NCBI GenBank assembly: GCA_963700285.1
Contig: CAVOXA010000001.1
Location: 448,001-512,000, forward strand
From: an uncultured Chloroflexia bacterium
GTDB taxonomy: Bacteria > Chloroflexota > Anaerolineae > JAAYZQ01
Direction: 5' to 3'
DNA: 64,000 bases
The first letter of the stretch is position 1, and every line of letters starts with the position of its first letter. The notes below the pieces were generated by a model. It did no database searches. It was not told the origin of the DNA and saw nothing but the letters and a program-made list of their open reading frames with translations. Below, one piece after another: positions 1-64,000 of the stretch. Made by a program: the position numbers and the translations under genes.

Positions 1-290
1 AAAACTGGTTGGACTGTCAGGTCGGCCCGGAGACGGTCGAACAGGACCAGTCGGGATGGCGCAGCAGCGGGCATGGCTTCCAGAGTGGCCAGCATCCTCT
101 GCTTTTGAGCGGCTTTGACCTCGGGACGAGCATGGGGTACTGGGATACTGCGCAGGTCGTTGGACAGGGTCAAAAGAGCATGCAGCTCGGATGCCTGGGC
201 CCCGTACTGGGCCAGGCAATCATCCAGGCTCCGCCCTGTCTCCATTTCGGACAGGCACTCGGCCAACGCGATTCCCAGACTACTCATCAT
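1..290 (-). CDS. Putative anti-sigma factor, N-terminal part (runs off window edge)
   Basis: Manual translation from ATG 290 gives MMSSLGIALAECLSEMETGRSLDDCLAQYGAQASELHALL..., open to the window edge. It has a GAAGGA RBS and overlaps the stop of the ECF sigma gene. Anti-sigma role is inferred from position. Confidence 0.6.
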   Translation of the reverse strand, partial: MMSSLGIALAECLSEMETGRSLDDCLAQYGAQASELHALLTLSNDLRSIPVPHARPEVKAAQKQRMLATLEAMPAAAPSRLVLFDRLRADLTVQPV

Positions 291-837
291 AACATCCTTC
301 GGTATCCAGTGCCTGTCGCAAGGCCTTGAGCGCGCGATGCTGGAGCACCTTTGTGGCATTCTCTGTTCTGTCTAAAACTCGGGCCGTCTCAGCATGGCTG
401 AGTCCTTCAATGAAGCGGAGAAGGATCACCTGGCGGTAGGATTCAGTCAGGTGGCGCATCGCCCGGGCCAGACAGGCCTGCTCCAGTCGGTGTTCTGCTG
501 TCTCGGCTGGGTTTGAGGGCGCAGCGATTACTTGCTCCTCCAAGGGTAGCATGTCGTTCCGCCCTGCTTGACGGTGATGGTCGGTCAGCAGATTGCGGGC
601 GACAGTGTACAGCCAGGCCAAGATGGGCTGACCCCGGTAGGTATAGCCGGAAACCCTCTCCACCAGTCTCAGGAATACCTCACCAGCCAGGTCCTCGGCC
701 AGCATCGGGTCACCGGACCGGTAGAACAGGTACGTATAGACGGCATCGTAATGCCGTTGGTAGATCTCGGCGAATGCTGCCGGCTCTCCCTTCTTGGCAG
801 CCTGGATCAGCCGGGCTTCATCACTTGGCATGGGCAT
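280..837 (-). CDS. ECF-type sigma-70 family RNA polymerase sigma factor
   Basis: 185 aa; region 2 (AEDLAGEVFL...WLYTVARN) and region 4 (RQVILLRFIEGLSHAETARVL...KVLQHRAL). Confidence 0.95.
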   Translation of the reverse strand: MPMPSDEARLIQAAKKGEPAAFAEIYQRHYDAVYTYLFYRSGDPMLAEDLAGEVFLRLVERVSGYTYRGQPILAWLYTVARNLLTDHHRQAGRNDMLPLEEQVIAAPSNPAETAEHRLEQACLARAMRHLTESYRQVILLRFIEGLSHAETARVLDRTENATKVLQHRALKALRQALDTEGCYDE

Positions 838-850
838 CCTGTTCGTTCGT

Positions 851-877
851 TTAACGGGCTTCTGCCAAAAAGGTTAC
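851..877 (-). promoter_or_regulatory. Candidate ECF-dependent autoregulatory promoter
   Basis: Minus strand GTAACC-15 nt-CGTTAA just upstream of the ECF gene, matching the generic ECF AAC...CGT pattern. Confidence 0.6.
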
Positions 878-982
878 GTTGGGCACCATGGCAGAATGCT
901 CTGAAAAATGCTGCGCGCAGGGCATTGTACCACACGACGCTGAAAAGGGCACAAAACAGGCTCCACACGCAAGAGTACTCAT

Positions 983-1011
983 TTGTTCAAGGAGTGATGT
1001 CGTGATATAAT
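983..1011 (+). promoter_or_regulatory. Sigma70-type promoter for the SLC13 gene
   Basis: TTGTTC-17 nt-TATAAT with an extended -10 TGn. Confidence 0.55.
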
Positions 1012-1200
1012 TCTAGCGTGAGTCCTTGACTACTGCACAGGGATGAGCAACTGGATCTGATAGGGAGGGATTATGCCCAGGTTCGCAAGTATTTGCGGAA
1101 TTCGTGCTGGTCGTCCTGCAGTGTGTTGGCCGGCTTGTACCTTTGAAATCTTTGTCCCGGTTGAGATGTTTTGTTCAAGGTTCTCCCCAATGGTGCACAG

Positions 1201-2985
1201 ATGACAACGGAGATTGCCCTTACACTCACAATCATTGTTGCAGCGCTGACCCTCTTTGCCACTGAGAAGCTCCGGGTGGATTTGGTCGCGCTGATTGTTC
1301 TGTTGTCCGTTGGTCTGCTTGGCCTGATTAGCCCCGACAGGATCTTTGACGGCTTTGCGAATTCGGCCGTGGTCACCGTTTGGGCGGTCTATATCGTTTC
1401 CGGTGGGTTGTTCAGGACAGGGGTTGCCGATGCGATGGGCCGGGGCATTCTTCGGCTGGCAGGCGACAGGGAACCCAGACTCATCGCGACGATCATGGTG
1501 ACCTGTGGCGTGATCTCGGCTTTCATGAATAACGTCGGCGCTACGGCCATGCTCATGCCGGCCTTGATCGGCATCTCGCGCCGAACCAAGGTCGCGGTCT
1601 CCAAGCTCCTCATCCCGCTCTCGTTCTCGTCGCTGCTGGGTGGCGCGATGACCCTTATTGGTACACCCGCCAACATTCTGGCTATGGGTATTCTGGCCGA
1701 TCATGGGCTCCCGACGGTTGGGTTCTTTGGCTTTGTCCCGATGGGCATTGTTCTCCTGACGACAGGCGTCGTGTACATGGTTCTGATCGGACGCCACCTG
1801 CTGCCTGAGCGCCAGGGTGCGCAGGCCCGGCAGGATGTCTATCGCCTGAGAGAGTACGTAACAGAGGTGGGGATACCAGCCGAGAGCCCTCTTGCAGAAA
1901 AAACACTGTTGGAATCCCATCTTGGCAAGGACTATGACTTGACGGTGATGGCCCTCGAGCGCAACGGTGTGAGCCAGGCTCGAATCGGGAGAGATACCCG
2001 CATTCAGGCCGGCGATCTGCTCACGCTCAAAGGCTCGGCGGACAGCCTTATGGTGGCCCGGGAAGAACTGGGGCTGGCCATAGAGGCCGGAGGAAGCCTG
2101 GACATTGAGCGGTTGGAACCAGGGAGTGTTCAATTGATTGAGGCTACCCTGTCCCCGAATTCTGGTCTGGTGGGCCGCACCTTGCGAGGGGTACACTTTC
2201 GCGATCGCTATGGCTTCACCGCCCTGGCCCTTTGGCGGCATGGAGAGGCGATTGCCGAAAAGCTCCGCGATCTGCCGTTGCGTTTTGGGGATTCCCTACT
2301 GCTGCAGGGCCCGGGGCACCGGGTGTCGGATCTCCAGGAGGGCGGGGATTTCCTGGTGCTGGAACCACTCGAATTGGAGCAGCTTCGGCCCAAGAAGGCG
2401 CCCATCGCGATTGCTGCTTTGGTGATAGCTGTCCTGTTGGTCCTCTTCGCAGACTTTAACATTTCGATGGCGATGGTAATGGCGGCGGTGGCCATGGTTC
2501 TAACCGGCTGCCTCTCCATCGAGGAGGCACACGAGAGCATTGACTGGAGGACCGTGTTCCTGGTTGCAGGCATGCTGCCTCTTGGCATGGCCATGGAAGA
2601 GACAGGCACAGCACAGTACCTGGCCGACATCATGGTCAATACCTTGGGCGATTTCGGACCTCTCGCACTGCTTGGCGGGATATACTTGCTGGCGGCGCTC
2701 ATCACCCAGGCCATGTCCAACGCGGCCGCTATTGTGCTCATCGTTCCCATTGCCTTGGATACTGCTCTGGGATTGGGCGCCAATCACCTCACATTCACGA
2801 TGGCCACGGTGATTGGTGCGGCTACCAGTTTTCTGTCGCCTGTCGGGCACAAAGCCAATGTACTGGTCTTTGGCCCGGGAGGCTACCGCTTCTTTGACTA
2901 TACGCGGGTGGGTGCGCTGCTTACGGTTGGCCTGCTCATCGTTTCCATGATCTTTCTCCCCATCTTCTGGCCACTCTTTCCATAG
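1201..2985 (+). CDS. SLC13/DASS-family permease with two TrkA_C (RCK_C) domains
   Basis: Hydrophobic N- and C-terminal halves with SAFMNN, TLIGTPANI, MSNAAA and SFLSPVGHKANVLV motifs; central duplicated RCK_C-like region. Confidence 0.9.
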   Translation: MTTEIALTLTIIVAALTLFATEKLRVDLVALIVLLSVGLLGLISPDRIFDGFANSAVVTVWAVYIVSGGLFRTGVADAMGRGILRLAGDREPRLIATIMVTCGVISAFMNNVGATAMLMPALIGISRRTKVAVSKLLIPLSFSSLLGGAMTLIGTPANILAMGILADHGLPTVGFFGFVPMGIVLLTTGVVYMVLIGRHLLPERQGAQARQDVYRLREYVTEVGIPAESPLAEKTLLESHLGKDYDLTVMALERNGVSQARIGRDTRIQAGDLLTLKGSADSLMVAREELGLAIEAGGSLDIERLEPGSVQLIEATLSPNSGLVGRTLRGVHFRDRYGFTALALWRHGEAIAEKLRDLPLRFGDSLLLQGPGHRVSDLQEGGDFLVLEPLELEQLRPKKAPIAIAALVIAVLLVLFADFNISMAMVMAAVAMVLTGCLSIEEAHESIDWRTVFLVAGMLPLGMAMEETGTAQYLADIMVNTLGDFGPLALLGGIYLLAALITQAMSNAAAIVLIVPIALDTALGLGANHLTFTMATVIGAATSFLSPVGHKANVLVFGPGGYRFFDYTRVGALLTVGLLIVSMIFLPIFWPLFP

Positions 2986-3131
2986 ATCTGACACTAGCGT
3001 GAAATAATCGCTGGGCTCTGCTAGAATATCTTGGCCGCGGTTATTTCTGGAAAACTACTCTTGACCTGGGGTCGTGGGCAGTGTGCTTGGGGCCCACTGC
3101 TGCACGGCAGGAACACGTACAGTTATTTGGA

Positions 3132-3150
3132 AATCTCCAACGAATCTCCA
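3132..3150 (+). repeat. AATCTCCA direct repeat pair (11-bp period), upstream auxiliary operator
   Basis: AATCTCCA at 3132 and 3143; same core as the arrays at 3237 and 4263. Confidence 0.6.
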
Positions 3151-3231
3151 TGTGGCGCTGTCATGGTGGGTGGTCGTATTTCTTGAGCTGCGCCGGCCTG
3201 TTACAGGAGTAGGCAGACCAGGGTTTTCTTC

Positions 3232-3291
3232 CAAAACTGCACACAACCTCCAGGAATCCTCCACGAAATCTCCATGCTTTTCTACTACAAT
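3232..3291 (+). promoter_or_regulatory. Activator-dependent promoter A: four CT(G/C)CA repeats plus -10 TACAAT
   Basis: CTGCA 3237, CTCCA 3248, 3259 and 3270 (11-bp period), then 11 nt, then TACAAT 3286-3291. Aligns without gaps to 4258-4317. Confidence 0.75.
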
Positions 3292-3343
3292 GGCATCTAC
3301 AATACCGAGCAAGCGCCTGTGAGCGTGTATCCGCAGAAAAGGA

Positions 3344-4051
3344 ATGGAGGAAATGATGCAGCGATTTTGGAAGATGGCAGGGATCGCGACGCTAGTCGTG
3401 ATGCTGGGGGTGGCCGTGCTTGGCGTTGCGGCCTATGCGCAGGATGACGGAGGGACACCCTTTGATTTCGGCGCAAGATTCAAGGAGGCAGTCGCCAAAG
3501 CTCTAGGCGTAACCGTCGACGAGTACGACGCAGCGGTAGAGCAAGCCCACGAACAGGTCATCGATGAGGCCGTGACCGAAGGTTGGCTGACCGAGGACCA
3601 AGCCCAGCGGATGCAGGAACAGATGGACAAGGCCCCTGGTGACCGGGGTCGGGGCAAGGGCTTCATGCGACGAGGCGACGGCTTCTTGGGACGCCGTGGG
3701 GATTCGCCCATCAACGCAGCGGCAGAAGCGCTGGACATGACCGTCAGTGACCTGATGGCCGAGATCCAGGGTGGCAAGAGCATCGCTGACGTGGCCACGG
3801 AGAAGGGTGTGGACCTCCAGGTTATCATCGACGCCTATCTGAAGCAGGTTGGGGAGACCCTGGACCAGGCGGTGCAGGATGGCAGGATCACCCAGGATCA
3901 GGCCGACTTGATGTTGGAACAGGCTGGGAAGCGGGTGCCTGAGATGTTGAACAACACCTGGGAAGGCCGGGGGCCGGGTCGTTTTCCGCCGGGTGGCTTT
4001 CCGGGCGGTCATCCAGGACACATGGGCTATCCAGGCACGAGTGACGCCTAG
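3344..4051 (+). CDS. Secreted alpha-helical protein with internal duplication (LTxxQ-like motifs) and Gly/Pro-rich tail
   Basis: Signal peptide ending AYA-Q; two similar units ending GWLTEDQA and GRITQDQA; GGAGG RBS near the start (the true start may be a few codons later). Confidence 0.75.
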   Translation: MEEMMQRFWKMAGIATLVVMLGVAVLGVAAYAQDDGGTPFDFGARFKEAVAKALGVTVDEYDAAVEQAHEQVIDEAVTEGWLTEDQAQRMQEQMDKAPGDRGRGKGFMRRGDGFLGRRGDSPINAAAEALDMTVSDLMAEIQGGKSIADVATEKGVDLQVIIDAYLKQVGETLDQAVQDGRITQDQADLMLEQAGKRVPEMLNNTWEGRGPGRFPPGGFPGGHPGHMGYPGTSDA

Positions 4052-4257
4052 TCGCAGGAGCATAACGGCTGAGTGGTTTTTGGGGCAGGCGTGCGTAGGG
4101 AAGCGGGTCTGTGCCTCCATCGGGGGCTGACGATCGAGAAAGGTAGACATTACTGCCCGAGAATAACCTAGATATCACCGATTCGCGAGCACGGGCGAGG
4201 GGTCTCTCAACAGACGTGAACAGGGGCGCCTTCGCTCTCTCTTTGGACAGGCGCTCA

Positions 4258-4317
4258 CAAAACTGCACCGTCTTTCCACCAGATCTCCATCAAATCTCCA
4301 CATCTTTGTGCTATCAT
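4258..4317 (+). promoter_or_regulatory. Activator-dependent promoter B: four repeats plus -10 TATCAT
   Basis: CTGCA 4263, TTCCA 4274, CTCCA 4285 and 4296, then 11 nt, then TATCAT 4312-4317. Confidence 0.75.
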
Positions 4318-4450
4318 TATCATAGGGACGGTCACTTGGAGCTGATCGATCAACGATGACAGAGTAGGAGAAAGGTCCCTGTGTTTCGTGATAGTCTGTC
4401 GTGGTGAGCTAGCAGAGATCACCGAGCACCAACCAGTGAGTGTGTGATCG

Positions 4451-7368
4451 ATGCCTGGTCTGGCCTCGATCTTGTCTCCTGTTCTCCCTGGCTGCCCGGC
4501 GGCTGTGGAACCAGCGCCTGTTGATGCTCTGTCTGCTACTGGGCCTGGTGGCGGCTGTTGGCCTGTTGTCCAGCATTCCCCTCTATGCCGACGCGGCGCA
4601 GAACCGGCTCCTCCAGGGTGAGTTGGAGAATGCCGATAGCGCATCTGAGACGGAAGCGACGATGGCTCGCCCGCCCTTTTCCTTTCTGTGGCGCTATATC
4701 GGCGCCTGGCATGGCAACGTCACCTGGGAGGAGTACGGGCCGGTCGACGCCTATCTGACCGAGCAGGCACCGACCATCATCGATCTGCCCGCTCGAAACG
4801 CAGGTACGCCACGTCGCCACCGACAAGATGCGCCTCTTCCCCAGCGAGGATGCCGCCTTTGTCCCCGACGAGCCGCTGCTGTGGGCCAGCTTGGGCTTTG
4901 TCAGCGACCTGGAGGCGCACATCCAGCTCGTGGAAGGCGAGTTCCCGGAGGCCATCAATACTGGGCCCGCCGAGGGCGCGCCCGGTGATGTAGTTGAGGT
5001 CCTGGTCAGCCGCAAGACGGCCGATCTACTGGGCTTGCAGGTGGGCGAGCTCTATACCCTGTTTGCCACGGGCCAGGTCGGGGCGCAGATCCCGGTGCGC
5101 ATCGCCGGCGTCTGGCAGGCGGGTGATACGAGCGATCCTTTCTGGTTCTACCAGCCTGATGCCTTTGACGAGATGCTGCTGACGTCCGAAAGCGCCTTCG
5201 TGGACCAGGTCGTGCCCACGCTGGAGGCACCCGTAGCGACGGCCGTCTGGTACCAGATCTACGACGGCAGCCGCGTCCGGCCGGCCACCGTAAACGGGCT
5301 CTTGGAAAACGTCGCCGTCGTCGAGGCCCGCGTCACCGTCCTGCTCAACAACACCACCCTCGACGTTTCCCCCGTGCCGGCCCTGCAGAGCTATGGCAAA
5401 TCGGCCAGCCTGCTGACCCTGGTGCTGACCATCTTTAGCCTGCCGGTCATCGGCCTGGTCGCCTATTTCATCAGCCTGATCGCGGGCATGGTCGTGCGGC
5501 GCGGCCAGAGCGAGATCGCCATCATGCGCAGCCGGGGCATCAGCCGGCGCAAGATCGTCAACCTCTACCTGCTGGAGGGCCTGCTGCTCGGCGGCCTGGG
5601 CCTGGCCGGCGGGCTGCTGCTGGGCCGCTGGATGGCCCAACTGATGAGCCGCACCCACACCTTTCTCGACCCGGCCATTCTGACGGGCTAGCGGCGGCGA
5701 ACCGATGGCCATCGTCTTTACGCCCACCTCTCTGGCCTATGCCCTGGTGGGCGTCGCCTTGACGCTTGTTGCCCTCCTGATCCCGGCCCTGATCGTGGCC
5801 CAACACTCCATCGTCACCCTGCGCTGGGAGCAGGCGCGGTCGCTGCTGGCCCCGGTGTGGCAGCGCTACTTTCTGGATCTCATTCTGTTGGTGCCGCCTC
5901 TTTACGGTTGGTACCAACTGGCCAAGCAGGGCACGATCACCCTGGGTTCGGGCGGCAACGATCCCTTTTCCAATCCGCTGCTCTTTCTGGTGCCGGTGCT
6001 TTTCTGTTTCTCGCTCGGCCTGCTTTTCCTGCGTTTCTTCCCGCTGCTGATGAAGCTCCTGGCCAGGCTGGCAGCCTGGCTGCCAGGCACGACGCTGCTG
6101 CTCACGCTGCGCCAACTGGCCCGCTCCACCACGCAATACGCCGGGCCGCTGCTGCTGCTCACCCTGACGGTCAGCCTGGCCACCTTTACCGCCTCGATGG
6201 CGGTCACCCTGGACGAGCACCTGTGGGACCAGGTGTACTACCAGGTCGGCGCCGACCTGAACCTGGCCGAGCTGGGCGAAAGCACCGAGGAGACGGAGAC
6301 GGTCACGCTGCCGGGCCAGGAGACGACGACCGAGCAAACTTCGGCAGGACGAGCCGCTCTGGCTCTTTCTGCCCGTCAGCGAGCACCTGGATGTGGCCGG
6401 CGTCAAGGCCGCGGCCCGCGTGGGCGATTACAGCGCCACGGCCAACATCGGCGGCCGCCAGCAGGCGGGGCAGATCCTGGGCATCGACCGGGTCGACTTT
6501 CCGGGAGTAGCCTTTTTCCGGCCCGATTTTGCCTACAACGAGTCGTTGGGCGAGCTGATGAACCGGCTGGCCGTGGCTTCGGACGGCATCCTGGTGAGCA
6601 GCAGTTTCCTGACGCAGCAGGGGTTGACTGTGGGCGATCCGCTGCGACTGACGGTCGGTGCGGCCGGCGACTATGCCGAGGTGTCGTTCACCATCGTCGG
6701 CTCGCTGGGCCTGTTCCCTACCCTCTACCCCCAGGACGGTCCCTTCTTTGTCGCCAACCTGGACCACATCCACAACGCCCTGGGGGGCACCTATCCCTAC
6801 GACGTCTGGCTGGCGACAGATCGCCTCTGCCGACAGCGATGCGATCGTGGAGGGGGTGCGCGACCTGGGGCTGGTCGTCGTCACTGCCCGCGACGCCCGG
6901 GAGACCATCGCCGCCGAGCAGACGCGCCCCGAGCGGCAGGGGCTGTTTGGCCTGCTGTCGGTCGGATTCATCGCTGCCGCCGTGCTGACGGTCATCGGCT
7001 TTCTGGTCTACGCTGTTGTCTCGTTCCAGCGCCGCTTCATCGAGCTGGGCATGTTACGCGCCATCGGCCTCTCGACGCGGCAGATGGCCGCCTACCTGGC
7101 AGGAGAGCTGGCGGTCCTGATCCTGACCGGCGTGACCCTGGGTGCGGGGTTGGGCGTCTGGGCCAGTACCCTGTTCATCCCCTACTTCCAGGTCGGCAGC
7201 GACAAGACGGCCCAGGTGCCGCCCTTTGTCGTCCAGGTGGCCTGGCAGCAGTTGGGCGTGATCCTCATCATTTTTGGGGCGATGTTCGTCGTAGCTGTCG
7301 CCGTTCTGGCCGTTCTGCTCACCCGTATGAGGGTCTTTGAGGCGGTGAAACTCGGCGAAACCGTCTGA
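4451..7368 (+). CDS. Large FtsX/MacB-like ABC transporter permease (about 970 aa), split by several frameshifts
   Basis: Joined from ORFs 4440, 4828, 5705, 6393 and 6658. Two FtsX signatures: EIAIMRSRGISRRKI and RFIELGMLRAIGLS; ends EAVKLGETV. Confidence 0.85.
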
Positions 7369-7405
7369 TGGTTGGGCAATCTGCCCTACGACATTGAGGT
7401 GTTCT

Positions 7406-8960
7406 ATGAATCGAATCAACCAATGCACTAGCCAGACCATCTACCTGCTCGGCGTGCTGAGCCTTTTGCTCGCTCTGGTGACCGGCTGTGGATCGGCCGA
7501 ATCACCGAGCGCTCCTGCCAACGAGGCCACGCCCACGCCCCTGCCGACGCCCATCATCCCCGAAAAGCCGATCTACACGGTCCAGGTTGGTACGGTTGTG
7601 CAGACCCTTGAATTCACTGGCCGTGCTTCCCCCGTATTGGAGCAGGAGTTGTTTTTCGAGACGAGCGGTAACGTCGGCAATGTGTTCGTGGCGCGGGGCG
7701 ATTGGGTACAGGCTGGTGACGTGTTAGCCGAGCAGGACATCGAAGAACTGCAGAAACAATTGTCGCAGAAACAGCTGTCCCTGGAAACCGCCCAACTCAA
7801 GTTCGAGCAGGCTCAGATCGATGCTACCGAAGCGATCACCACCTCTCTGATGAAATTGGAGGACAGCGCAGGCCGACCTGGAGAACGCTAGAACCACGTC
7901 GGTCAATGACGTGGCGGACGCTAGGGCAGCCGTTGCGAGCGCCGAGACCAGCCTGGCCAACGCCAGGCTGAACCAAACCATCGTGCAAAAGAGCGATACC
8001 GTTTCCAAGAACGTGCGCGATCGGGAGAACGAGGCCGCCTGGTTTGAAGCATTCTATGGCGAGTGCCTGAAAAAGTATGAGGCGGGCCAGATGGACAAAG
8101 ACCGCCTGGACCTGGAGTGGAACAACTTGCTTGCAGCCAAGGATAACCTCGACGAGGCCCGGGCTCAGGCGCAATTGGCCCTCAGCCAGGCGGAAGCCCA
8201 GGTCGCCCAGGCGGAAGAATCCCTGCGCCAGGCCAAGGTCAAGGTCGCCGAGCTGCAAGGCCAGCAGATGGTGTCTGATGCCGAGACGACGCTGCAACAG
8301 GCGGAACTGGAATACGAGAAGGCGATGGCCGATGCGGATCCGGAGTCGTACAACATGAGGTTGCTGGCGCTGGAACGGGAGCAAGCCCAGTTGGACATTC
8401 AAGATCTCCAGGATCAGATTGCTAGTGCCCAGCTCGTCGCCCCCTTTGCGGGCCAGATCCTGTCGCTGAACGTCAAAGCTGGCGACGCGGTCGAGGCCTA
8501 TGACGCCGTCGGCGTGCTGGCCGATCCCAACGCGCTGGAGATCACGGCCGAGCTGGGCAGCGAGGAGTTGAGCCAGATGGCCCTGAACCAGGAGGCGGTG
8601 ATCACGCTGCGCGACCGCCCCGGCGAGACGTTCAACGGGGTCGTGCGCCAGTTGCCCTATCCCTACGGTGGCACGACACTTGATACCGGCGACGACACCG
8701 CCGTCCACGTTGCCATCGACGGTGAAGCGGACATGACATTGGGCGAGCTGGCGACGGTGAGCATTGTCCTCCAGGAAAAGGAGAACGTGCTGTGGTTGCC
8801 ACCGGCGGCTATCCGCACCTACCAGGGGCGCGACTTTGTCGTCGTCCAGCTTGACGCCGGCTCCCAGAAGCGGGTCGACGTGCTGTTGGGCATTGCCACC
8901 GACGAGCGGGTTGAGATCGCTGCTGGGCTGGAAGAGGGGCAGACAATTGTCGGGGAGTGA
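7406..8960 (+). CDS. HlyD/MacA-like periplasmic adaptor lipoprotein (frameshift near 7870)
   Basis: Lipobox LVTGC, lipoyl halves (VFVARGDWVQAGDVLA; LVAPFAGQILSLNVKAGDAV), long coiled coil, C-terminal VEIAAGLEEGQTIV. Confidence 0.85.
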
Positions 8961-9955
8961 TGGAACCATTTATCCTTTGTGAGAACCTGGTCAAAATCTA
9001 CAAGCTTTCCGGCCTGGAGGTCGTGGCGCTGCAAGGGCTGAACCTAGCTGTACAGCCGGGCGAGCTGATGGGCATCGTCGGCGCCTCGGGATCGGGCAAG
9101 AGTACACTGCTCAACATCCTGGGTGGCTTGGACCGCCCTTCGGCTGGCCAGGTGATGATCAACGGCCGCGATCTGCTCAAGGCGTCGGCCAGCTCCCTGG
9201 ACGAATATCGCCGTACCGAGGTGGGCTTTGTGTGGCAGCAGACGGCCCGCAACCTGATCCCCTACCTCAGCGCCCAGGCCAACGTCGAATTGCCAATGAC
9301 CATCGAGGGGGTAGGGAGCCGCGAAAGACATGCCTGGTCCCGGGAACTGCTTGAGACCGTGGGTCTTTGGGAGCATCATAAACACCGCCTGGCCCAGTTA
9401 TCCGGAGGGCAGCAACAGCGGGTTGCCATTGCCGTTGCCCTGGCAAACCGCCCCAAGCTGCTGTTGGGCGATGAGCCGACCGGCGAGGTTGATTCGGGCA
9501 CGGCCCAGGAGATCCTGGCCCTGTTCCGGCAGATGAACGAGCAGTATGGCCTGACGACCATCATCGTCACCCACGATCCACAGGTTGCCAGGGCGGTGGA
9601 CCGCGTAGTGACCATCCGCGACGGCAGTACCAGCAGCGAGACGGTTCGCCGCGTGGCGGATGTGGAGGCTGCCCTGGCGCAGGGTGCGTCGTCGTCGCAC
9701 ATCTACGACGAGTTTGTGGTCGTCGATGGCGCAGGCCGGCTTCAGATCCCACCTGACCTGCGCGCGGAGATGAGTATCGGCGACCGGGTGACGCTGGAAC
9801 GGACCGATGGTGGCATCCTGATCCAGCCCGTAGCGGGAGCAGGGCCGGCTGTTCTGCCTGACAACCAGGTCTCCGACGTGACAGAAGATGAGCAGCTACC
9901 TTCCCGCCACACAAAGTTGGGGGGCTGGTTGAGCCGTACAAGACATAAGATCTGA
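8960..9955 (+). CDS. ABC transporter ATP-binding protein (LolD/MacB-like) with C-terminal AbrB-like extension
   Basis: [28 protein letters not shown]; tail VDGAGRLQIPPDLR. Confidence 0.92.
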   Translation: MEPFILCENLVKIYKLSGLEVVALQGLNLAVQPGELMGIVGASGSGKSTLLNILGGLDRPSAGQVMINGRDLLKASASSLDEYRRTEVGFVWQQTARNLIPYLSAQANVELPMTIEGVGSRERHAWSRELLETVGLWEHHKHRLAQLSGGQQQRVAIAVALANRPKLLLGDEPTGEVDSGTAQEILALFRQMNEQYGLTTIIVTHDPQVARAVDRVVTIRDGSTSSETVRRVADVEAALAQGASSSHIYDEFVVVDGAGRLQIPPDLRAEMSIGDRVTLERTDGGILIQPVAGAGPAVLPDNQVSDVTEDEQLPSRHTKLGGWLSRTRHKI

Positions 9956-9974
9956 AACATGTGGAGGTGAACGA

Positions 9975-12732
9975 GTGAAAACGAAATCTATGTGGATGAC
10001 GTTGGTGGTCGCCATGCTTCTCGTGGCCTGCGGGCCCACCGCTTCGCCCGGACCTATCAGCGATGCAACCGATGGTTCGGCTAACAAAGAGAATTCGGCC
10101 GTGACGACGGGGAATGACACGGCAACCACCATCCTCAGCTTTGCCGTATCCATGATGGATCAGAACCGTTACGACAGCCTGATCGATGCTTTCGAGGCCG
10201 AGCACCCGGATGTGCACATCAGCACGGTGTCGATCGAGGAGACGCTGGGTACGGGGCGACGTGGCTCCAACTGGCCCAGCGACGCCTATCTGATCCTGGC
10301 TGCAACGGCCGACGTGATCGGCGCTCCGGCCACACGCGAGGCAGTGCAACAGGGGGCGCTTCTGGACCTGACCACCTTTTTCGAGTCAGACCCGAACCTG
10401 AAGGCCGAAGCCTTTTATCCTGGCGTGCTGGAGAGCGTGCAGTGGCAGGGTGGTACCTGGTCGCTGCCCGTCGAGGCTACCTACCCGATGATCTATTTTG
10501 ACAAATCTCTGTTTGACGCGGCTGGGGTCCCCTATCCCCAGCCGGGCTGGACCTGGGATGATTTCCTGGCGACCGCCCAGGCGATGACTGTTGGTAGTGG
10601 CGATACGGTCAGCCAGTGGGGATTCGTTGAGCCGAGTTTTGACCCGGTGACCTTTGTTCAGGCGCGTGCAGGGCTGCTGTTCAATGCGGACGCCTACCCG
10701 CCGACGGCCAGACTGGACGACTCGGCTGTGGTTGACGCCGTACGCTGGTACACCGACCTATTCCTGACCCACGAGGTGTCGCCTTACTACGCCACGTCGG
10801 CGGAGGGCGGGCCTGGCGGGATGTTTAACAACGAGGGGATGCGGTTGCTCGAGAACGGAAAGGCGGCCATGTGGTTCTTCCCGGGCGGTGGCATGTTCAT
10901 GCGGATGGGCCGGGGCGGACCGGACCAGCAGCAGACGACAGGCGCCGTGCCCTTTCCCGTGTCCAGATCTGACGACCACACCACCCCCGCCGTCGTGGAC
11001 GGCCTGTCCATCAGCGCCGGCACCAACAAAGCGGACCTGGCCTGGCAGTGGATCAGTTTCCTCGCCCAGCAGCCGGCGGGACAGCGCGGTCCCTTCGACG
11101 CCCTCTCCACCGGCACCGTACCGGCCCTGCCTTCGGTGGCGGTTGCTGCTGGCTACTGGGACAACCTTGACGAAGACTTTGCGGCGGCTCTCAAATACGC
11201 GACTGAGCATGCGACCATCGATACCTATGACGGCTCAGGCTACGACACCTTCCGCGCTGCCGTGGTGGACGTGATGGACAACGGTACGGCTATCGAAACG
11301 GCGCTGGCCAGCGCTCAAACTGAGGTGGAGGCCGCCATCGAGGCTGAGGTGGCATCTGCGCCGACGCCGGTTGCCAACCTGGTCGTGGCCGAGGAAGAAC
11401 AGCAAGCCGTGAACGCCGGTGCGGTCATCATCGACTTTGGCCTGAGCGAGGGACGGGGTCGCTTTGGGCAACAGTCCCTGACCACCCTGGTCGATCAGTT
11501 TCAGGCGGCCCATCCGGATATCCTCGTCGAGGTCGATACGCCACAGGGATTTCGTGGCCAACTGGGCCTGGCCGACATGGCTGCCGAGTACGACTGCTTC
11601 CAGGCCGCGCCCAGCTTCGACGACGAGTCGCTGGCGGCGATTGTGAATATGGAGCCTTTCCTGACGACCGATCCAGCCACCAGCAAGGATGACTTTTTCC
11701 CTTCTGTGGTGGAGCAGTTCACCTATCAGGGCCAGTTATGGGGTCTGCCGGGCAGCGTCACGGTCAACTTGATGAACTACAGCAAGGACCTTTTCGACGC
11801 GGCCGACATCGCCTATCCCAGCGTAGATTGGACGAATGGAGATTTTCTGGAGATGGCCGTCGCCTTGACGAAAGGCGATGACGAAGACAAGCAGTACGGC
11901 TATGTGCCCAGCTCCTTTGGGGCCAACGACCTGGTCAGTTTCATGGACCGGTTTGGTGTCGACATGCTGGACGAGTCGGTCGATCCGCCTCGCTTGGTGT
12001 TCAATTCGTCCGGCGTTGTCGAGGCTTTGCGCTGGTACACCAGCCTGGCGACCCAATACGGTGTGCAACCGGTCGTGAGCGAGGACACAGGTGGTTTTCA
12101 GGGCGGTCGGGGCAGGCAGGCGTTGATCAACGAGGGCCGCGCGGCCATGTGGATAGACAGTGGCGGTGACTTTGGCGGACGGGGTGGGTTCGGTGGGCCG
12201 GGTGGATCAGGTGGAGCGACCGACTTGAATACCGGCGCCGTCCCTCTGCCTGCCGGTCCCGACAGCGCCAAGGGCAGCGGCTTCCAATTGGCGGACGGCT
12301 ACTTTATCTCGGCCCAGAGCGATGCGCGGCAGGCTTGTTGGAGCTGGGTCACCTTCCTGACAGAGCAGCCGAACGCGACGTCGGGCCTGCCGGCTCGCCG
12401 GTCGATTGCCGAGTCGGCGGCCTATCGCGAGCAGGTCGGCGCTGAACGGGCAGACGCCTACCTGGCCAGCGTCAGCAGCGGCAGCCGGGCCTCGTTCTTC
12501 CAGCGCGTCTCCGACGAGGGCAACTGGCTCGGGTTCGCCTCCTTCTGGTTGTCCGATGCCTATGATCGCGTCGTCAGCGGTGAGATGACGGTCGAGGAGT
12601 CGCTAGGCCGCCGCTCAGGAGTCGGTGGACGCTTTTCGCGACTGTGTGATCGCTCAAGATGCCTACCAGGACATGGAGACAATGCGGCAGTGCTTTTCCG
12701 AGTCGGGGGCGAATGCGCCGGGGCTGCCCTAG
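9975..12732 (+). CDS. Tandem-domain extracellular solute-binding lipoprotein (sugar-SBP fold), C-terminal frameshift near 12607
   Basis: Lipobox LLVAC; two repeats of FEAEHPD/FQAAHPD...YFDKSLFDAAG/YSKDLFDAAD...WTWDDFL/WTNGDFL...AWQWISFL/CWSWVTFL. The shifted frame ends ...ANAPGLP* at 12732. Confidence 0.85.
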
Positions 12733-12788
12733 CCAGTAGGTGATGGCAGGCAGCAGGTGGGGGTTCCCATCCTACCAGAAGAGGATTG

Positions 12789-13499
12789 ATGACAGGCGGA
12801 GGCAACGAAATAAGACCGATCATCCGCGCGCAGGCCGTGACTCGCGTCTACCGCGTCGACTCGCGGCAGGTTCCGGCCTTGCGCGGCGTGGATTTGGCGA
12901 TTGGTCCGGGCAAGGTGGTGGCTCTGCGTGGCCGGTCGGGTTCGGGCAAAACAACGCTGCTCAACTGCATCGGCGGGCTGGACCGGCCTACCTCGGGCCA
13001 GGTGTGGTTCGAGGGCCGCGAAGTGACGCGTCTGCCGGAACGAGCCTGGGTGAACCTGCGCCGGCGTCGCATCGGTTTCGTCTTTCAGTCCCATGCCCTG
13101 TTGGCCACTTACTCAGCCTGGGAGAACGTGGATCTGATGCTGCGCCTGGCCGGCGTGAGACGGCGCGAGCGGCAGCGGCGCATAGAAGAGGTTCTGGCAC
13201 TGATGGGCCTGACCAAGTGGCGGGATCACCGTACCTTCGAGCTGTCTGGCGGCCAGCAGCAGCGGGTCGCCATCGCCCGGGCAATCGCCCCGCGCCCGTC
13301 GCTCATCTTGGCCGACGAGCCGACCGGTGAGCTGGATTCGGCCACCGGTCAGCAGATCCTGACCCTCTTTCGCCGTATTGCCGACCGGGATGGGACGACG
13401 GTTCTGATCGCCACGCACGACCTTGCCGTGGATGCCTTTGCCGACGAGGTGTACCATTTGCAGGATGGCCGTGTCCTTGAGAGCAGAGCAGGGGTTTAG
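12789..13499 (+). CDS. ABC transporter ATP-binding protein (LolD-like)
   Basis: [27 protein letters not shown]. Confidence 0.93.
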
Positions 13500-13883
13500 T
13501 TGGCTAGGACCAGGTGAACAATTGGGATGGTTGAGCAGTATCAGGCTCTGGGAGCAACCTTGCTTCGGACGGTGAGGGGGCCTAGGGTGGAGGGTACGGG
13601 ACAGCGCCGCTGGTAAAGGACTCAAGGACGCGCTGGCCCCTGCCGGTGACCGGCGGCAACTGGCGGTCGCCAGGTGTGGTCGGGCAACTTTCGAACTGCT
13701 GGTACGTACTATATCGTGGTGGAACATACTGAAAACCAACCAGACGTGAGCTATTATCTTCTTAAAGTGGGCGGCGATGGGCACCGTACCCACGGCCCAG
13801 CCAGAGAAAAACAGGATCAAGGGTGTCCCCTGAGGCATGCATGCCAGAGTCCGAACCAGGCGTGGACACGAAGGAGGCAGGAC

Positions 13884-15080
<1,197 letters not shown>

Positions 15081-15206
15081 TCGCAGAATGGCTGCCAGCC
15101 GGGCCTGGTCTTCCGACATCCCTCCCTTGGATGGGGTCAGATGTGACCCGGAAAATGGCCGATCGACGATATCAAATAGGCGAAGGACTAGGAATGAGAG
15201 AAGGTT

Positions 15207-16385
15207 ATGAGTAGGAAGACATCTGTGGGATTCGTGCTATTGTTGATGGTGTTGAGTAGCGTGGCCTGCAATGTTTCTGGAATCTCTGCTTTTCTGGAGG
15301 GGCCGCCGGCCAGTGAAACTACATCGCCTCTGTCGGCTCCGGTTATCGTGGAAGTGACGCCGACGCCGCTTCCCCCTGAGCAGTTGCCGGCGACTAATTC
15401 ATCGGTGATCGATATCGAGGAACAACTGGTCATAGACGTCTATGCTCGGGTCGGCCCGGCGGTCGTGTGCATCACGGCCCCTCAACGCTTTGGCGAGTGC
15501 ATTGGCTCGGGGTTTGTGATCGACCTGCAAGGACACGTGGTTACCAACAACCACGTCGCCGAGGTGGACCCGGAACTGCTAGTCACGCTGGCAGACGAGC
15601 ACTCGGTCCCTGCCGTGGTGGTCGGGGTGGATCCCGGCAGTGACCTGGCCGTGCTACAGATCGACGTGCCACCGGAAGATCTGACCGTGGCCGAGCTTGG
15701 CGCGTCCGCCAACTTGCGGGTAGGTCAGCGGGCCATCGCCATCGGCAACCCCTTTGGCCTGGAACGGACCATCACCACGGGCATCATCAGTTCCTTGGGG
15801 CGGACGCTTCCGCGCGACGACAGCGATTTTCAATTGGCGGAGCTGGTCCAGACCGACGCGGCCATCAATCCAGGCAATTCGGGCGGGCCCCTGCTGGACT
15901 CTCAGGGCAAAGTCATCGGCGTCAATACGGCCATTGCTTCCCGTAGTGGGTCCAATTCGGGCGTGGGCTTTGCCATCCCCGTGGATATTGTCAAGCGCGT
16001 AGTGCCAGAGTTGATCGCCGAGGGACGCTATCGACATCCGTGGCTTGGCGTCTCGGGTGGAACCATCACGCCGGAGTTGGTTGAGGCGGCGCACCTGCCT
16101 GTAGAAATCGGTGTCCTCATTTCCACCGTCGAGCCAGGCAGCCCGGCCGACAGGGCCGGCCTCCGAGGCGGAGACAGGCAGGTGCAGGTTTCCGGCGTGC
16201 AGATGCTGGCCGGCGGAGATATCGTGATCGCTATCGAGGAGGTAGCTGTCAGTCGTTTTGACGATGTGGTCAATTACCTGGCCAGCTTCACAGGCGTCGG
16301 TGACTCGATTACGCTGACCGTGGTGCGTGATGCCGAGGAGATCAAAATCGAGGTCACACTCGAAGAGCGTCCAGGCAACCACTAG
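15207..16385 (+). CDS. HtrA/DegP-family serine protease lipoprotein with PDZ domain (second copy)
   Basis: Lipobox-like SVAC, GSGF, VTNNHV, SDLA, QTDAAINPGNSGGP. Confidence 0.93.
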   Translation: MSRKTSVGFVLLLMVLSSVACNVSGISAFLEGPPASETTSPLSAPVIVEVTPTPLPPEQLPATNSSVIDIEEQLVIDVYARVGPAVVCITAPQRFGECIGSGFVIDLQGHVVTNNHVAEVDPELLVTLADEHSVPAVVVGVDPGSDLAVLQIDVPPEDLTVAELGASANLRVGQRAIAIGNPFGLERTITTGIISSLGRTLPRDDSDFQLAELVQTDAAINPGNSGGPLLDSQGKVIGVNTAIASRSGSNSGVGFAIPVDIVKRVVPELIAEGRYRHPWLGVSGGTITPELVEAAHLPVEIGVLISTVEPGSPADRAGLRGGDRQVQVSGVQMLAGGDIVIAIEEVAVSRFDDVVNYLASFTGVGDSITLTVVRDAEEIKIEVTLEERPGNH

Positions 16386-16425
16386 GGCTATCCTGCTCAC
16401 CGAAGCCTGTGACCGAGAGGGGAGA

Positions 16426-17151
16426 TTGCTAACGGTGCACCGCATACTGGTTGTAGATGATGATCGCGAGATCGTACGACTGGTGCGCGCTTACCTGGAA
16501 AAGAGCGGCTACGAGGTCCTGGTTGCCTACGACGGCGAGATGGCGCTGCATATCCTGCGCCGCGAGCGTCCCGACCTGATGCTTTTGGACCTGATGCTCC
16601 CCCATCGCGATGGTCTGGATGTGACCCGTGTGGTGCGGGGTGACGCGAGCCTGGTTGCCATGCCGATCATCATGCTGACCGCACGTGTCGAGGATCACGA
16701 CAAGATCGTTGGTTTGGAGCTGGGCGCTGACGACTATGTGACCAAGCCGTTCAATCCCAGCGAAGTGGTTGCTCGCGTGCGGGCGGTTTTGCGCCGCGTG
16801 CAGGGCGAGGTGGCGCCACCGAAGGTCATCCGGGCTGGAGCAGTAGTCATCGATTTGGATCGCTACCTGGTGAAGGTGGAGGAACAGCCGTTGCACCTGA
16901 CTCCCACAGAGTTCGCTATGCTGCGGGCTCTGGCCGAGCATCCCGGGCACGCCCTCACCCGGTCAGAGATGATCGAGAAGGGCCTCGGTTACAGTTACGA
17001 GGGCCTGGAGCGGACTGTGGACAGCCACGTCAAGAACCTACGACGCAAGCTGGATGAAGCTGGCGGCGCGGCTTACCTCGTGGAGACGGTGTTCGGCATA
17101 GGCTACCGGCTGGCCACGAGCCACCCGGAAGCCGTGGGAGAAATCGCGTGA
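16426..17151 (+). CDS. OmpR/PhoB-family response regulator (BaeR-like)
   Basis: ILVVDDD, LLDLMLP, GADDYVTKPF, winged helix RTVDSHVKNLRRK...ETVFGIGY. Start codon uncertain (16426 or 16435). Confidence 0.93.
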   Translation: MLTVHRILVVDDDREIVRLVRAYLEKSGYEVLVAYDGEMALHILRRERPDLMLLDLMLPHRDGLDVTRVVRGDASLVAMPIIMLTARVEDHDKIVGLELGADDYVTKPFNPSEVVARVRAVLRRVQGEVAPPKVIRAGAVVIDLDRYLVKVEEQPLHLTPTEFAMLRALAEHPGHALTRSEMIEKGLGYSYEGLERTVDSHVKNLRRKLDEAGGAAYLVETVFGIGYRLATSHPEAVGEIA

Positions 17152-18557
17152 ACCGGTTGCGGGTGCAATTGGCGCTGGCTTTCACCCTGGTGGTCCTGGT
17201 TGCGGTGGGCGCCATCGCCTTTCTTATCAACCGGACCACGGGTACCGCTTTTCGCCAGTATATCACCCACAGCGATGTGAGTGCCTCCGGCAGCGGTGTG
17301 CAGCAACTGGTCGCCTACTACCTCGAGCAAGGCAGTTGGGATGGCGTAGAGAGCTTGCTGGGTGAGGGCGTCTTTCTCACTGGACCCACAGGCGGGCCCC
17401 TGCCCGGCGTGAATCCGCGCAACCGGGGACCAGCTCCGCGGCTGGACGTCATGCTAGCTGATAGCAGTGGCCGGGTTGTCTATGACAGCGCCGGGGAGCG
17501 CGACGGGCGGCGTCTGACTGCCAGGGAAAAATCGAGTGCTCTGATGATCGCCGAGACCGACGATGGGGAGGTGCTGGGCTACCTGCTCTTGTCCGTTCCC
17601 GGCGGTGCGGACAGGCTGGGCCGACTGGAGCAACAGTTCCTGGAGAGAATGAGGAACATCCTGATCGTAGGCGGTGCTGTGGCCGTGGTGCTGGGGTTGG
17701 TTCTGGGGGTGCTCCTGAGCCGGAGCCTGACCGCGCCTCTGCAGCGCCTGGCCACCGCGGCTCGGGCCGTCGCCGCCGGCGACCTGGCCCAGCAGGTCCG
17801 GGTCGAGGGTAGCGCCGAGATGGCTGAGGTTGCGCTTGCGTTCAACGATATGACAGCCGCCCTGGGCGAGTCTGAGCGTCAGCGACAGAACATGGTGGCC
17901 GATACGGCCCACGAATTGCGCACACCCCTCACTGTACTGCAGGGCAACCTGCGCGCTATTCTGGATGGTGTCTATCCCCTGGATCAGGCCGAGATCGCGC
18001 GCCTGTACGATGAGACCCGCCTCCTGAGCCGGCTGGTGGATGATCTGCGGGAGTTGGCCCTGGCCGATGCCGGGCAACTACGGTTGAATCTACGCGCTAC
18101 CGACATAAGGGAAGTCATCCTGTCTACGACTGGGAATCTGGCCCCGGCTGCCGAAGCCCAAGAGGTTACCCTCACGGCTCAGGTGCCAGCCGATCTGCCG
18201 TCCGCCCAGGCTGACCCTGACCGGGTGGCCCAAGTTCTGCGAAACCTGCTGGCAAACGCTGTGCGCCACACGGCGCCAGGGGGTTTGGTCACGGTGACGC
18301 CTGGTCTGGCGAACGACACCGTGGAAATAGCCGTGGCTGATACCGGAGAGGGCATCGCCCCGGCCGATCTGCCCCACGTGTTCGAGCGTTTCTGGCAGGC
18401 CGATCCCGCGCGCCTGCGGGAGGATCGCACGGCCGGTGGCACTGGGCTGGGTTTGTCAGTCGCCCAGAGTCTGGTCGTGGCTCAGGGTGGGCGCATCTGG
18501 GCCGAGAGCACGCTGGGCCAGGGTAGTACCTTCCGCTTCACGCTGCCACTTGCATAG
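17148..18557 (+). CDS. HAMP-domain sensor histidine kinase (BaeS-like)
   Basis: Two TM helices, HAMP, H-box AHELRTPL, N-box NLLANA, DTGEGI, GGTGLGL. Confidence 0.93.
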   Translation: MNRLRVQLALAFTLVVLVAVGAIAFLINRTTGTAFRQYITHSDVSASGSGVQQLVAYYLEQGSWDGVESLLGEGVFLTGPTGGPLPGVNPRNRGPAPRLDVMLADSSGRVVYDSAGERDGRRLTAREKSSALMIAETDDGEVLGYLLLSVPGGADRLGRLEQQFLERMRNILIVGGAVAVVLGLVLGVLLSRSLTAPLQRLATAARAVAAGDLAQQVRVEGSAEMAEVALAFNDMTAALGESERQRQNMVADTAHELRTPLTVLQGNLRAILDGVYPLDQAEIARLYDETRLLSRLVDDLRELALADAGQLRLNLRATDIREVILSTTGNLAPAAEAQEVTLTAQVPADLPSAQADPDRVAQVLRNLLANAVRHTAPGGLVTVTPGLANDTVEIAVADTGEGIAPADLPHVFERFWQADPARLREDRTAGGTGLGLSVAQSLVVAQGGRIWAESTLGQGSTFRFTLPLA

Positions 18558-18638
18558 CAGTGGCAGTGAGCCGACGCAAAGACCTCGCCAGGCTCTTCCT
18601 ACAGGAATACCTTCTCAAGGTCCTGCCTGCCTGCCTGC

Positions 18639-21600
18639 TTAGTGACCGTTCATTGGCTCGCCCCTGAGATATGCCTCCATCCTGGGCATAAAATAGGGGA
18701 TCACCTCCGGCAGCATCTTGGGCATCAGGTTCTCCATGGCCGGCGGCATCAGATCGGGCATCTGCTCCTGCATGGCCTCGGGCATCGGAACCCGCTCGCC
18801 TACAGCGTCCAGCATGGCGGGCATAACCTTGGGCATCATGCCCGGCAAGAGCCGCGGGAACAGGAAGGGCATCATCGGCTTCATCATGGCAATCATTACA
18901 TCTTGCAGTGGCCCTGGCGAGGCCTTGACCATCTTCATCATGCCCTGGAAGGGTTGGGGCATGGCCTGGATCATCTCTGGCAACAGATCGGCCATAAAGG
19001 CGGCCATTGGCTCTGGCTTGAGCAGATTGATCATGGCCTCAAAGACGGCCCACATCTCCAGCGCGTAGTGCGTTGAATCGCCATGCTCAATACCTGCGGC
19101 TTCACAGGTCAGATTGGCCAGGTCCAGGATAGGCAGGTCGCGCCCGGTCTTGTCCGCCGTGACCCGAAGCTGTACCTCGCAGCAGGGGCAGGCAGCCACT
19201 ACAGCTTGAGCGCCGGTAGCTTCGGCCTCCTGCAACCGGAGATCGCCGACGTGCTGGGCAACCGGGGGATCGGCCACCAAGCTCAATACGGAACCACAGC
19301 AGTGGGCTTCCTGCCGGTTGTGTTCCATCTCTACGAGTTCGAGGCCTGGGATGGCCCGCATCAGCTGCCGCGGGGCTTCGTAGATCTGGCCTGCCCTTCC
19401 CATGTGGCAGGAGTCGTGCCAGGTGACCTTCATGTCAACCCGCTGGTCTAGCTGGAATATGCCGGCCTGGATCTGCTTGGCCAGGATTTCGCTATAATGT
19501 TTGGCCTCGAAGGGATAGTCAATGCCAAGCTTTGCGGCCCACTCCGGATAGAACGTGTGCCATACCAGCCAGCAGGCGGGGCAGGAGGTGACCACTGTCC
19601 TGACGCCCCGGGCCTTCATGGCAGCGATGTTGTGCCGCATGATCTCTTCCCAGGAGTCCCACAATCCGGCGACCAGCATCGGGATGCCGCAGCATGCTTC
19701 ATCGGAGCCCAAGTAGGTGAACTCGACACCGGATTTGTGCAGCAGACAGGCGGTGGCCTGGGCGATGTCGTGCTCTACGTAGGAGGCGGTACAGCCGGGG
19801 AAATAGGCGATCTCGGCCTTTTCTGGCAACTCGGCTACTACCTCTTCTGGCATCCACTTGGGCCGGTCGACGCGGTATGCCGCCCAGATGTTGTGCTCTT
19901 TGTGCAGCGACTGGCGCATGATCTCAAAGGGTGGGAAGGTGAGCCGGTCCTCGTCATGGATTAGCTGGCCGCGCATCTTGAGCCAGCTTGGCTCGATGGG
20001 CAGATCCTCGCAGCAGCGCACGTTGCACAGCTCGCAGGTGGTGCAGGCCATGAACGTATCGACCATCTTTTGGTTCCAGTCTTCCCTGCCTTCCATGTAC
20101 TGCCGCAGGAAGTACCACTTGGCCCGAGGTGTCTGGCTCTCCCAGCCGCGGCCATAGTACTGGTCGCACTCGTCCACGCAATAGCCGCACTGGGAGCAGG
20201 CATAGGCGTACCAGGCTACATCGTCGGGGATGCCCCGGCGGCCCTGGCTCTCAATGCGTTCGCCCACGGGGATCTTGGCCGCGTTGCCAAAGACGCGAAC
20301 CAGGGGTTCAAAGGCCCCGGCTAGGCCCATGAAGGCCGACAGCAGCGGCTTGCCTTTGAGGACCTTGTGGGGATTAAAGATGCCCTGTGGATCTAGCTCT
20401 GACTTGAAATCGTCCAGACGCGCCAACCGGTCGGCCCCAAGGATAGATTTGGCCTGGTTGGTGAAGTAGAGGCCGGTAGAGTAGGCCCGGCCGCCGTTCT
20501 CTCTGGCAACTTTGAGCACGGTCAGTGCCAACCCGAAGGCAAAGTTGAATGTGAACTTGCGCTCGTCGTGTAGGATGAAACCCAGCAGCGTCACCTCGCC
20601 GTCGACCCCGTCCATCATGCCTTCCATGACCATCGACAACCGGACCCGATTCCCAATGGCCTGCAACGCGCTTCCCAGGTTCGACAGAGGAACCAATACT
20701 TCGGCAGGGGCGATGCTTGGCCCCAACCGCTTGACGTGCATCAGGTCGAACCGTTCTTCCCATTCGTGGCGGGCAACCTCGTCGTCGACGAGCGTCCCAC
20801 CAGCCTTGCCAAGGATCGCCGTGAGTGGAGCTTCGATGGCCTCCCGGCGCGATTCAGGGGCGACAAAGATGGCGACATAACCCTCCGGTACGACGGGACG
20901 GTGCGATTCCACGGCATGTCCATGTTCCATTGGTGGTGGAAGCTGGTTCTTGAGTTCAGCCATCCTGGGATTGATAAAGTTCACGGACCATAGCGGCAGG
21001 GTTGCCTCCCGGATGGCTTTCAGCGCCACAGCCATGCTGTCGGCTGTTGCAAAGCGAGCACCCCATACTACTTCTTCCTCAAAGGGACGAACCTGGATCG
21101 TTAGCTCGGTGATGAAACCGGTGATCCCTTCCGCATCGCTAATGAGGTCAAGTTCATTTCCACTGATTTCGCGCACCTCGCCACTGGGTAGTACGACGCG
21201 ACAGGAAACGACGCTTCTTCGAAACGCACCGTACTCGTAGGCGCCAAAACCGGCGCCCCCCTGGGCGAGCCAGCCCGCCACCGTTGAGGAAGGTGCGCTA
21301 GAGGGATAGGTGCAAAGGGCAAGCCCTTGTTTGTTTACCTGCTTCTCCAGGCGTTCCCAGACTACTCCCGGTTGAACTGTGACAGTCTTTGCCTCGGAAT
21401 CCACTGCGAGGATCTCATTCATCCATGAGAAATCTACGACAAGGCCTCCCTTTGTCGGTATCACGCCACCGTAGCCCGAGGTCGACTTGCCCCGTGGCAC
21501 CAGGGGGATACCATGGCTCTGGGCAAAGGCAACCAACCGGATCACCTGTTCCTCTGTGAGGGGCTGGACAACGCCCGCAGGCAGCGTGTTGCCGAGGAGG

Positions 21601-21728
21601 GGTTTGACCAGACTTGGCAATGAACCCACGTCGTGGCTGTAGAACATCCGCTCCAGCTTGTCAAAGGTTGCGCGTGGGCCAAAGATTTCCTGCAACTGCT
21701 GCTGCAATGCGGGTGACAGAGATTTCAC
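18639..21728 (-). CDS. FAD-binding oxidoreductase (GlcD-like) fused to 4Fe-4S and two CCG domains (GlcF/HdrD-like) with Met/Pro-rich C-terminus
   Basis: FAD_binding_4 N-terminus (LVPRGKSTSGYGG), LDPQGIFNP, CSQCGYCVDEC, CTTCELCNVRC, CCG motifs, TWHDSCH. GGAGG RBS before GTG 21728. Confidence 0.88.
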   Translation of the reverse strand: MKSLSPALQQQLQEIFGPRATFDKLERMFYSHDVGSLPSLVKPLLGNTLPAGVVQPLTEEQVIRLVAFAQSHGIPLVPRGKSTSGYGGVIPTKGGLVVDFSWMNEILAVDSEAKTVTVQPGVVWERLEKQVNKQGLALCTYPSSAPSSTVAGWLAQGGAGFGAYEYGAFRRSVVSCRVVLPSGEVREISGNELDLISDAEGITGFITELTIQVRPFEEEVVWGARFATADSMAVALKAIREATLPLWSVNFINPRMAELKNQLPPPMEHGHAVESHRPVVPEGYVAIFVAPESRREAIEAPLTAILGKAGGTLVDDEVARHEWEERFDLMHVKRLGPSIAPAEVLVPLSNLGSALQAIGNRVRLSMVMEGMMDGVDGEVTLLGFILHDERKFTFNFAFGLALTVLKVARENGGRAYSTGLYFTNQAKSILGADRLARLDDFKSELDPQGIFNPHKVLKGKPLLSAFMGLAGAFEPLVRVFGNAAKIPVGERIESQGRRGIPDDVAWYAYACSQCGYCVDECDQYYGRGWESQTPRAKWYFLRQYMEGREDWNQKMVDTFMACTTCELCNVRCCEDLPIEPSWLKMRGQLIHDEDRLTFPPFEIMRQSLHKEHNIWAAYRVDRPKWMPEEVVAELPEKAEIAYFPGCTASYVEHDIAQATACLLHKSGVEFTYLGSDEACCGIPMLVAGLWDSWEEIMRHNIAAMKARGVRTVVTSCPACWLVWHTFYPEWAAKLGIDYPFEAKHYSEILAKQIQAGIFQLDQRVDMKVTWHDSCHMGRAGQIYEAPRQLMRAIPGLELVEMEHNRQEAHCCGSVLSLVADPPVAQHVGDLRLQEAEATGAQAVVAACPCCEVQLRVTADKTGRDLPILDLANLTCEAAGIEHGDSTHYALEMWAVFEAMINLLKPEPMAAFMADLLPEMIQAMPQPFQGMMKMVKASPGPLQDVMIAMMKPMMPFLFPRLLPGMMPKVMPAMLDAVGERVPMPEAMQEQMPDLMPPAMENLMPKMLPEVIPYFMPRMEAYLRGEPMNGH

Positions 21729-21914
21729 GGTACTGTTCCTCCGGTGAACAGAGTTGTGTCCTGTGATGCCGTCCACTTGGAGTCATCCACTTGGATGGCA
21801 TTTCTGTGGGTACTGAGTGGATGGCAGCGTGCCAGTCCGGGCAATGGCTGGCAGTATACCATGAAACTACACACGCGTCAATATACAGTACTGATAACGC
21901 ATGCTCGGGCAGAT

Positions 21915-21927
21915 TATTGTAACAATA
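21915..21927. promoter_or_regulatory. Palindromic operator candidate TATTGT-A-ACAATA
   Basis: Inverted repeat in an AT-rich patch between the divergent oxidoreductase and XRE-cupin genes. Confidence 0.45.
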
Positions 21928-22382
21928 TACTGTGTAGTTCTGGAGGCTGTCCATCCTATAGTCACGGCGCGAGTATTTGCATCGCTGCCAAGTTTCGTCG
22001 GACACTCGTAAGCGTCTCACGTTGGGGACATGAATAAAGGGGAAAATACGCCTGAAAGGAGCTTGAGCCTCTGCAAAAGGCCGAAGAACAGGGCTGGCCC
22101 CTGCCCATAATGAACCCTGCCTATCATCACGGAACTGGAGACCCAGCAGCGCAGCTCTCAGCGGATTGTAAATCAACTGATTTCTGGAGATAACAAATCT
22201 ATTCCATCTGTTTCGACTGGACCAAAACACTGAGCCAAGCGGGACGAGGGCGGCTAGGCCCGCTGACCCAACTTGGCAAGTTGTCCCCAACCTGTGACGG
22301 TTACGACACTCTGCTATTCTGTATCGGAGAAATGTGGTATAATCATGATCGGTCAGTCGAGATTGGAGTGAGGTGAAGAGGC

Positions 22383-22973
22383 ATGAGTGAGCAGGCGCTC
22401 CCGGATGTGGGTTTCCAAGTGCGGGCTGTGCGCCAGCAGCGCGGGTTGTCCCTGCGCGCGCTGGCCCAGATCTGCGAGCTTTCTCCTAACACCATTAGCC
22501 TAATCGAACGGGGAATCACTTCGCCCAGCGTGTCCACATTGCACCGGCTGGCAACAGCCCTGCGGGTGCCCATCACGGCTTTTTTTGAGGCGCGACCTGA
22601 CAAGGTAGAGGCGATCCTACTCCGATCTGGCGAGCGCCCGCGAACTGGCAGCGGCAGCATGTTGCTGGAGAGCCTGGGTACCGCCCTGGATGGCCAGACA
22701 CTGGAGCCTTTTGTAGTTACCCTGAAGCCCGGGGCCAGCAGCGGCCGGCGGCTGATGGTACACATCGGCCATGAGCTGGTGTACTGCCTGGAAGGGGAGA
22801 TAGAGTATACGGTGAACGACGAGAGCTGCCGGCTTTTGGCCGGGGACTCGTTGCTCTTTGAGGCCCGGCTTCCTCACCGCTGGCGCAACCCCGGGACAGA
22901 GCCCGCCGTGTTCCTCCTCGTCTTCCAGTCGACTGAGCTGGGGGAGTCGGTGGAAGAACACCTGCGCCCGTGA
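22383..22973 (+). CDS. XRE-family HTH transcriptional regulator with cupin domain
   Basis: RGLSLRALA...ISLIERGITSPSVSTL; cupin HIGHELVYCLEG...PHRWRN; TGTGGTATAAT upstream. Confidence 0.92.
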   Translation: MSEQALPDVGFQVRAVRQQRGLSLRALAQICELSPNTISLIERGITSPSVSTLHRLATALRVPITAFFEARPDKVEAILLRSGERPRTGSGSMLLESLGTALDGQTLEPFVVTLKPGASSGRRLMVHIGHELVYCLEGEIEYTVNDESCRLLAGDSLLFEARLPHRWRNPGTEPAVFLLVFQSTELGESVEEHLRP

Positions 22974-22990
22974 TGTGGCTGTCTACTTCC

Positions 22991-23027
22991 GCAAAAAATC
23001 CCCCCTCATTGCGAGGAGGGATTTTGC
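22991..23027. terminator. Probable bidirectional terminator between convergent genes
   Basis: Imperfect inverted repeat GCAAAAAATCCCCCTC...GAGGAGGGATTTTGC. Confidence 0.6.
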
Positions 23028-23053
23028 ATAGGCAAGACAGCGGGGATGTCCCT

Positions 23054-23371
23054 CTATTCTTCCAGGTTCCTGGGCGGCGGTGTGCCAAGATCCACGTGGG
23101 CTGGTGGGCGATTCTCTTCGATCCACGTCTCGAACCATTCGGGATCCCACCAGTGGATGATGGCCGCTGAACGGTCCGGCCTCTGGCCGAGTAGATTGTT
23201 GATCATGCATTTTTCTTTGTAGGCCTTGTCGATAGCTGTGTCGACGTCGCTGTGGCCTAGTTTGCCAGCTTTCCAGCCCTGGAAGGTGTCGCACAGGGGA
23301 TCCATGATCTGGCGCCAGCGGTAGTCCCAGTAGGCATCCGTCAGCTTTTCTTCCCAGCTTTTTGGACTCAT
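23054..23371 (-). CDS. Hypothetical protein (105 aa)
   Basis: Strong AAAGGAGG RBS and protein-like composition. Confidence 0.7.
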   Translation of the reverse strand: MSPKSWEEKLTDAYWDYRWRQIMDPLCDTFQGWKAGKLGHSDVDTAIDKAYKEKCMINNLLGQRPDRSAAIIHWWDPEWFETWIEENRPPAHVDLGTPPPRNLEE

Positions 23372-23393
23372 ACTCCTACCTCCTTTAGAAGGT

Positions 23394-23423
23394 CCTGCCG
23401 GAAGCCATATAGATTCCGGCAGG
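23394..23423 (-). terminator. Stem-loop downstream of the DsrK-like gene
   Basis: CCTGCCGGAA-10 nt-TTCCGGCAGG. Confidence 0.5.
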
Positions 23424-23434
23424 GTCGCGGCTGA

Positions 23435-24686
23435 TTAGACGATCAACGAATCGGCGATGAGGTCGATGACGCCCTTGATCTCGAACCCCATCTCATAGTG
23501 TTTGTTCAGGTCTTCCAACTGGGTCTTGCAGTTCTCACAGGCGGTAATGACCCAGTCTGCACCAGTTTCGCGGATCTGTGCAACCTTGGGCAGTCCACCC
23601 TGCATCCGGGTTTCATACATGTCCTCGACAGCGGCGATCAGCCCGCCTCCGCCACCGCAGCACCAGTTCAGCTCCCGATTGGGTGTCATTTCCCGGTAGT
23701 CTGTGGCGACGGCCTTGATCAGTTCCCGCGGCTCGTCATAAATCCCGGAACTGCGACCCAGGCTACAGGGGTCGTGGTAGGTCATGGGCGTGTCGAATGT
23801 GCTAGGCTTGACCTTGATCCGGCCCTGGGCCAGGTACTGGTGGGTGAGCGGCACGATGTTCAGCCGTTCGAGCCCCTTGATCTCGTCTCCGAACCAGCCC
23901 TCAAAGTAATTGAACATGGTGCGGCTGGCGTGCCCACACTCGGGATAGACGATGCCCTTGACGCCCAAGCGCAGTGCTTCCTGCACGATCCAGTTAGCTG
24001 CTGCCTTGGCCTTGGGCATATCCCCGACAAAGTAGGAGTGGTTCGTGGCCGTGAATAGGCTCAGGCTCCAATCTACTCCCGCTGCGCAAAAGATCTTGGC
24101 TGCGGGGATAATTGCTTCTTCACCGACCAGGGGGACGTACAGGTACTCGGCTCCTTCGTTTTCAACCGTGATCTTGACGTCGGGGTGAAACTCTTCCTGT
24201 AGCCGTGACTCCAGTTCTTGTGTCTGCTCGACGTAAAAGTCCTTGATAAAGTCGATGATCTCACCCTTGCTGACCTCTGCCTCGCCGATCTCGGCGATCA
24301 TCTCCGGGCCGATTTCCTCCTGGAGCATGGAGTAGCGCCCGGTGCCGACCAGGAGGCCGGTGTCCAGGTCAAAGGGGCAAAAGACGGCGCATCGGCGGCA
24401 GCCGGTGCAATCCCACATGGCCTTCTTGAGCTGGGCCACCATGGCCGGGTCGGTGCCCTGGTAGTCGTTGATCCAATCCCAGAGCCTGCCCTTTTCTGCT
24501 CCTTCGCTCTCGATCGCCTTCTTTACCAGCATCATCCGGTAGGCGGGAATGTGTGCCGGGTCTTTCGACGCGGCGTAAAAGTGGCAGGCATCGGCGCAAG
24601 CCCCACATCGCACACAAGATGTCGCCATAGTACTGCAGCGGCCGGCTGATACGACCACGGATGGTGTCAATGAAACGGTCTAGCAT
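23435..24686 (-). CDS. DsrK/HdrD/TmcB-like (Fe-S)-binding CCG protein (N-terminal frameshift near 24620)
   Basis: CVRCGACADAC, CTGCRRCAVFCP, ECGH, TYHDPC, CCGGGGG, TACENC. AAGGAGG RBS before ATG 24686. Confidence 0.85.
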
Positions 24687-24696
24687 CGTAGCCTCC

Positions 24697-25411
24697 TTAA
24701 CTCCTCATGACCATCTTGTTCAGGATGGAGCCGATGGTGTGGATCAGCTTGCCAAAGGGGAAATAGATCATTAGGAGCTGGACGAGCAGAAAGTGCCAGA
24801 GGAAGGATACCCCAGCGCTCTCGGGTACCGGTCTTCCAACTGAACCTATACAGTCCCTGCATGAACTCCCGCATGGCAGGCTGGTCTACCTCCAATACCG
24901 AGCGCATGTGCATGCCGGTGACACCGATGGCGATCAAAAGGACCAGGGCAAAAAAATCCTCTGGGGTAGAGAGCCACTTGACCGAGCCAGCCCAGCGGCG
25001 CGGCAACAGGTAGAAGAGAGGGATCATGAAGAGCAGGCCAGCCGTCACCCCGGCAATCAGGGAGAAGGTGTGCAGTTCCTTTTCCCCCCACCCCAGCCAG
25101 TCCCAGAGGAAATAGAAGTCGGTGACAACGCGGATGTGCCCCAGGATCAGGAGCAGCAGGCCAACGTGCATGATGAACCCACCTGCCCACAGCAGGGTGT
25201 TCACTTTGAACAGTCCCTTCAGCGTGAACAGGTCCAGGAGGGCGTCCCCCAGCCGCCCCCAACGGCTTTCCGGCCGTGGAAAGAGGGAGAGATGAGCGGG
25301 CACCGGCTTTCGCTGCGACCAGCGGTACATCTGGTAGGCGGTTCCAGCGATTAGGACGATGACCGCAACGTAGGGGGTGATGTACGATACGAGAAACCCT
25401 ATTGCTTCCAT
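24697..25411 (-). CDS. DsrM/NarI/HmcE-like di-heme b membrane cytochrome (frameshift near 24825)
   Basis: Five predicted TM helices with His pairs MHVG...LGH and, in the shifted frame, WHFLL...KLIH; ends MVMRS* at 24697. Confidence 0.85.
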
Positions 25412-25454
25412 GCAGCAGATCCTCCTTGATGTGCAGGGCTCAAAGTCAGAGATA

Positions 25455-25478
25455 GGGGGAGAGGAAAACCTCTCCCCC
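25455..25478 (-). terminator. Intra-operon hairpin between tusA and the dsrM-like gene
   Basis: Perfect 10-bp stem GGGGGAGAGG-AAAA-CCTCTCCCCC. Confidence 0.6.
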
Positions 25479-25492
25479 AACGGACGGCGAAG

Positions 25493-25732
25493 CTACTTGA
25501 CGCGTCGCACGTAAAACTTGAAGACGTCGCCGTCCTTTTCTGCTTTCAGCAGCTCGTTGCCCGTACTCTTGGTCCAGGCAGTGATGTCGGCCATGGACCC
25601 GGGATCGGTGGCCAGGATCTCCAGGATGCCACCGACAGAAATGTTCTTGACTTCCTTACTGGTCTTGACTACCGGCATCGGGCACTTTAGTCCCTTTGCG
25701 TCTAGTGTCTGTTCCGGTGTAAACTCACTCAT
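25493..25732 (-). CDS. tusA: TusA-family sulfurtransferase
   Basis: LDAKGLKCPMP motif, ATDPGS, 79 aa. Confidence 0.93.
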   Translation of the reverse strand: MSEFTPEQTLDAKGLKCPMPVVKTSKEVKNISVGGILEILATDPGSMADITAWTKSTGNELLKAEKDGDVFKFYVRRVK

Positions 25733-25786
25733 GGTTTTTTCTCCCTAGTATGAATTCAAGCTTGATTTCTTGTGAATCAGTCTTTC

Positions 25787-26268
25787 CTAGATGAAGAGAT
25801 TGAATCTCGGATTCCTCGGCCTCGGCGATGAAGGTAGCCGCGCCTACTACGTCAGCCACTTCATCGATGAGGTCGTCTCTGCTGATCTCCATGACGTCCA
25901 TGCTCATCAGGCAGGCCAGTAATTTGACGTCCAGGTCAATGGCCATCTGTAGCATCTCTGGCAGGGAGGTGACGTTCTGGTCGGCCATCATCTTTTTGAA
26001 CATCCAGCGGCCCATGCCGCCAAAGTTGAACTTGGATGGGCCCAGGCGGTCGATCCCACCCCGGTTCATGACGCCCAGCATCTTGCCAAAGAACCCTTTG
26101 CCCGTTGGGGTTCCCTTCTGGATGGCCTTCAGCCCCCAGAAGGTAAAGAACATGGTGGTCTCCATGCCCATGGCGGCAGCGGTGGTGCCGATGATGAACG
26201 CGGCAAAGACCTTGTCCATGTCCCCGCTAAAGACGATGATGGAGCATTTTCTGTGTCTCTTCGCTCAT
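25787..26268 (-). CDS. DsrE2/DsrE/DsrF/DrsH-like sulfur-relay protein (frameshifts at both ends)
   Basis: SIIVFSGDMDK, FFTFWGL, LLACLMSMDVM, GAATF; AAGGAGGAG RBS before ATG 26268. Confidence 0.88.
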
Positions 26269-26286
26269 TCTCTCCTCCTTGATTCT

Positions 26287-27050
26287 TTAGAGTTTGCTCA
26301 TCTCGGCAATATGCTGCAAGCGGCTGAGCAGGTTCAGCCGTTCTTGGCCAATCTCGGAAAAGGTACCTGCCACTCGCCCCACTAGCCGGGAGATGCGGGC
26401 AAGGTCCTTCTCTGACACCAACCGCACGCTCGGGAGCGGCGCCGCGCAGCTCTTGCTCGTTGAGACCTAGTTCCGCGGCCAACTGAGGCAGATTCTGTTG
26501 CCAATCTGGTATTGCTCCACCTGGTGCCTGGGTGACGAACTGGCAGCCGGCGGCGATAGCCACTGGCTGGTGTTCTACCTCGATCGGGGCGCTGATACAC
26601 AGCAGACCAGCATGGCAAGCATGGATCTGCCCATTGTCCACTCGTTTCCATGCAACCTTACATCGGCGGCGGCCCTCTTGGCTGGACAGGATCAGTCCGG
26701 CAGAAAGTCGCAGGAATTGCTGATCTCGGTCAGCGGCGAACCGTCCAGTCGGTGGTGACAGCGGCAATATCCAGTGCTTCAGCGCACACGTCCTGGATGG
26801 TCTGGATACAGGAAAGCGGCAACGACTTGGGGGAAGGTGCAATCGTTGCCACCCGGCGGCGGCATGCTCTCAATGTCCAGACCTGATTTTGCTGCTCCTG
26901 GAGCCAGGTTTCAATCTCCCGGCGAGAGAAACGCCACTGTCCGCCCACCTTGAAGCCCTGAAGCCGGCCATCGTGCAGCATGCGGTAGATGGTGATGCGG
27001 TCTACCTGGAGCAGATCCTGTAATTGTCTGGTTGTGAGCAAGTCATCCAC
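26287..27050 (-). CDS. Excisionase/MerR-type HTH fused to a PocR-like sensor domain (frameshifted)
   Basis: N-terminus LLTTRQLQDLLQVDRITIYRML...FKVGGQWRF; then IQTIQDVCAEALDIAAVTTD and CHAGL..SAPIEV....GCQF, typical of PocR. Confidence 0.78.
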
Positions 27051-27126
27051 GCTGCGGACAATCCCCTTTGAAGCTAGGTCGAGTATACCATCAGATGCGG
27101 AGCTGTGTCAAATCATGTATCGCATG

Positions 27127-27153
27127 TTGTAACAAGATATAACATACGTAACA
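27127..27153. promoter_or_regulatory. TTGTAACAA core and TAACA direct repeats in the divergent promoter region
   Basis: TAACA at 27130, 27140 and 27149; AT-rich. Confidence 0.45.
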
Positions 27154-27375
27154 CTATTCCGACCTGGTGACCAGAACGGGTTCGGTCGGGCCTTACTGCT
27201 TGCGGGTTGTGGTTGCTTCTCAGGACAAGGTGTGGTACAATGACTGCCGTTGTTCCCACCCCTGGCTGGACTGGTTTGAGCCCTCCAGGTGCTTGGCGGT
27301 GGGGGGACAGTCTGGCGTATCAAATGGGAGCAGCATGTACCTTCACCCACTGAAGGCAGGCCAAGGAGGGACAGT

Positions 27376-28396
27376 GTGAAACACGTCATTGTTGCGGCCA
27401 TACTGGTCATCGTCGTGACGGCTCTGGTGATCCTGGGCCTGAATGCCATCGACCTGGTGCCCCAGCTTGCCAGCGAAGAGGGCAGGCTCGTGGACCAGAT
27501 GTTCACTGTGCAGATCTATGTCATCGCCTTCATCTTTTCCCTCATCATTGTGCTTTATGCTCTACAGCGTCGTGGTCTTTCGGCGCAAGCCGGGAGACAT
27601 GGGCGATGGGCCGCACATCACGGGCAACACGCCCTGGAGATCACCTGGACCGTCATCCCCTTGATCATCGTGATGGGCTTTGGCATCTGGGGCGCCGGAC
27701 ACCTGAGCGAGATCACGGCCAGCGCATCCCGACGAACTGGTCGTCGAGGTCACCGGCTTTCAGTTTGGCTGGCGCTTTGACTACCCCGAGTACCGGGGTC
27801 AGCTCCACCGATCTGTACCTGCCCGTAGGCCGCCAGATCCTGTTCAAGCTCACCTCCACCGACGTGATCCACTCCTTCTGGGTGCCCGAGTTCCGGATCA
27901 AGCAGGATGCGGTGCCCGGTACGTGGACAGAGCTGCGGGTCACGCCCACCGAGATGGGTGACTATCGCGATCCGCTGCGCCGAGATGTGCGGCTACGCCC
28001 ACTCGGCCATGTACGCGCCCGTCGTCGTCGTCGAGCCAGGCGACTTTGAGGCCTGGCTGGCAGGGCAAGAGGTGGAGCGACCGGCCGGCAGAGGACCTGA
28101 CTCCCGTGGAGCAGGGTGCGAACGCTGGCTGAGGAACAGGGTTGCCTCTCCTGCCACAGCGTGGATGGCAGCACGCTGGTCGGTCCCACCTGGCTGGGTC
28201 TGTTCGGCAGCGAGCGCCAGCTGGAGGATGGCTCCACCGTCGTGGCGGACGAGGACTACCTGCGCAAATCGATCCTGGAACCACAAGCGCAGGTGGTCGC
28301 TGATTATCCCAACGATCATGCCCGCCGCCTATGTCATTTCTGTCTGACGAGGAACTGGACGCCATCGTCGAGTATATCAAGAGCTTGAGTGAATAG
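27376..28396 (+). CDS. coxB: Cytochrome c oxidase subunit II with fused cytochrome c (caa3-type), frameshifted
   Basis: LEITWTVIP, DVIHSFWVP, CuA motif CAEMCGYAHSAM, C-terminal CLSCH heme c site. Confidence 0.9.
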
Positions 28397-28482
28397 AGTC
28401 GTCAGGCGATGATCGCTGATGCGCGCTCGCAGTGGACTGTGGTCTGACTTGAACAGAGAATCTGTACACGAGGAGGACACCT

Positions 28483-30356
28483 ATGACAGTGCTTTCATTG
28501 GGGCTTGTTCGAGGATTGGGTGCCCAGATCGTGGGCACCGCCCTGGGCATGGCACTGGTCGTCGTCGTCCGGGTGCTGATGGGCTTGGAACGCCTGGGAG
28601 CCGGAACCGGTCGTGGTCGTCGGCGCGATGGTGGGCATCATCGCCTTTCTGATTGGCGCCGGCTCTTTCAGCGACTGGTTCAAGTGGACCAAGGGCGAGG
28701 AGACCCCCATGCACCACGGTCCGCCCCCGGCAAGCCTGCCTGGACCCGCTACTTCGGCGTCGACTATAACCACCGGGTGATCGGCATCCAGTACATGGTC
28801 ACCGGCCATGCTGCTGTTGCTGGTCGGTGGGCTTCTGGCCATGATCTTTCGCGTGGAGCTGGCCGAGGCCGGCCGCCAGTGGCTCGATCCGGCCGTCTTT
28901 AACACCATGATCGGCATGCACGGCTGGGTCATGATCGCCTCCATTCTGCTGGGGATCGCGGGCTTTGCCAACTATTTGATCCCGCTGATGATCGGCGCCT
29001 CGGACATGGCCTTTCCCCGGCTGAACTCCTGCGCCTTCTGGATCAACGTCCCGGCGGCCCTCGTGCTGTTGACCAGCATGTTCGTCGGTGGCTGGGATAC
29101 CGGCTGGACGGCCTATCCACCCCTGAGCGCCCTTGCGCCGCTGGGTATGCAGCTCTACTTTGTGGCCGTGTTTTTCATGGGCCTGTCCTCCATCCTGGGC
29201 GCTGTCAACCTGATCGCCACCATCCTGACCCATGCGCGCGCCGGGCATGACCCTGTTTCGCATGCCCATCTTTGCCTGGTCGGTGCTGGCCACCAACATC
29301 ATCGCCCTGACGGCCACCCAGCTCATTGCCCTGTCGTTCCTCATGGTCATGATGCAGCGGCTGCTGGGCATGGGCTTCTTTGATCCGGCCAAGGGCGGCA
29401 ATCCCGATCCTGTTCCAGCATCTCTTCTGGTTCTACTCCCACCCGGCGGTCTATATCTTTGTGCTGCCTGGCCTGGGCATCATCAGCGAGCTGCTGCCGG
29501 TCTTTAGCCGCAAGCCGCTCTTTGGCTACAAGTGGGTGGCCCTGTCCAGCATGGCCATCGCCCTGGCCGGCTTTCTGGTCTGGGCCCACCACATGTTCAC
29601 CGTCGGGCATGGAGAGCTTTCTGCGGGTACCCTTCATGTTCACCACACTGCTTGGTGGCCGTTCCCACCGGGATCAAGTTCTTTAGCTGGATCGCAACGA
29701 TGTGGCGCGGCAAGCTGACCTTTCCCACGCCCGATGCTCTTTGTCCTGGGCGCCCTCTCGGTCTTTTTGATCGGTGGCCTGACCGGCCCGCCCAACGGCA
29801 TTGTCACCACCGACCTGTTCCTGCACGACACCTACTGGATCGTGGGCCACTTTCACGCCACGATGTTCGGCGGTTTTGTCTTTCCCTTCTTTGCCGCCCT
29901 GTACTACTGGTTCCCCAAGATCACGGGGCGGATGTACAGCGAGAGGCTGGGCAAGCTGCACTTCTGGCTGATGACGCCCGCCTTCTGGGTGCAGAGCCTG
30001 GGCCAGATGCAGGTCGGCCTGAAGGGCATGCGCCGCCGCATCGTGGACTATGACCCCGCCCTGGGCATTGAGGGGGGGCAGATTGCTCGTCACCATCGCC
30101 GGCTTTGTCATCGGCCTTTCGGTGCTGATCATGCTCTACAATCTGATCGCGCAGCGCCCGCCGGGGCGAGGTGGCCGAGCGCAATCCCTGGCGCTCGCGC
30201 TCGCCCGAGTGGCAGATCCCGTCACCCATCCCGGAGGTAGCCTATGCCCAGCCGTTCCAGGTCGTCGGCGAGCCCTACGACTATGGCCTGCCTGACTCGA
30301 CCTACGTCAGAGTAGCACCGCCTGGCAACGGCGACCGCCCGGCTAGCGGCGACTAG
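28483..30356 (+). CDS. coxA: Cytochrome c oxidase subunit I, A2 type, frameshifted
   Basis: [61 protein letters not shown]. Confidence 0.92.
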
Positions 30357-30372
30357 AGGAGGAGACGAGATC

Positions 30373-30732
30373 ATGATCGTTGATCAGTTAGGCATCGTCC
30401 TGGGAAGTTCTGCAGTCCTGTTACTGGTTGTAGGGGCCATGGGGGTCGTCCTGGCCTTTAGTTTTAGCAAGCCTAGTCCGCTGCCTGCCGAGCCCCCCGA
30501 GCCCGTCAAGATGCCGTCGGCTGAGCCAGTAGACGAAGAAGTGCTGGCTGGCCGCAAAGCTGCCTACCGCCGAGGCGTGTACGTCTTTGTTGGTCTGGCG
30601 GTGCTGACAGCTTTCGAGTTTGTTATCGCCGTGGTTCTCAGCGGCTCTGCGGCCCTCCTGTTTGTGCTCATCCTGGCCAAAGCAGGCCTGATCCTGCAGT
30701 ACTATATGCACATGGACCAGCGTTTGGAGTGA
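30373..30732 (+). CDS. Cytochrome c oxidase subunit IV-like protein
   Basis: LAVLTAFEF...LAKAGLILQYYMH pattern and position between coxA and coxC. Confidence 0.7.
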   Translation: MIVDQLGIVLGSSAVLLLVVGAMGVVLAFSFSKPSPLPAEPPEPVKMPSAEPVDEEVLAGRKAAYRRGVYVFVGLAVLTAFEFVIAVVLSGSAALLFVLILAKAGLILQYYMHMDQRLE

Positions 30733-30747
30733 GGGGGAGGCACACTG

Positions 30748-31317
30748 ATGAGCGCTGACAGCCTGGCTGCGTACAAGATCCAGACCAAGACCAACCGCGT
30801 GGGCCTGTGGTTGTTCTTTGTCTCTGAGGCCTTTCTGTTCGGCTGGCCTGCTGGCATCTCGCTTCTACCTGTGGGGCAACACCCGCCCGGACCTGGATCA
30901 GACGCTGGGCCTGATTGTCACCATCGATCCTGCTGATCAGCAGTTTCTTTATGAACCGTGCCGAATCGGCCATCGCCCACGACGACCGGAAGACCTTTCT
31001 CAACAGCCTGCTGATCACCGCTGGCGTTGGGTGTCGCTTTTCTCATCGGCGTGGTCGGCTTTGAGTGGCAGGGGCACATCAAGCCCTGGGATGGCGTTTA
31101 TGGTGCGGTGCTGTACGGCATGACTGGTCTGCATGCCCTGCACGTCTTGAGCGGCGTGGTCCTGATCCTGATTGTCTGGAATCTGGGGCGCAAAGGTCAC
31201 TTTTCCGCCGAGCGGCACTGGGGTGTGGAGGCTACGGCCGTCTACTGGCACTTTGTCGACGTGGTCTGGGTCTTTTTCTACCCAGCCCTGTACCTGATGG
31301 GGACCGCCGCATCATAG
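30748..31317 (+). CDS. coxC: Cytochrome c oxidase subunit III (short form), frameshifted
   Basis: GLWLFFVSEAFLF, MTGLHALHV, YWHFVDVVW. Confidence 0.9.
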
Positions 31318-31436
31318 CTTTCAGCTATCAGCAACAGTTCCACGTTGACAGCTGAAGGCTGATGGCAGTGGGCCAGTGTCTGTCTTCCCTGAGTGCCCGC
31401 ACTCGGGTTCCTATTCTGCAGAGGCCGGAGATTCCG

Positions 31437-32348
31437 ATGGATCCGACGTCTGAGCGTGCTGCTGCTGTCGTGGGCGTGGCGGCCCGAGATCATTCTGACC
31501 CTGGGCCTGGCGGCGGCGATCCACCTCGTTGGTCGCTGGCGCCTGAAGCAGCGCGGCAGTACCGCATCTGGTGAATCCCTGGCGCTCGGTGGCCTATTTG
31601 GGCGGTCTGGCAGTCTGTGGATTGCCTTGATGTCGCCCATCGACGTACTGAGTGGTCAGTTCTTCTTCATGCACATGATCCAGCACCTGCTGCTGGTCAT
31701 GATCGCACCCCCGCTGCTGCTGATCGCCGATCCGATGCCCATCATGGTGTGGGGGCTGCCCGCCGCTCTGCGGCTGGAGGTAGGGCGCTGGCTGCGGCCG
31801 GACGCGACGTTCCGCCGTGTGCTACGCGCGCTGACAACGCCCGGGCTGGTCTGGCTGTACTTTGTCGCTGCCCTGGTAGGCTGGCACGATCCCAATGCCT
31901 ATAACGCTGACGCTGCAATACGAGCTGGTCCACGACCTGGAGCACCTGACCTTCTTTGGAACAGCGATGCTGTTCTGGTGGCACGTCATCGGCGCTGCGC
32001 CGCACATCCACCGGCGGCTGTCACGCGGGTGTGCGCATCGGCTATGTGCTGTCGGTGGTGCCCGCCAACGCGCTGACCGGCATCGCCATCGCCTTTGCCA
32101 GCGAGCCGATCTACACCTACTATACGACCGTGCCGCGCCTGGGGGAGATGACGGTCCTGCAAGACCAGATGTTGGGTGGGGTGATCATGTGGATCCCGGG
32201 CAGCATGATGTACATCATCGCGGCACTGGTCCTCATTGCCCAGATCGTTCGCGTCGGGGAGGATAACGAGCCTGCGCCTGAGCCAGCGTGGGCTGTCGAC
32301 GAGGCCGTGCGCGCGCCTGGGTTCGAGGAGCCCAAAGTCGCGACCTAG
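31437..32348 (+). CDS. ctaG: Cytochrome c oxidase assembly factor CtaG (caa3_CtaG family), frameshifted
   Basis: SPID...HMIQHLLLVMIAPPLL, WHDP, HDLEH, DQMLGGVIMWIPG. Confidence 0.85.
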
Positions 32349-32366
32349 AGCACAAAGGAACACTGC

Positions 32367-33302
32367 GTGAAACCTGTAGATATCGTCGCATCTCCAACAA
32401 GCAAAGAATTCAAGTCTCCGGCAGCCTCCCGGTCCCGGGCGGTCGCTGTGGAGATCGCTCATGGTCCTGTTCAAGGTCCGGGTGGTCATGCTGCTGCTGT
32501 TCGCTGCAATGGGCGGCGCCTTCCTTGCGGCGGGCGGCTGGCCTGGCCTGGACAGCATTGCTCCTGCTCCTGGTCACCGGCGGACTGGCTGCGGCTGGTG
32601 CTTCGGCCATCAACCAGTACCTGGAGAGGGATCTGGATGCGCGGATGGAGCGCACCCGCGGCCGTCCGCTGGCCGGTGAGCCGGTGATCCGATCGAAGTG
32701 GGTGCCCTATGCTGGCGCACTGATGATCCTGCTGCCTGCGCTCGCTGTGCTGACCTTGAATCCAGCGCTGTCGATCTTCGTCCTGTTGGGCGCCGTCATC
32801 TATGTCTTTGTCTACACGATCTGGCTCAAGCCACGGACGCCACTCAATATCGTCATCGGCGGTGCGGCGGGCAGCGCGGCGGTGCTCAGTGGCAGCGCGG
32901 CAGCCGGGTATTGGAACGAGCCAGGCGCTCTGGCTCCTGGCGCTGCTGGTCTTTCTGTGGACCCCAACCCACTTTTGGAGCCTGGCCATCGCCTATCGCG
33001 ACGACTATGCCCGCGGTGGGTTTCCCATGCTCCCGGTGCAGACCTCGCCCCGGGCCGCGGCCTGGTGGGTGCTGCTGCACACAGTTGGCTCCGCTCTGGT
33101 GGCGCTGCTCCTGGTTGCTCACCCCACCCTCGGCTGGCTGTACCTGATTCCTGTCGCATCGTCGCTTGTGGTCCTGATAGTACTGAACATCCGGCTGATC
33201 CTCGTGCCATGCCGGAAGCGGGCGCTGGCCCTGTTTCATGCATCGAACCTGTTTTTGGCAGTTCTATTGCTGGCCATCTGCGTGAGTACGCTGCTGTCCT
33301 AG
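32367..33302 (+). CDS. ctaB: Protoheme IX farnesyltransferase (heme o synthase), frameshifted
   Basis: [62 protein letters not shown]. Confidence 0.92.
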
Positions 33303-33378
33303 AATCCGAAGCCTTGGCATATGTGCCTGGATCAGGCGCCTGGCTGCTGGTGCTTTTCCCTGGGTAGGAGGATGCCCG

Positions 33379-33960
33379 ATGAAGAGGATCCTGAATCTTG
33401 GCTTGTTTGTGGTGATTGCGCTTGCGGCCTGCAGGCCGTCCGCCCCTGCTTTTCGCGGCTCGGCGCTGAAAGAGCCGGTTCCCGTTCCAGATTTTGCCCT
33501 TACCGACCAGAACGGGCAGACTTTTCGCCTGAGCGACCAACTCGGCAGCGCGGTGCTGCTCTTTTTCGGCTATACTCAATGCCCCGACGTCTGCCCCACC
33601 ACACTGGCCACCTGGCGCCAAGTCCAGGAGGCTCTGGGAGACGACGCAGCTCGAGTGCGTTTTGTTTTTGTTACGGTCGACCCCGAGCGGGACACGCCGG
33701 AGCGATTGGGCCTGCATGTCAATGCCTTCAATCCCGATTTCATCGGCCTGACAGGAACACAGGAGGATTTGGAATCGGTCTACGAGGTCTTTGATATTAT
33801 CTATGAGAAGGATACCTCGTCAGGCAGCGCGGCCGGCTACCTGGTGAACCACACAGCTACGACCTTTCTGCTCGACCCAGAGGGCCAGTGGCGGTTGCGC
33901 GAAAAATATGGCACGCCTGCCGAGGATATAGCGTACGACATCCAACAACTGTTGGAATAG
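33379..33960 (+). CDS. SCO1/SenC family copper chaperone lipoprotein
   Basis: FFGYTQCPDVCP, VDPERD, YLVNH; lipobox LAAC. Confidence 0.93.
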   Translation: MKRILNLGLFVVIALAACRPSAPAFRGSALKEPVPVPDFALTDQNGQTFRLSDQLGSAVLLFFGYTQCPDVCPTTLATWRQVQEALGDDAARVRFVFVTVDPERDTPERLGLHVNAFNPDFIGLTGTQEDLESVYEVFDIIYEKDTSSGSAAGYLVNHTATTFLLDPEGQWRLREKYGTPAEDIAYDIQQLLE

Positions 33961-33993
33961 TACTGGAAACATAAAAACAGGAGGAGAAAGAAG

Positions 33994-34494
33994 ATGTGGA
34001 GCAGAAGGGCCTTTGGCTTGGGAGTGGTCGTACTGCTATTGGCAATTGTGCTGGCTGCCTGTAATAGCCCCTCGGGTCCCCAGATCAAGACCGAGGAGGT
34101 CTGGTCGCGCCCAGCCATGGCCATGAAAATGAGTGAATCTGATTCGGGCCAATCGAGTGAGGGCGGCATGGGGATGGCCGGCACTGGCGCGGTCTTTATG
34201 CTATTGGTGAATGATGGTGGAGAGGCGGACCGCCTGATCGGAGGCAAGACGGATGTCGCCAAGGTGGTCGAGATCCACGAGACTGTGATGGAAGGCGAAG
34301 TAATGAAGATGAAGATGTTGCCCGATGGCCTGGAGGTACCGGCCCGGGGTGAGGTGTTGCTCAAGCCCGGTAGCTACCACGTCATGCTCATCGGCATGCA
34401 GCAGGATCTGAAACCCGGCGACACCTTTAGCCTTGAGCTAGAGTTCGAGAAAAGTGGAAGCATTCAGGTAAAGCCGGAGGTTCGCGAGCCTTAG
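33994..34494 (+). CDS. Copper chaperone PCu(A)C lipoprotein
   Basis: EIHET...MKM...LKPGSYHVMLIG motif; lipobox LAAC. Confidence 0.92.
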   Translation: MWSRRAFGLGVVVLLLAIVLAACNSPSGPQIKTEEVWSRPAMAMKMSESDSGQSSEGGMGMAGTGAVFMLLVNDGGEADRLIGGKTDVAKVVEIHETVMEGEVMKMKMLPDGLEVPARGEVLLKPGSYHVMLIGMQQDLKPGDTFSLELEFEKSGSIQVKPEVREP

Positions 34495-34640
34495 GGAACA
34501 GCGGACGAAGATGGTTCTCATGCTGGAGACCACTTGGTCACCCTGGCCTCGGCGACGGATGACTTGAACCTGGTTGCGATAGCGCGGGTTTGTTGCTAGA
34601 TAGCTTGTAGGTAGTGGTAGAGATGCTTGAGACAGATAGA

Positions 34641-35039
34641 ATGAAGTGGTTGCTGGCGGCCATGGTGTTGCTGACTCTGGTGAGTTGCGGCCGGGGCGGT
34701 GAGGACCTGTCTGACGTCGGGGTGGTGCTGGCAATCGAGCCTGAGCCAGCCCGCATTGGTCTGGCAACGATCACGGTCTCACTGTCCGACGCTGGGGGCC
34801 AGCCCATATCCGGCGCCATGGTGGGGCTGGAGGGAAACATGAACCACGCTGGGATGGTTCCGGTTTCTGCCTGGGCGCAGGAGGTGGCTGGCGGCAAATA
34901 CCAGGCGGACCTCGAGTTCACCATGGGCGGCGACTGGTTCATTCTGGTGCGTGCCGATCTGCCAGACGGACGCTCGCTAGAGCGCAAAGTTGATGTACCA
35001 GGCGTGGACGCGGTCTGTGGCGACACGCCGGCCCCATGA
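34641..35039 (+). CDS. YtkA/FixH-like lipoprotein
   Basis: Lipobox LVSC, MNHAGM, GKY, FTMGGDW. Confidence 0.75.
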   Translation: MKWLLAAMVLLTLVSCGRGGEDLSDVGVVLAIEPEPARIGLATITVSLSDAGGQPISGAMVGLEGNMNHAGMVPVSAWAQEVAGGKYQADLEFTMGGDWFILVRADLPDGRSLERKVDVPGVDAVCGDTPAP

Positions 35040-35128
35040 TGTGGGATGAGGATGAATACGGATAGAAGCCGCTCCGTCAGAAGCAATCCGCCTCTATTCC
35101 TGTTCATTGTCCAAGGCACAGGTGGCAA

Positions 35129-36595
35129 GTGACGGGCCAGATCGATGCATCGCCGCGTGCGCTGGACTTGATGGATCTGCCGGGGGTGGGACGGTTCCTG
35201 CGCTGGCGACACGCTCGTTCCGCCCTCCAGGTGCCGCTGCTGTTGCTGGCTGCCCTGATGGTATTGGACGGCCTTGCGGGTCCCCAACTGGCGCCCAAGA
35301 ACCTGGCCACCGTCTTCACTTGGGTCCACTATCGGGGGTTGGTCATCCTGGCTCTGTTGGTGGCCGGCAATCTGTTCTGCATGGCATGTCCTTTCATGCT
35401 GGTCCGCAACATCGTCCGGCGTTGGATCCAGCCTACGCGGATGTGGCCCCAGCGCCTGCGAAAAAAGTGGCTGGCCGCGGGTCTCTTTGTGCTACTCCTC
35501 TTCCTCTACGAGTTCTTGGATCTGTGGGCATCACCCCTGTTGACGGCGTGGCTCATCCTGGCCTATTTCGCTGGCGCCCTGATGGTAGACAGCCTTTTCC
35601 GAGGAGCTGCGTTCTGCAAATACCTCTGCCCCTTGGGCCAGTTTAACTTTGTCGCTTCTCTTGTCTCTCCTCTTGAGGTCAAGGTACGCATCCCGCTAGT
35701 TTGTACTGACTGCCACACCAAGGACTGCATCAAGGGGCAACGGGGATCCGACGTCGAAAAACAGAGATCGAAAATGGGTGGCTGCGAGCTGTGGCTCTTT
35801 CAGCAGTCCAAGGTTGGCAACATGGACTGTACCTTCTGCCTGGACTGTGCCCACGCCTGCCCATACGACAACGTCGGAATCTCGCCCAGGCTGCCTGCCA
35901 GCGAGCTTTGGGTCGACTCCCGGCGTTCCGGGATCGGGCGCTTCTCGCGGCGGGCGGACCTGGCGTTACTGGTCGTGCTCTTTGTCTTTGGCGCTCTACT
36001 CAATGCCTTCGCGATGGTCACACCGGTCTATACGCTGGAGAATTGGCTGGCCGATCTGTTGGGTACCCAGTCCGAAGCCCTGGTGCTGGCCGTGCTCTTT
36101 GCAGTGGGGTTGGTTGCGGTGCCCGTGTTGTTGCTAACACTGAGCGGCTGGTTGTCGCGGTGGTGGGCAGGGTCAGAAGAGCGGCCATCACTGTTGGTGT
36201 GGGTGACCCGCTACGCCTTTGCACTGCTGCCCATTGGCTTTGGCGTTTGGCTGGCCCACTATAGTTTTCACTTTCTGACTGGCTTCTGGACCTTTGTCCC
36301 CGTGATACAGAGTTTTGTTGCCGACGTTTCGGGCTCGCCGTTGCTGGGCATGCCCCGGTGGGAACTGGGGCCGCTGCTGCCGAGGGGATGGCTCTACCCG
36401 CTGGAGCTGGGTTTTCTGGGTCTGGGTTGGTTTGGTTCGCTGCTGGTAACCTATCGTCTGGCGGCGGTCGATGCCCCCCGTCGCCCTTGGGGAGCTTTCT
36501 TGCCATGGACCGTTCTCGTAACGCTCCTGTTCCTGGCGGCAGTCTGGCTGATGGCCCAACCCATGGAGATGCGGGGCACCTTTTTGGTGGGGTGA
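35129..36595 (+). CDS. Membrane-bound 4Fe-4S polyferredoxin (NapH/MauN/CcoG-like)
   Basis: GNLFCMACP, FCKYLCPLG, CTDCHTKDC, CTFCLDCAHACP; many TM helices. Confidence 0.8.
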   Translation: MTGQIDASPRALDLMDLPGVGRFLRWRHARSALQVPLLLLAALMVLDGLAGPQLAPKNLATVFTWVHYRGLVILALLVAGNLFCMACPFMLVRNIVRRWIQPTRMWPQRLRKKWLAAGLFVLLLFLYEFLDLWASPLLTAWLILAYFAGALMVDSLFRGAAFCKYLCPLGQFNFVASLVSPLEVKVRIPLVCTDCHTKDCIKGQRGSDVEKQRSKMGGCELWLFQQSKVGNMDCTFCLDCAHACPYDNVGISPRLPASELWVDSRRSGIGRFSRRADLALLVVLFVFGALLNAFAMVTPVYTLENWLADLLGTQSEALVLAVLFAVGLVAVPVLLLTLSGWLSRWWAGSEERPSLLVWVTRYAFALLPIGFGVWLAHYSFHFLTGFWTFVPVIQSFVADVSGSPLLGMPRWELGPLLPRGWLYPLELGFLGLGWFGSLLVTYRLAAVDAPRRPWGAFLPWTVLVTLLFLAAVWLMAQPMEMRGTFLVG

Positions 36596-36611
36596 ATGCA
36601 TGGTAGGAGGT

Positions 36612-37139
36612 ATGAGGCCAAACCTCTCTTGGCGGTGGGTGCTGATTGGTGGCCTGCTGCTGGTGTGGCTGGCCAGGCCGCCGCTGGTTTTTGCCCATGT
36701 GGGCGCGCCCTATCCAGTCCTGCTGGAGGAAGCGGTCGGCCCCTACGTGGCCTCAGCCCTGGCCGATCCAGATGTAGGCAAAGGAACCTTCTACATCCTG
36801 GTCACCCTACCTGAGGGCCAGCCTGCAACATCCGATATCGATGTGACGGTCTGGATTGCGCCTGAGGATGGCCACATGGCTGAAGCCGGCTACGCGGCCA
36901 AGCGCGAAGAGACGCGGTATGGAGAGCGGTTCGTTGCTGAGGTTCCATTTGATGCCGAAGGTCCCTGGCAAATACGGTTGGCCATTGACGGCCAGGCAGG
37001 CTCCGGGGATGTCTCCTTCCCTGTGCGGGTGACGCCCTCAGGCATGGGTTGGCTGGCTACACTGGCTTGCCTTGTGCCTTTTGGGCTATTGGGCTTGTTG
37101 TGGCTGAGAGGCACCATGCGACAGCGAGCGAGCCAATAG
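36612..37139 (+). CDS. Membrane-anchored secreted protein, mature N-terminal His (possible metal binding)
   Basis: AGGAGG RBS; signal peptide ending VFA-HVG; C-terminal TM helix. Confidence 0.7.
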   Translation: MRPNLSWRWVLIGGLLLVWLARPPLVFAHVGAPYPVLLEEAVGPYVASALADPDVGKGTFYILVTLPEGQPATSDIDVTVWIAPEDGHMAEAGYAAKREETRYGERFVAEVPFDAEGPWQIRLAIDGQAGSGDVSFPVRVTPSGMGWLATLACLVPFGLLGLLWLRGTMRQRASQ

Positions 37140-37393
37140 CCGATTCTCCGTACTTGAGTTTCCCCAGCCTTAGGGTTCGTATTGCTCTACCCCCTGTCTT
37201 CAGACAATCAAGTGCCAGAACCGCTGCCCGGCTTGCTTGCCTTGCCCTGGCTTTTGGAGTACAATACGGCCGTCAGGATATAAGGAGTTGCTGCCTTGTT
37301 CTCAATGCCGTTTGGGGCGGTACGTGACGCGCCAACAGGATTCACTTGGGAGACTGTCCCCGCCCATGCCCTCCAGGGCCAGGTTGCTCTGCG

Positions 37394-39841
37394 ATGACGG
37401 TTCCCCGCTTTCGTACCTGGAGGGCCGAATGGGTCGTCTGGGCCATGATCCTGGCCTACATCGTCTTTTTTGCCCTCCTCACGTTTCAAAAGCACAATGC
37501 CTTTCAGACCACGGCCTTTGACCTGGGAAACGTGGACCAGGCGGTCTGGAATACGCGCCACGGCCGATTGCTGGCCATGACCAACATCGAGGGGCTTACC
37601 AACCGCCTGGGGACCCACGTCGAACCGATCCTCTTGCCCATTTCCCTCCTCTATCTCCTCTGGAGCGATCCCCGGACGCTGCTGTTCCTACAGACAACGG
37701 TCATCGCCCTCGGCGCCTGGCCCGTGTACCTCATCACGAAACATGCAACACGCAATACGACACGTCCCACGCAGAATGTTCTTCCGATCCTTTTTGCTTT
37801 GGTCTATCTCCTGTTCCCTGCCCTTCAGTCAGCCAATGTGTTCGACTTTCACGCGGTGTCGCTGGCGCCTACTTTTTTTCTCTTTGCCTTCTACTATCTG
37901 CAGGTAGAGCGGTGGGGGCCTTATGCCCTTTTCTGCGTGTTGACCATGAGTTGCAAGGAGGATATGCCTCTCCTGGTTGTGATGCTTGGTCTTTATGCCT
38001 TGGTCGTGCGCCGCAAGTGGCTGGCGGGCTCGGTTACCATCGCGGCCGCTGTGCTGTGGTTCGTTCTGGCTGTGGGGGCGGTTATGCCCTATTTCGACCC
38101 TGAGGGGGTCGCCCCCCTGGCTAACCGCTACGCTTACCTGGGCGACAGCCCGCTGGAGATTGTCCGGACCCTGTTCACGCGGCCGGGTCTTGTACTGGGG
38201 CGACTCTTTACCGCCGAGAACTGGGCCTACGTCCGCGATCTGTTGATGCCGGTGGCCTTTCTGTCACTGCTGGCCCCTCAGGTTTTGATGATAGCCCTGC
38301 CGACGTTGCTCATCAACCTCCTGAGTACCGATGGTTTCATGCACCAACTTGAGGGCTTTCACTATGGGGCGCCGCTGGTGCCCATCGTCGTTGTCTCGGC
38401 GGCGTACGCTGTGGCCTGGCTGGTCCGCCGTCTCCCGCGCTTCCAGTACTTGCCCTTTGTCGTGGCTGCTCTTGTCCTGGCTGCCACGTTGTTCTATCAT
38501 TATGGCCATGGCTACACACCCCTGGCTGTTGGTTTTGATGGGATCTGGCCCATCGCTACCGAGCACCATCAGTCGGGTGAGGAGATCGCCGCCAGCATCC
38601 CGACAGGGGCTTCGCTGGCTGCTTTGCCCCATCCCAATCCCCACGCCAGCCAGCGCCAGCAGCTTTCGATGATCGACCGGGTGGAGAACGGCCTGCCCGC
38701 TCCCCTCAACGATGCCGAGTATGTGTGGTTGGACGTGACTAATGGCTGGCCGCTCCATCCCAACGACCTGAAACTGGCAGTCGAGAACCTGCTGACTGGA
38801 GGCTATGGCGTAGACCAGGCAAGCGACGGCTGGCTTTTGGTGCGCCGGGGCGCTGCTGAGAAGGCTCTGCCCGGCTCCTTCTATGATTTCGCCCGCGCCC
38901 CCGATCCACAGCCGCAGTACCCGATGCGCCTCCAGTTCCTGCTGGATGGCGAGCCCGTTCTCGAATCACTGGGCTTTGACCTCATCCTACGAAACCAACG
39001 CGCCGATGATTCGACTGGGCGCTCGCGCCAGGGAGACCTGGGACCGGTCTCCAGTCTCCGCGTCTATTGGCGGGCGCTGCGGCCCCTACCGCCTGGCCTC
39101 CGCCTTTACCCATTTTTCTTCGACGATACTACGGGCCAGATCCTTGAAGACACCTCCCAGCGGCCCATGATCGCCTCTGTATGGTACCCGCCCGAGGACT
39201 GGCAGCCAGGGGAGATTGTGATGACCAGCACCCTGCCCTGGGATGTCGGCCCGGACTATGGCATTGGCCTCGGCGTCATGCGCGGCGACGAGTGGGCGGC
39301 TTTGGAGCAGCGCTTGTCCATCCGCGTGGAATCGTCTGAACTGGTGACCCAGCGCTTTGACGGCGATACCTGGGCGCGCCTCATTGGGGTGGTCGATGGA
39401 GAACCGGTTGAGGAATACCGCGTCTTCTCTGCACCTTCACCCCAGCACCCACTCGATGTCGATTTTAGTGGCGAGATCCGCCTCCTTGGCTACGATCTGG
39501 ACTGCAGCAAACCATCCGCTACTTGTAGGGCGCAATTCTATTGGCAAGCTCAAACCGCCCTCGATACGAGCTACACTACCTTTGTCCAGATGCTAGGCCG
39601 CGAGGGAGGGGTTCACGCCCAAGTGGACGCTGTGCCGCGCGACGGCGGATATCCGACTACCTGGTGGCTTCCGGGCGAAGTGGTTGCAGATACCCACGTC
39701 TTGGCACTGCCAGGTGACGCACCTTCTGAGGCTTACCGGCTCATCGCTGGCTGGTATGACCCGGAGACAGGTGCCCGCCTGCTTGTTTCGGGCCAGGGGA
39801 TGGATTTTGTCGAACTGGGCACGGTCGAATTCGGGGAATAG
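37394..39841 (+). CDS. DUF2079-like GT-C fold membrane glycosyltransferase with C-terminal Ig-like domains
   Basis: AFDLGNVDQAVWN, HVEPIL, FDFHA, KED; two WxPGE[IV]V tail domains. Start uncertain. Confidence 0.8.
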   Translation: MTVPRFRTWRAEWVVWAMILAYIVFFALLTFQKHNAFQTTAFDLGNVDQAVWNTRHGRLLAMTNIEGLTNRLGTHVEPILLPISLLYLLWSDPRTLLFLQTTVIALGAWPVYLITKHATRNTTRPTQNVLPILFALVYLLFPALQSANVFDFHAVSLAPTFFLFAFYYLQVERWGPYALFCVLTMSCKEDMPLLVVMLGLYALVVRRKWLAGSVTIAAAVLWFVLAVGAVMPYFDPEGVAPLANRYAYLGDSPLEIVRTLFTRPGLVLGRLFTAENWAYVRDLLMPVAFLSLLAPQVLMIALPTLLINLLSTDGFMHQLEGFHYGAPLVPIVVVSAAYAVAWLVRRLPRFQYLPFVVAALVLAATLFYHYGHGYTPLAVGFDGIWPIATEHHQSGEEIAASIPTGASLAALPHPNPHASQRQQLSMIDRVENGLPAPLNDAEYVWLDVTNGWPLHPNDLKLAVENLLTGGYGVDQASDGWLLVRRGAAEKALPGSFYDFARAPDPQPQYPMRLQFLLDGEPVLESLGFDLILRNQRADDSTGRSRQGDLGPVSSLRVYWRALRPLPPGLRLYPFFFDDTTGQILEDTSQRPMIASVWYPPEDWQPGEIVMTSTLPWDVGPDYGIGLGVMRGDEWAALEQRLSIRVESSELVTQRFDGDTWARLIGVVDGEPVEEYRVFSAPSPQHPLDVDFSGEIRLLGYDLDCSKPSATCRAQFYWQAQTALDTSYTTFVQMLGREGGVHAQVDAVPRDGGYPTTWWLPGEVVADTHVLALPGDAPSEAYRLIAGWYDPETGARLLVSGQGMDFVELGTVEFGE

Positions 39842-39881
39842 TCGTGTCTTTGCCGATCAGATAGGGGTAGAGCGTACGAAC

Positions 39882-40634
39882 ATGTCAGACGATCCCTACG
39901 AGGGTCTAGCAGAGCGCTACGACCGGTTCTACGGTGCGTTTGGAGAGCACGATCCAGATACCGCTGACTTTTTCCGCAGGCTGTTTCAGAAGAGATGTGT
40001 TCATCGTGTGTTGGATTGTGCCTGCGGTACGGGCAATGACCTCCATTTGTTTCACTCTCTTGGCTGCGTCGTGATCGGTTCCGATATCTCTGCCTCAATG
40101 CTGGCCCAAGCCGAGGCCAACCTGGCACAGGCTGGTCTTACGGTGCCCCTGCACTGTGTGGACTATCGCGAGCTGCCCCAACAGATTGAGGGGAAATTTG
40201 ATGCTGTTGTGTGCCTGTCGAGTTCGATCTTGCACATGCCCGATGACACTGAGGTCCTGCGCGCCTTTCGCAGCATGCGGGGTGTATTGCGCGAGGGCGG
40301 CATCCTTGTCCTGACTCAGGGTACCACGGACAAGCAGTGGAAGGAGCAGCCCCGGTTCATCCTGGCCATTGACTTGCAGGACTTTACTCGGCTTTTCGTC
40401 ATTGATTACCTCGGCCAGGGAGCCCGGTACAATGTAGTGGACATCGAGCGCTCTGAGCTAGAACATGGCCTGAAGGTCTGGAATGTAGAATACCCCCGGA
40501 TTCTGCTCAAGGATGATCTGGAGAGGCTGCTTCAGGACTCGGGATTTGGCTCGATGGTTTTCTATGGTTCTTTTCTCCTGGACCCCTATGACAAAAAGAC
40601 CAGCGATAGACTGATCGTTGTTGCTGAGTATTGA
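39882..40634 (+). CDS. Class I SAM-dependent methyltransferase
   Basis: VLDCACGTG, GSDISASML, FDAVVC, LREGGILV. Confidence 0.9.
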   Translation: MSDDPYEGLAERYDRFYGAFGEHDPDTADFFRRLFQKRCVHRVLDCACGTGNDLHLFHSLGCVVIGSDISASMLAQAEANLAQAGLTVPLHCVDYRELPQQIEGKFDAVVCLSSSILHMPDDTEVLRAFRSMRGVLREGGILVLTQGTTDKQWKEQPRFILAIDLQDFTRLFVIDYLGQGARYNVVDIERSELEHGLKVWNVEYPRILLKDDLERLLQDSGFGSMVFYGSFLLDPYDKKTSDRLIVVAEY

Positions 40635-40686
40635 GTCCATCCCTACCGAGGAGCAGATTCTTTGCTATGAAAGCTGCAATGCCCAG

Positions 40687-40791
40687 TTGATTCCTTCGAC
40701 CGAGATCGTCGTCATTGGCGCTGGCCCCATTGGACTGGAGTTGGCTGCAAGCCTCAAGCGGGCGGGCGTGGATTATGACTTTCCAATCTAG
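40687..40791 (+). pseudogene. Remnant of an FAD/NAD(P)-dependent oxidoreductase N-terminus
   Basis: Manual translation LIPSTEIVVIGAGPIGLELAASLKRAGVDYDFPI* contains a Rossmann GxGxxG motif and then stops. Confidence 0.6.
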
Positions 40792-40816
40792 ACTTGCCAA
40801 AAGGAGACAACGTCTG

Positions 40817-41828
40817 ATGAAAAAGATGACCAAATGGGAGAGGGTTGAAGCGGCATTGCATGGAGCAGAAGTAGACCGGGTCCCGATCAGCCTGTGGAAA
40901 CACTATCATTTGCAGGACAGGAGCCCCAAGCAGTTGGCCGAGGTCACCCTGGCCCTGTATCACCAGTTCGACATCGACCTGATCAAGCTGACGCCCAGCG
41001 GGCTCTACCCGATCCAGGACTGGGGAGCGACGATCCAGTTTGGCAGGGACGACGACTTTTTGCCCTTGGCGGTGCAACCTGTCATAACTTCGGCTGACGA
41101 CTGGGAAGCGCTGCCTGGTCTGGACGTGAGCAAGGGTGCGTCTGCGGCGCGAACTGGACATGATCCGCTACGTGGCCGATGGGCTCCAGGGGAGTGCGCC
41201 CTTTATGATGACCATCTTTAGCCCCCTGAACGTCGCCTTCAAACTGTGCGGCGACAAGGTCTCCGGCGAGTTGCTCCTCGATTATATGCGCCAGTCGCCG
41301 CGACAACTGCATGCCGGACTGGCCGTGATCACAGAGGTCGTGCGGGAGTATGCTGCCGCATGCCTGGAGGCAGGGGTTTCAGGTTTCTTTTTCGCCACGC
41401 AGATGGCCAGCCACGACCTGATGACGCCTGAGGAATTCAAAGAGTTCGGTGTGCCCTACGATCTCCAGGTACTGGAGTCGCTGGCTGGCAAGTCACGGGT
41501 CACCATGCTCCACGTCTGCAAGCAGAATCTGATGTTCGAGCTGATGGCCGACTATCCTGTGGATGTCATCAACTGGGCTGCACTTACCAGCGGTACCAGC
41601 CTCCGTGACGCGCGCCAGATCACAGATAGACCACTCGCAGGGGGCCTGGCCCTGGACACCCTACTCTATGGCAGCGAGGAGGATGTTCTGGCCGAGGCCC
41701 GGAAGGCCATTGCCCAGGCTGGCCGGAGGGGTTTTATTTTGGCGCCGGACTGTGTGATCCGCGGGCCATCCCCTGATGCCAACCTGGTGGCTGCCCGCCA
41801 GGCCGTTGAGGAGACAACCCGTTCATAG
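40817..41828 (+). CDS. Uroporphyrinogen decarboxylase / MtaA-CmuA superfamily protein (frameshift near 41140)
   Basis: ERVEAALHGAEVDRVP, TIFSP, MLHVC, FILAPDCVI; AAGGAG RBS. Confidence 0.85.
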
Positions 41829-41994
41829 CCGCTGCGTGCCGGCGTGCGACCCATACGGCCAAGCCACATGCCATGTTGAAGCACAGGGTTGTGGCCGGAT
41901 CGCTGGTTCTGGTGTATAATGGCGGTCAACTGCCTGCATGGATGCCAGGCTGGGAGTTTACTATGCGTACCGGTTTGGAGGTGCGAGCTAGGAA

Positions 41995-44379
41995 GTGAAG
42001 ATGAGGCCAAATATCCAGTATGTGCTTACGCTGATCTTGTTGGGGGCTCTACTCGTAGGATGTAGCTCCGGCGAAGCAGTTCCCACGGAAGTTGTGCAGT
42101 CGATCGCCACTGAAAGCCCAACCAGTAGTCCACAGCCGACGGACGAGCCACCGGCTTCAACCCCGACCGATGAGCCGCTGCCACCAACCGCCACCGACGA
42201 ACCAGCGCCTCCAACGCCCACGGATGAGCCTGTGCCTCCAACCCCGACAGAGTTGGCGCCAGAACCCGGTGGAGAGGTGGGTTCCTCGAATCTGGCAGCG
42301 GCTGAGAATGGTGGGCGCGTGGTTTCAGTGACGGACGAGTTGGCGTGTTGCCCGGCAAGCAGACTGCTCGACGGCTATCGACTAGATGGCGGGGAATGGT
42401 GGACCGGCGAGCCGCCCACCTTCCCCCAGGTGATCGTCTTTGACCTGGCTGGCGACGAGGCCAAGACCATTGATCGCGTAGTCTTGAATCCCTGGACGTC
42501 AGAGTGGCGCTATGCCTGGGTCAAGGATTTTGAACTCTATGTCTCCGATTCCGATCCCGATCTGGAGGGTATGGGCTGGGTTGGCTCGTTCAGGCTGGAT
42601 CACTATGGCATCGATCAGGTTTTCGAATTCGAGCCGGTAGATGCCCAGTATATAGCCTTGGTTGTAACCTCTCATTGGGGTGGTGATGAAGGCATTACCC
42701 TCAATGAATTCGAGGTCTATGAAGCTGCACCTGACGCCGTTGCTGTGGAGCCCTTTCGCCCCAGCGGAACAGGCAACCTGGTTGCTGCCGATCATGGGGG
42801 CAGCATTGTCGACTATTCCAGCGAGGATAGCTCGGGTGCGTGGCCCATTGATCACCTCATCGACGGCGAGAAGGATACGGAAACCGGCTGGAGTTCCTCT
42901 GAAGATCTGGACGAGCTACAATACATAGTTTTCTCCTTCCCAGACCAGGATGCCTACGTGGTGAACCAGGTTGTGCTGAATCCCTATTCGGAGGACTATG
43001 CGGAGGACTGGATCCAGGAATTCGAACTCTGGGGCTCCGATACAACGCCCGACCTGGACGAGATGATCCATTTGGGCAGCTTTGGGCTGGCGCAGGTGGG
43101 CGAGGATCAGGCTTTCACCTTTGATCCAGTGTTGCTGCGCTATATCACCCTGGTGCCCAGGTCCAACTATGGTGGGACAGAGTACGCCCTTAACGAGTTC
43201 GAGGTCTATGAGGTCGGGTCCATGGTGGCTGCGAACGGCGGCGTCGAGCACAAAAAAGTCGCCGTACCTGAGGATGTAGAGCTTGGCGATGATCCTCTGG
43301 AACGCCCGCCGACAACACCGCCAGATACCACCTTTGTCCCGACCGAGTTCTCACACCCGGTGGCCAGCAGCGGAGAATCCCCTCTGGACAACGTCGGCTA
43401 CGAGATCAGCCACTCCGACCTGGTCCCGGCAATCTATCATCTGTACGGCCCTTATTTCGATGACTTGGTAGTGGCTGCCGTCACCAACCACAACCCCGAA
43501 CCAGTCAAGCTCCGCATCGAAGCCTCGGTCGCCAACTATACCGACGTCGCGGTAGATACCATCACCCTCGAGCCCGGAGAGACGTTCGAGGTCAGGCAGA
43601 ATCCCCCCCTGCTTCCGGATGCTCTGGACGCGCTGCACGGCATGAAGAATGCCAGCCTGCACCTTCAGCTCGACTATCTGAAAGAGGGTGAGAAGCGGCT
43701 CATCTACGAGGGGACCGAGCCAATCACCATCTATTCCCGCGATGACTTTCCCTGGGGAATACCCGGCTACTATAGTGGCGCCATGTTTCTGGCGACGATG
43801 GTGACGCCCAACGATCCAGCCCTTGACGAACTATTGCGTGTGGCGGCGGACTATGCACCTGGCGGCCAGATGGTCTGGGGCTACAGCGACGCTGAGGACA
43901 GCGATAGCCGGGCGTGGAACACGATGAAAGCGATCTATGATGCTGTGTCCGATCATTATGATGTTACTTATGTTGCTACTGGGCTGCCCTTTGTTCCCCG
44001 CGACGAGATGGAGGAGGGATTCTGGCTTCAGCGGCTCAAGTTGCCCTACGAAGTACTGGACTCCCATAGCGGCATGTGCGCTGAGCTGTCCCTACTGTTT
44101 GCCTCCGCCTTCGAAAAGATGTATCTGCGACCGATTCTCATCAGTGTTCCAGGCCACATGTACGTAGGCGTTCCGCTCTCTGAGGAAAGCAGTTCCTATT
44201 ATTTCCTCGAAACGACCATGGTCGGGCAGAAAACCTTTGAGGATGCCGTCCAATATGCCAACCAGTCGTTCATGGAAGACGCTGCACCGTACATTGAACG
44301 GGACCGGCAGGACGTGTACTACTGGCTCGATGTCTGGGAGGCCCGCGAGGAAGGGATATGGCCTCTTCCCTGGCGATAG
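41995..44379 (+). CDS. Lipoprotein: Pro/Thr linker, two discoidin (F5/8C)-like domains, C-terminal transglutaminase-like domain
   Basis: Lipobox LVGC; repeated NL.AA..GG..V...LIDG...W...LNEFEVYE; C-terminal GMCAELS...PGHMY...LETT. Confidence 0.78.
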   Translation: MKMRPNIQYVLTLILLGALLVGCSSGEAVPTEVVQSIATESPTSSPQPTDEPPASTPTDEPLPPTATDEPAPPTPTDEPVPPTPTELAPEPGGEVGSSNLAAAENGGRVVSVTDELACCPASRLLDGYRLDGGEWWTGEPPTFPQVIVFDLAGDEAKTIDRVVLNPWTSEWRYAWVKDFELYVSDSDPDLEGMGWVGSFRLDHYGIDQVFEFEPVDAQYIALVVTSHWGGDEGITLNEFEVYEAAPDAVAVEPFRPSGTGNLVAADHGGSIVDYSSEDSSGAWPIDHLIDGEKDTETGWSSSEDLDELQYIVFSFPDQDAYVVNQVVLNPYSEDYAEDWIQEFELWGSDTTPDLDEMIHLGSFGLAQVGEDQAFTFDPVLLRYITLVPRSNYGGTEYALNEFEVYEVGSMVAANGGVEHKKVAVPEDVELGDDPLERPPTTPPDTTFVPTEFSHPVASSGESPLDNVGYEISHSDLVPAIYHLYGPYFDDLVVAAVTNHNPEPVKLRIEASVANYTDVAVDTITLEPGETFEVRQNPPLLPDALDALHGMKNASLHLQLDYLKEGEKRLIYEGTEPITIYSRDDFPWGIPGYYSGAMFLATMVTPNDPALDELLRVAADYAPGGQMVWGYSDAEDSDSRAWNTMKAIYDAVSDHYDVTYVATGLPFVPRDEMEEGFWLQRLKLPYEVLDSHSGMCAELSLLFASAFEKMYLRPILISVPGHMYVGVPLSEESSSYYFLETTMVGQKTFEDAVQYANQSFMEDAAPYIERDRQDVYYWLDVWEAREEGIWPLPWR
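42136..42252 (+). repeat. Coding tandem repeat (P/A)TDEPxP
   Basis: Four imperfect PTDEP units in the lipoprotein linker. Confidence 0.7.
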
Positions 44380-44397
44380 GAAGCTTGTTGGATGATT

Positions 44398-44421
44398 GGG
44401 CAGGTTGCCAACCTGCCCTAC
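44398..44421 (-). repeat. GTAG-type REP-like palindrome
   Basis: Minus strand GTAG-GGCAGGTT-GGC-AACCTGCC-C, located in an intergenic gap. Confidence 0.65.
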
Positions 44422-44484
44422 AGGATCAGAATCGCTGTGAAGTGAAGTACAGAGCTACGGCCGTGAAACGGACTGAAAGTTAGC

Positions 44485-46146
44485 ATGCGCACATCTGCTG
44501 GCCAGCTTGGAGCACGTCTCCAATCCGCGATGCAGGCCCACAGGGATTTCTGCTTGATCCTTGTGCTGGCTGTATCCTTCCGGGCCATGGCCCTCCTGGT
44601 ATTCCGGCCTGGCGGCTATCTGGGCGAGATGTCTGACTTTGGCTACTATCGCCTACTCCTCAGTTTCACGAATCAGGGTTTTTATCCCCTGGTAGACTTT
44701 TGGGTCGAGTACCCGCCCATCTTTCCCTGGATCCTGGTGGGCCTCTACCGCCTGAGTCTGTTGGTACCAGCCTTGCCCGAGCCAGGGGCCTGGTTCTATC
44801 TCTTGCTCAGCGCCTTTCTGCTGGTCGTCGAGGCTGGCAACCTGGTTCTGTTCTACAACATCAGCCGGCGTCTGTACGGACAAGAGCGAGCCATTCGCTT
44901 GTCCTGGATCTACACCGCACTTCTGGTCCCGGTATTGACGCTGTTCGTCGGCTTTGACGGCCTGTCCCTTCTCTTTCTGCTCTGGGCAGTGTTGCTGACG
45001 CTGGACCAGCGCCCGGTGGGCAGCGCGATCGCGGCAGGCCTGGGTTTCATGACCAAGCTGGTGCCCATCGCGGCTGCTCCTGCTGCCCTGCAGCACATGA
45101 AGCAGAGGTCTCAGCGTCTCAAATACCTGGTTGCTGTCTCGCTGACCGTGCTGGTGATTGCTGTCCCCTTTCTGATCGCCGGCCCGGACTATTTGATCCA
45201 GTCGCTCAAGAGCCCCGTCGTGCGCTCTACCTGGGAGACGGTCTGGGCTCTGATAGACGGCTATTATTCCTTTGGCGTGGCCGGAGGCGTTGACCGCTTT
45301 GATCCGGCCATGGCTGGCGCTGCCCAGCATCCAACGCGCCTGCCCTGGACGCTCATTACCATCGGTTTTCTTCTCTTCTACCTTTTTCTCTACACCCGGC
45401 GCGTGGACTGGACGGATCGCCGCCGGACCGTGGCTTTCACGGCATTGACCCTGAACCTGCTAACCCTCTATTTCAAGGGTTACAGCCCCCAGTTTCTGAT
45501 CATGCTGCTGCCCTTCTTGATCCTGCTCATCCCGGGCTGGCGGGGCATTGCCTACGCGCTACTGCTCAGCTTTATCAACCTGGTCGAGTATCCGCTTTAC
45601 TTTTTGGTCCTGCCGGATGAGCGCTGGTTGCTGGCTGGCACTGTCTTGTTGCGTACCTTGATCCTGATTGTGGTCACGATCGAGTATGCTGCCCAAGTGT
45701 ATGGCTGGCGGATCGACCGTCGTTGGTGGCGGAGGGTGGCTGTTGTAGTGGTAGCCATCGTGGCTGTAGTGGGTGTGATTGGTGCAATCGCCGGTTCTCA
45801 GGCCTACGGGGAATCGCGTTACGCTGCCAGCTCGCATCGACCGGCCATGGACGTCTTGAGCGAGCCGGCCATGGCCGGGGTCACACTGGTCACGGACGAT
45901 CTGCATGCCTACGAGAGTCTCTACCCCCACCTTCGGAGCCAGCTAAGCCTTCACTTGATCGAGACCTACGACTATTTGCCTCCGTGGGAATTCCGGCTGG
46001 AAACCATTGCGACCGGGTCGCCAGGCGAGGTATGGATCTATGCCCCAGCGGAATCCCCCTTGTACGAATGGATGTCTGAGCGCTATCCACCCCTCGCTAC
46101 CCACCAGCTCGACGATTGGGAGCTGTCTGGGTGGGATGCGCGATGA
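44485..46146 (+). CDS. GT-C fold membrane glycosyltransferase (GT87/DUF2029-like)
   Basis: DFWVEYPP, GFMTKLVP, KGYSPQF; multiple TM helices. Confidence 0.8.
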   Translation: MRTSAGQLGARLQSAMQAHRDFCLILVLAVSFRAMALLVFRPGGYLGEMSDFGYYRLLLSFTNQGFYPLVDFWVEYPPIFPWILVGLYRLSLLVPALPEPGAWFYLLLSAFLLVVEAGNLVLFYNISRRLYGQERAIRLSWIYTALLVPVLTLFVGFDGLSLLFLLWAVLLTLDQRPVGSAIAAGLGFMTKLVPIAAAPAALQHMKQRSQRLKYLVAVSLTVLVIAVPFLIAGPDYLIQSLKSPVVRSTWETVWALIDGYYSFGVAGGVDRFDPAMAGAAQHPTRLPWTLITIGFLLFYLFLYTRRVDWTDRRRTVAFTALTLNLLTLYFKGYSPQFLIMLLPFLILLIPGWRGIAYALLLSFINLVEYPLYFLVLPDERWLLAGTVLLRTLILIVVTIEYAAQVYGWRIDRRWWRRVAVVVVAIVAVVGVIGAIAGSQAYGESRYAASSHRPAMDVLSEPAMAGVTLVTDDLHAYESLYPHLRSQLSLHLIETYDYLPPWEFRLETIATGSPGEVWIYAPAESPLYEWMSERYPPLATHQLDDWELSGWDAR

Positions 46147-48365
46147 ATGGTCCGATCGCCCCAGACGCGAAAACTGACCGGCGCGATGGAGCGCTGGCAG
46201 TGGCTCTGTTTGCCCTGCTCTTTAGCGTCTATTTGCTGACCTTCAGTGGCGTTTTTCACGCCAGCGACGAGATGTCGATGCTGGCCGTGACCGACAGCCT
46301 GGCCCGCCGGGGCGCCTGGGACATCGAGCTGCTGCGCTGGATGGGCGAGCAGCAGGGCTCGTTTGGGCCGGATGGGCATCTCTACGGGAGAAAAGGGATT
46401 GGCACGACGCTGGCAGCCCTGCCTCACTACTGGCTGGCCCTGCGGATCGAGGGTTGGGGCAACGTCCAGACGGCGATGCTGACCAATGGCGCAATCACGG
46501 CCCTGACGGGTGTACTGGTCTACCTCCTTCTGCGCAGGCTGCGCTACGGTGACGGCGTGGCTCTGGGTACGGCTCTGGTTTATGGCCTAGCCACCATGGC
46601 CTGGCCCTATGCCCGCTTCCTCTTTAGCGAGTCGCTGGCTGGTCTGGCTCTTATGGCTAGCTTTTTCTTTCTCGTTTGCTTTGGGAACCCCCCTGCCCGC
46701 TCCGCCCGCGAGCGGGGCCGGGACTGGCTCTACGCCTTGCTGGCTGGTACGGGTCTGGGCCTTGCCCTTTTGGCCCGCTTGAACAATGCCCTCGCCGGCC
46801 CGCTTCTGGGTGGACTCTTGCTCTTTTACCTGTACCGCCGCCATGGGAAGAACTGGCGGGCCTGGCTGGGGCCGCTCCTTCTCTTTGGACTGCCAGCGCT
46901 CATGGCCCTGGGCATAACTGCCTGGTACAATTGGCTGCGTTTTGGCAACGCGTTGACGACCGGCTATCTGCCCGAAGAGCGCTTTGCCATGCCTTTTCTG
47001 CAGGGGTTCTACGGGCTGATCCTGAGCCCCGGCAAGGGTCTCTTTTGGTACAACCCGATCCTCTTTGCCTCCCTGGTCGCCTGGCCCGCCTTTTTTCGGC
47101 GTCATCGCGCCGAAGCATTGATGATTGCTTCCATGGTCTTGGTTGGTGTGGCCTTCTATGCTTCGTGGTTCTTGTGGTGGGCAGGCCATGGTTGGGGCCC
47201 GCGTTTCCTGGTAACGATCCTGCCCTTTGCCGTCCTACCTCTGGCACCGGCCCTGGAGGCCGCGTCCCGCCGCCGCGCCCTGGCTCTCGTGGTGGGCGTC
47301 CTGGTGCTGGTGAGTGTTGCGGTGCAACTATTGGCTGTGACCGTCGACTTTAACCTCTACCTGGAAGATATCTACGCTGAACTGGGGCTGTATCACCCGG
47401 CCACCCTCTTTGACCCGGCCTACAGCCCCCTGTTGAGGCAGCTCGCCTACTTGAACCCGGGCAATCTGGATCTAGCCTGGCTACGGGACGGCGCGGTCAA
47501 CTGGGCGGCGCTGCTCATCGGGCTTGGGCTCGTCGTGGCCTCGGGCCTGGGACTGTGGCTTGCCTGGCGCCGGCGGCTGGCCGCTTGGCACGGTGCAGTT
47601 CTGCTGCTGTTGCTTCTGTTTGGCATCGTCCTCTCTTTGTTCAGCTACGCGCCCGAGGGTCGGGTTGCCGTGGCTGCCAGAGACCTGGTCGCCATGGAGA
47701 AGCCAGGCGAGGCGGCAGCCCTGACCGAACCGCTGCTTACAGAACCGTTCCAGGACGCCTACGACGGGCGCCTGTGGGTGTGGGGTGTGCCGTCCAGGGA
47801 GGGAATCGGTGTAGAAAACGAGGGGCTGTGGGCCGCTGGTGCCGGAGATCCGGATGCCGCGGCGGCGCGCTTCCAGACCGGCGCGGTACGTCTCGACCTG
47901 TTCCCGGCGTCCGGCGGGGCCTTTGACGCGGCACGTCTGCCGGTCCAACCTCTGGAAGCGTCCCTGAACCTGGGCGATGTGGTGGCGCTGGTTGCCTTCC
48001 GCCTAGATGATATAGTTGTCCGTCGCGCTGAGATGCTGCCAGTGACGGTCTACTGGCGCGCCCTGGTCCCCATGCCGGTCTCCTATACTGTCTCCGTGCA
48101 GCTCATCGACGAGGGCGGCGTCAAGGCCGGCCAGGTCGACCGCCTGCCCTGCGATGGCGGCTGTCCCACGACTTCCTGGCGGGTGGGCGACGTTGTCGGT
48201 GAGTACTATGAGCTTTCCATCGACCCAGGCGTGCCGCCGGGCCGCTACCAGCTTACTGTCGGCATGTACGATCTGGCTACAGGCGAAGGCCTGCCTCACC
48301 TGGATGCCCAGGGTCAGGTCGTAGCTGACCTGCTCCTGCTGGGTACCATCGACGTCGAACCGTAG
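46143..48365 (+). CDS. GT-C fold membrane glycosyltransferase (PMT/GT39-like) with C-terminal Ig-like domain
   Basis: SDE loop, WPYARFLFSE, SPGKGLFWYNP, WGPRFL, tail PTTSWRVGDVV...GMYD; ATGA overlap with the upstream gene. Confidence 0.8.
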   Translation: MNGPIAPDAKTDRRDGALAVALFALLFSVYLLTFSGVFHASDEMSMLAVTDSLARRGAWDIELLRWMGEQQGSFGPDGHLYGRKGIGTTLAALPHYWLALRIEGWGNVQTAMLTNGAITALTGVLVYLLLRRLRYGDGVALGTALVYGLATMAWPYARFLFSESLAGLALMASFFFLVCFGNPPARSARERGRDWLYALLAGTGLGLALLARLNNALAGPLLGGLLLFYLYRRHGKNWRAWLGPLLLFGLPALMALGITAWYNWLRFGNALTTGYLPEERFAMPFLQGFYGLILSPGKGLFWYNPILFASLVAWPAFFRRHRAEALMIASMVLVGVAFYASWFLWWAGHGWGPRFLVTILPFAVLPLAPALEAASRRRALALVVGVLVLVSVAVQLLAVTVDFNLYLEDIYAELGLYHPATLFDPAYSPLLRQLAYLNPGNLDLAWLRDGAVNWAALLIGLGLVVASGLGLWLAWRRRLAAWHGAVLLLLLLFGIVLSLFSYAPEGRVAVAARDLVAMEKPGEAAALTEPLLTEPFQDAYDGRLWVWGVPSREGIGVENEGLWAAGAGDPDAAAARFQTGAVRLDLFPASGGAFDAARLPVQPLEASLNLGDVVALVAFRLDDIVVRRAEMLPVTVYWRALVPMPVSYTVSVQLIDEGGVKAGQVDRLPCDGGCPTTSWRVGDVVGEYYELSIDPGVPPGRYQLTVGMYDLATGEGLPHLDAQGQVVADLLLLGTIDVEP

Positions 48366-48723
48366 GCACTGTCCCCTCGCAGTGACCGTTTTGAGCGCTG
48401 AGAGTGTTTTACTCAGGGGGACTGCGTGGTCGACCGGCCTGAACGTTTCCAGGTAGATCTGATCTAGGGGCACATTGTGGTGCGACAGATCCTCCCATGG
48501 AATAACCGTGGGTACCTGAATGTGTAGCTTCGTACCTTTTCCGGTGGCCGGCGACGCCGTCGCGGTGATCACGGGAATCTCCACATTGTCAACAGTATCT
48601 ACCAGTGCCTGCGCATCCTATCCTTTCAGCCTGTGCTAGGGTCCTCGCTCACCACTCTGATACGATAGGAAAGCCGGTTCTTGGTCGATGGGTCATTCTC
48701 AACCCAATCGAAGACTCCTCTGT

Positions 48724-48752
48724 TTGACAGGATACCCATCCTCCTGTATACT
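48724..48752 (+). promoter_or_regulatory. Near-consensus sigma70 promoter
   Basis: TTGACA-17 nt-TATACT. Confidence 0.7.
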
Positions 48753-48998
48753 GGACGTGTATCTACCTAGGTTGGCGTGCATGGGGCACTCCAAGGGTCC
48801 GATGTGTGATGCGGTGTCAACACGAGGGCTCATCGTCGAGGACCAATCCCCCGGGAATACCTTTGTCCGATTGACGGCAGTCGTCCGGAGCGTGTGTGCG
48901 TCCGGTGGCTGCCGTTTGTGTTTTGGGGCTGGGGAATAGCGCTGGGCGCAGCGTGTCCACGGGCCTGGCACGTGGATCCCGCCCAGGCCCCCAGCGGG

Positions 48999-49235
48999 GC
49001 CGAACAGGGCAACCTGTCTGAGCCATTCTCGACGTTGGTGGGTGGCTATAGCTAGTGGTTCCTGAGCCTACCGGTGGAGGAGTGTGGCGGCCTAAAGCTC
49101 AAGCTACAGGTCATTGGCCGCAGAGGTAGAGTAGTAGAGTCAATGGTACCAGCCTCTGAGTTACAGCCAGCGCTGGCGGTCCAGATCACGGAGGGTAGTG
49201 CCTGCGGCGTCTATCTGCCTCTAGCCATCCGATAG
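48999..49235 (+). pseudogene. Decayed 3' remnant paralogous to the C-terminus of the downstream surface protein
   Basis: AEQGNLSEPFSTLVGGYS*WFLSLPVEECGGLKLKLQVIGRRG...VYLPLAIR* aligns with DEGGNESEPLSAVVDGYGYWSLNLPVQDCEGVQLKLEAIGQRG near 51580-51710. Confidence 0.75.
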
Positions 49236-49250
49236 GAAGGGGTTGTATTC

Positions 49251-51839
49251 ATGCCTTTGCATCACAAATCGCGTCAGAATACTGCGCTCCATCTGTCAGT
49301 TCCGGCAGGTGCAGCGCTGATGCTGATGGTGACTGCGGCCGTACTCTTGAATCTGGTCCTCGGCCAGCCAATTAAGGCGCAAGCCCAGCAGTTGGACCCA
49401 GGAGAATACGAAGACCGAAAAGCGCAACTGGCTGCGCGGGCGGCACAGCCCTTCAAAGATGATGGTATGCGCCAAGAGTGATGACGGGCACAAAGTTGGT
49501 GATGGACCAGCCCCAGAACGTGCCCAAGTACTTTTCCAAGTTTCCCGAACCTGGATATGAGAAACGTACGGACCTGATCCTGACGCTTGATGATAGCAGC
49601 TCCAAGTCCCTTACTGTGCAAAGGGCGCAAACGGCCGTGAACCTCGCAGACGCAAACCCTGAAGCCAATGAGACGGTGAACGTTTTCTACGCTGCCGAGA
49701 TGGTGACGGGGACGCTCTATGAGTTTGGCTATACCCTGGAGCCGGCGGAACAGGACTTTGAGCAGATCCACTCAGGGAGGCGACAGGGTGTCGTGTTTGT
49801 CTCGCAGCGTTCCGGATCCGGGGCTCGACTGTACTTTCTGCCGCTGAATGACGACCTGCTACCAGCGGGGTCTCCAGATCCGTTGACCGACGGCGTGATC
49901 ACCGATCCCCGCCGGCCTGCGGCGTCCGCTGATGGCCGGTTCATCATATTCGATGCCGATTACTACAAGCCCTACCATGTGTCTAACGAGACAAAACAGC
50001 GAATCCACACGCTTGACCTTTCCAGTGCTGCTGTGCGCCGGTTGACCTCGGATCCCTTTGGCGCGAGCAGCGATTGGGGCGCTAGCCTCGACCACGACGG
50101 GGCACGGTTTGTAATGATCTCCAATCGCGACGGCTCGCCGCGCATGGTTATCGCATCGGTGGCGAGTGGCCAGGGCGGTGGTTTTGGAAACGAAGTAGGC
50201 CAGGCATCCAGCGCGGACTGGAGCCATGTACGCAACGAAATTGCGTTCGCCGATGCCAGCCGACTCAAGATCCTTGACGTCGACACAGAGGAAGTTGCCG
50301 ATCTCCTCTATGCGAGTGGGGCAGATAGTCCCCGATTCTCTCCCAGTGGTGACCAGATCGCCTTCTCTGTTGGGACAGGTCTGCAAGTTGTGAACCGCGA
50401 CGGAACCGGCAGCCGGCCCGTGGCTGGTGGTTGTTTCTATCCCACTTGGGCGGGTGAATCCCATCTGATTGCCCAGTGCAGCGTGAGTGGCAACATCGAC
50501 CTGTATCTCATCGAGGTCGGTGGGGGATCGAAGACTCGTCTGACCACCGATCCCGCAGAGGACAGGGAACCAACCTTCGTTCTAGCAACTGGGCCGACGC
50601 CTTCCCACAAGATTGCGATTTCGCCCTCCTTGAAGTTGCTCTCTTGGCCGCTGGAACCTCTGCCAGACGCCGAGACGGCGTTGGATGAAATCGAAAGCCA
50701 GGGCGGTAACGCGCCCGAGGTGTATTGTTGGCTGAGCAAAGCCGATATCTGGGACGGGTATGCAAAAGGTTTGCCCTTCCACAACTTTTCCCTGGAGTTA
50801 GGCCAGGGCTACTTTGTTCGGGCCCAAGAATCCAGTACCTGGGCACGTCCCGGCTGGCCCCCAGAGACTCCAGTGCCGGTGGACCTCAACCCCATCTGGA
50901 CGCTGATCGGTCTGCCAAGGTTGCCAGAGCCGATGACGGCTGGAGATCTTGTTACCGATGCCAACGGTCAGGGTGGGGCTTGCACCGAGGTCGCTCGTTG
51001 GGAGACATCCGTCTCAGACTATCAGATTTTCTGCCCTGCCTGGCAGCGACTTTTATCTTACGAATGATGAAGGCTACTTTGTCAAGTGCGCGAACGCCAT
51101 CACCTATCGGCCTGGAGAGGGTAGGGTGCAGCAGAATCTGTCAGCAAAGCCGATTCCTGTCGAGCCGGCGACCCTGGCGTCAGTGGCGGACCCGTTGATC
51201 TCTGATGTGTTGATCACTAATCGCCGCGACGTAGCGTTCACGGTCACCTGGCGGACGGACCGGGCTAGTACGGGCTGGGTAGAGTATGCGAAAGACCTGA
51301 CAGGTTCTGAAAACCTGTCAGGTCTGGCGGCTCACGATGACCTGGGCCAGGGGACCGTCTCGCAGGTCCACCACGTCACCCTCACTGGTCTCACCCCCGA
51401 GACGACTTACTACTTCCGCGTGCACTCGGGCGAGACGGTGGACGACAGTGAGGGGCGCTCTATCAGGTTACGACCAAGGAGACTGAGGTGCCGCCAGTGC
51501 CAAACCTGGCCTACGGCCAGGTCCTAATCCCGGACGGGAAACCGGCTGTGGGCGCGTTGGTTCGAGCCTGGCTGGTAGACGAGGGCGGCAACGAGTCGGA
51601 GCCCTTGTCGGCTGTAGTGGACGGCTACGGCTATTGGTCCCTCAACCTGCCTGTGCAGGATTGTGAGGGAGTTCAGCTCAAACTGGAGGCCATCGGCCAG
51701 CGGGGCGCCGCAGCGGAGCAGGTCCTGCCAGCGTGTGAGGTACGGCCAGCGGTGACAATCAAGCTGCCCGCCGAGAGCCCCGTCGAGGACACCACCTTGG
51801 AGAATGTACCTGCCCATCATCCTGCGGCAGTCTCGATAG
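49251..51839 (+). CDS. Secreted multidomain surface protein: TolB/PD40-like propeller, repeats, FN3-like domain, C-terminal YLPIILR motif (about 4 frameshifts)
   Basis: Signal peptide (ORF 49251), PRFSPSGDQIAF and SADGRFIIF repeats (ORF 49478), FN3-like VTLTGLTPETTYYFRV (ORF 50949), ORF 51488, shifted end MYLPIILRQSR* at 51839. Confidence 0.7.
51293..51325. repeat. 33-nt palindromic element in frame within a CDS
   Basis: AGACCTGACAGGTT-CTGAA-AACCTGTCAGGTCT, a perfect 14-bp stem, translated within KDLTGSENLSGL. Confidence 0.85.
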
Positions 51840-52058
51840 GGAAGCAGCCGCTGAGTAGCATGCAAAGAGTGGCCCGGGTGGCGGGCATCTGTTGCTGGTG
51901 GCCGGGGAAACAGGCGAGCTGCCTTTGGGCCGTGATCATGACACCTTACTGTGCTGCTTGACTGCCGGCTGGGCAATCTCCCAGACCGGTGCGCTCACTC
52001 CCGCGGGTCACGGACCTGCTTGGAGCTGCGGACAGGTCAAGGAGGATGATGCGGACGG

Positions 52059-52829
52059 TCACGGCCCCTGAAACAGCCGCACCGTCTGGTAGTCATTTTC
52101 GCACGGAAAGCCGGCCAGTTGCGACCAGCCCACATACCCGTCTCGAACCTCAATGATGTGACTCGTTTCTGTGCCGAAACCATCAAGGCCATGGTTGCAG
52201 ATGGAGTATGGACCCTTTTTCGGGAGGTGCGAGCGCAGCATGGCCTTCAAGGCGCCGATACTGGTGATCGACTGTATCATGCCCCAGGCCACCTCGTGGC
52301 GGATCCGCGAACTTTGACTGTGGACCTCGGCCCGCTCGGGCTCGTGGGAGATGAGCGCAAAGTCGTTGGTCATGACAAAGTTGCCTTGGAACTCCTGGAT
52401 CTGGAACTCGGCCCCCATCACCTCGACCAGCAGCGTCCACGCCGGTGAGGCGACCAGGATCTTGCCACCTTGCACCCTGTGTTCGGCCACAAAGCCCTCG
52501 ACGATGGCTGGGACATCCTCCCGGCTTTGAGCCCGGCGTATCAGGTCTTCGCAGAGCAAGTCGTAGGTCACGTCAGGCGTTGAACACAGGTGCGTGTTGG
52601 CCACGCATATCCCATGCCTGTTCACGCCAATGGCGATGCCCTGCAACTCGCCCGTCTTGAGATTCGCGCCTTTCAGCACGTGGTAGTCGGGAGTCGACTG
52701 CCAGACCGTCATGCGGTTCGTCAGGTACTGGCTCGCCAAGTCCCGATTCTTGAAGAACAGGATCCCGTCTGGAATCTGAATGACGCCGGCCGTGCAGCCT
52801 TTGGGTACCTCTTGACGCGGACCTGACAT
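52059..52829 (-). CDS. Ntn-hydrolase (C45/AAT or C69-like) protein
   Basis: Near-N-terminal GCTAG...FFKNRD, GVNRHGICVAN, VMTNDF. Confidence 0.75.
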   Translation of the reverse strand: MSGPRQEVPKGCTAGVIQIPDGILFFKNRDLASQYLTNRMTVWQSTPDYHVLKGANLKTGELQGIAIGVNRHGICVANTHLCSTPDVTYDLLCEDLIRRAQSREDVPAIVEGFVAEHRVQGGKILVASPAWTLLVEVMGAEFQIQEFQGNFVMTNDFALISHEPERAEVHSQSSRIRHEVAWGMIQSITSIGALKAMLRSHLPKKGPYSICNHGLDGFGTETSHIIEVRDGYVGWSQLAGFPCENDYQTVRLFQGP

Positions 52830-52844
52830 GTGGGGGTTCCTTTC

Positions 52845-54435
52845 CTAGATGGCCTCAACCGGTTCGCCAAGGCCCTCGACCAACATCTGGTAGGTTTTTT
52901 CGATGCGGTCCCAGTGTTCCTCCCGGTCTAGGGACCAGAAGCGGCCGATGACCGTCGCCAACTGTCCTACGCCCAATCGTTCGGCTTCGCGCTCGACCTG
53001 TTCGACATAGATTCGCGCCGCTCTCCGGCCGCTCTCCGCGCCGACCCAGCATGGCGTGCATATGAACCTCCGGCACGCCCTCGCGGCGGGCCATCTCCAT
53101 CAGCGCCAGTAGGTGGTCCACCGAACCGTGAGAACTGTAGAAGGACACGATGCCCAGCAGATGCAGGCGGGTGCCGTCCTGCTTGGCGCCGCGCATGGCC
53201 CATAGGAACGCCTCGTTCTCAAACCAGGAGCCGTCCTCCAGGGCATGGTTGATACGCACCCGGTCGGCGGCTACCACGCGGCCCCCGCCGATGTGCAGGT
53301 GCCCTGATTCGGAGTTGCCCACTGTGCCGGCCGGCATGCCCACGGCTGGCCCGGAGGCCTGGATCTGTGCGCTGGGCCAGGCCGCGACCAGGTTATCCAT
53401 CACGGGCGTGTTGGCCTGAGCAATCAGATCACCCGGTCCGCCATCGCCAATGCCCCACCCATCCAGGATCAGGAGCAGAACGCGCTGCCGTCCTTCAGTT
53501 TCCGTTGTTGTCAGGGGGCTGCTGATGAGGCTCTGCCCGGTCATCGCCTCGGGCTGGGGCAACCCCATCAATTGCAGTACCGTGGGCGCCACGTCGGTCA
53601 GCGCGCCGCCACGACGTAGGCAAAGGCCATCCTGCTGGCCGGGGTTGATGAGGATGAAGGGCACTGGGCTGTCGGTGTGCCCGGTGTCGATGGCGCCGTC
53701 GGGATAGTACCAGCGTTCGACAGTGCCATGGTCGGCCGTCAGGACTGTGATCACCCCCGCCGCACGGGCAGCCTCTACCATGCGCCCCGCCTGGGTATCC
53801 ACAGTCTCTACGGCAGCCCGAATGGCTTCGGGGTTCTCGATATGTCCGATGACGTCCACGTTGCACAGATTCACCGTGACAAGGGCATTGGCGGGATCGC
53901 GCAGCGCCTCGATTGCCGCGTCGGCCACCGCAGCCGCCTTCATCTCCGGAGGCATGTCTGCATGGGAGGCTGGCCGCGGGGAGTCGACGACGATTCGCTC
54001 TTCGCCGGGAAAGGCCCCCTGCCCCTTGCCATTGAGGAAGAAACTGACGTGGATGGCTTTTTCTGACTCGACGACCTTGGTCTGCCGCAATCCGGCCTTG
54101 CTGACGACCTCGAAGAGGGTGTCTACCAATTGCCCCTGGGGCGGGAAGGCGACTTGGACATCCAGATCGGGGTGGTACTCGATCATGGTCGCAAAGTGTA
54201 CCGTCATGGGTGAGCGCGGAAAATGGGTAAAGTCGCGGTCGACGAAGGCTGAAGTCAGTTCGACCTCCCGCTCGCCCCGTATGTCATAGAAAACGACATA
54301 ATCCCCATCCTGGATGCTGCCTACCGGTTGGCCATCAGCATCCACCCGGACCAGTGGTTCCAACGATTCATCCTCTTGGCCCGCGCGGTAGGCTGTACGT
54401 ACCGCTTCAGCCATCGGGTATTTGTCTGCTGTCAT
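52845..54435 (-). CDS. 2,3-BPG-independent phosphoglycerate mutase-like enzyme, circularly permuted (frameshift near 53010)
   Basis: Canonical C-terminal motifs (NVDVIGH, TADHG, GHT, DVAPTVL...MTGQSL) precede canonical N-terminal motifs (LILDGWG, GNSESGH, GRFWSLDRE). GGAGG RBS before ATG 54435. Confidence 0.88.
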
Positions 54436-54793
54436 GTACTTCCTCCGGAAGACTGGTGTGGTTGGCGTTCGAAGTCGCAAGTGCCCTCTCGGGGCTACCA
54501 AGGGCGCGATGGCCAGACCTGACTCCTGCACGGCGGTCCATCTCGCTGCCCCGATGGCGGCGAACGGCGGACATTGTACATCAGATGGCCGGTTTGTGGA
54601 AATCCGGATCTGGCGGTCGTTCGCGGTGCTTCGATGGAGGACGGTGGGCAAGGGTACTCGGGGGAGAAGGGAGGCGATGCTTGCCAAATCACTCGTGTCA
54701 GGCTATAATGAATGTCACAAATGTGCAGCCGGGGTACCGGATGCGCACGATTCCATTGACTTTCGTACTGCGAATCACAGACTGGGGGACAGA

Positions 54794-55090
54794 ATGCCAT
54801 CCATTCCCAGAACAAGTGCCCTGAAACTGGCCAGCACGGCTCACGATTTGGGCGCTGAAGCTTTGCGGGGCCGGCTGGAACAGAATGAAGCAGGTCGCTG
54901 GACAATTGGCCATATTGAGATCGAATCATGGCTCTCACGCCATGACGGCAGTGAGTTGGTTCTCGCCGCAGCCGCTATCGATGAAGGTACGCCCATGACC
55001 TATACTCGCACCTGCCGGACCTGCGGCCGTGACTACGAAGGAAGGACCTGCCCTCACTGTGAGTCAGTACGCCAGCGTCTTCGCGGCTGA
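54794..55090 (+). CDS. Small hypothetical protein with C-terminal zinc ribbon
   Basis: CRTCGRDYEGRTCPHC; GGGGG RBS-like element before ATG 54794. Confidence 0.7.
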   Translation: MPSIPRTSALKLASTAHDLGAEALRGRLEQNEAGRWTIGHIEIESWLSRHDGSELVLAAAAIDEGTPMTYTRTCRTCGRDYEGRTCPHCESVRQRLRG

Positions 55091-55097
55091 GGGAGGC

Positions 55098-56465
55098 ATG
55101 GATATGAAAAACGAGTACGGGATGCCGAAACAAGTTCTTGCTGGAATGGGCTTGCTGCTCGCCTTGGTTGCCCTGAACCTGCTCGTGGCCGGTGTAGCCG
55201 ATGCCTTGCCGATGTCTCCAGAGCAGGCCGTGCCCAGCCACCGCGGCTTTGGGCTACGATCAGAGCTGGAGTCCGGTGCGTCCGCTGCCAGTACCGCCTT
55301 TTTGCCATTGGTTCTGCGCAGCGAATCGGCCGCCAACGTGTGGCTGGCCGAGTACTTTGATAATGGGAGCCTGAACGGCGTGCCCGTCAGGACGGTCGAG
55401 GAAAAGCGGATAGACTATGATTGGGAGGAAGACGCACCACCCGGCTTGCCGGACAACTATTTCTCCATCCGCTGGGCCGGAATGTGGGACTTTGAGGTCG
55501 GCGACTATACCTTTTTCGTCTACGCCGACGATGGTGTGCGCTTGTGGTTGGATGGCGTCCTGGTGATCGATGCCTGGTCGCCAGGCATGGGCGAGCACGA
55601 TGAAACGGTGCGGGTGACCGTGGCGGGTCCGCACAGTGTCAAAATCGAGTACTATGAGAGCCGGGGTGATGCAGCCATTCGCGTCCGCTGGCACCGTACA
55701 GACCTGTTCCCTGTGTGGAGCGGCGATTACTATGACAACCCGTGGGTGGAGGGCAATTCCCGCTTCTCCCAGGAAGACGCTGCGATCCAGTTTGACTGGG
55801 GCGACGGCTGCCCCGAGGATCTGCCCCCCAATAGCTGTAATCGCTTCTCAATTGCCTGGGAAGCGGAACCCGTGTTTGAAGTGGGCACGCACCGCATCCA
55901 TCTCTATGCAGATGAGGGCTATCGTCTCGATGTGGAGGGTGGTCCAGAAGCGGATGATGGTTGGTATGAAGGGCAGTCTTCTGAAGATGACTACTATGAC
56001 TTTGACGTGACGAGCATCGAGACCCGCCAGATCAGCTTTGATTTCCACGACCAGGGCGGTCCTGCTGAGGCCCGTCTCTGGATCGTGAATTTGGTACATC
56101 CTCTCTGGACTGCGGAATACTACAGCAACCGGAACTTGACCGGAACGCCAGACCTCACCCGCGAGGAGACGGCCGTTTTCCATGACTGGGGATTGGGCAA
56201 ACCGGACCACGGGCTGCCCACCAATAATTTCTCAGCCCGGTGGAGCGGCAAGCGCTACTTCCACGCCGGGTTCTATCGCTTTGGCGTTTTCGCCGATGAT
56301 GGCGTACGCCTGCGCGTGGACGGCGAACTGCTGGTGAATGCCTGGCAGGTGGGTAGGGGCACGCACTATGGGTTGCTAACCTTCCTGACTACCGGCTACC
56401 ATGACGTGGTCGTCGAATACTTTGAGGGCGAGGGCGAGGCCGAAGTCCGGTACTGGTGGGAATAG
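55098..56465 (+). CDS. Secreted protein with three PA14-like domains
   Basis: Signal peptide, AFLPLVLR, repeated W.AEY..N...I.YDW...FS.RW...ADDGVRL..DG...EYYE. Confidence 0.85.
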   Translation: MDMKNEYGMPKQVLAGMGLLLALVALNLLVAGVADALPMSPEQAVPSHRGFGLRSELESGASAASTAFLPLVLRSESAANVWLAEYFDNGSLNGVPVRTVEEKRIDYDWEEDAPPGLPDNYFSIRWAGMWDFEVGDYTFFVYADDGVRLWLDGVLVIDAWSPGMGEHDETVRVTVAGPHSVKIEYYESRGDAAIRVRWHRTDLFPVWSGDYYDNPWVEGNSRFSQEDAAIQFDWGDGCPEDLPPNSCNRFSIAWEAEPVFEVGTHRIHLYADEGYRLDVEGGPEADDGWYEGQSSEDDYYDFDVTSIETRQISFDFHDQGGPAEARLWIVNLVHPLWTAEYYSNRNLTGTPDLTREETAVFHDWGLGKPDHGLPTNNFSARWSGKRYFHAGFYRFGVFADDGVRLRVDGELLVNAWQVGRGTHYGLLTFLTTGYHDVVVEYFEGEGEAEVRYWWE

Positions 56466-56472
56466 GATAGGT

Positions 56473-57735
56473 ATGTTCTTCGACGAAGCCAAGATCTATG
56501 TCAAGGGCGGTGACGGCGGCGACGGCTGTGTCGCTTTTCGCCGTGAGAAGTATGTGCCCTTTGGCGGCCCTAGCGGCGGCCATGGTGGCGCAGGGGGCAG
56601 CGTCTACCTGGTGGTAGACCGCAATCTGAACACCCTGGTGCATTTCAAGAGCCGGTCCCATTTCAAGGCTGACCCTGGCGGGCGGGGCAGTGGGCAGAAA
56701 CAGCAGGGCAAAAGGGGAGAGGATCGCCTGGTCCCCGTCGCGCCGGGCACGATGGTCTACGACGTTGACACGGGCAAGCTTTTGGGCGACCTGGTGGACG
56801 ATGGCCAACGCCTGTTGGTGGCAAAAGGCGGGCGAGGCGGGCGGGGCAACAGCGCTTTTGCCTCTCCCACCAATCAGGCTCCCCGCATGGCAGAGCACGG
56901 GGAGCCTGCCCCGGAGCGCTGGCTGCGCCTGGAACTGAAGCTCATCGCCGACGTAGGCGTCATCGGCATGCCCAACGCGGGCAAGAGTACATTGCTTTCA
57001 GTTGTCAGCGCTGCCCGGCCCAAGATCGCAGCCTATCCCTTTACCACCCTCCAGCCCAATTTGGGCGTAGTACAGTTGGACGAATACAGATCCTTTGTTG
57101 TGGCTGATGTGCCGGGCCTGATTGAAGGTGCCAGTGATGGGGCTGGTCTTGGCCATCAGTTCCTTCGCCACGTAGAGCGTACTCGCCTTCTCATCCACCT
57201 GTTGGATGGGGGCGCCTCCGATCCCCTGGCCGACTATGAGTTGATCAACAGGGAGTTGGCCCAGTTTAGCCAGCGCCTGGCGGCCAAGCCCCAGCTTGTC
57301 GTACTCAACAAGATGGACCTGCCTGATGCCCAAGCCTGGTGGCCGTTGGTAGAGGAAGAGATGGGTGAACGGAATGTCGAGGTCCATGCCATCTCGGCCG
57401 TCAGCAAGGAGGGCGTTCGACCACTGATGCAGCGTACGTCTGCCTTGCTGCAGGCTCTGCCTCCTCCCGAGCCGGAGCCCGATGAGATTGCCGTTTTTCG
57501 GCCGGCCGAGCATGAAGATGCCTTCACCGTTGAAGAGATGGAGGATGGCTGGCGCGTGCGGGGTGTGCGTGTGGAGCGAGTGGCAGCGATGACACCCTTT
57601 GTGCTTCCCGAGGCTGTGGCTCGCTTTCAACGCCAGTTGAGGGCCATGGGTGTGGTGGATGTGCTGGAAGAGCGCGGTGTAGAACCGGGGGATCTGGTGC
57701 GCATCGGCGAGCGGGAGCTGGAATGGCAGCCTTGA
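56473..57735 (+). CDS. obgE: GTPase ObgE/CgtA
   Basis: MFFDEAKIYVKGGDGGDG..FRREKYVPFGGP, GMPNAGKS, YPFTT, DVPG, NKMD, C-terminal OCT domain. Confidence 0.97.
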   Translation: MFFDEAKIYVKGGDGGDGCVAFRREKYVPFGGPSGGHGGAGGSVYLVVDRNLNTLVHFKSRSHFKADPGGRGSGQKQQGKRGEDRLVPVAPGTMVYDVDTGKLLGDLVDDGQRLLVAKGGRGGRGNSAFASPTNQAPRMAEHGEPAPERWLRLELKLIADVGVIGMPNAGKSTLLSVVSAARPKIAAYPFTTLQPNLGVVQLDEYRSFVVADVPGLIEGASDGAGLGHQFLRHVERTRLLIHLLDGGASDPLADYELINRELAQFSQRLAAKPQLVVLNKMDLPDAQAWWPLVEEEMGERNVEVHAISAVSKEGVRPLMQRTSALLQALPPPEPEPDEIAVFRPAEHEDAFTVEEMEDGWRVRGVRVERVAAMTPFVLPEAVARFQRQLRAMGVVDVLEERGVEPGDLVRIGERELEWQP

Positions 57736-58355
57736 CCCAGCGTGGTGCCGAATCGGGTGCGCGGCTGGGAATCCTGGGCGGCACCTTCGACCCGATCCAC
57801 CATGGTCACCTGGTCGCCGCGGTCGAAGCCTGGTACCAGCTCCGATTGGACAAGGTCCTGGTCGCGCCAGCGGGAATTCCTCCTCACAAACCGAACAGAC
57901 CCATCTCTCCGACCTGTCACCGGCTGCGCATGCTTGAAATGGCCATCGCTGGACGGCCTCATCTTGAGATTTCCCGTGTGGACCTGGAGCATCCAGGACC
58001 CTGCTATACGGTGAATACCCTAGAGCGATTGCGAGCTGAATGGGGTCCCAAGCCTGCTTTCTTTTTCATCGTGGGTGCTGACTCACTGGCAGAGATGGTC
58101 ACCTGGTACAGGCCCCATCGCCTGATCGATCTGTGCGAACTGGCCGCCGTGGCGCGTCCCGGAATCGAGGTTGATCTACCCCGGCTGGAGGCACAGTTGC
58201 CGGGCCTTTCGTCCCGTGTCCATTGGGTACAAATGCCACTCTTGCAGATCTCTTCCAGCGACCTGCGAGCGAGGGTACGGGAAGGGCAGCCCATCTCATA
58301 TCTGGTACCTGGAGGGGTAGAGGCGTATATCTACGAGCAAAACCTATACTTGTAG
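57723..58355 (+). CDS. nadD: Nicotinate-nucleotide adenylyltransferase
   Basis: GILGGTFDPIHHGHL, PPHK, IVGADS, ISSS; obgE-nadD synteny. Confidence 0.95.
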   Translation: MAALTQRGAESGARLGILGGTFDPIHHGHLVAAVEAWYQLRLDKVLVAPAGIPPHKPNRPISPTCHRLRMLEMAIAGRPHLEISRVDLEHPGPCYTVNTLERLRAEWGPKPAFFFIVGADSLAEMVTWYRPHRLIDLCELAAVARPGIEVDLPRLEAQLPGLSSRVHWVQMPLLQISSSDLRARVREGQPISYLVPGGVEAYIYEQNLYL

Positions 58356-58471
58356 ATGACCCAATCACAGGAACTGCCTTCTGATAGGCGACGAATGACG
58401 ATGGACGAAACATACTCTACCAGTCTATTGACCGACGTTCGTTGGAACAACTAGGAGGTTTAAGTAGCAAT

Positions 58472-59200
58472 ATGGCCTTTCTATTGGAAGAACTTTGCTG
58501 GCCCGATGTACAGGAATACCTTCGGCACGACGACCGGCTGATCTTGGTGGTGGGAAGCACCGAGCAGCATGGCCGGCATATGACCTTCGCCAGCGATACT
58601 TGGCAGCCGTGGGAGATTGCCCAACGGCTCAGCGAGCGGACCGGTGTGTTGCTGGCGCCACCGGTGAACTATGGCATGTCTCTCCATCACCTGGGATTCC
58701 CTGGTAGCCTGAGTCTGCGTCCTCATACCCTGTCGTCCATCATCGTGGACCTGCTGGAAAGCGCCTACCAGCACGGCTTCCGGAAGATTTTTATCCTAAA
58801 TGGCCATGGTGGCAATACCGCGCCCATTCATGTGGCCTTGATCGAGGCCCTGAACGAACTCCCTGGTCTGCAAGTACGAGCGGAGGCCTGGTGGCGCGTG
58901 CCAGAGATCCAGCAGGTGTTCGAGATGGCCGGTCTTGATGCTCCGAGCCATGCCGATGCAGGTGAGACATCTGTGGTAATGGCCATTCGTCCCGACGTTG
59001 TACGACTGGATCGGGCAGAGTACAGCCCAGGCGCGCCCATGGCCATATTTTTGACGAAGCAGGTCTTTCAAGAACATTTTCCCCACGGTGTGATTGGCAC
59101 CGATCCCCGACTGGCCTCGGCTGAAATCGGAGAGCGGGTCCTGGCAGCGGCAGTTTTGAAATTTGAGAAGCTCCTTGGCGAGTGGATGCCAGGCATTTAG
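58472..59200 (+). CDS. Creatininase/creatinine amidohydrolase family protein
   Basis: GSTEQHG, NGHGGN, HADAGETS. Confidence 0.9.
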   Translation: MAFLLEELCWPDVQEYLRHDDRLILVVGSTEQHGRHMTFASDTWQPWEIAQRLSERTGVLLAPPVNYGMSLHHLGFPGSLSLRPHTLSSIIVDLLESAYQHGFRKIFILNGHGGNTAPIHVALIEALNELPGLQVRAEAWWRVPEIQQVFEMAGLDAPSHADAGETSVVMAIRPDVVRLDRAEYSPGAPMAIFLTKQVFQEHFPHGVIGTDPRLASAEIGERVLAAAVLKFEKLLGEWMPGI

Positions 59201-59237
59201 TCGTTGTTGCAAACTGACGTGAGAATCATCGACCCGG

Positions 59238-59268
59238 GTCCCTGTCCTTAGAAGGACAGGGACTTTTT
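59238..59268 (+). terminator. Rho-independent terminator
   Basis: GTCCCTGTCCT-TAGA-AGGACAGGGAC followed by TTTTT. Confidence 0.85.
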
Positions 59269-59353
59269 GGTATGACAGGCGCAGTGCAACATGCCAGCGG
59301 AGAAACCCGGGGTCTACAGTTTCCAGTTTTCCACATGGGCACAACTGGTCACA

Positions 59354-59382
59354 TTGCACAAAGAAACAAAGTGTGATATAAT
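59354..59382 (+). promoter_or_regulatory. Sigma70 promoter of the amino-acid ABC operon
   Basis: TTGCAC-17 nt-TATAAT with an extended TGn. Confidence 0.7.
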
Positions 59383-59663
59383 GGTTGTGTTGTCCCAGAT
59401 CCAGATTTGGCGATGCTCACGCCTGCTAGCGAAACTAGCGCCCCAGCGGGCGTGGTAGACTGTATCATTGGGATTTGGCGCTATGGAGGTTCCCCATCTC
59501 GGAAAAGGCGCGTGAGTTCGGCGCCTTCAGAAGCAGTTCTCCGCTGTGCCTGGGAAAACAGGATAGCTCTAGAAAGGGGGTGTTCATCCGCAGAAAGCCT
59601 TTTGGGCGAGAATGGCGATCGATGTGAGAAGAGACATTCAAGAACCTGAAGGAGGAGGAAAAG

Positions 59664-60794
59664 ATGAATCGCAAGACCATGTCTGTCCTGTTGACACTGT
59701 TGGTTCTGATTGCCCTGGTGCTATCCGCTTGTAGCGCCAACCAAGAGTGCCCCGAGTGCCCTGAATGCCCCCAAGCCGAAGAGTGCCCGCAGTGCCCCGA
59801 GACCGCCGCATGTCCCGAGTGCCCCGAGGCCGCGACGGGCCAGGATATCCTGGGTACAGTCATGGACCGTGGGAGGCTGATCTGTGGCTCCCGTACTGAT
59901 TTGTTGGGTTTTGGCTACCTGGACGAGAGCGGCAACAACGTTGGTTTTGACATTGACCTCTGCCGGGCTGTGGCCGTCGCCCTTTTCAATGACCCTAAGG
60001 CGGTAGAGTTTGTGCCGCTGACAGCGGCCGAGCGCGGTCCCGCCTTGCAGACAGGCGAGATTGACATGCTGTCGCGCAACGTAACTTGGACTACCAGCCG
60101 TGATGCCCAGTGGGGCAATTTCACCCAGGTCATGTTCTACGACGGCCAGGGCATGATGGCCCGCGTCGCCGATGGGTATGCCACCCTGGAGGACTTGGAC
60201 GGCGCCACGGTGTGCGTGACTACCGGCACTACCACCGAAAAGAATCTGTCCGACAACTTCCGCCAGCGCGGCCTGGCCTATGAGGCGGTGACCTTTGAGG
60301 ACACTGCGTCGGTCTATAGCGCCTACGAGGATGGCCGTTGCGACGCAGCCACCAGCGACAAGTCGCAGTTGGCTGCTGTCCGGGAGGGGTTCGCCGTTCC
60401 CGACGACCACATCATCATGGATGTCACCATGTCCAAGGAACCACTGACGCCGGCCGTACCCACGGGCGACGACCAGTGGTTCGATGTGGTCAAGACGACC
60501 ATGTGGATCCTGATCTATGCCGAGGAGCTGGGTGTCAACTCTGCCAATGTCGACGAGATGATGACTAGCGACAATATCGAGGTCCTGCGTCTGCTGGGCA
60601 AAGAGGGAAGCTTCGGCCAGGAGGACCTGGGGCTGGCCACCGACTTTGCGGCCAACGTGATCCGCACCGTGGGCAACTATGGTGAGATTTATGATCGCTA
60701 TATGGGGCCTGATGGGGATGCCTTCGACCTGCCCCGCGGCCTCAACGAGCTCTGGACCAACGGTGGCCTGCTCTACGCGATTCCGCCCCGCTGA
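59664..60794 (+). CDS. aapJ: General L-amino acid ABC transporter substrate-binding lipoprotein (AapJ/BztA-like)
   Basis: GFDIDLCRAVA, LSRNVTWT, FYDGQG, VCVTTGTTTE, SKEPL, VGNYGEIY, LWTNGGLLYA. Confidence 0.9.
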   Translation: MNRKTMSVLLTLLVLIALVLSACSANQECPECPECPQAEECPQCPETAACPECPEAATGQDILGTVMDRGRLICGSRTDLLGFGYLDESGNNVGFDIDLCRAVAVALFNDPKAVEFVPLTAAERGPALQTGEIDMLSRNVTWTTSRDAQWGNFTQVMFYDGQGMMARVADGYATLEDLDGATVCVTTGTTTEKNLSDNFRQRGLAYEAVTFEDTASVYSAYEDGRCDAATSDKSQLAAVREGFAVPDDHIIMDVTMSKEPLTPAVPTGDDQWFDVVKTTMWILIYAEELGVNSANVDEMMTSDNIEVLRLLGKEGSFGQEDLGLATDFAANVIRTVGNYGEIYDRYMGPDGDAFDLPRGLNELWTNGGLLYAIPPR

Positions 60795-60924
60795 GCCGGA
60801 ACGAGATCGTCCGGGACCAGCGCTAGCCCTCACCGGCCGGAGCTGTATCCTACCAGTCGCCCTTGGCAAGGGTGGTGCGGGCCACGGCTCGCCCACCTTT
60901 GCCGGGCTTTGACACAGGGCCAAT

Positions 60925-62118
60925 ATGAGCCGATCATCTCTGCCCCGCGTCTTCTATCGCAAGGGAGTTCCCCTCTGGCGGGACGCCGTGATCCTGCAAT
61001 GGGTTGCTCAGATCCTGTCCGCTATCGTCGTCATCGGCTTCATGGTCTTTTTCGTCAGCAATGTCCTCCAGGCGGCGGAAGCTCGCGGGCTAAGCTGGGG
61101 CTATGGTTTCCTAGACGAAGCTGCTGGTTTCCCCATAAGCGAGTCACTGATCCCCTACGACGCTTCCTACCCCTTTGTCCGCGCCTTCATCGTTGGACTG
61201 CTGAACACAATAAAGGTGTCCCTGGTGGGCGTTGTACTCGCCACGCTACTGGGTATACTCGCTGCCGTGTCCCGGTTATCCACGAACTGGCTGGTCAGCA
61301 AGCTCGCAAGCGTCTATATTGAAATCATTCGCAATGTTCCCCTTTTGGTCCAATTGTTCTTCTGGTATTTCGGTTTTTTCCAAACGCTCCCGCCGGTGAA
61401 AGATGCGTTGTCCCTGCCGGGCCCCATCTACCTCAGCCAGCGCGGTCTCTATATGGTCTGGGCCAAGCCGACGTCTACCTTTTGGTCCTGGATGGTTTTT
61501 GTCGGGGCGGCTCTGTTGCTCTCTGGGGTCGCGTACGTGATTCTGTCTCGGCACCAGCTCCGAACTGGCCGTACGACTTATCCCGTGGCCACGGCCCTTG
61601 TCTTGTTGATCATGCTACCGGTTATCGGCTGGTTCGCTATGAGCGCGAGGCCGCTGAGCAGTACAGTGCCGGAACTGGGCAAGTTCAATTTTGATGGCGG
61701 GCTCAGGCTGACGCCAGAGTTTGTTGGCTTGCTCGTAGGGCTGGTGGTCTACACCGGGGCCTTTATCGCCGAGGTCGTTCGGGCTGGGATCTTGTCGGTC
61801 GACAAGGGGCAGTTCGAGGCAGCCCGCGCCGTGGGTCTGTCCTCAATGCAGGTCCTGCGCTTGGTTGTCTTTCCCCAGGCCTTGCGTGTGATCATTCCCC
61901 CCTTGATCAGCCAGTACCTGAACCTGGCCAAGAACTCGAGCTTGGCCATCCTGATTGGCTACGCTGACGTGTTCTTCGTGGGTAGAACCATCATTAACCA
62001 GTCTGGACGGGCGGTGCCTGTATTCCTCTTGATTATGGCTATCTATCTGACCATTAGTACCATGACTTCCATCGTCATGAACATGTACAACCGTCGCGTG
62101 CGGTTGGTGGAGCGATAG
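60925..62118 (+). CDS. aapQ: Amino acid ABC transporter permease (AapQ/BztB-like)
   Basis: GLLNT, RNVPLL, AFIAEVVRAGI, EAA loop, KNSSLA. Confidence 0.9.
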   Translation: MSRSSLPRVFYRKGVPLWRDAVILQWVAQILSAIVVIGFMVFFVSNVLQAAEARGLSWGYGFLDEAAGFPISESLIPYDASYPFVRAFIVGLLNTIKVSLVGVVLATLLGILAAVSRLSTNWLVSKLASVYIEIIRNVPLLVQLFFWYFGFFQTLPPVKDALSLPGPIYLSQRGLYMVWAKPTSTFWSWMVFVGAALLLSGVAYVILSRHQLRTGRTTYPVATALVLLIMLPVIGWFAMSARPLSSTVPELGKFNFDGGLRLTPEFVGLLVGLVVYTGAFIAEVVRAGILSVDKGQFEAARAVGLSSMQVLRLVVFPQALRVIIPPLISQYLNLAKNSSLAILIGYADVFFVGRTIINQSGRAVPVFLLIMAIYLTISTMTSIVMNMYNRRVRLVER

Positions 62119-62120
62119 CG

Positions 62121-63344
62121 ATGAGTTCAACCGGTGAGACCTCCGGCCAGCGACCTGCTCCCCCGGGTGCGATCCAGTGGCTGAAAAAGAACCTATTCAG
62201 TACTTGGTACAATACGATCTTGACCTTCCTATCCCTCCTTGTCATTTACTCTGTATTGAAGGGCCTCCTCACGTGGGTTTTTACTGTTGCCGATTGGAGC
62301 CCGGTTACAGAGAGCCTCAGACTATTTGCCGTTGGCTTGTATCCAACGGAGGAGATGTGGCGCATTGGCGTGATCCTGGCCATGGTATCATTTCTTGCCG
62401 GTCTAAGCTGGGGCGTCTGGGGTGGCATCGTTCGTACTTTTGCCATCGCCGTGGGTGTGGGGTTCGTCGTCATTGCTCTTTTGCCCTTTGATCTGTCCCC
62501 CCCAAACGGCGATCCGCTGGATCTGACACTGCGCCTTGGGTTCCTGGCCCTCCCGGTCCTCATCGTGCTGGGTTTCCTGCTGGGAAGAACAGCAAAGATC
62601 TCCGGCCGTCTCGTTCTGATTCTCTGGCTCATTTCCTTCTTCCTGAGTCTCATCCTGCTGAACGGTTTTGAGAACAGTGAACTGCTCCCAAAAGTTGGTA
62701 CAGGTCTCTGGGGCGGGCTGCTTCTAACGTTTCTTCTGGCCCTGGTTGGCATCGTCGCTTCCTTTCCCATCGGGGTGGCCCTGGCCCTGGGTCGGCAGAG
62801 TTCCCTGCCTGTAGTCAAAGTGTTCTGTACCCTCTACATCGAGATCGTCCGAGGCGTTCCTCTGGTGACCATCCTGTTCATGGCCTCCATCATCTTGCCT
62901 CTCTTTCTTCCAGAGGATGTGCGCATCGACCGGGTGTTGCGAGCTATGTTGGGGATGACTCTTTTTTCCGCAGCCTACATGGCCGAGAACGTGCGAGGCG
63001 GCTTACAGGCGGTTTCTGCAGGTCAGGTCGAAGCAGCCAAGGCGGTAGGACTTACCGGTCTTCAGACCACAGCCTTCATTGTTCTGCCCCAGGCGCTCCG
63101 GGCAGTGATCCCGGCCATCGTCGGGCAGTTCATCTCTCTGTATATGGATACGACCCTGGCCATCATTGTCGGACTCATGGAACTACTGGCGGTGGGCAAG
63201 GCTGTCCTGCAGAGCAACCAGGAATGGCTCCTCCGTGACAAAGAGGTATACTTGTTCATCGCCGTTGTGTTTTGGATCTTTACCTATTCTATGTCCTATG
63301 CCAGCCGCAGGCTGGAGACCGCTTTGGGAGTAGGCGAGCGATGA
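62121..63344 (+). CDS. aapM: Amino acid ABC transporter permease (AapM/BztC-like)
   Basis: WLKKNLFSTWYN, WGGLLLT, RGVPL, AYMAENVRGGLQ. Confidence 0.9.
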   Translation: MSSTGETSGQRPAPPGAIQWLKKNLFSTWYNTILTFLSLLVIYSVLKGLLTWVFTVADWSPVTESLRLFAVGLYPTEEMWRIGVILAMVSFLAGLSWGVWGGIVRTFAIAVGVGFVVIALLPFDLSPPNGDPLDLTLRLGFLALPVLIVLGFLLGRTAKISGRLVLILWLISFFLSLILLNGFENSELLPKVGTGLWGGLLLTFLLALVGIVASFPIGVALALGRQSSLPVVKVFCTLYIEIVRGVPLVTILFMASIILPLFLPEDVRIDRVLRAMLGMTLFSAAYMAENVRGGLQAVSAGQVEAAKAVGLTGLQTTAFIVLPQALRAVIPAIVGQFISLYMDTTLAIIVGLMELLAVGKAVLQSNQEWLLRDKEVYLFIAVVFWIFTYSMSYASRRLETALGVGER

Positions 63345-63464
63345 TCCAGCCTTCTGTAAGTGGGGCAGGTACCTTGCACGCGAAGGGCCCTCTCGGGCCA
63401 GTTGAGTCAAGTTGGCCGGAAACCAACAAAAGTCGGTAAGCGGCTAGCTGTGGGGAGATCGATC

Positions 63465-64000
63465 ATGGTACAGGAACGAGTAGACGCCGGAGACGACATT
63501 ATCATCTGCCGGGATGTGGAAAAGTGGTTTGATGACTTTCACGTGCTGCGCGGGATCAGCATATCTATCAGAAAAGGAGAGGTGGTGGTCGTCGCTGGGC
63601 CATCGGGCTCGGGCAAGTCCACCTTTATCCGTACCATCAACCGTCTCGAGGAGCACCAGAAGGGCGACATCATCGTCGATGGTATCGAACTGACCAACGA
63701 CGTTCGCAACATTGCCGCCATTCGCAGCGAGATTGGCATGGTCTTCCAGTCGTTCAATCTCTTTCCCCACCTGACAGTGCGTGCAGAACATTACCCTGGC
63801 ACCCATACGGGTGCGCAAGTGGCCCAAGGACAAGGCCGACGAGACTGCCTACCAGGCTGCTGGACCGAGTGGGCATCCCCGAACAGGCCGACGAAATACC
63901 CGGGCCAGCTTTCAGGTGGTCAGCAGCAGCGAACGGCCATCGCCCGCGCCCTGGCCATGGAGCCCAAGATCATGCTCTTTGACGAGCCTACCTCGGCACT
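63465..64000 (+). CDS. aapP: Amino acid ABC transporter ATP-binding protein (AapP/GlnQ-like), partial and frameshifted
   Basis: Manual translation gives VEKWFDDFHVLRGIS, GPSGSGKST, MVFQSFNLFPH, LSGGQQQ, MLFDEPTSA; runs off the window. Confidence 0.88.
   Translation, partial: MVQERVDAGDDIIICRDVEKWFDDFHVLRGISISIRKGEVVVVAGPSGSGKSTFIRTINRLEEHQKGDIIVDGIELTNDVRNIAAIRSEIGMVFQSFNLFPHLTVRAEHYPGTHTGAQVAQGQGRRDCLPGCWTEWASPNRPTKYPGQLSGGQQQRTAIARALAMEPKIMLFDEPTSA

Follow-up and report, generated by a model that had tools for sequence, protein, structure and literature searches.

The window analysed here, a 64,000-nucleotide stretch of genomic DNA from an uncultured Chloroflexia bacterium, encodes a circularly permuted relative of GpmI, a cofactor-independent phosphoglycerate mutase (iPGM), in which the two halves of the protein are exchanged and the substrate pocket is altered. 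This permuted form is common to many uncultured bacteria. Because the altered pocket is accompanied by a second mutase in nearly every genome, the permuted enzyme likely has a different job. We consider the chances about even that it is an accessory phosphatase or phosphotransferase that acts through a phosphoserine intermediate on a bisphosphate, with 2,3-bisphosphoglycerate or its cyclic form (cDPG) as the first candidate and the nucleoside 3',5'-bisphosphate pAp as the second.

The permuted gene exchanges the two halves of GpmI

In the canonical GpmI order, the N-terminal part of the phosphatase domain is followed by the transferase domain and then by the C-terminal part of the phosphatase domain. 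The window protein departs from this order, with its halves swapped at about position 213-217 (Table 1). The original prediction had described a protein that starts in the middle of GpmI, runs through the canonical C-terminus, and continues with the canonical N-terminus, and three alignments bear this out. Residues 9-304 of the window protein align to positions 214-504 of the NCBIfam model TIGR01307. Against the Geobacillus structure 1EJJ, query residues 10-304 map to chain residues 218-509, and query residues 317-471 map to chain residues 4-158. In P0004, an intact relative with 87% identity, residues 9-304 match 1EJJ chain residues 217-509 and residues 318-525 match residues 5-212, and therefore the GpmI halves abut at ~213-217. 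No part of either half is duplicated and no part is missing. The predicted 13-residue linker between the halves was found in one frame; across the permuted family it varies in length and sequence, with little constraint and low model confidence.

Table 1. Features of the permuted gene and its immediate surroundings in the window.
Feature	Position	Strand	Evidence or content
First half of permuted gene (aa 1-304), equivalent to canonical GpmI 217-509	53524..54435	-	NCBIfam, 1EJJ, and P0004 alignments
Content of first half			Second part of transferase domain (R53, R56 = Arg261, Arg264) and most of phosphatase domain
Phosphatase residues of first half			K126 = Lys336; metal ligands D194, H198, D235, H236, H253
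Linker, 13 residues (aa 305-317), old C-terminus to old N-terminus	53485..53523	-	One open frame
Second half, main-frame part (aa 318-474), equivalent to canonical GpmI 5-161	53015..53484	-	1EJJ alignment
Residues of second half			D325 (Asp12), S375 (Ser62, nucleophile), H379 (His66), H436 (His123), R466 (Arg153)
Non-canonical residues of second half			New R465; G467 replacing Asp154; invariant E468
Extra frame-shifting base	53012..53014	-	Absent from 3/3 aligned relatives and 3/3 covering contigs
True C-terminal part in shifted frame, equivalent to canonical GpmI ~162-213, with TAG stop	52845..53011	-	
Counterparts of Arg185 and Arg191	52941-52943, 52923-52925	-	Beyond the frameshift
ATG start codon	54433-54435	-	
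GGAGG ribosome-binding site 5' of ATG	54442..54446	-	Sequence
Sigma-70-like promoter upstream of gene, weak (9/12)	54573..54602	-	Consensus match only
C45-like (Ntn-hydrolase) gene, 15 nt past stop	52059..52829	-	NF040521, E 2.9e-11, below cut-off

The window reading frame scores 390 bits on TIGR01307 and passes the cut-off of 330.65, with intact relatives scoring 449 and 437, although for permuted proteins this score is a sum over the two swapped stretches. The permuted protein falls below the NF003897 cut-off of 862. Its 185-bit match to PF01676 identifies the metalloenzyme core of the alkaline phosphatase superfamily, and both the two-metal site and the serine nucleophile are found. With 33 bits on TIGR00306 against a cut-off of 320, it is not a member of the ApgM family.

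The gene had also been predicted to encode one clean protein down to the TAG at 52845-52847. The C-terminus quoted in that prediction exists, but it lies in another frame, and the frameshift was missed. As assembled, the main frame follows GpmI as far as residue 474, loses the match there, and ends at a TGA at 52855-52857; the final 52 residues, two substrate arginines among them, are thereby lost. Compared with three aligned relatives, the window carries a single additional base at ~53012-53014. This base is missing from all three public contigs that cover the site, one of which is 235 nt long and shows just one other difference. Other genes of the same assembly, sat and the adjacent AP-family gene, are also in broken frames, and the permuted gene in genome G001, from the same genus, carries other single-base indels. 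Given the three covering contigs without the base and the other broken genes, the extra base is probably an assembly error. Two further regions of the window appear to be split by frameshifts, one encoding a beta-propeller/fibronectin-like surface protein (49478-51961, plus strand) and the other a glnQ-like ATPase (63360-63998, plus strand), and these splits are consistent with indel errors in the assembly.

The permutation is natural and widespread

The prediction of a natural circular permutant is upheld by homologues with the same order, a contig that bridges the linker, and purifying selection in both halves. The best 120 matches of a homologue search comprised the window protein and 119 other 90%-identity clusters, which are colinear with it, cover 96-100% of the query, and share 74-87% identity. 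An independent contig from another sequencing run (X5 record 30) bridges the linker with no gap, two near-identical contigs tile over it, and a repeat check found no notable repeat at the junction of the halves. The colinear homologues, the bridging and tiling contigs, and the repeat-free junction rule out misassembly or a repeat-driven rearrangement. In comparisons with six relatives, dN/dS was 0.03-0.14 in each half, and in the linker it was mostly close to 0.5 or higher; the substitution pattern thus indicates that both halves are under purifying selection, with dN/dS of ~0.1.

The 150 top-scoring representatives at 50% identity comprised 17 permuted, 132 canonical, and one partial sequence, and the swapped order was found in 175 of 309 classified sequences. 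Related loci are assigned in their records to Anaerolineae, Desulfobacterales, Syntrophaceae, and Gemmatimonadota. Within the class of the window's genome, 25 of 151 genomes carry the permuted form: 17 have the type found in the window (clade A) and eight have a sister type (clade B), with seven of these eight assigned by score band. It also occurs in 20 of 301 genomes of Desulfobacterota, the phylum of genome G176. A search of a plasmid collection gave 46 matches, of which the best 10 were two-piece alignments to canonical-type proteins at ~40% identity, and no RNA holder is listed for the stretch. The ESM Atlas gave only automatic names, iPGM and sulfatase-like, and databases label permuted members as ordinary iPGM or as alkaline phosphatase family.

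Fold and phylogeny of the permuted enzyme

In the Caenorhabditis elegans iPGM, the transferase domain is described as spanning residues 96-338 and the phosphatase domain residues 27-95 and 339-538 (PMC8113725). The cut in the permuted protein maps to ~237 of the C. elegans chain, inside the transferase domain. Since the linker joins the old termini and the new ones lie in the interior of the transferase domain, the phosphatase domain is turned into a single uninterrupted insertion in that domain, an arrangement that would keep both interdomain hinges. An AlphaFold2 model of P0004, calculated from a 40-row alignment, has a pLDDT of 89.5 and a pTM of 0.84, with low values only at the linker (under 50 at residues 312-314) and the C-terminal tail. 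The model of a clade-B protein has a pLDDT of 91.3. Structure searches with the P0004 model returned iPGM structures as the best matches. Because searches of this kind follow sequence order and only one half of the protein was aligned, they have no bearing on the pocket, the geometry of which we infer from alignment alone.

Trees of 42 rows, built on an alignment from clade A and clade B profiles that may bias the result, place clades A and B apart from the rest with support of 100/100, or 95 when 69 motif columns are dropped. A single origin of all permuted forms was not rejected, with p-AU of 0.33 for all columns and 0.83 with the same 69 columns dropped.

The catalytic centre is kept and the substrate pocket is altered

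We take Ser62 to be the nucleophile of GpmI and Asp12, Asp403, His407, Asp444, His445, and His462 to be its metal ligands, with numbering according to the 1EJJ alignment. His123, Arg153, Arg185, Arg191, Arg261, Arg264, and Lys336 presumably contact the substrate, and we assume that Asp154 is the general base that binds and reads the free hydroxyl of phosphoglycerate. The seven catalytic and metal residues that were predicted to be kept are all found in the window protein (Table 1), and the loop changes noted at the outset (SDGGVHS to SFYSSHG, LDGRD to LGRRG, and NFRxDR to DIRGER) are present as written. The pocket is indeed altered, but the original prediction understated what it retains: the counterparts of His123, Arg153, Arg185, Arg191, Arg261, Arg264, and Lys336 are all there.

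Both halves of 308 sequences were aligned to profiles, giving 152 rows for clade A, eight for clade B, 15 for other permuted proteins, and 133 for canonical proteins; clade-A rows were defined by the 118-123 motif, and some genes are present twice. Counterparts of Asp12, Ser62, His66, His123, Arg153, Asp403, His407, Asp444, His445, and His462 are found in 152/152 clade-A rows. Arg261, Arg264, and Lys336 are found in 151/152 and Arg185 and Arg191 in 150/152, the remainder being gaps. Position 154, an aspartate in 129/133 canonical rows, is glycine in every clade-A row (152/152), and position 152, a glycine in canonical enzymes, is arginine in every clade-A row (152/152). Clade A further has glycine in place of Asp151, threonine in place of Asn447, in most rows alanine in place of Tyr337, a Phe-Tyr pair beside His123, and a remodelled 119-125 loop. 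About ten pocket positions are fixed in non-canonical states. Glu155 (E468 of the window protein) is invariant in clade A, and Glu265 is invariant in clades A and B. In clade B, Asp154 is replaced by serine in 8/8 rows, and Arg260 and Lys120 are gained. Judged from these alignments, clades A and B have both lost the acid and gained basic residues, by different routes.

The permuted representatives P0127, P0133, P0135, and P0192 keep the canonical pocket, including Asp154. Permutation by itself therefore does not change function, and these four proteins could be intermediates or could stem from a separate permutation event at that site.

In the reaction that we propose for the permuted enzyme, a phosphoserine intermediate would, as before, arise at the two-metal centre and Ser375, and the retained Arg/His/Lys cage would still hold a small di-anionic core. 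The two domains would close over the di-anionic substrate and a phosphoryl group would pass to Ser375. Glycine in place of Asp154, together with the adjacent extra arginine, would provide both the space and the charge to accommodate a second phosphate at the former hydroxyl site, and the loss of Asp154 would disfavour return of the phosphate to the substrate. Because no free hydroxyl would be activated, the phosphate would go to water or to another acceptor. The room for a second phosphate and the disfavoured return together suggest an enzyme that removes or passes on one phosphate of a bisphosphate.

Gene neighbourhoods differ between clades A and B

Clade A has neither a conserved operon nor a conserved importer, and most loci show a solitary, housekeeping-like placement. 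Across 131 clade-A loci, a set from which nine repeated or off-clade loci had been dropped and in which many loci are short or kin, genes within 3 kb encode PHP phosphoesterases (11), His-phosphatases (8), NUDIX proteins (7), macro domains (5), AP-family proteins (5), APS kinase (2), and sulfotransferases (2). The usual convergent neighbour of the permuted gene is a pair of GT-C membrane glycosyltransferase genes (GT87 and PMT-like), found in the window at 44485-48365 on the plus strand. A PMT-like gene lies within 3 kb in 23/131 clade-A loci, and the placement of the pair probably reflects synteny only. The C45-like gene downstream of the permuted gene was considered as a partner and rejected, as it was found only in the same-genus genome G001 among the first 49 mapped loci.

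The clade-B genes lie in an operon with genes for HAD phosphatases in 8/9 loci and a second ApgM in 6/9. This operon (L064-L071, L073, and L075) encodes an RpiR regulator, an ABC importer of the Fe3+/organophosphate class, two or three HADs, the permuted iPGM, and ApgM, and further members are a TIM-barrel protein, a PRK/uridine-kinase-like kinase, a PiT phosphate transporter, DUF47, and PfkB. It probably imports and dephosphorylates organophosphates, feeding the phosphoglycerate pool, and is an undescribed operon for organophosphate uptake and breakdown. No CpgS was recognised in nine mapped clade-B loci.

The permuted enzyme accompanies another mutase

The original prediction had called for a search of the genome for a canonical gpmI or gpmA. 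The window's genome has neither a canonical GpmI nor GpmA (dPGM, TIGR01258); it does have an ApgM, encoded on a small contig, that scores over the cut-off of NF003160. Among five carriers examined, dPGM (TIGR01258) was over the cut-off in one. In the 151 genomes of the class, ApgM is present in 16/17 clade-A carriers (with one match partial), in 8/8 clade-B carriers, and in 0/12 carriers of canonical GpmI, counts that overstate independence because the genomes are kin. In Desulfobacterota, all 20 carriers of the permuted form have ApgM and seven of the 20 also have a canonical-order GpmI. The canonical-order GpmI-type genes in these seven genomes encode proteins of ~550 residues (G176:C5, G218:C2, G254:C67, G285:C184, G376:C35, G402:C46, and G449:C8), and each genome thus holds three iPGM-family genes: GpmI-type, ApgM, and permuted. 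ApgM is the probable housekeeping mutase of the window's genome, and the permuted enzyme is probably not the cell's housekeeping mutase. The earlier suggestion that the protein may act on another substrate draws indirect support from the loss of Asp154 and from the presence of another mutase in nearly every carrier. Not every ApgM-type protein is a mutase. Bacteria also often hold two mutase types (PMC2964296), and on both counts the redundancy is suggestive only.

The permuted enzyme could instead still be a 2-/3-phosphoglycerate mutase that serves as a second isozyme with Glu155 or Glu265 replacing Asp154, a possibility that we take seriously without thinking it probable. Such a role would fit the retention of the seven basic contacts to the substrate and of every metal ligand, the passing of the TIGR01307 equivalog cut-off, the solitary, housekeeping-like location at most loci, and the existence of four permuted representatives with a canonical pocket. 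It would also fit the invariance of Glu155 in clade A and of Glu265 in clades A and B, with an invariant glutamate at 263 also near, and the finding that 3/15 same-family genomes, which are 75-94% complete, showed no ApgM. However, a second isozyme fits less well with the distribution of ApgM, which accompanies canonical GpmI in 0/12 cases in the class and permuted forms in 24/25 cases there and 20/20 in the second phylum. The roughly ten pocket positions fixed in non-canonical states, and the clade-B genes that adjoin a second ApgM in one operon, also speak against it.

A link to sulfate activation within the class

In the class, 17/17 clade-A carriers have APS kinase, compared with 102/151 genomes overall, and 17/17 have ATP sulfurylase, compared with 95/151. 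A module of sat, an AP-family gene, and cysC was found in 16/16 fetched loci, and its AP-family protein is present in 16/17 carriers compared with 60/151 class genomes. The module (G000:C1 ~183800-188300, locus L173, and L174-L188) has variants with an optional HAD gene and an optional second AP-family gene. Its AP-family protein of ~460 residues is fused to Sat in 5/16 loci and has no NCBIfam or PDB match. In a few loci sulfate-activation or sulfation genes are close to the permuted gene: L116 has the order PHP, cysC, sat, permuted gene, sulfotransferase; L081 has cysC directly upstream of the permuted gene; and L138 has two sulfotransferase-like genes. PHP neighbours score best against a 3',5'-nucleoside bisphosphate phosphatase model, below its cut-off.

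These observations raise the alternative that clade A serves sulfate activation or sulfation by hydrolysing or recycling PAP, PAPS, or APS or by transferring phosphate among them, which we consider unlikely. The carrier counts, the module, the direct neighbours at L116, L081, and L138 and at five loci with the AP-family gene, the PHP neighbours, and the new aromatic residues beside His123 would all suit such a role. Outside the class, though, APS kinase is present in only 6/20 Desulfobacterota carriers compared with 151/301 genomes overall, which leaves a general PAPS link unsupported, and neighbours of this kind occur at only ~8/131 loci. Within Desulfobacterota, five carriers that group together at lower scores all have APS kinase and a nearby PHP gene. 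PHP genes and a CysQ-like gene that scores below its cut-off are, moreover, already present in the window's genome. The iPGM site is described as closing into a solvent-inaccessible cavity (PMC5382265), which would be tight for a nucleotide. The link to sulfate activation is thus real in the class and at a few loci elsewhere and is not general, and the association within the class may reflect kinship. A role as replacement for a missing ATP sulfurylase was rejected, as all 17 class carriers have Sat.

Other candidate substrates and explanations

Two further links were examined. A glucosyl- or mannosyl-3-phosphoglycerate phosphatase was rejected because the GpgS/MpgS synthase (NF010496, TIGR02460) was over the cut-off in 0/5 carriers. 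The window's genome encodes a cDPG-synthetase-like P-loop protein (G000:C10 693637-694974, locus L244) with an E-value of 1.7e-7 to PDB 9SXB, the gene for which adjoins an amidinotransferase-like gene. A cDPG link for clade A through this gene found no support, as it is present in 14/17 carriers compared with 118/151 genomes and is not enriched. No 2-phosphoglycerate-kinase motif was found in the window's genome.

An enzyme that keeps intramolecular transfer as a mutase of another small phospho-acid, a phosphoglycerate analogue, seems improbable. The phosphoserine machinery and the hinge arrangement are intact, and fold relatives in NCBIfam, phosphopentomutase and PhpG, have other chemistry. 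However, the 131 clade-A loci hold no pathway genes for such a substrate, and the loss of the aspartate that reads the hydroxyl would argue against transfer back. That the window copy is a recent pseudogene with a real frameshift, or that its order is an assembly artefact, is hardly credible: the assembled frame does end short of the final 52 residues with their two substrate arginines, but the extra base is absent from 3/3 covering contigs, indels occur in other genes of the assembly and differ in the same-genus G001 copy, dN/dS is ~0.1, 175/309 sequences share the swapped order, and the junction is free of repeats.

Relation to known enzymes

The permuted enzyme is ~40% identical over both halves to GpmI/GpmM (TIGR01307; PF06415 and PF01676; PDB 1EJJ, 1O98, 2IFY, 4MY4, and 5VPU), with which it shares the fold, the serine nucleophile, the two-metal ligands, and the Arg/His/Lys substrate cage. 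It differs in its swapped halves, its new termini within the transferase domain, and its pocket substitutions, and it accompanies ApgM rather than replacing it. Because it has neither the canonical order nor Asp154, we do not class the permuted enzyme as GpmI. Archaeal-type ApgM (TIGR00306, NF003160) has the same alkaline phosphatase superfamily core and metal ligands, but its similarity to the permuted protein is weak (E 3e-8) and it is encoded by a separate gene in the window's genome. DeoB phosphopentomutase, PhpG, and nucleotide pyrophosphatases share the metalloenzyme core (Z ~10-11) and provide a precedent for new chemistry, but they are without the iPGM transferase domain, the whole of which the permuted protein keeps. 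The cDPG hydrolase of Methanothermobacter thermautotrophicus, described as an activity with one form membrane-bound (PMC1224877), offers a candidate reaction for a two-phosphate pocket.

Targeted literature searches, with subscription journals and supplements outside their scope, found no paper on the permuted form and none on a link to sulfation, and the string 'permut' is absent from the main text of a 2010 survey of bacterial mutases (PMC2964296). A permuted enzyme of central metabolism that is under selection in several phyla, both with and without pocket remodelling, represents a rare series for relating topology to function. Tentatively, and with more doubt than conviction, we suggest that one permutation founded a large family of enzymes of uncultured anaerobes that process bisphosphates and have been mislabelled as glycolytic mutases. 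Clade A could then supply the gene so far lacking for the breakdown of 2,3-bisphosphoglycerate or cDPG in bacteria beside methanogens, or a new enzyme of pAp/PAPS recycling, with the permutants that have a canonical pocket as the surviving intermediate. Since permuted proteins score over the equivalog cut-off for GpmI and databases list them as glycolytic mutases, pathway reconstructions for Anaerolineae and Desulfobacterota may count the wrong enzyme.
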